This document shows positions 1 to 32,000 of a stretch of 32,000 nucleotides of DNA, piece after piece. Below the pieces are notes generated by a model. The model was not told the origin of the DNA. It saw only the letters and a list, made by a program, of their open reading frames with translations, and did not search any database. Both the position numbers and the translations under genes were made by a program. The stretch comes from Bdellovibrionales bacterium. GTDB taxonomy: Bacteria; Bdellovibrionota; Bdellovibrionia; Bdellovibrionales; UBA1609. Location: contig OY843585.1 of assembly GCA_963692945.1 (NCBI GenBank), positions 900,001-932,000 on the forward strand, written 5' to 3'. The number at the start of each line of letters is the position of its first letter. Position 1 is the first letter of the stretch.

Positions 1-1414
1 TCCGTCTTATTCAGAGGTGTTACCAAGTGAGGTTGATATTTCAAGTTCACTTGGTAAGGGTTTAACTTTGTCTATGCCTATTATTTCTGCTGCTATGGAT
101 ACGGTAACAGAACATAAAATGGCTCAAATTATGGCTCAAAGAGGTGGATTTGGAGTCATTCATAAAAACATGAGTATTCATTCTCAAGTGAAAGAAGTTG
201 AAAAAGTTAAAAAATATGAAAGTGGTATGATTTTAGATCCCGTCGCTTTATCTCCAGATCATATTCTTCAAGAAGCCAAGGATGTTATGTTTGAACATTC
301 TATTAGTGGTATTCCTATTACCAAAGGTAAGGAATTGGTAGGGATTATTACAAATAGAGATCTTAGATTTGAAACTGATTTAGGGCAAACTATAAATAAA
401 GTTATGACCACTAAAGATAAACTTGTAACAGTACAAAAAAATACAACTTTGGAAGAGGCTAAAAAAATATTACATAAATATCGTATTGAGAAATTACCTG
501 TTGTAGATGATCAATTTCATCTTGTAGGTTTGATTACTATTAAAGATATAGAAAAAGCAATAACCTTTCCTTTAGCCAATAAAGATAAGCATGGCCGTTT
601 ATTTGTAGGTGCAGCTATAGGAACTGGTAAAAATTTTTTAGAAAGAGTTGAGTCTCTTGTTAAGGCGGGGACAGATTTAATTTGTGTAGATACAGCCCAT
701 GGTCATTCTAAATATGTTATGGAATGTGTTCAAGAGATCAAAAAAAACTATCCTAATATTTTTATTATGGCAGGAAATGTTGCTACAGCTGAAGGGACAG
801 AAGACCTTATTAAAGTAGGAGCAGATATTGTAAAAGTAGGGATTGGGCCTGGTAGTATTTGTACCACTCGTATTATTTCTGGAGTAGGTGTTCCTCAAAT
901 CAGTGCCGTGATGGAGTGTTCTAAAGCGGCTAAAAAATTAGGGAAAACGGTTATTTCTGATGGAGGTGTTAAATACTCTGGAGATATAGTCAAAGCTCTT
1001 GCTCTAGGTGGATCTGCTGTTATGGTTGGTAATTTATTGGCTGGTTCTGATGAGGGGCCTGGTGAAACCATTTTGTATAGAGGACGAACTTATAAAATTT
1101 ATAGAGGTATGGGAAGTTTGGGAGCGATGAAAAAAGGTTCTAAAGATCGTTATGCTCAAGAGGATGTTTTGAATTTATCTAAGTTAGTTCCTGAAGGTAT
1201 TGAAGGACGAGTTCCTTATAGAGGGTCGGTCAATGCTATTTTAGATCAGTTGATTGGAGGATTACGTTCTGGTCTAGGTTATACAGGATCAAAAAATATG
1301 GAAAGTCTTCAAAAAAATGTGAAATTTGTCCATTTAAGTTTTCAAAGTTTAAGAGAGGCTCATGTTCACGATGTAACTATTACAAAAGAGGCTCCTAACT
1401 ATCGTATGGAGTGA
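1..1414 (+). CDS. guaB: IMP dehydrogenase (5' end truncated by window edge)
   Basis: The frame is open from base 2 (..[15 protein letters not shown]..), so the true start lies upstream of the window. Motifs seen: SAAMDTVTE, a CBS-pair-like insert, catalytic loop [28 protein letters not shown] and YRGMGS. Confidence 0.93.
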
Positions 1415-1457
1415 TCATTTTATTTTCTACTGATAGGTTAAGAGAGAGGATTTTTTA

Positions 1458-2975
1458 ATGCAACAAGGATTTTTGATTCTTGATTTTGGTTCTCAATACA
1501 CTTGGCTTATTGCTCGTCGGTTTCGTGAATTGGGTTATTATTCAGAGATTGTGTCTTATGATGAGTCTTTAGAAAGTATTCGTCAAAAAAAGCCTTACGG
1601 AATCATTATTAGTGGAGGTCCCTCTTCCGTTTTAGAAAAAGATTCTCCTCAACAATCTATTGATGGACTTTTAGATATAGCTCCTGTTTTAGCGATTTGT
1701 TATGGAATGCAACTTGTAGCACATCAAAAAGGAGGTCGGTTATCAAAATCTGAAATAAGAACTTATGGTAAAAATAAAATTTTATGGGAAGAAGATCTTA
1801 TTCTTGATAATAAAAATCAGATAGTATGGATGAGTCATGGTGACTCTGTTGAGGAACTTCCCCCTAAGGCAAAACTTTTAGCTAAAGATGAAAAAGGTCT
1901 TATTGTTGCTTTTTCTATGGATAGATTATGGGCTTTCCAATTTCATCCAGAAGTGAGTCATACAGAAAAAGGTTCTAATCTTTTAGAATCCTTTGCTAAG
2001 AATCTTTGTAAAGCTTCTTCAGGTTCTTGGAATTCAGAAATCATTCTGGAACATTTAATAATAAAATTAAAAAAACAAATTCCGATTACAGAAAATGTTT
2101 TTTGTGCTTTAAGTGGCGGAGTTGATTCAACAGTAACAGCAACACTTCTTACTCGTGCTTTAGGTCAGGAAAGAGTGCATAGTGTTTTTGTTGATACAGG
2201 TTTTTTACGAAAAAATGAATACAATGAAGTTTTGGATATGTATAGAAGTTTAAAAATCAATGTAAAAGGTGTTAAAGCAAAAAATCTATTTTTGTCAGAA
2301 CTAAAAGGAGTTACAGATCCTGAACAAAAAAGAAAAATTATAGGAAAAGTCTTTATAGATATTTTTAAAAAAGAAATGGGCGATTGTGTTTGGTTATCTC
2401 AAGGAACACTGTATCCTGATGTTATTGAGAGTGTTTCTCCAAAAGGTCATGGAGTGACTATTAAATCTCATCATAATGTTGGAGGGTTGCCTAAAGATTT
2501 AAATCTTAAATTGGTAGAACCTTTAAGGGAATTGTTTAAAGATGAAGTTCGTAAGATAGGAACAGAACTCAATATTCCGAGTAAAGCTTTAAACCGTCAT
2601 CCTTTTCCAGGTCCAGGGCTAGCTATTCGTTGTCTTGGAGTTTTAGAAGAAGAGAGATTGAATCTTTTGAAAGAGTCGGATGCTATTTACATAGAAGAAC
2701 TTAAAAAAAATAATTTGTATGATAAGATTTGGCAAGCCTTTTGTGTCTTACTTCCTGTAAAAAGTGTTGGAGTTCAAGGAGATGATCGTACTTATGAAGA
2801 AACAATAGGGTTAAGGGCTGTTACCTCTAAAGATGGTATGACAGCAGATTGGTATGACTTTCCTAAGGAGGTGTTACATGAAATTTCTCATCGTATTACT
2901 AATGAAGTTCAAGGTGTAAATCGTGTTGTGTATGATATTACAACAAAACCTCCTGGAACTATTGAGTGGGAATAA
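1458..2975 (+). CDS. guaA: GMP synthase (glutamine-hydrolysing)
   Basis: N-terminal GATase-1 motifs (ILDFGSQYTWLIARR, AICYGMQ, FQFHPE), ATP-pyrophosphatase P-loop SGGVDS, and the typical C-terminus KPPGTIEWE. A GAGAGAGGA Shine-Dalgarno-like run precedes the ATG. Confidence 0.93.
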   Translation: MQQGFLILDFGSQYTWLIARRFRELGYYSEIVSYDESLESIRQKKPYGIIISGGPSSVLEKDSPQQSIDGLLDIAPVLAICYGMQLVAHQKGGRLSKSEIRTYGKNKILWEEDLILDNKNQIVWMSHGDSVEELPPKAKLLAKDEKGLIVAFSMDRLWAFQFHPEVSHTEKGSNLLESFAKNLCKASSGSWNSEIILEHLIIKLKKQIPITENVFCALSGGVDSTVTATLLTRALGQERVHSVFVDTGFLRKNEYNEVLDMYRSLKINVKGVKAKNLFLSELKGVTDPEQKRKIIGKVFIDIFKKEMGDCVWLSQGTLYPDVIESVSPKGHGVTIKSHHNVGGLPKDLNLKLVEPLRELFKDEVRKIGTELNIPSKALNRHPFPGPGLAIRCLGVLEEERLNLLKESDAIYIEELKKNNLYDKIWQAFCVLLPVKSVGVQGDDRTYEETIGLRAVTSKDGMTADWYDFPKEVLHEISHRITNEVQGVNRVVYDITTKPPGTIEWE

Positions 2976-2980
2976 ATAAA

Positions 2981-5900
2981 ATGTCTTTTGTTCATCTTCA
3001 CGTTCATTCTCATTATTCTATACTTCAATCTTCTTGTACAGTTTCTGACCTGATTGATAAGAGTATAGAATATAAAATGGATTCTGTAGCTCTTACCGAT
3101 TATGGTAATATGTTTGGTAGTCTAGAATTTTATTTTTCAGCATTAGATAAAGGTATCAAGCCTATTTTAGGTTGTGAGATGTATTATGTTGATGATTGTC
3201 TAAAAAAAAGTAAATCTAATAATAATTTTAGAAATCCTATGGAGGGATATAAAACCTTAGTGCTTTTAGCAAAAAACTTAGAAGGCTATAGAAATTTATG
3301 TCGTATCAATACAAAGGCTTACCAAGAAGGTTTTTATTTTGTTCCAAGAGTGGATTATAAAGTTTTAGATCAATACAAGGAAGGCCTTATTGCTTTAACA
3401 GGAGGTCAAAGAGGAAGAGCATCTCATTTCTATCATAAAAAAGGAAAAGATCATGCTGTCCAAGAAATAGATAAGTTAAAATCTATTTTTAGAAAAGATC
3501 TTTATTTAACATTTCATCCTAAAGGTATAGATAAACATTTGGAATACAACTCTTTTTTAGTGGAAACTTCTAGAGATAAAAAAATTCCACTCGTATCTAG
3601 TAATGACGTTCATTATGTGAATAAAAAAGATTCTATTGTTCAAGATGTTCTTTTTTGTATAGGAACTAACAGAACATTGAGTGATAGAGAAAGATCACGA
3701 TTGGGTGTTTCAGAATTTTATTTTAAAGATTCTGATAAGATGTACAATATGTTTAATGATTCAGAATTTTCTCAAGTCTATAAAGAGGCTTGTGACAGGA
3801 CTTTGGAAGTTGCAGAACAATGTTCAGTCCATTTTAAAGTTAAGGATAAAGAGGGTAATCCTATTTACCATCTTCCCAAATTAACTCAGGTAAAAAGTGC
3901 AAAAGGTTTTAAAGATCTTGCTGTAAAGGGTTTAGAAAGGCGATTTAAAGAAGCAGATATGAGAGGGGAGTCGATTTTAGGAGAAAGGAAAAAAGAATAC
4001 AAAGATAGATTGCAATATGAATTAAAAATTATAGAAGATATGGGATTTATAGGTTATTTCCATATTGTTCAAGATTTTATTCATTGGTCTAAAAATCAAG
4101 GGATACCTGTAGGACCAGGGCGAGGTTCAGGAGCGAGTTCTCTTGTTTCTTACAGCTTAGGAATTACAGATCTTGATCCTATGCCTCTTAACCTTATTTT
4201 TGAAAGGTTCTTAAATCCAAAACGAATCAGTATGCCAGATTTTGATATTGATTTTTGTCAAGATAATAGACCTAAAGTGATTCAGTATATCAATGAAAAA
4301 TATGGTGCAGATTGCACTTCTCATGTGATCACTTATGGTCGGTTGAGTGTTAGAGCAGCTATTAGAGATGTAGGACGTGTTTTGGGGTTGAGCTATTCAG
4401 ATGTTGATTATATTGCCAAACTTATTCCTGATATTTTAGGTATCAACCTATCGGAGGCTTTAAAAAAAGAACCGAGACTTCGCTCTTTAAGAGAAGAAGA
4501 TCCTCAAATTGAAGAGCTTCTAAAATTGACTGGAATGTTAGAAGGTTTAATTCGTCATGTAGGAATCCATGCAGCAGGTATTATTATTGCTGATACGCCC
4601 ATTGTTGATTATGCACCTCTTTATAAAGGGCCAGATAATGAAAATGTTATTCAATATGATTTAAAACATACAGAAAAAATAGGTTTAGTTAAATTTGATT
4701 TTTTAGGTTTAAAAACTCTTACTCATATAAAAGAAACTATAAAGTTTATTGAAAAAACAAAAAATATAAAAATTAAAATTCAAAATATTTCTTTAAAAGA
4801 TAAAGGTATTTATCAAATTATGAGTCAAGGGGATACCATTGGAGTATTTCAATTTGAGGGTCATGGTATAACAGATCTTTTGATTAAAGCACAGCCAACA
4901 TGTTTTGAAGATATTGTTGCTATTAATGCTCTTTACAGACCAGGTCCTATGAGTATGATACCTTCTTATTTAAATAGGAAAAAAGGTCGTGTTCCTGTGA
5001 ATTATATTTTTCCAGAACTAGAACCTATTTTAAAAGAAACCTATGGAATTATTGTGTATCAAGAGCAAGTCCAACAAATTGCCGTAGAAATTGCTGGTTA
5101 CAGTTATGGAGAGGCTGATGTTTTAAGACGTGCTATGGGTAAAAAGATACAAGCAGAGATGGCTAGACAAAAAACGCGTTTTTTAGAAGGAGCAAAGAAA
5201 AAGAATTATGATAAAGCACGATCAGAGGAACTTTTTAATCTTATGGCAGAGTTTGCTAAATATGGATTCAATAAATCTCATGCAGCGGCTTATTGTGTTT
5301 TAGCGGCTCAAACGGCTTGGTTAAAGTTTTATTATCCTGTAGAATTTTTTGCTTCACAGTTAAGTATTGATCAAAATGATTCAGATAAGTTAACAACTTA
5401 TATTAGAGATGTAAAAAAACATAACATTTCTATTATTTCTCCTCATGTCAATACATCGTCTTTTCGGTTTTCCATTGAAGATAATAATATTCATTTTTCT
5501 CTTGGAGCTATAAAGGGTGTAGGAGAAATAGCAGCTCAATCTATAGAGCAAACAAGACAGTCTTTACCGAATAAAAAATTCTCAACTCTTGAGGAGTTTT
5601 TTGAAAACATTGATTTTAAAAAGATCAATAAAAAAACTTTAGAAAATTTAATTAAGTCTGGTGCTTTAGATGATTTTGGTTATGAAAGAAAAGAAATATA
5701 TGAAAGTATTGAAAAATTTACTAGGTATTCTTTTAAATTAAAAGAAGATAAAGAGACAGGACAGCAAAGTCTTTTTAGTTCTAAATTAAAAGAACAAGAT
5801 AGTGTCAAAATATCTCCTGTGAAATCTTGGACAGAAAAAGAGAGGCTATTTTTTGAGAAGGAAGTTTTTGGTTTTTATTTGAATAATCATCCTATGAAAT

Positions 5901-6481
5901 TTTTAGAAGGTTTAGAGAAATCCTTATCTTGTGAGAAAATAAAAACTTTAGAAAATTTAAAGAGTGTATCTCAAACTGTTCAAACTTTAGGAATGGTTCA
6001 AAGTCTTAAAGAGGTTATTACTAAGAAAAAAGGAAGAGTTATGGCTTTTGCTAAATTAGAAGATCATTCTGGTTGTTTAGAGGTTATATTTTTTCCAGAT
6101 ATTTATGAAAAATTTAAATCACTCCTTTTAAAGGAATCAGAGGTATTGTATTTTAAAGGTAATATACAAAACGAAAAATCTATCAATCGTTTAATTGTAG
6201 AAAATGTTAAGTCATTAGATGATCTTTTAAGAAATATAGCAACTGTAAAAATTCAAATAGACCCTACTATAAAAAAGCAAGATTTGAACTATCTAAAACA
6301 GATTTTAATAGATAGTAAGAAAGGAAGTTCTCATTTATGCCTTGAAACTTATATTCCCACTAAAAAAACTTTTGTAGAAATTGACATTAAGGGGGTTGTG
6401 CATGATATAGAAGTAAATCACAACTTGTTGGAAAAAATGTATAAAGTATTAAAAACAACAGAAAAAATACATTTTTCTTAG
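2981..6481 (+). CDS. dnaE: DNA polymerase III alpha subunit
   Basis: PHP-domain N-terminus MSFVHLHVHSHYS, GPGRGSGASSLVSYSLGITDLDP, catalytic PDFDIDF, FNKSHAAAY, and an OB-fold-like C-terminus. I prefer the ATG at 2981 (6 nt after the guaA stop) over the GTG at 2966, which overlaps guaA. Confidence 0.93.
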   Translation: MSFVHLHVHSHYSILQSSCTVSDLIDKSIEYKMDSVALTDYGNMFGSLEFYFSALDKGIKPILGCEMYYVDDCLKKSKSNNNFRNPMEGYKTLVLLAKNLEGYRNLCRINTKAYQEGFYFVPRVDYKVLDQYKEGLIALTGGQRGRASHFYHKKGKDHAVQEIDKLKSIFRKDLYLTFHPKGIDKHLEYNSFLVETSRDKKIPLVSSNDVHYVNKKDSIVQDVLFCIGTNRTLSDRERSRLGVSEFYFKDSDKMYNMFNDSEFSQVYKEACDRTLEVAEQCSVHFKVKDKEGNPIYHLPKLTQVKSAKGFKDLAVKGLERRFKEADMRGESILGERKKEYKDRLQYELKIIEDMGFIGYFHIVQDFIHWSKNQGIPVGPGRGSGASSLVSYSLGITDLDPMPLNLIFERFLNPKRISMPDFDIDFCQDNRPKVIQYINEKYGADCTSHVITYGRLSVRAAIRDVGRVLGLSYSDVDYIAKLIPDILGINLSEALKKEPRLRSLREEDPQIEELLKLTGMLEGLIRHVGIHAAGIIIADTPIVDYAPLYKGPDNENVIQYDLKHTEKIGLVKFDFLGLKTLTHIKETIKFIEKTKNIKIKIQNISLKDKGIYQIMSQGDTIGVFQFEGHGITDLLIKAQPTCFEDIVAINALYRPGPMSMIPSYLNRKKGRVPVNYIFPELEPILKETYGIIVYQEQVQQIAVEIAGYSYGEADVLRRAMGKKIQAEMARQKTRFLEGAKKKNYDKARSEELFNLMAEFAKYGFNKSHAAAYCVLAAQTAWLKFYYPVEFFASQLSIDQNDSDKLTTYIRDVKKHNISIISPHVNTSSFRFSIEDNNIHFSLGAIKGVGEIAAQSIEQTRQSLPNKKFSTLEEFFENIDFKKINKKTLENLIKSGALDDFGYERKEIYESIEKFTRYSFKLKEDKETGQQSLFSSKLKEQDSVKISPVKSWTEKERLFFEKEVFGFYLNNHPMKFLEGLEKSLSCEKIKTLENLKSVSQTVQTLGMVQSLKEVITKKKGRVMAFAKLEDHSGCLEVIFFPDIYEKFKSLLLKESEVLYFKGNIQNEKSINRLIVENVKSLDDLLRNIATVKIQIDPTIKKQDLNYLKQILIDSKKGSSHLCLETYIPTKKTFVEIDIKGVVHDIEVNHNLLEKMYKVLKTTEKIHFS

Positions 6482-6497
6482 TAAAAGGATAGATAGA

Positions 6498-7670
6498 GTG
6501 TTGTATAAATTACTTTTTGGATTTTTTATTTTTTTCTCTTCTTTTTCTTTATCTCAAAATATAGAACAGATTGAGATTGAGATAAAAACTAATGAAATCA
6601 ATAGAAGATTGATAGTGGAAAAATCTGTAGATGAAGTTTCTAGGAAATTTGTTAAGAGTTTTTTAGGGGAAGATAAGTTTAATAGTGAAAAACATAAGAT
6701 TGAAAAAAATATTATAAAAAACAAAAATAGATACATTTTATTTACAAAAATGAATAAATCTATTGAACAAAAAGATGGGACTTATCTTACTAAAATATTT
6801 ATAGGATTATCTAAAGAGAATTTACAATCTCTTTTAGTTGAGCACAATTTGTTTTATACTTCTCAAGGGGCTTCTTGTGTCCTTCCTGTTGTGGTTTTTG
6901 AAACAAATTTAAAAAATAAAAAAAATAATAAGAAATACAAATGGTGGAAAGAATCTTTTGGAAAAGAAAAAAGTTTGTCTAAAAATTTAGCAAAGATATT
7001 TTATACTTTTTTGAATCAAGAGATGATTAAGGGTGGGTTTTATAGTTTTGATCCTATTTTTTCTAGAGCTTATGAATCTATACCAAAAGCTTTTTTACCT
7101 AAAGGAAGTAGGACTAAGCATTTTATGAAATTATCTAAATTTTTAACTTGTGATATTATTCTTTCTGGGGTGGTTAAAATAAGTCAGCTTCAAAAAGATT
7201 CTTCTTATTTGAGTGAGTTATCTTTTATAGTTTTTAATATACAAACCAAACAAAAATTATTTAAATTTAAAGAAACTTTAAATTTGACAGCTTCTAATAA
7301 TAAGATGAATTTAGAACAACAATTTAAATCCAAATTATCAGATGTATTTAACAGTATAACATTTCAACTATCTTTTTATAAAAATAGAGGAACTTTGGAT
7401 TTGAATCGCATGATAATCAGTGTTCAAGGTCCATTAGATTATTATCAAAAAGAAAAGTTTAAAAAATATCTTTTACAAAATATTCCGTCTATTAAAGGAT
7501 TACAAGAGCGACTTTTAGCTTCTAATAAAATTGTTTATGAAGCAGAAATTTCTGAAAGTGTTTCTAAACTAGTTACAGATTTAAAGAAAAAATCAAAAAA
7601 TCCCTATTTTAGTATTCAAATAACTGGTTATAATAAGAAGCGATTGAATATCTACGCTAAAGAAAGATAG
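6498..7670 (+). CDS. hypothetical secreted or periplasmic protein (Lys/Asn-rich)
   Basis: 390-aa ORF with a hydrophobic N-terminus (LLFGFFIFFSSFSLSQN) that resembles a signal peptide. It starts with GTG or TTG. I recognise no family motif. Confidence 0.55.
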   Translation: MLYKLLFGFFIFFSSFSLSQNIEQIEIEIKTNEINRRLIVEKSVDEVSRKFVKSFLGEDKFNSEKHKIEKNIIKNKNRYILFTKMNKSIEQKDGTYLTKIFIGLSKENLQSLLVEHNLFYTSQGASCVLPVVVFETNLKNKKNNKKYKWWKESFGKEKSLSKNLAKIFYTFLNQEMIKGGFYSFDPIFSRAYESIPKAFLPKGSRTKHFMKLSKFLTCDIILSGVVKISQLQKDSSYLSELSFIVFNIQTKQKLFKFKETLNLTASNNKMNLEQQFKSKLSDVFNSITFQLSFYKNRGTLDLNRMIISVQGPLDYYQKEKFKKYLLQNIPSIKGLQERLLASNKIVYEAEISESVSKLVTDLKKKSKNPYFSIQITGYNKKRLNIYAKER

Positions 7671-7698
7671 AAAAAGGCTTCTTTATTTTAGGTAAAAA

Positions 7699-8379
7699 AT
7701 GTTATTACAATCTGAAAATTTTAAAAATGAAATATCTGAGAAAATTGTTTTTGATAAAGAATGGTTAGGTCTTGTTGATTTTCAAAAGAGTTTGAATCGG
7801 CAAGAAGAGTTAAAACATTCTGTTAAATCTGGAAAATTTTGTTTTTTAGGTTTTGAACCTAAAAATTCTATTATTACAAAAGGGTTAAGGTCTGTTTCTG
7901 AAGATATTTTATGGAGTAAGGAACAGCTTAAGAAGCACTATATAGAACAATTAGAATTACAAAGAGGTGGGCAGGCAACACTTCATACTCTAGGACAATT
8001 GGTTTTATATCCTGTTGTTTCACTGCCTTTACTAGGAATAAAAATGAAAAATTTTATTCTTGCCTTGGAGTCCATCACTCAATCTTTGTTTTTAGATATG
8101 GGTGTATCTACGAAAAGATTAGAGAAATACTCTGGTCTTTCTACTTCTGTAGGAAAAATAGCTTTTTTTGGAATACATATTTCAGAAGGTGTTAGTCAGC
8201 ATGGATTATCAATTAATGTTTTTAATGATTTAAATTTATTTTCCTCTATTAAGAGTTGTGGACTGAGTCATCGTATTCATGATAGTTTATTTTGTCAGGG
8301 AATTGACATCACTCCCAAAGAATTATTTTATAAGTGGGTGAAGAAAGCAGAACTATTTTTTATAAATGAGATAGAGTAA
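7699..8379 (+). CDS. lipB: octanoyltransferase (lipoyl(octanoyl) transferase)
   Basis: LipB-like motifs: RGGQATLHTLGQLVLYPV (compare RGGxxTYHGPGQ), KIAFFGIHISEGVSQHGLSINV (conserved Lys) and SCGL (conserved Cys). Size is 226 aa. Confidence 0.75.
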   Translation: MLLQSENFKNEISEKIVFDKEWLGLVDFQKSLNRQEELKHSVKSGKFCFLGFEPKNSIITKGLRSVSEDILWSKEQLKKHYIEQLELQRGGQATLHTLGQLVLYPVVSLPLLGIKMKNFILALESITQSLFLDMGVSTKRLEKYSGLSTSVGKIAFFGIHISEGVSQHGLSINVFNDLNLFSSIKSCGLSHRIHDSLFCQGIDITPKELFYKWVKKAELFFINEIE

Positions 8380-8473
8380 ATACTTATTATGAAAAATTTA
8401 TCTTTTTGTAATTGCATTAGATATTTTGTGAAGTGTTTCATTTGGATGGTCACTTTGAGTATTTGTAAAATAA

Positions 8474-8550
8474 TGGGATATAGCTCAGTTGGTTAGAGTG
8501 CTACCTTGACATGGTAGAGGTCGCTGGTTCGAGTCCAGTTATCCCAACCA
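8474..8550 (+). tRNA. tRNA-Val (anticodon GAC), CCA encoded
   Basis: Hand-folded cloverleaf. Acceptor TGGGATA/TATCCCA, then U8A9. D arm GCTC-AGTTGGTTA-GAGT. Anticodon arm CTACC-TTGACAT-GGTAG. T arm GCTGG-TTCGAGT-CCAGT. Discriminator A followed by CCA. Confidence 0.92.
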
Positions 8551-8564
8551 TTTTTGATTTTTTA

Positions 8565-9896
8565 TTATAGGTTACAGTTTTCGTTTTGTAAAATGAAATT
8601 CATATCACTCATAAGGTTATAAATAAAATTTGTAACTTCTGTCCGATTTCTATTAGATTCATAATTTTTATTCAAATAATAAGAGAAATCATCTACAAAG
8701 AATTCCGCTACATGAAGTCCATAGAGTTGGTGGTTAAAATTATAAAACAGCCCTTTTCTCATTAAACAAGAAAACTTGGAACTGACGGAGCAAGGCAGAG
8801 AAAGTTTAGATTTTAATTCAGTCATATAGTTTTTAAAATGTTTACTCGCAATTGTAATTCCTCCATTGTAAGACCAGTAAGCAAGAGTCCATTCTAATTT
8901 ATTTTCTACATTCCGGAAAATTGGAATTTTTGTCATGCTTATCTTCGAATCTTGTTTCAATTGCCTGTAAAGACTAATGAGCTTACCATTTTTATTTCTT
9001 TCAATTTCCTCTTCATCTTTAAATATATAAAATTTTGTATTTGTAGATCGATTGTCAAATACAAGAACCACTTCATTTAATTTTATAGGTAGTTGTATAT
9101 CTAGTTCAGACTCCATCCATTGATATCTCTCTTTCTTTTTTATAGAAAGTTCAAGTATTCTATGAATATCCGTTTTAAGCCATTTGATAAGAAACATTGA
9201 ATAGAAAAAACAAGAGAATGGATTTTTAGTAAGTTTACAATCTATTTGGTATATATCTTTTTTGGTAGTAGTAGATCGAATAACTAAATTATCCTGATAA
9301 TGAGGACAATTTTTAAGAAAATTTCTAAAAATAGGATTTCCTCTTTGAATTTCATGATTGACTGTTTTTATTCCACTAACAGTCATTTGTCCATAGCAGC
9401 GAGCTCCAGTGTAGCTTCTTATATTTGAAACAAAACCAGATTCATGGTTAAAAAGCGTAAATAAGTTTTTAGGGGGAAGATCAAAGCATTTAGCCATCTC
9501 ATGAAATATACGGTTAGTATTTGTTATATAGTTTTCATCTAAGCAAGGTCTTCGTGGATAGATGTATTTTTCTTTACATTTTTGGGAATTTCCTTCTTCA
9601 ATGCATGTAGTGACTTTTAAATTTGTTTTAACCCATGTTCCATCCTCTTTTTCTTCACAATGGATGAATCTTTTTCTAGAGGCTTTTGAAGTTGCTTTTT
9701 GAGCACTTGTTAGGAAGCAACCATTATTAATTTCAGAGGAGGTTGCATTTGAAGGTAGAGAATCCAATAGTTGTTGTATAAAAGTATCTGTATTGGAAAA
9801 AGGTGAAGCTTCTTGATTTCTCCAGTTGCATTTCTCATAGTCTGAAGCCATTGCTGGCTGAGTTAAAATCAAAATAAATAAAAAATAAATTTTCAT
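8565..9896 (-). CDS. Cys-rich secreted hypothetical protein with a possible divergent lytic-transglycosylase-like core
   Basis: Signal peptide MKIYFLFILILTQPAMA|S and many Cys residues. The stretch NHESGFVSNIRSYTGARCYGQMT loosely resembles the SLT motifs ES...S..GA.GLMQ. A later AYWSYNGG resembles AYNAG, but the spacing is much longer than in canonical SLT domains. Confidence 0.5.
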   Translation of the reverse strand: MKIYFLFILILTQPAMASDYEKCNWRNQEASPFSNTDTFIQQLLDSLPSNATSSEINNGCFLTSAQKATSKASRKRFIHCEEKEDGTWVKTNLKVTTCIEEGNSQKCKEKYIYPRRPCLDENYITNTNRIFHEMAKCFDLPPKNLFTLFNHESGFVSNIRSYTGARCYGQMTVSGIKTVNHEIQRGNPIFRNFLKNCPHYQDNLVIRSTTTKKDIYQIDCKLTKNPFSCFFYSMFLIKWLKTDIHRILELSIKKKERYQWMESELDIQLPIKLNEVVLVFDNRSTNTKFYIFKDEEEIERNKNGKLISLYRQLKQDSKISMTKIPIFRNVENKLEWTLAYWSYNGGITIASKHFKNYMTELKSKLSLPCSVSSKFSCLMRKGLFYNFNHQLYGLHVAEFFVDDFSYYLNKNYESNRNRTEVTNFIYNLMSDMNFILQNENCNL

Positions 9897-10077
9897 AAAT
9901 ATAAACCTTTCTTTTAATAGACCTTAATCTATAGTGACAGAAGTGAGATTGAATTTTTAGAAATTCATCATAAAAAATGAATTATAATCCTTTAGTCTAG
10001 TTCATTAGGGAAGACCTCAGTTCCTTTATTGAAAGTCCTAGCATTTAGTTAGAAAGGGACTATTTTTTGTCACAACA

Positions 10078-10143
10078 GGAAAAAAATTCATTTTCATTGA
10101 AAAGAAATGGTGTTTTTTTATTTTTTGATCATAATGTAACTCT
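10078..10143 (+). promoter_or_regulatory. conserved upstream element, copy 1 (putative promoter or 5' leader of the protease-SLR paralogs)
   Basis: GGAAAAAAATTCATTTTCATTGAAAAGAAATGGTG-T(n)-A-T(n)-GATCATAATGTAACTCT. It contains the palindrome TTTTCA-T-TGAAAA and a CATAAT -10-like hexamer. The same element occurs before all four paralogs. Confidence 0.5.
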
Positions 10144-10156
10144 AGTCTTTAATGTT

Positions 10157-17386: not shown

Positions 17387-17758
17387 TGTTTGTGAAAACC
17401 AGTAGGTTTTCTCTAGTTTTAAATCTTTTATTTTCACGAGATTTGAAGAACAAAACCCTTCATGCGAAAAACAGAAGTTTTTCTCTATGAAACTCTACTT
17501 ATTTTCTGAACTTGAAGAGTGTCCCTCTTACGATGAAAGGTCAGAAAAGTAATGAAGCGAAAAACAGAAGTTTTTATCTAGATCAAATATAAGTCTATTA
17601 AACAACTCTTACTTTAACGAGATTTGAAGAGCAAAACTCTATATGCAAAAACCGTATGCGAAAAACAGAAGTTTTTCTCTATGAAACTCTACTTATTTTC
17701 TGAACTTGAAGAGTGTCCCTCTTACGATGAAAGGTCAGAAAATAAGTAGAGTAACACT
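17387..17758. repeat. structured short-repeat block B (parallels block A)
   Basis: Hairpins GAAAACC-AGTA-GGTTTTC at 17393-17410 and GAAAAAC-AGAA-GTTTTTC at 17465-17482, 17558-17574 and 17659-17676. Core modules lie at about 17503-17545 and 17697-17739. Roughly 17443-17550 is repeated at 17622-17745. Confidence 0.75.
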
Positions 17759-17761
17759 AGA

Positions 17762-17955
17762 GTTTTGTAAATGGCGGAGAGAGGGGGATTCGCCTACTAC
17801 ATTCGTTCGCATCCAGCTCACTCATTGCGTAGGCTCACCTCAGTCACTAAGAAAAACATCCTGTTTTTCTTCCCTGTATCACTTACTCCTAAAGTCGCAA
17901 GTGATTTGCTCCTAAAGTCGCAAGTAACACAGGTCGTTCCTTCGTTTCGAATCCT
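17762..17955. repeat. tRNA-Ser-3'-end-containing repeat unit, copy 1 (att-like scar)
   Basis: It carries a 21-nt perfect copy (17772-17792, TGGCGGAGAGAGGGGGATTCG) of the tRNA-Ser gene's T-loop-to-CCA end, then about 170 bp shared with copy 2. There is an internal duplication of CTCCTAAAGTCGCAAGT. Confidence 0.75.
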
Positions 17956-18045
17956 GCACCAACTCATTCAACAAACAAGGCTAGAGAGAACAAAAAACAG
18001 CAAAGTTAAAACTTTACTTTTTTTGTTCTTATAGGTTTTGATTGT

Positions 18046-18216
18046 GTTTTGTAAATGGCGGAGAGAGGGGGATTCGCCTACTACATTCGTTCGCATCCAG
18101 CTCACTCATTGCGTAGGCTCACCTCAGTCACTAAGAAAAACATCCTGTTTTTCTTCCCTGTATCACCTGCTCCTAAAGTCGCAAGTAACACAGGTCGTTC
18201 CTTCGTTTCGAATCCT
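18046..18216. repeat. tRNA-Ser-3'-end-containing repeat unit, copy 2 (att-like scar)
   Basis: The 21-nt tRNA-Ser 3' fragment lies at 18056-18076. The following sequence is near-identical to copy 1, including hairpin AAGAAAAACA-TCC-TGTTTTTCTT (18133-18155) and the GCCTAC...GTAGGC inverted repeat. Confidence 0.75.
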
Positions 18217-18314
18217 CAACCTCTACCTATTTAAAGCAGTAATAAATTAAAAAAATAGAAAGCATTCGCTTCCCCTTTTTTTAATTTAGTAAATATTTAT
18301 TTTTCCGTTTAAAA

Positions 18315-18404
18315 TGGCGGAGAGAGGGGGATTCGAACCCCCGAGACGGGTTACCGCCTATACGCTTTCCAAGCGCACGCCTTCAGCCACTCGGCCACCT
18401 CTCC
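18315..18404 (-). tRNA. tRNA-Ser (anticodon GGA), CCA encoded
   Basis: The reverse complement folds as GGAGAGG-TG-GCC..GGC, anticodon arm TGCGC-TTGGAAA-GCGTA, a long variable arm (class II), T arm GGGGG-TTCGAAT-CCCCC, acceptor TCTCTCC, then discriminator G and CCA. Length is 90 nt. Confidence 0.92.
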
Positions 18405-18476
18405 CTTTTGATTTTCTACAATAAAGCGTCCTTTTTTCAAAATCTCCTCTTTTATAAAAATCTACTAAACAATTTT

Positions 18477-19148
18477 TTACAATAAAGGGCAATACTCTTT
18501 TTGAGCCTGAACTTGGACAATCTCTCTTTGAGGAAGCAATAACCCTGATAATTGTTTTCCATAAACACAGCCTGAATCTAAACCAATCGTTTGATTTCTA
18601 ATATTTAAACCTTTTAAAGCCCAATGACCATAAACCACAAGTTTTTCATTTTTATAGAAGTCATACCAAGGGGGATTGTTTTTATCTGTAATATCTTTTC
18701 CTACCCCATCCCAAGTTCTTATATACATTAAAAACAAAGGGTCTGTATCTTTTGGATGCTTGTTAGGGATTAAACCTCCATGGACAACAAGAAAATCTTG
18801 TTCTTCAATATAGAAAGGCCAAGTTTCCATCCAGTTTATCCACTCTTTTATTTTTGCTCCCATTTCTTGTTTAAGTTGTTCAAGAGGAGGTCTCATTTTA
18901 TGATTTTTTTTGACAGAATTAAGAAAATGATTTTCATGATTGCCTCGAACAATTTCTACACCTTCTTTTTTAACCCATTCTAACATTTTCAAAGAGTAGG
19001 GGCCTCGGTTGATAACATCTCCTACAAGGATAAGCCTATGGCTTGATTTATGATAATTAACTTTTTTAAGGAGTTCTAAAAATTCAAAGTAACAACCATG
19101 AACATCACCAACTATAAAGACTTGTTTAGAATCTGTAGATTGTTTCAT
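18477..19148 (-). CDS. PPP-family metallophosphoesterase (ApaH / PrpA-like phosphatase)
   Basis: Motifs GDVHGC, GDVINRGP, GNHE, VVHGG and GHW, in the canonical calcineurin-like order. Size is 223 aa. Confidence 0.75.
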   Translation of the reverse strand: MKQSTDSKQVFIVGDVHGCYFEFLELLKKVNYHKSSHRLILVGDVINRGPYSLKMLEWVKKEGVEIVRGNHENHFLNSVKKNHKMRPPLEQLKQEMGAKIKEWINWMETWPFYIEEQDFLVVHGGLIPNKHPKDTDPLFLMYIRTWDGVGKDITDKNNPPWYDFYKNEKLVVYGHWALKGLNIRNQTIGLDSGCVYGKQLSGLLLPQREIVQVQAQKEYCPLL

Positions 19149-19315
19149 TCTACTCTCATCTTAGAATTATAATGAGTTTTAGAAAAGAGAATTTTTTAAT
19201 CCATTGAATTGTAAATAAATTGTTTTATAAAAAATTTTGGCAAGAGTTTATGAATAACGAAAAATATCAAGCTTTCACATGATAAGCCTTGTTTTTTAGT
19301 TATTTGAATAAAAAA

Positions 19316-20137
19316 TTAGAAAGAATAAGAAAGGGATAGATTGATATCAAAATTATCAGAATACTTACCATTAGAGCTATACATAGCAGGGCTTATTCTG
19401 TAAGTAAACCCCAAATCAGTCGCCAAGCGTTCTGGTAGAATCCACGCTTTCAGCCCCGCATTGGCATAAATTGCGTTAAGCCATGTTCCTTTCTTAGGAA
19501 CGTTCATATCAGAATCACTTTCTTTTTCTTTTATTATAGAATCAGTTTCTTTTATTGTAGAATCAGTTTTTGTGTTCTTTTTTGGTTCAATAAAACAATC
19601 TTTATAGTACTGTATGTCTTTTACATCTGTCATACATTGAAGAGTTCTAGTAGATAAAGAAGCATAGGGCTCAAACCTACCTTTTTTATAACTTACAAGT
19701 AGAGATGCTTGTAGAGAAAAAGAATTATGATCTTCACCTTCTCCACGGAGATTTTTAAGAAAATTATAAGATAAGGTTCCAGCTTCTCCAGAAATAGAAA
19801 TAAAATACTCAGCCTCATCTTTAAGTTTTTTGTTTATGAAGTTATACTTTCCATACAACCCTAAAAACTCATTATAATAACTATACAAACCGAGACTCAT
19901 ATATTTAAACCCAATCTCTGTATTATCATGCAGTCCGTAACTATAAGTTAATGTATCCGTAAGTAATTCTAATGATGAAGATAATTGAAATTGTAATCTA
20001 TGTTTAGATTTTTTTAGAGTATAAGCTGTTCCCTGACTAACCATCGCTGGTGGAGTCTGAATGAGATAACGAGGTCCAGTGAAAACCATTGTCATCATAA
20101 AAAATGGAGCTAGTCCCAATTGTAGTAAATTTATCAT
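19316..20137 (-). CDS. putative outer-membrane beta-barrel protein
   Basis: Alternating hydrophobic and aromatic strands, and a C-terminal beta-signal-like ending LSLSYSF (terminal Phe). I recognise no family, and the start codon is uncertain. Confidence 0.45.
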   Translation of the reverse strand: MINLLQLGLAPFFMMTMVFTGPRYLIQTPPAMVSQGTAYTLKKSKHRLQFQLSSSLELLTDTLTYSYGLHDNTEIGFKYMSLGLYSYYNEFLGLYGKYNFINKKLKDEAEYFISISGEAGTLSYNFLKNLRGEGEDHNSFSLQASLLVSYKKGRFEPYASLSTRTLQCMTDVKDIQYYKDCFIEPKKNTKTDSTIKETDSIIKEKESDSDMNVPKKGTWLNAIYANAGLKAWILPERLATDLGFTYRISPAMYSSNGKYSDNFDINLSLSYSF

Positions 20138-20256
20138 TTTTACCGACCTTTCTTTTATTTAGATTATGTCATAGTGGATTATTTTTTTTGAGATAGCAAT
20201 AAAATATTAGAAAATAGTATTTTATATGCTGTCTATAATGAAATATCTTAAAATGG

Positions 20257-20360
20257 TGTTCTTAAATCTGGGTGAGATATATTCATATAAGATCTTGAAA
20301 AATTCAAGTGTTCTTAAAGGTGGGTGAGATATATTCATATAAGGTCTTGAAAAATTCAAG
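20257..20360. repeat. 2 x 52-bp tandem direct repeat, each unit carrying the palindrome CTTGAA-AAA-TTCAAG
   Basis: Unit 1 spans 20257-20308 and unit 2 spans 20309-20360, differing at a few positions. Palindromes lie at 20294-20308 and 20346-20360. The array ends 21 nt before the ptrB ATG. Confidence 0.8.
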
Positions 20361-20381
20361 TATTCCTATTAGTAAGAGTTT

Positions 20382-22448
20382 ATGGATAAAACAGATCAAA
20401 TTCCTAAAGCCTCTAAAATAAATCACACTCATGAAAAGTTTGGAGATAAAAGAGCGGACTCCTATTATTGGTTACGAAAAAAAGACACTAAAGAAGTTCT
20501 CAACTATCTTGAAGAAGAAAATAAATACACTCATCATACTTTAAAGCCGTTAGAAAGTTTAAAAAATAAACTTTTTAAAGAGATGAAATCTCGTATTCCA
20601 GCCAATTACAATACAGAGCCAGTCTCTTATGGGAAATACAAATATTACACTTCTTGGGTCAAAGGAAAAGATTATGCTATCCATAAAAGAATCTATAAAG
20701 AGACTCAGAAAGAAGAAATGATCTTAGATGAGAATCTTGTTGCAGAAAAATCTAAATACTGTGACATAGGAAATATAGAAGTTTCTAATAATCATAACAT
20801 TTTAGCTTACTCTATAGATAACAAAGGAAGAGAGATTTATGATATTTATTTTAAAGATTTAAAAACAGGTAAAAAGTTAAAATATTTTATATCAGGAGTT
20901 ACTTCTGATTTTATTTGGGGTAATGATAATCAAACTTTTTTTTATGTTCAACAAGATTTACAAACTTTGCGGAGTTTTCAAGTTTATCGTTTTAATATTT
21001 TAAATGGTCAAAAAGATCTTATTTATGAAGAGACAGACACTCAATTTTCAGTGATTTTAAATAAAACTCTTTCTGAAGCATTTATTGTTATCGTAAGTGC
21101 CAGTTCTGAAACTTCGGAATGTTTTTATTTACCTGCAGACAAACCGAGAGAGGATATTCGTCTCTTTGCTAAGAGGGAAGAAAAGCATGAGTATCATATT
21201 AATTATGGAGATGGAGATTTCTACATTTTAACTAATAAAGACTCTGCTTTTAACTTCAAACTTATGAAGGTTCGCTTTGAAGAAAAACAAATGGGATATT
21301 CATCTGAAACTTGGGAAGAACTTGTTCCTCATAGAGAAGATGTTTTTATTGAAGACTATGAAGTTTTTGAGAAATTTATAGTGTTAGAAGTTAGGAGTAA
21401 AGGTCGTCAAGAATTAGAGATTTTAGATAGAGAGACAGGGAAAATACATAATGTTGTTTTTAATGAAGAGATTTACTCTTCCGAATTAGGTAGTAACTAT
21501 GAGTATTTTACAGATTTTTTGAGAATAAGTTACAATTCTTTTATTCAACCTGAGATCATTTATGATTATGATGTTAAAAAAAAGAAACTTCATTTTAAAA
21601 GACAAATCCCTGTTGAAGGGGAATTTAAATCCGAGAACTATATTTCTAAAAGAGAATTTGTAAAGGCTAGAGATGGAACTCTTGTCCCTTTATCTCTTGT
21701 TTATAAAAAAGATTTAAAAATTTCAAAATCAACACCTGTTCTTCTTTATGGTTATGGTTCCTATGGGATAAGTATAGACCCTGCTTTTAGTTCTTCTATC
21801 TTTTCATTGCTTGATAGAGGATTTATTTATGCTGTAGCTCATGTTCGTGGTGGGGCTGAATTAGGGAAAAAATGGTATGAAAATGGTAAAGGTTTAAAAA
21901 AGAAGAATACTTTTTATGATTTTATAGATAGTGCTGAGTTTTTAATTGATCACTCTTACACTTCTTCAGAACATCTTTATATCATGGGAGGCAGTGCTGG
22001 TGGTCTTTTAATGGGTGTTGTTTTAAATGAAAGACCTGATCTTTTTAAAGGGGCTATAGCTTCTGTACCCTTTGTGGATGTTTTAACGACGGTTTTAGAT
22101 GAAAGCATACCTTTAACTACAGGAGAGTATGAGGAGTGGGGAAATCCTAATGAGAAAGTTTGTTATGATTATATCAAATCTTATTCTCCCTACGATAATG
22201 TTCAAAGAGCAAAATATCCTCATTTACTTATAGACACAGGTTATCATGACCCTAGGGTTCAATATTGGGAACCAGTCAAGTGGACGGCTAAATTGAGAAA
22301 TTACAAAACAGATGATAAATTACTTTTGTTATTAACTTATATGGGAACAGGTCATTTTGGAGATACGGGTCGTTTTGGTCGTCTAAAACTTGTTGCTCTC
22401 TACTATTCTTTCTTTCTGGGTTTAGAACAAAATATTTGGAAAAAATAG
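20382..22448 (+). CDS. ptrB: oligopeptidase B (S9A prolyl oligopeptidase family)
   Basis: The N-terminus DSYYWLRKKDTKEVLNYLEEENKYT matches the PtrB pattern. The nucleophile elbow is GGSAGGLL, followed by a C-terminal alpha/beta-hydrolase region with D and H (GTGHFG). Size is 688 aa. Confidence 0.85.
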   Translation: MDKTDQIPKASKINHTHEKFGDKRADSYYWLRKKDTKEVLNYLEEENKYTHHTLKPLESLKNKLFKEMKSRIPANYNTEPVSYGKYKYYTSWVKGKDYAIHKRIYKETQKEEMILDENLVAEKSKYCDIGNIEVSNNHNILAYSIDNKGREIYDIYFKDLKTGKKLKYFISGVTSDFIWGNDNQTFFYVQQDLQTLRSFQVYRFNILNGQKDLIYEETDTQFSVILNKTLSEAFIVIVSASSETSECFYLPADKPREDIRLFAKREEKHEYHINYGDGDFYILTNKDSAFNFKLMKVRFEEKQMGYSSETWEELVPHREDVFIEDYEVFEKFIVLEVRSKGRQELEILDRETGKIHNVVFNEEIYSSELGSNYEYFTDFLRISYNSFIQPEIIYDYDVKKKKLHFKRQIPVEGEFKSENYISKREFVKARDGTLVPLSLVYKKDLKISKSTPVLLYGYGSYGISIDPAFSSSIFSLLDRGFIYAVAHVRGGAELGKKWYENGKGLKKKNTFYDFIDSAEFLIDHSYTSSEHLYIMGGSAGGLLMGVVLNERPDLFKGAIASVPFVDVLTTVLDESIPLTTGEYEEWGNPNEKVCYDYIKSYSPYDNVQRAKYPHLLIDTGYHDPRVQYWEPVKWTAKLRNYKTDDKLLLLLTYMGTGHFGDTGRFGRLKLVALYYSFFLGLEQNIWKK

Positions 22449-22664
22449 AGCGTTCATAAGACTAAAACACTGAAAAAAATACATTTTTAAGGTATCTTCC
22501 ATCAATTCAAAGATTTTTTTGATGAAGTGCTTCAAAAGTGGCTTTTTATGAGTGTTTTGTCTATTTTTAATGGCTTTTTGAGGCTATTTTGGAAGAATTT
22601 AAAAAAAAGTTTAAAAATATGAAAACTCTCTAAAATAGGATTGATTTTAATGAATTCAGCTAGA

Positions 22665-22692
22665 TTGACAGAATCACTTACTGGATTAAAAA
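22665..22692 (+). promoter_or_regulatory. candidate sigma70-type promoter (TTGACA, 16 nt, TAAAAA)
   Basis: A perfect -35 hexamer at 22665-22670 and an A/T-rich -10 candidate at 22687-22692, about 70 nt upstream of the ATG at 22763. In AT-rich DNA this could be a chance match. Confidence 0.3.
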
Positions 22693-22762
22693 TTATCCGA
22701 AAAGCTTGATAGGAGTTATTTTTCTTGATATTCAGGATTGTCTCTTAAATTATAAGGTTTGT

Positions 22763-23551
22763 ATGAAATATAAAGTTATTCTTTTTTGTCTGTGTTTATC
22801 CAATTTATCCATGGCTAAAACAGCTGTTGTGGATTCAAAATCTGGCCAACCTTTAAGTGATAGTTCTTTATTGAGGACGATCAATAATCAAAATACTTTA
22901 GAGACTTCAATTGTTAACCCGAGTCATTCTTCTTTTGGTTCTTCTATGCTAGAGATTGGTTTTGAATATCCTCTTAATTTTGGAACACATGTAAAATATT
23001 ATGTAAGTGAAAATTTTTATAGCCGGCTTGGAGTTGGTTTTATGGCAGAGTTTTTTTTAGGATCGTTTGCTAAGTTGATGCCTTACTTTGGTTATTTAAA
23101 TAATCATGAAACTTCTCTTATATCTGAGATTTTTAAAAATTCTTTTTATACAGATTTGAGACTGGGTTGGTTTCCCTATGCTCAAAGTGCTAAGGGTGGA
23201 CCTTATGTAGAACTAGGTGTATCAGGTATGTTTTTGGGTCGCGGAAAGGTTTCTGGGTTTACCTTGTCTAAATCTTTAAACTTAGAAGATTTGGATAGTA
23301 CAGGGTATTATTCTTTAAAAACAAATGCTTACAATGGAACTTTTCATATTGGTTATCAAGTTCCTTTTGAACGTTTGAAAATAAATATTGAAGTTGGAAT
23401 TATTAAGATACTTCATACTCAGTTAAAGCCCTTTGATTCAATAGACACTAAACAATTGAATGTAGCACAGAAAGAAAAATTTCAAAATTTTCTAAAAGAA
23501 AAAGGTTGGATTTTTCCAACAATATCTGGTTGGATCGGGTTCTCTTTTTAA
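22763..23551 (+). CDS. putative small outer-membrane beta-barrel protein
   Basis: I prefer the start at MKYKVILFCLCLSNLSMA|K (signal peptide, AAGG upstream) over the TTG at 22706. The C-terminal beta-signal is GWIGFSF. Confidence 0.5.
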   Translation: MKYKVILFCLCLSNLSMAKTAVVDSKSGQPLSDSSLLRTINNQNTLETSIVNPSHSSFGSSMLEIGFEYPLNFGTHVKYYVSENFYSRLGVGFMAEFFLGSFAKLMPYFGYLNNHETSLISEIFKNSFYTDLRLGWFPYAQSAKGGPYVELGVSGMFLGRGKVSGFTLSKSLNLEDLDSTGYYSLKTNAYNGTFHIGYQVPFERLKINIEVGIIKILHTQLKPFDSIDTKQLNVAQKEKFQNFLKEKGWIFPTISGWIGFSF

Positions 23552-23570
23552 GTCTTAATAAAAATAATTT

Positions 23571-24770
23571 TTATAAATTTAGTATTTGATTTTTCATAAT
23601 AAGATAATCTTTTATTTTTTGATTTTCTTTGCTGGGAAATTGGAAGTTTTTAACGGAAAAGGGTTTGTTCTTTGAACTCACAATGATAGTTGTATTGTTG
23701 TTAAAAAGAGAGCCTATATACTTAAGTAAGGATTGCTCTGGAGGGGCTTGAAACAACTTTGTTTTAAAATACTCTTCTGAAACAATAAAACGTAAAGGCT
23801 TATTTGTGTAAAGGCTTAAGAGATTTTTTAAAGATTCTAAAGTGGGTTTTTGTTGAATTAAAAGATAAGAATTTTGTTTGCAGATTTCTTTAATTTGTTT
23901 TGTTAACAAAGAAGGTTGCTTAGTAGATTCTATTTCAGACATGACACAGATAAAGAGATGTTGTTTTGTTATTTTTTTTAACTGAGCTGATTTTTGTATT
24001 TGTTGAATAAAATTTTTATTTCCAAAAATAAGAACTACTGATTTTTCAAAGATAGTATCTCCAATAAATGGACTTTGCATAAGTGGTGAGAAGAAAGCCA
24101 GTTGAGAAAGATTTTGTTCTAAAAGCATTCTATTCATTAAAACATTTGGAAAATTTTTAAGAGAGCTTCCTGAACAACTTATACTATTGATTTCAATACG
24201 AGAGGAGTGTAGATTTTCTATAAGAGAAGAAATAAATTTCTTTGGATATTTATGGTAATGAAAACAAGCATAAATAAGATTAACTCCTAAAATACCTAAA
24301 GATTCATGTTGTTGCAATCTTGTCTTATCTAAGCAATTCACATGAAAGATAATCTCATTAAAAGGTGCTGAGGCTTTGGTTTGAAATCTTAACCCCATCC
24401 AAGCATGGTGAGAGTTTAAAGATGGCCCTCCTTTTTTATTAAAGCTTGTGACAGCAGTTGTAGCAAAAGCAAAAAATTTTGTTTTATCCCCCTTTGTTTT
24501 TTTTAGTCTTTTTTCTAAAAGTTTATATTCATGGTGAAGCATAGTTAGGAGACGATCTTTGCAGACATAGCGATTTTGTTTGCCATAGATTTCATCACTA
24601 AAAGTCATATCATAGGCAGACATGCTTTTGGCTATAGTTTGGGAGGCTAACCCAGCTTTGAAGAAATAATTAACGGTCTCTTGGCCAGCACCAATCTCTG
24701 CAAAAGAACCATAGATAGAGAGGTCTTTATTTATTTCAAAAGATTTTCCAATAGTTGTTTGTGAATTCAT
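23571..24770 (-). CDS. hypothetical protein (conserved-looking N-terminus, function unknown)
   Basis: 399-aa ORF with no signal peptide. The N-terminal block is IYGSFAEIGAGQETVNYFFKAGLASQTIAKSMSAYDMTFSDEIYG. I cannot assign it to a named family. Confidence 0.5.
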   Translation of the reverse strand: MNSQTTIGKSFEINKDLSIYGSFAEIGAGQETVNYFFKAGLASQTIAKSMSAYDMTFSDEIYGKQNRYVCKDRLLTMLHHEYKLLEKRLKKTKGDKTKFFAFATTAVTSFNKKGGPSLNSHHAWMGLRFQTKASAPFNEIIFHVNCLDKTRLQQHESLGILGVNLIYACFHYHKYPKKFISSLIENLHSSRIEINSISCSGSSLKNFPNVLMNRMLLEQNLSQLAFFSPLMQSPFIGDTIFEKSVVLIFGNKNFIQQIQKSAQLKKITKQHLFICVMSEIESTKQPSLLTKQIKEICKQNSYLLIQQKPTLESLKNLLSLYTNKPLRFIVSEEYFKTKLFQAPPEQSLLKYIGSLFNNNTTIIVSSKNKPFSVKNFQFPSKENQKIKDYLIMKNQILNL

Positions 24771-24821
24771 ACAGTATTTATCCTATAAAGTTTCTAGGAA
24801 GACAACCAACATTTTTTTAAT

Positions 24822-26474
24822 TTAGTCTTTTTTTAAAAGGCGATGGAGAGGTTTTCCAACAGTTGATCTAGGTATGTCTTTTACGAAATTTATTTTTTTA
24901 GGGATTTTGTAAGGAGCTAGATTTTTTTTACAGTAGGTTATAACTTCTCTATAATCAAGACTCTCATCTTTCTTGATAATATAGGCTTTTATGGATTCAG
25001 AAGAATGGTTATCCTTTATTCCAATGACAGCAGCATCCTTAATTTTGGAATGAGCTGCTAAGACACCCTCTATTTCATTTGGATAAACCTTAAGGCCTGA
25101 AATGTTTATCATGTTTTTTTTCCGATCTTTAATATAGAGAAATCCTTTTTCATCAATACAAGCTATGTCTCCTGTTTTGAGCCAGCCATCTTCAGTAAAA
25201 ACAATTTTATTTTCTTCTTCTTTGTTATAATAGCCAGTCATTACCTGAGGTCCTTTAACCTCTAACTCTCCATCTTTGCCGATAGGAAGTTCTAAACCAT
25301 TCGGATTTACAATCCGAATGGTTGTTGATGGTAGAGGAAATCCAATGGAGTTATCTCTTGGATTTTCTAGATCGTTACAACAAACAACAGGGGAGGCTTC
25401 TGTAAGCCCATAGCCTTCCACAATGTAGGTGTTTGTTATTTTTTTCCATATTTTTTGAGTGTTGCTTTCTAAAGCCATACCTCCAGAAACAAAAAACTTC
25501 CAAGTTGAAGTGTTTATATTTTGAAACTTAGGATGAAGAACCAATGCTTTGAATAAAGTATTAACTCCTGTTCCTATTGTTATAGGATATTTTTTCATAA
25601 TAGAGATGAGTTTAGGAATTTGCCTCGGATCTGAAATAAGTATATTTTTAGAGCCATAGAGGAATAATAAAACTCCGTTCACTAAAAAAGCAAAAATGTG
25701 ATAAAGGGGGAGAGGGGCTAAGACGTATTCTTTCCCTTTTTTCAAACTGGAAGAAAGCCAAAGTTCGCATTGTTTAAGGTTGGAAAGAATATTTTTTTGA
25801 CTGAGACAGGCTCCTTTAGGGGTTCCAGTTGTTCCACCGGTGTATTGTATAAAAAGGATGTCATCCATTTGCTTTTTTTGAATTTGAAAGGGATGTTTAG
25901 ATTTAAAAGACAGAGCTTTAGGAAATAAGATGCTATTTGGTAGATTATAAGGTTTTGATTTTTTTTGTATGTGTTTAAATACAAAATTTACAATTTGTTT
26001 TTTTGGAAAACTTAAAAGATCTCCTGGCTCTGTAACTAGAATCGTTTTAATTTGAGTTTCTTCAATAACTTTTTCTAAATTTTTAGCACAGCTAGAAAGA
26101 AGTATAATGGCTTTGACTTTTGAATCCTTTAATATATGAAGAGTTTCCCTTTGTGTATAGATAGGATTAATATTGACAACGGTTAATCCAGAGATAATAG
26201 AAGCCCAAAGACTTACAGGGTATTGAAGAATGTTAGGCAGTTGAATAGCTATCTTATCCCCTTTCTTCAGACCTTTATCTTGTAGATAAGAGGCCAGTTG
26301 AAAGGATAAATTTTTAAGTTGAAGATAGGAAAGCTCTTTGTCAAAACTGATATAAGCTGTTTGGTTCTTGAAAGTTTCACAAGCTTCAAAAAATAAATCT
26401 ATAATATCTTTAGTTATAGGAGGGATTTCATGGGGAATATTTTTAGGATAATTTTTTAACCAAATTTTATTCAT
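24822..26474 (-). CDS. fadD: long-chain-fatty-acid--CoA ligase (AMP-binding / ANL superfamily)
   Basis: AMP-binding motif YTGGTTGTPKGA, plus GYGLTE, GWLKTGD and a C-terminal PKK..GK. Its start overlaps the gpmA stop by 8 nt. Confidence 0.85.
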   Translation of the reverse strand: MNKIWLKNYPKNIPHEIPPITKDIIDLFFEACETFKNQTAYISFDKELSYLQLKNLSFQLASYLQDKGLKKGDKIAIQLPNILQYPVSLWASIISGLTVVNINPIYTQRETLHILKDSKVKAIILLSSCAKNLEKVIEETQIKTILVTEPGDLLSFPKKQIVNFVFKHIQKKSKPYNLPNSILFPKALSFKSKHPFQIQKKQMDDILFIQYTGGTTGTPKGACLSQKNILSNLKQCELWLSSSLKKGKEYVLAPLPLYHIFAFLVNGVLLFLYGSKNILISDPRQIPKLISIMKKYPITIGTGVNTLFKALVLHPKFQNINTSTWKFFVSGGMALESNTQKIWKKITNTYIVEGYGLTEASPVVCCNDLENPRDNSIGFPLPSTTIRIVNPNGLELPIGKDGELEVKGPQVMTGYYNKEEENKIVFTEDGWLKTGDIACIDEKGFLYIKDRKKNMINISGLKVYPNEIEGVLAAHSKIKDAAVIGIKDNHSSESIKAYIIKKDESLDYREVITYCKKNLAPYKIPKKINFVKDIPRSTVGKPLHRLLKKD

Positions 26475-27159
26475 TGTAAGTCTCTTTCTTTAAGATTTGT
26501 TCTTTAGTATCTATAGTGTATATTATTGGTTGTCCTGTGTTTATTTCCAAGGAAAAAATGTCTGAATCAGAAATTTTTTCTAAATACTTAATCAAAGATC
26601 GTAAGCTATTTCCATGAGCTACAATTAAAACGGATTTATTCTTTTGAATTTGAGGTAAAATAAATTTTTTCCAAAAAGAAAGAACTCGTTTTTGTGTTTC
26701 TTTCAAACTTTCTCCTCTGGGAAACTCTTGAAGATCTTTATAAATTTCCTTGTCAGTTGGTTTTTGAGGTTGTGATAGAAGAGGTGGCTTTGTATGAAAA
26801 TCTCTTCTCCATTTTTGAACCATTTTTTTGCCGTACTTATCTATCATGGTCTGCTTGTTTTCCCCTTGAAGTTTTCCATAGTGCTTTTCATTGAGTTGCC
26901 AAGACTTTGTGACAGGTATAGTGAGGTTCAATTCCTTAAGAATATAATTTAAAGTGGCAATGGCTCTTTGTAGGGCAGAAGTGAAAGCTAGGTCAAATGA
27001 GATGGCTTTTTCTTTTAACAAAACTCCTACTTGTTTTGCTTCTTCTATGCCTTTTTGACTTAGCTCAATATCTGTCCAACCTGTAAAAAGATTTTTTTGA
27101 TTCCATAGACTTTGTCCATGGCGAATTAAAACTAGATTATCTTTTGGCATAAGATTCAT
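26467..27159 (-). CDS. gpmA: 2,3-bisphosphoglycerate-dependent phosphoglycerate mutase
   Basis: LVLIRHGQSLWNQKNLFTGWTDIELSQKG (RHG catalytic His motif) and VAHGNSLR. Size is 230 aa; the alternative start is at 27150. Confidence 0.9.
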   Translation of the reverse strand: MNLMPKDNLVLIRHGQSLWNQKNLFTGWTDIELSQKGIEEAKQVGVLLKEKAISFDLAFTSALQRAIATLNYILKELNLTIPVTKSWQLNEKHYGKLQGENKQTMIDKYGKKMVQKWRRDFHTKPPLLSQPQKPTDKEIYKDLQEFPRGESLKETQKRVLSFWKKFILPQIQKNKSVLIVAHGNSLRSLIKYLEKISDSDIFSLEINTGQPIIYTIDTKEQILKKETYNE

Positions 27160-27191
27160 TCTATAGTATATTTTTTTTTTGACAATAATTA

Positions 27192-29456
27192 TTAAAAAAG
27201 TCCTATAGAAAAATGAAACCTATAGTCTGTTCCTATTTTAGGTGGTAATTTATATCCAATATCTAATCCAATAGGTAAAATAAAGGTTTCATATCTAAAG
27301 CCAATACCAACGGAGTGTCCATATTCTGTTAATCTCTTTGTTTGTCCTCCTAGAAAAATCATACCAGTATCATAAAAAAGGAGTCCTTTTAAATTGTTAG
27401 AAACAGGAAACCTTAGTTCTAATTTTAAAAGAGCATAACTGTTTGTTAATACTTTTTCTATTTTGTTATCTAGACTTAATTTTAAAGATTCGTTTGCTGT
27501 TTTAATAGGAGCCACTTTAGAACTAGGTATCCTTTCTCCTTCAATATTTCCATCATAACCTCTAATGGATGTTTGCCCTCCTAATATAAAAGCACGACTT
27601 ACAGGTATGGTTTGTGTGGCTTTTATCAATCCACTTTTTAATGCGAGTGCCAAAGTGTAATGATCCATAAAATTATAATAAAGTTGTTGTTGAAAATAAA
27701 TTTTCCAAAAATCAACATCTGGAGAACTTGCTAAATAGGGAGAAGCCCATTCCCCTGAGATAGAAAACAAAGACCCTTTAGTCGGATTAAAAATATTATC
27801 TCTATTATCCCATTTAAAAGTGAATCCTGAATTTCCAATGCGTTGTAAATTTTTAGGACATTTCTCATTGATACAATCTTCTTTTCGGGTTTCAAAATTA
27901 AATAAATTCCATGTTAGATTAACATGATCTCCTATCGTTTTATTGACAAAAAAACTAATTTGATCTTTATGTATGACATTGATTTTTTCCTGAGAGTAAT
28001 TAAAAATATCTTTAGATTTAGAAACACTTATGTTTCCTTGATAACCTTTTCCTAGGATAAAAACCTCTTTATATCTTCCTGATATTTCATACTCTAAAAA
28101 AGAATTGATATTTATTAAGTTGATTTGTCCATTTGTTTTTAAGAAAATACCTCTTCCATATCCTAAAAGATTTCTATGGCTGAATTCTGTATAAGACCTT
28201 GCTGTTACACCTCTTTCTGAAGTTACACCTATTCCTCCTCTAAAAGAGCGAGATTTTCTTTCCTTAAGGTCAATGATAACATCTATATTAGTGTCAGACA
28301 CCTTTTGATAGTCTATATCTATATGAGAAAATAACTCTGTATCATGAAGGGTCTTTTTAGAATCGTTTATTTTATCAGAAGTTAAAATATCTCCATTTTT
28401 AAATTTTAGAAGATTAAGCACTAGGTTTTTTTTAACTTTATATAGTCCTTTAATAGTTGTATGGGAAATGAAGTTTTGTTTTCCTTCATCAATAATGAAA
28501 ACAAGATTAGCATACAGTTCTTCTTGTTCATATTTTATAATATTTTTTCTGTTTATAATTTTTGCTTTTAGGAATCCTTTTTTTTTGTAAAAACTTTCTA
28601 TACGCTCTATGTCTTCTTCTAAATTTTTTAAGTTAAGAGGGGATTGAACTTTTAATTTCATGTGAGATAAAATATCTCCTATAGGTATAGAATAAAATTT
28701 CTGTAAATTGATGTCCTTTATAATAGTCAAAGGACCTTCCTCTAAAGAGACTTTTATGGTTGCTAGATTTCCATTAAAAATAATACGATCAGGATGAATT
28801 TTACTTTGTAAAAAACCATTGATTCGTAAATGATTGAGTAAGTTTTTATAACCTTTTTCTAAATCTTTTTTATTATAAAAACCTTTCTTAATGAGAGGGG
28901 AACTGTTATTTCTAATAAAATGAACATATTCTGAAGAGGGTTTTGAGAAAAAACCAGAAATTATAATTTTGGCAATACGGATACGAGGACCTTCTTGAAT
29001 ATGAAAATAAACCCACTCTTTCCATTTTTTTCTTTTAATAGTTTGTTTAATATCAACATTTGGAAATCCTTTTTGTTGATAAATAGTTTTAAAATTTCTT
29101 TTAACTGTTTCATACAAATGGACTCCTAGTTGAGTCCCATCTGTTTTAATTGTTTGTTGAAGGTATTTTTTTGTTAAAAAATTATTTCCTTTAATGATAA
29201 ATAGAGTTTTTACAGGATTTTTTATGATGTATTTGTCATTGACTTGCACAATATGAAATTTGAAATAATTGTGTTCAACAAGATATTTTTCAACAGATTT
29301 TTTAGAGATTTTCTTTTTATGAAAATAGTTATTGATTTTTTGTTGTAGATCTTCATTGTTTGTTCTAATTTGTTTAGACGATATAGAGTGATTTTCTCCA
29401 AAGGAATAGAGGCTAGAAGTTAATAATATTGCAATAAATAAAATTATTTTTTTCAT
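27192..29456 (-). CDS. bamA: Omp85/BamA-family outer-membrane protein assembly factor (POTRA repeats plus beta-barrel)
   Basis: About 750 aa. Signal peptide MKKIILFIAILLTSSLYS, POTRA-like segments (e.g. IKGNNFL.., ISGFFS..), a C-terminal barrel with the RGY/RGYD motif (SIRGYDG), and a terminal Phe (FSIGLF). The ATG at 29456 abuts the tamB stop at 29458-29460. Confidence 0.75.
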   Translation of the reverse strand: MKKIILFIAILLTSSLYSFGENHSISSKQIRTNNEDLQQKINNYFHKKKISKKSVEKYLVEHNYFKFHIVQVNDKYIIKNPVKTLFIIKGNNFLTKKYLQQTIKTDGTQLGVHLYETVKRNFKTIYQQKGFPNVDIKQTIKRKKWKEWVYFHIQEGPRIRIAKIIISGFFSKPSSEYVHFIRNNSSPLIKKGFYNKKDLEKGYKNLLNHLRINGFLQSKIHPDRIIFNGNLATIKVSLEEGPLTIIKDINLQKFYSIPIGDILSHMKLKVQSPLNLKNLEEDIERIESFYKKKGFLKAKIINRKNIIKYEQEELYANLVFIIDEGKQNFISHTTIKGLYKVKKNLVLNLLKFKNGDILTSDKINDSKKTLHDTELFSHIDIDYQKVSDTNIDVIIDLKERKSRSFRGGIGVTSERGVTARSYTEFSHRNLLGYGRGIFLKTNGQINLININSFLEYEISGRYKEVFILGKGYQGNISVSKSKDIFNYSQEKINVIHKDQISFFVNKTIGDHVNLTWNLFNFETRKEDCINEKCPKNLQRIGNSGFTFKWDNRDNIFNPTKGSLFSISGEWASPYLASSPDVDFWKIYFQQQLYYNFMDHYTLALALKSGLIKATQTIPVSRAFILGGQTSIRGYDGNIEGERIPSSKVAPIKTANESLKLSLDNKIEKVLTNSYALLKLELRFPVSNNLKGLLFYDTGMIFLGGQTKRLTEYGHSVGIGFRYETFILPIGLDIGYKLPPKIGTDYRFHFSIGLF

Positions 29457-29457
29457 T

Positions 29458-32000
29458 TTAAAAATCAAAACTAAACTCAAAATCTAAACCCATTTTTTGC
29501 TTTTCACTAGAATCAATTTTTATATGCTCTATGTTTTCCCAGAAAGTGGTTAAAGAGATGGAAGGTTTTAAATCATATTTTAATCTGATATCACTTGTAG
29601 GAAATTCTTCAATCGTTCGGCTAAAAGAGGTTCTTAATTTATCAAACCAGACTTTTTTTAGAGCAATTTTTGTAACAGGTTCATTCAAAACATTAATTTG
29701 TGAAGAGATATTTAAACCTAAACCTAGTTTATTTTTTAACTCTTTATTGAGAGATTGATTTAATAAAAAAGATCCAAGGAGATGATAAGAGTAATCCGTT
29801 ACATTTTCTTTAACATTTGCATCAAAGTATTTAGAATTCACTCCAAGGGTCAACATGGATATAATTTCTTTTTCATCAATAGAAGGAGAGCTTTCTAAAG
29901 AAAAATTTAGATTTTTAGCTAAACCATTCACCGTTAAAAAGATTTTATATTCTGTTAAAGTTTCTTGATTGTTTTCAAGTGTATCAATAGATTTTGCTTT
30001 AAATAAAGTTTGAGATTTTATATTAATAAAAGGGTTGTCAGGTGGGGAGTTTTTGAAGCCTACAGATCCAGAAATAATTTTAAATTCTTGATCTCTAAAT
30101 AGGATTAAATTGTCTTCTCTTGCTGTTGAAATATTGAAATCTCCTGTAAGAGAAGGTGATTGTAAGGTGCCAAAAATAGATGAACTGCCTTCAATAGATG
30201 AGTTTAAAACAGAGTTATTGATAGATAGAGGTTGTTTTGTTTCTATTTTAAATTGGAGTTGAAAAGGTGAGAATTTTTTAGATTTTTTTTGTCCTGTTAA
30301 AGAATAGTAGTTTGCTATGTTCATTTTTGTATTTGAAAAATTTTTTGTAATTGTTCCAGAGTTAATCATGTAATGACCATTTAGAAGATAAGGATATCTG
30401 TTCCCTGTGATTTTTACAAATCCATCTCCTTCTGTTGAAAAATCTTTAGGTAGGTTTAAATGAATATTTGAAAAATTGAAAAAAAGATCAACTGTTGGAG
30501 GATTTATAAAATTATAAAGGATATAACCACTTCCTGAGCTAGACCCTAAACCTATAGAGCTTTTAAATTTAGAAATTTTTATTTTTGTATTATTTATTTG
30601 AAGAGAAGAGTTGATGTTAGAGAAATCTGGCAAAGTGTCTATAGAGATAGTTCCATTCTTGATTTTTACAGTTCCTTGAGGATTCCATTGTTTTAGATTT
30701 CTACTTGTTATTAAATGGGTTTGAATATTTCCATCTAAATTGTTTAGGGCAGGAAATAATATAGAGATAAAAGATAACGAAGTGTCTCCCGATAAGAGCA
30801 ATTGGTTATCTTTTTTTTGAATTCTAAATTTTTTCCGATTGTATTGAGAGAAAGATACAGGGTCTAAGAGCCAAGCTTCTTTTGAAAAAGAAATAGAAAA
30901 AGGTTTTTTGCTTTTTAACCATTTTTTTTCTTTAAAAAGGAAAAAGTCTTTTATGTGTAAATGCCCTTTCCAAAATCTACTTTTAGTTTGGCTGATAAAT
31001 AAGTTGATATTTCCTTTTAATCTTGAATAGTAGTTCTCTGTCGTTTCTTTCTGATTTTTTGCTCTCAGTATTTTTATAAGGTCAAAATTAAAAAAGTCTC
31101 CATGGATAAAGATAGGTTCTTGTTTTGAAAAAGGATAGTAGAATTTTTTAATTAAAAATTTATTGATGATATTTCCAGAAAGAGTTAAGCCTTTTTTGTT
31201 AATGCTTATTTTAGCTTTTGTGTCCTCTACAGAAAAAGTGTAGAGAAAAGCATCTGAAACACTAAATTCTCCGACTCCTTTAGGATTTTTTAAAGCACCT
31301 AGAATTTTCATATTAAAATTTAAAAATCCCGATTGTTTAAAAGGTAAAAAGGAAGTTAATAAATTTGAACTTTCTATAGATAAATTTGTTCCTTTTACAG
31401 TTAAGTTGAAATTTTTGTTAAAATCTCCTGAAGCTGTAATGAGTCCAGAGCCTTTTGTTAAAGAGAGGTTTTTTAAAAGACCCTGTCCTTCTTTTGAAGA
31501 AATATCAAAGTCAACTCTTTGAAAAATTTCTTTTTGAATATGCGTATTAAAGAAATTTCCAGAAAGATCAAAAGAAAGATTTTTCTTAGAGTTCCAAGGT
31601 TTTTTTATAAAAAAAGCTGCTGTTCCTGTTCCTTTAATATCCAGAGGCCATTTAATATTTGCTTCAATGGCTTGCTTAATATCTTGAATGTCTATAAAGG
31701 AAAAGGTTCCTTTGACAATCGATTCTTTTTTATTGAAATCTATAGAACAATATCCTTGAAAATGACTTTTTCCAGGAATAGATTTTATGTTTTTAAAAAT
31801 GATTTTTTGATTTTTGAAATTAAATTGGCTGGTGATGGTTTTTAACTTGTACTTTTCTATTTCTAATAAGTCAGAATTAAGATAACCTTTTGCTGTAAAA
31901 ATTCCTTTATTCAATTTAAATAAGCTGTTTTCTAATTTGATAGATCCTTTTAAATCAAGAGGTGTATTAAAGGCTATATCTCTATTTAATTCAGCAAATC
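29458..32000 (-). CDS. tamB: TamB-like translocation/assembly module protein (DUF490-type C-terminus), 5' end beyond the window
   Basis: The frame stays open upstream of the TTG at 31914 all the way to base 32000. The protein is long, beta-rich and Asn/Ser/Lys-rich with repetitive strand pattern, and its C-terminus is ...GLDFEFSFDF. It lies immediately upstream of, and coupled to, the Omp85 gene. Confidence 0.65.
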   Translation of the reverse strand, partial: FAELNRDIAFNTPLDLKGSIKLENSLFKLNKGIFTAKGYLNSDLLEIEKYKLKTITSQFNFKNQKIIFKNIKSIPGKSHFQGYCSIDFNKKESIVKGTFSFIDIQDIKQAIEANIKWPLDIKGTGTAAFFIKKPWNSKKNLSFDLSGNFFNTHIQKEIFQRVDFDISSKEGQGLLKNLSLTKGSGLITASGDFNKNFNLTVKGTNLSIESSNLLTSFLPFKQSGFLNFNMKILGALKNPKGVGEFSVSDAFLYTFSVEDTKAKISINKKGLTLSGNIINKFLIKKFYYPFSKQEPIFIHGDFFNFDLIKILRAKNQKETTENYYSRLKGNINLFISQTKSRFWKGHLHIKDFFLFKEKKWLKSKKPFSISFSKEAWLLDPVSFSQYNRKKFRIQKKDNQLLLSGDTSLSFISILFPALNNLDGNIQTHLITSRNLKQWNPQGTVKIKNGTISIDTLPDFSNINSSLQINNTKIKISKFKSSIGLGSSSGSGYILYNFINPPTVDLFFNFSNIHLNLPKDFSTEGDGFVKITGNRYPYLLNGHYMINSGTITKNFSNTKMNIANYYSLTGQKKSKKFSPFQLQFKIETKQPLSINNSVLNSSIEGSSSIFGTLQSPSLTGDFNISTAREDNLILFRDQEFKIISGSVGFKNSPPDNPFINIKSQTLFKAKSIDTLENNQETLTEYKIFLTVNGLAKNLNFSLESSPSIDEKEIISMLTLGVNSKYFDANVKENVTDYSYHLLGSFLLNQSLNKELKNKLGLGLNISSQINVLNEPVTKIALKKVWFDKLRTSFSRTIEEFPTSDIRLKYDLKPSISLTTFWENIEHIKIDSSEKQKMGLDFEFSFDF

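Follow-up and report, generated by a model that had tools for sequence, protein, structure and literature searches.

Nested insertions behind a tRNA-Ser gene of a Bdellovibrionales bacterium and a probable new family of tRNA-linked structured RNA modules

The window analysed here is a stretch of 32,000 nucleotides from a Bdellovibrionales bacterium, and the features described below lie on its minus strand. An intact tRNA-Ser(GGA) gene was found by ARAGORN at 18315-18404 and scored 53.5 bits with the Rfam tRNA model. Just upstream of it (18411-18440) a consensus scan picked out a promoter-like site, TTGAAA-18-GAAAAT, a pattern match only, which is presumed to drive transcription of the tRNA and, by read-through, of the sequences that follow; the scan gave no second such site in the region, and none ahead of either of the two units described below. 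[quoted passage not shown] Searching the window for this segment (TGGCGGAGAGAGGGGGATTCG) gave three sites with 0 mismatches, at 17772-17792, 18056-18076 and, in the tRNA itself, 18315-18335, and no further site even with up to 3 mismatches tolerated (chance expectation 0.00). The repeated tail consists of the final 21 nt of tRNA-Ser(GGA), C56 to A76, plus TTT, the identity with the tRNA end extending beyond the 21-mer to 24 nt (AAATGG...). The units had also been described as near-identical past the 21-mer, and this was borne out: 17762-17902 and 18046-18186 are 99% identical over 141 nt and, past an extra internal duplication in copy 1 that had likewise been noticed and that measures 23 nt, 96% identical over a further 54 nt. 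The perfect hairpin AAGAAAAACA-TCC-TGTTTTTCTT is present at 17849-17871 and 18133-18155, as is the stem of the inverted repeat GCCTAC..GTAGGC.

Reading away from the tRNA, the proximal unit (unit A) begins with a spacer of type T1 (18218-18314), delimited by an alignment of eight loci, in which a hairpin resembling a weak terminator (18257-18274; 7 pairs, of which 3 are G-C) precedes a T-run. Near-identical versions of this spacer stand behind six different tRNAs in the genome, and it is therefore part of the repeated element. Next comes a short segment, GGATTCGAA (18207-18215), that is the reverse complement of the T-loop of tRNA-Ser(GGA), TTCGAATCC, with a match of 9 nt; we call this antisense copy of the T-arm the anti-T. 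The structured core (18077-18206) was defined by a covariance-model hit (18058-18217, 162.3 bits) together with a consensus fold and covariation. It comprises the junction GAAACGAAGGAACGAC, hairpin H1 (about 18158-18195), hairpin H2 (18133-18155, loop AGGAU), the junction CUGAGGUGA and hairpin H3 (about 18076-18118), and its fold has a z-score of -4.6 on the minus strand. Comparison of the duplications placed the first tail copy at 18046-18076, where tRNA-Ser C56 to CCA (18056-18076) is followed by TTTACAAAAC; its leading 24 nt repeat the end of the tRNA and mark the boundary of unit A, and its full 31 nt recur at 17762-17792, where they mark that of unit B.

The distal unit (unit B) has a spacer of type T2 (17958-18045), made up of an A-run, a hairpin and a T-run, which according to the alignment is common to the unit behind tRNA-Gln, its sister in the tree. 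When its anti-T, GCAGGATTCGAA (17946-17957), was compared with the T-loops of the tRNAs, it fitted tRNA-Gln, Arg-tct and Arg-cct over 12 nt but the local tRNA-Ser over only 9 nt, so unit B took over the letters past the T-loop from its source copy. The core (17793-17945; covariance-model hit 17774-17956, 151.1 bits) equals that of unit A save for the 23-nt internal duplication, which lies in the H1 loop region (ACTTGCGACTTTAGGAGCAAATC type). The second tail copy (17762-17792), again tRNA-Ser C56 to CCA (17772-17792) followed by TTTACAAAAC, is presumably the original 3' end region of the tRNA, displaced by two insertions. After this last tail BLAST identified copies of a repeat, R2 (TTTACAAAACTCTAG...; 17451-17771), which has about 90 hits genome-wide, mostly far from any tRNA, and lies outside the tRNA-linked unit; as a generic dispersed repeat it was ruled out as the native trailer of the tRNA. 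By Pfam annotation of the surroundings, the units lie where an accessory segment borders the tRNA.

[quoted passage not shown] They are nested, unit B having been inserted before unit A, and unit B derives from the tRNA-Gln copy: its anti-T has kept letters specific for Gln, although its tail is that of Ser. The preliminary description had read the repeats as tandem attachment-site scars; it was right that tails bound two insertions, but their origin in integrase islands did not hold up, for reasons given below. What follows supports its alternative, in which the unit is a small structured RNA or else a miniature mobile element with an end derived from a tRNA.

The genome (1.56 Mb) contains 11 copies of the unit behind 7 tRNA types at 8 loci, and up to 26 copies are present in the genome of one relative, which answers the question of copy number that the preliminary description had raised. 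That description had set the scar reading against a generic repeat scattered without regard to tRNA genes; the unit is indeed dispersed, but it is always linked to a tRNA. All full copies of the first units in this genome lie 74-77 nt behind a co-oriented tRNA, and among 96 model hits a co-oriented tRNA was found within 1 kb upstream in 90, with 27 anticodon types represented. Nor is the tail specific for Ser, as elsewhere each tail copies whichever tRNA is upstream. The family was detected in 31 of the 109 genomes of the GTDB family and in 23 of 151 sampled across the phylum. In at least 8 GTDB families the core is strongly conserved and keeps invariant nucleotides in its loops and junctions, and a near-identical core was found on a contig binned as WWE3 (L065). 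A single unit each was present in three closed genomes of about 3.7-4.0 Mb from the same order. Tandem arrays, with two units in the window and two to three elsewhere, have a period equal to tail plus spacer plus core. Within the genus the units are patchy in their presence. In genus g3 a filled and an empty site could be paired, tRNA-Thr and tRNA-Tyr being separated by 7 nt in G114 and by a 224-nt insert in G112. For tRNA-Ser(GGA), no base-exact empty site was obtained from the 9 other genomes of the same genus, all of which have the tRNA, with flanks too diverged.

Across the family, units start 0-10 nt past the tRNA, often with a weak-terminator spacer. The tail matched the 3' end of the local tRNA at all 17 of the first loci examined and in 60 of 84 units it was intact, with 16 nt or more; tails include trailer nucleotides that flank the gene, and the duplication, of which one end is fixed at C56, measures anything between 19 and about 60 nt. 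The boundaries of the units coincide with expected RNA processing sites. A truncated unit behind tRNA-Met carries a tail of the tRNA-Tyr type. The anti-T, an antisense copy of the T-arm of the same tRNA, is 9-22 nt long, and in this genome it agrees with the T-loop of the local tRNA in 9 of 9 units, including two variable loop positions. In these young copies it pairs only with tRNA positions 54-62/65, whereas in distant members the antisense segment spans T54 to C75 (20-22 nt); the length of the match increases with the divergence of the unit, and the antisense arm still tracks the real tRNA after the tail has decayed. Three different anti-T variants occur among close relatives within the clade of this genome.

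The three-hairpin core folds on the tRNA-sense strand, where G·U outnumbers A·C by 56:4 (79:5 for H1 and 55:11 for H3). In an independent alignment of 27 sequences (MAFFT/RNAalifold) 33 of 41 pairs showed compensatory changes. With 85 distinct units, 95.7% of the cells were paired, against 38-50% when the partners were slid, and 39 of the 41 pairs had double changes; this alignment was fitted to the covariance model and so favours the structure, but the MAFFT/RNAalifold result agrees with it. The inner helix P2 also covaries, and mismatches in the closing helix P1 comprised 19 G·U and 20 A·C. Such unusually strong covariation indicates that the core is a genuine structured RNA. A search of the region with Rfam, which the preliminary description had proposed, returned the tRNA and chance-level hits only (E≤10). 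A hammerhead or other known ribozyme was rejected, the junction CUGARGNGA being only superficially like CUGAUGA and without Rfam support. Coding on the antisense strand was also rejected: open reading frames of 59-94 aa start from the ATGG of each antisense tail, and no stop interrupts 56 of 85 units, but 47% of shuffled sequences are open too because the sense strand is purine-rich, and the open frame is inconsistent relative to the landmarks, whose spacing is not in multiples of three.

The units of this genome form one tight clade with a core identity of 0.91 across 7 tRNA types, and a single young clade of this kind implies recent spread from one tRNA locus to another. By contrast, in genus g3 units behind the same tRNA are sisters across species, with a core identity of about 0.70, and young and old copies coexist in the family. 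We consider it probable that the units of the window belong to a family of structured RNA modules, linked to tRNA genes and spread through the phylum, of the kind of the tRNA-linked repeats (TLRs) and RtT RNA of Escherichia coli; our verdict is that the family is new, whereas the kind is known, though unexplained. Judging from the layout and from E. coli RtT and RrB, the units would be transcribed by read-through from the tRNA promoter and cut out by the tRNA-processing machinery, for which the duplicated tail would supply the tRNA's own 3'-end signal. Copying between loci may be a duplicative event at the DNA level, for example template switching during replication, to which, within this explanation, we give somewhat less than an even chance; it would use landmarks common to all tRNA genes, the T-loop on one side and the CCA and T-rich trailer on the other. 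The anti-T would be matched to the neighbouring tRNA afterwards, by templated correction between the inverted repeats, a step we propose because complementarity lengthens with the age of the unit and shows no wobble bias.

For the nine young copies, the matching of the anti-T could equally reflect the choice of target by base pairing. A mobile element addressed in this way, non-autonomous, with an anti-T that pairs with the target T-loop in the gene or its transcript, some unknown trans-acting enzyme that inserts the unit and a tail that is a long target-site duplication, would account for the agreement at the two variable positions in 9 of 9 young copies, for the letters past the loop being inherited from the source (unit B keeps the GCAGG of tRNA-Gln), for duplications of variable length with a fixed end at C56 and for the recent spread within the genome. 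We nevertheless think it unlikely. No transposase, integrase or reverse transcriptase is associated with the units, and the candidate enzymes of this genome are two Xer-like recombinases, one island integrase and one retron reverse transcriptase; a dedicated enzyme was rejected, as the three tyrosine recombinases and the single reverse transcriptase, which belongs to a type II-A retron, are all encoded away from the units. Moreover, the three anti-T variants in one clade would require the guide to mutate before each jump, and the lengthening of the complementarity with age, to as much as 22 nt, is easier to reconcile with matching once the unit is in place than with an unchanging guide.

The scar reading, in which tyrosine-integrase elements inserted at the T-loop of tRNA-Ser and lost their interior to leave attL/attR scars or CIME-like mini-islands, has in its favour that direct repeats of a tRNA 3' end starting in the T-loop are the classic signature of T-loop-class attachment sites, that this genome does have islands at tRNA-Leu (20.7 kb, with an integrase), tRNA-Pro and tRNA-Met, and that the units sit where an accessory segment meets the tRNA. 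Integrases, however, are specific for one attB, and in this genome a core of 91% identity stands behind 7 tRNA types, each with its own tail; in the family overall the core occurs behind 27 anticodon types. The distal repeats of the true islands at tRNA-Leu, tRNA-Pro and tRNA-Met are not preceded by a core, the unit between the Thr and Tyr genes of a relative lies inside a tRNA operon, and the core has covariation of an RNA type with a wobble bias on one strand. The preliminary description had suggested looking for the unit next to an integrase elsewhere; no tyrosine recombinase was found at any unit in this genome. The scar reading is thus largely refuted already, and we regard it as very unlikely.

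That each tRNA has a functional small-RNA gene of its own, inherited purely vertically and co-evolving with it without copying between loci, would suit the sister relationships in genus g3 and the strong conservation of the core with its invariant nucleotides over at least 8 GTDB families. For this genome it is already contradicted by the single shallow clade over 7 tRNA types and by the Gln-type anti-T letters of unit B behind tRNA-Ser; the patchiness within the genus, the filled and empty pair and the Tyr-type tail of the truncated tRNA-Met unit speak against it as well, and we give it scarcely any credence. [quoted passage not shown] A MITE or other DNA transposon derivative was rejected, as the inverted repeat (anti-T and tail) is tRNA sequence that differs at each locus, the duplication is of no fixed length and the model hits in this genome include no longer copy.

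As to what the proposed tRNA-linked RNA modules do, our best guess is a protein-binding small RNA in which conserved loops of the GGA type would be putative CsrA sites; it is almost as probable that they are selfish modules that are simply tolerated. GGA is present in the H2 loop (CAGGAUG or CUGGAUG) of 66 of 85 units and in the H3 loop of 53 of 85, and a 23-nt segment bearing GGA has been multiplied at one locus. CsrA is encoded in this genome and in 102 of the 109 family genomes, with or without units, so that its near-universal presence makes co-occurrence with the units uninformative. A bolder proposal, which we put forward as doubtful, is that modules of the TLR type are ancient, cross-phylum, self-propagating RNA genes whose arm, in every copy complementary over up to 22 nt to the 3' half of the neighbouring tRNA, is either constantly re-templated from the tRNA gene or selected for pairing with the tRNA or pre-tRNA, so that they would be no inert repeats but antisense partners of individual tRNAs that control their maturation, stability or 3'-end availability.

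Among known systems, sponges of the CsrB/RsmZ type resemble the units in having GGA motifs in hairpin loops; the units differ from them in carrying only 1-3 loop GGAs each, and GGA is not invariant. Integrative elements and CIMEs share with the units direct repeats that start in the T-loop and bound an insert, and tandem accretion behind one tRNA, but the units have no integrase and no specificity for a single tRNA, and their insert is a structured RNA module of 160 nt, not the remnant of an island.

The closest likeness in architecture is to the tRNA-linked repeats of E. coli, which have been known since 1978 and whose origin and function are, to our knowledge, without explanation so far. In both systems the units measure 120-180 nt, stand singly or in tandem, and either follow a tRNA gene immediately or separate two such genes, in the same orientation. 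Each finishes by repeating exactly the last nucleotides of the tRNA ahead of it, 18-19 of them in E. coli and 21-24 here, and has no protein of its own that explains it. E. coli has 22 TLRs with tails of 18-19 bp (PMC8144298), among them the RtT RNA of tyrT-tyrV (RF00391; rttR) and RrA, RrB and RrF behind 5S rRNA (Stenum et al., 2021; PMC8144298), the last three of which were reported to bind CsrA in vitro (PMC8144298). The tails of the E. coli RtT units are identical to the local tRNA, and their 5' strands are complementary to the local T-arm at the Tyr, Ser, Pro and Lys loci, but not in the hits at the Arg locus and the lys-val operon; in the tyrT, serX and proK units this 5' strand closes the fold, as it does here. 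The topology is common to both, a closing helix, an inner helix around two hairpins and a further 3' element, with P1, P2, H1 and H2 all present as in the Rfam RtT consensus, and the junctions carry motifs that resemble each other (GA.G.GAAG...CGAC and GAAGGG.GAGC). The likeness to RtT may reflect either homology or analogy. RF00391, which scores the E. coli units at 133-137 bits (gathering threshold 45 bits), detected nothing at E≤10 in this region of the window or at L039 or L132; conversely, the sole hits of our family's model in the E. coli chromosome were TLR units, although these were weak (12-14 bits) and partly driven by similar tRNA-Ser tails.

The Bdellovibrionota family differs in that its tail starts at C56, as opposed to A58-T60 in E. 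coli, that its antisense arm reaches 22 nt, unlike that of the TLRs, and that its core hairpins are longer and heavily covarying compared with RtT, in a different phylum. It also occupies up to about 20 different tRNA genes in one genome of 1.4 Mb, compared with the 22 TLRs at ten loci of E. coli K-12. The same architecture thus exists in a distant phylum, where it can stand behind the majority of the tRNA genes when the genome is small. Should the family prove to be kin to RtT, TLRs would be a widespread class of bacterial RNA unannotated outside the Enterobacteria. Annotating the units would keep them from being mistaken for attachment-site scars, pseudo-tRNAs or small open reading frames. 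The family also offers comparative leverage that is absent in E. coli, in the form of nested insertions, a filled and empty pair, a copy that retained antisense letters of another tRNA and an antisense arm that lengthens with age.

The tRNA-Ser(GGA) gene of the window was called by ARAGORN on the minus strand at 18315-18404. A scan for the 21-mer TGGCGGAGAGAGGGGGATTCG, which belongs to its 3' end, gave matches with 0 mismatches at 17772-17792, 18056-18076 and 18315-18335, and none elsewhere in the window with up to three mismatches permitted (chance expectation 0.00), so that the two extra copies reported in the preliminary description lie exactly where it had placed them. A repeat finder extended the tail identity to 24 nt, and showed that the units ending in these copies, the proximal unit A and the distal unit B, are 99% identical across 141 nt and 96% across 54 nt more, the two stretches being split by a 23-nt internal duplication in unit B. 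The similarity beyond the 21-mer, the extra duplication in the distal copy and the hairpins previously listed were thus all recovered, and the original observation holds completely. The duplications are nested: 31 nt (C56 to +10) flank unit B and 24 nt (C56 to +3) flank unit A. The window carries two nested copies of a tRNA-linked structured module resembling RtT, the Rfam family (RF00391) of the tRNA-linked repeats (TLRs) of E. coli. On the plus strand, ORFs of 70-87 aa (17771-18034 and 18038-18250) begin at ATGG, the antisense of each tail's CCAT; the purine richness of the sense strand keeps them open, and they were rejected as coding sequences and attributed to composition, although annotation as small proteins is an easy mistake for a gene caller to make.

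The accessory segment downstream of tRNA-Ser encodes two paralogous secreted-type proteins with a trypsin-like peptidase domain and five or six Sel1 repeats (13141-14589 and 16067-17386, plus strand), the repeats being visible as a 108-bp tandem periodicity at 16800-17350, and between them an NYN-domain RNase-like protein (15257-15886, plus strand). The window also has R2, a dispersed repeat of about 115-130 nt made of hairpins (TTTACAAAACTCTAG...GAGAAAAACTTCTGTTTTTCGCAT), at 17451-17548, 17640-17771 and about 14621-14921. R2 gave about 90 BLAST hits genome-wide, mostly distant from any tRNA, and looks like a REP/BIME-type or terminator-module family; its hairpin is similar to hairpin H2 of the units.

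The genome of the window (G000, contig C1; 1.56 Mb, 31.7% GC) yielded about a dozen unit copies in a similarity search, and comparison with its 35 tRNA and tmRNA genes placed all of them directly behind a co-oriented tRNA: Ser-GCT, Asn (two units), Ser-TGA, Gln, Ser-GGA (the two in the window), two Met and Tyr. The preliminary description had suggested such a search, with dispersal unlinked to tRNA genes as the outcome that would count against a tRNA-associated scar; every copy proved to be tRNA-linked. At most loci the first unit begins 74-77 nt past the tRNA. Alignment of the downstream regions showed that the 3' end of each unit repeats the terminal 21-24 nt of its upstream tRNA, whichever that is, with T-loop C56 as the invariable first position, and so is local-tRNA sequence and not specific to tRNA-Ser. 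The 5' end (GGAYTYGAA), here called anti-T, is the reverse complement of the T-loop of the same tRNA. Diverged copies (72-84% identity) were found in three related genomes behind the tRNAs for Trp, His, Ala, Met, Arg, Pro and Ser; in each copy the final 18 nt of its own tRNA are repeated perfectly.

The secondary structure was first analysed for 27 units with MAFFT and RNAalifold. In the consensus fold, anti-T pairs with the T-loop portion of the tail to give a closing helix (P1), and the core contains a long hairpin (H1), a 9-bp hairpin with a conserved loop (H2) and a hairpin with tandem G·A motifs (H3); compensatory changes were present in 33 of 41 pairs. A covariance model derived from this fold gathered 96 hits, 85 of them distinct. 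In the 85-unit alignment, which is model-fitted and with which the independent 27-unit analysis is concordant, 95.7% of cells were paired, versus 38-50% with the partners slid, and double changes occurred at 39 of 41 pairs, values unmatched by any shuffle. Covariation was seen as well in an inner helix, P2, between the two junction strands. The ratio of G·U to A·C is 56:4, and therefore the tRNA-sense strand is the one under selection to fold. Taken helix by helix, this bias is strong in H1 (79:5) and H3 (55:11) and nil in P1 (19:20); thus the core behaves like selected RNA or single-strand structure, whereas the anti-T/tail complementarity behaves like copied DNA. The Rfam search proposed earlier found no family for the unit in the window region. 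A co-oriented tRNA lies within 1 kb upstream of 90 of the 96 hits, representing 27 anticodon types, and the other six are at locus edges or behind tRNAs uncalled by ARAGORN. In G000, behind the tRNA-Met at 973079, a 23-nt H1-loop segment, CAAATCACTTGCGACTTTAGGAG, is expanded within one unit to about eight tandem copies (G000:C1:972765-972931), multiplying a GGA-bearing mini-hairpin, and at G000:C1:1004691-1005380 a tandem array of ~213-nt period, for which the model match is confined to H1-H2 (31-33 bits), lies upstream, not downstream, of tRNA-Gly-GCC.

The preliminary description had favoured tandem attL/attR scars, with a structured RNA or miniature element as the alternative. The scar reading stands in that nested tail duplications do bound the units. 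However, the true islands at tRNA-Leu, tRNA-Pro and tRNA-Met also terminate in T-loop-class tail copies, and none of these is preceded by a structured core, which sets the units apart from ordinary integration scars; it was the alternative that proved correct. The tRNA-Leu(TAG) island (G000:C1:835495-856340, 20.7 kb) has its integrase gene at the tRNA end and, at the far end, a 16-17-nt tail copy followed by R2. As had been noted for the window, no integrase adjoins the units: G000 encodes two Xer-like recombinases, the phage-type integrase adjoining tRNA-Leu(TAG) and a single reverse transcriptase, and none of these lies at any unit in the genome. The reverse transcriptase is a 588-aa protein in which an NDT-like domain is fused to a type II-A retron RT (G000:C1:1379518-1381284, minus strand), probably an anti-phage retron.

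The anti-T segment follows the tRNA more closely than it follows the tail. Tails were decayed or truncated in 24 of 84 units, and in 23 of these 24 anti-T matched the real upstream tRNA better than its own tail. The match increases with unit age, from 9-10 nt in G000 to 10-14 nt in another genus (g3) and 18-22 nt in distant families, where anti-T is the full antisense of T54 to C75 and both tRNA and anti-T are retained. This lengthening, together with the absence of wobble bias in P1, favours a DNA-templated process that matches anti-T to the tRNA once the unit is in place, which might for example be correction between two inverted repeats, the tRNA 3' end and anti-T. Anti-T may instead be selected for pairing with the tRNA itself. 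Maintenance by selection on an RNA helix, or a role as a fixed guide, fits less well with the same two observations. In three units of a relative, G112 (L139, L143 and L146, at tRNA-Met, Arg-TCT and Met), the tail ends past the T-loop (CRARTCC) and a common hairpin, CTTCAAAGACACACAAAGTGTCTTTGAAG, follows instead, although anti-T still matches the tRNA across 12-13 nt. The hairpin could be either a second small element or a variant form of 3' module.

In a core tree from which the tRNA-derived ends were excluded, all G000 units formed one shallow clade irrespective of tRNA, and cores behind different tRNAs were 91% identical, so the module was recently copied among tRNA loci there. In g3, same-tRNA units were sisters across species, and between-tRNA core identity was about 70% in G112 and in a further relative, G011; outside G000 the module therefore persists through speciation. 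Occupancy is patchy, with a unit at tRNA-Ser(GGA) in 3 of 10 genomes of the genus. A clean empty site was found in the relative G114, where tRNA-Tyr begins 7 nt past the end of tRNA-Thr; in G112 the same interval, within a tRNA operon, is occupied by a 224-nt insert in which spacer, anti-T and core are followed by a 25-nt Thr tail (C56 to +7). Unit B and the tRNA-Gln unit are sisters and have the spacer and the 23-nt duplication in common; the anti-T of unit B, GCAGGATTCGAA, fits tRNA-Gln across 12 nt but tRNA-Ser across only 9 nt. Thus a copied unit acquires the tail of its new tRNA but keeps the anti-T letters that its source had beyond the T-loop. A truncated unit 877 nt behind tRNA-Met has a degenerate tail of tRNA-Tyr type, and so copying can also take unit and tail together.

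A degenerate core pattern searched against public genomes gave matches nearly confined to MAGs of Bdellovibrionales and Bacteriovoracaceae, again 113-255 nt downstream of a tRNA in the same orientation. The covariance model found 11 full or partial units in G000. Within the GTDB family it hit 31 of 109 genomes, from 12 of 35 genera; the largest number, 26 hits in a closed genome of 1.4 Mb, was spread behind about 20 different tRNA genes. In a sample taken across the phylum, 23 of 151 genomes, from eight GTDB families, had units. Nearly identical GC-rich cores occur behind tRNA-Phe and tRNA-Met in L062 (JACQAW01, a 'Deltaproteobacteria' MAG) and L065 (JBBRLF01, a 'candidate division WWE3' MAG), each with a 13-14-nt anti-T match to its own tRNA; the binning of these contigs to different phyla points to mis-binning or horizontal transfer.

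By pattern matching, no promoter-like site was seen other than one upstream of the tRNA, and the proximal spacer contains a weak terminator-like hairpin (7 pairs, 3 G-C). GGA is present in the H2 loop of 66 of 85 units (CAGGAUG or CUGGAUG, near the CsrA-binding consensus) and in the H3 loop of 53 of 85. CsrA is encoded in G000 and in 102 of 109 family genomes irrespective of units; that the unit RNA might bind CsrA is a testable guess rather than a finding.

[quoted passage not shown] The Rfam RtT consensus has the same topology as the units described here (closing helix, inner helix around two hairpins, tail), and the junction motifs are alike (GA.G.GAAG...CGAC and GAAGGG.GAGC). In the tyrT-tyrV units the 5' segment GGGGAAGGAT is complementary to the tail ATCCTTCCCC, as anti-T is here, and RtT-type units at tRNA-Pro, Lys, Ser and Arg have local tails, as in Bdellovibrionota; those at Pro, Lys and Ser have local 5' complementary strands too, whereas the Arg-locus hits have none. 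In the TLRs behind tRNA-Lys at lysT-valT and valU-lysV (L160 and L159), it is the 5' T-stem plus the loop, and not the 3' T-stem, to which the complementary 5' segment GATTCGAACCTGC is antisense, and the register of the antisense arm thus differs between TLR subfamilies. RF00391 did not detect the Bdellovibrionota units, and our model placed E. coli RtT units in the correct register but with scores of just 12-14 bits; its hits across the full E. coli chromosome were limited to two TLR units at tRNA-Ser(GGA), partly aided by similar Ser tails. On this shared architecture and these scores, the family is of the same kind as TLR/RtT and lies outside RF00391, and common descent with RtT is possible but unproven. 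The Bdellovibrionota units are thus a new family of an already known kind, which has spread recently in the genome of the window.
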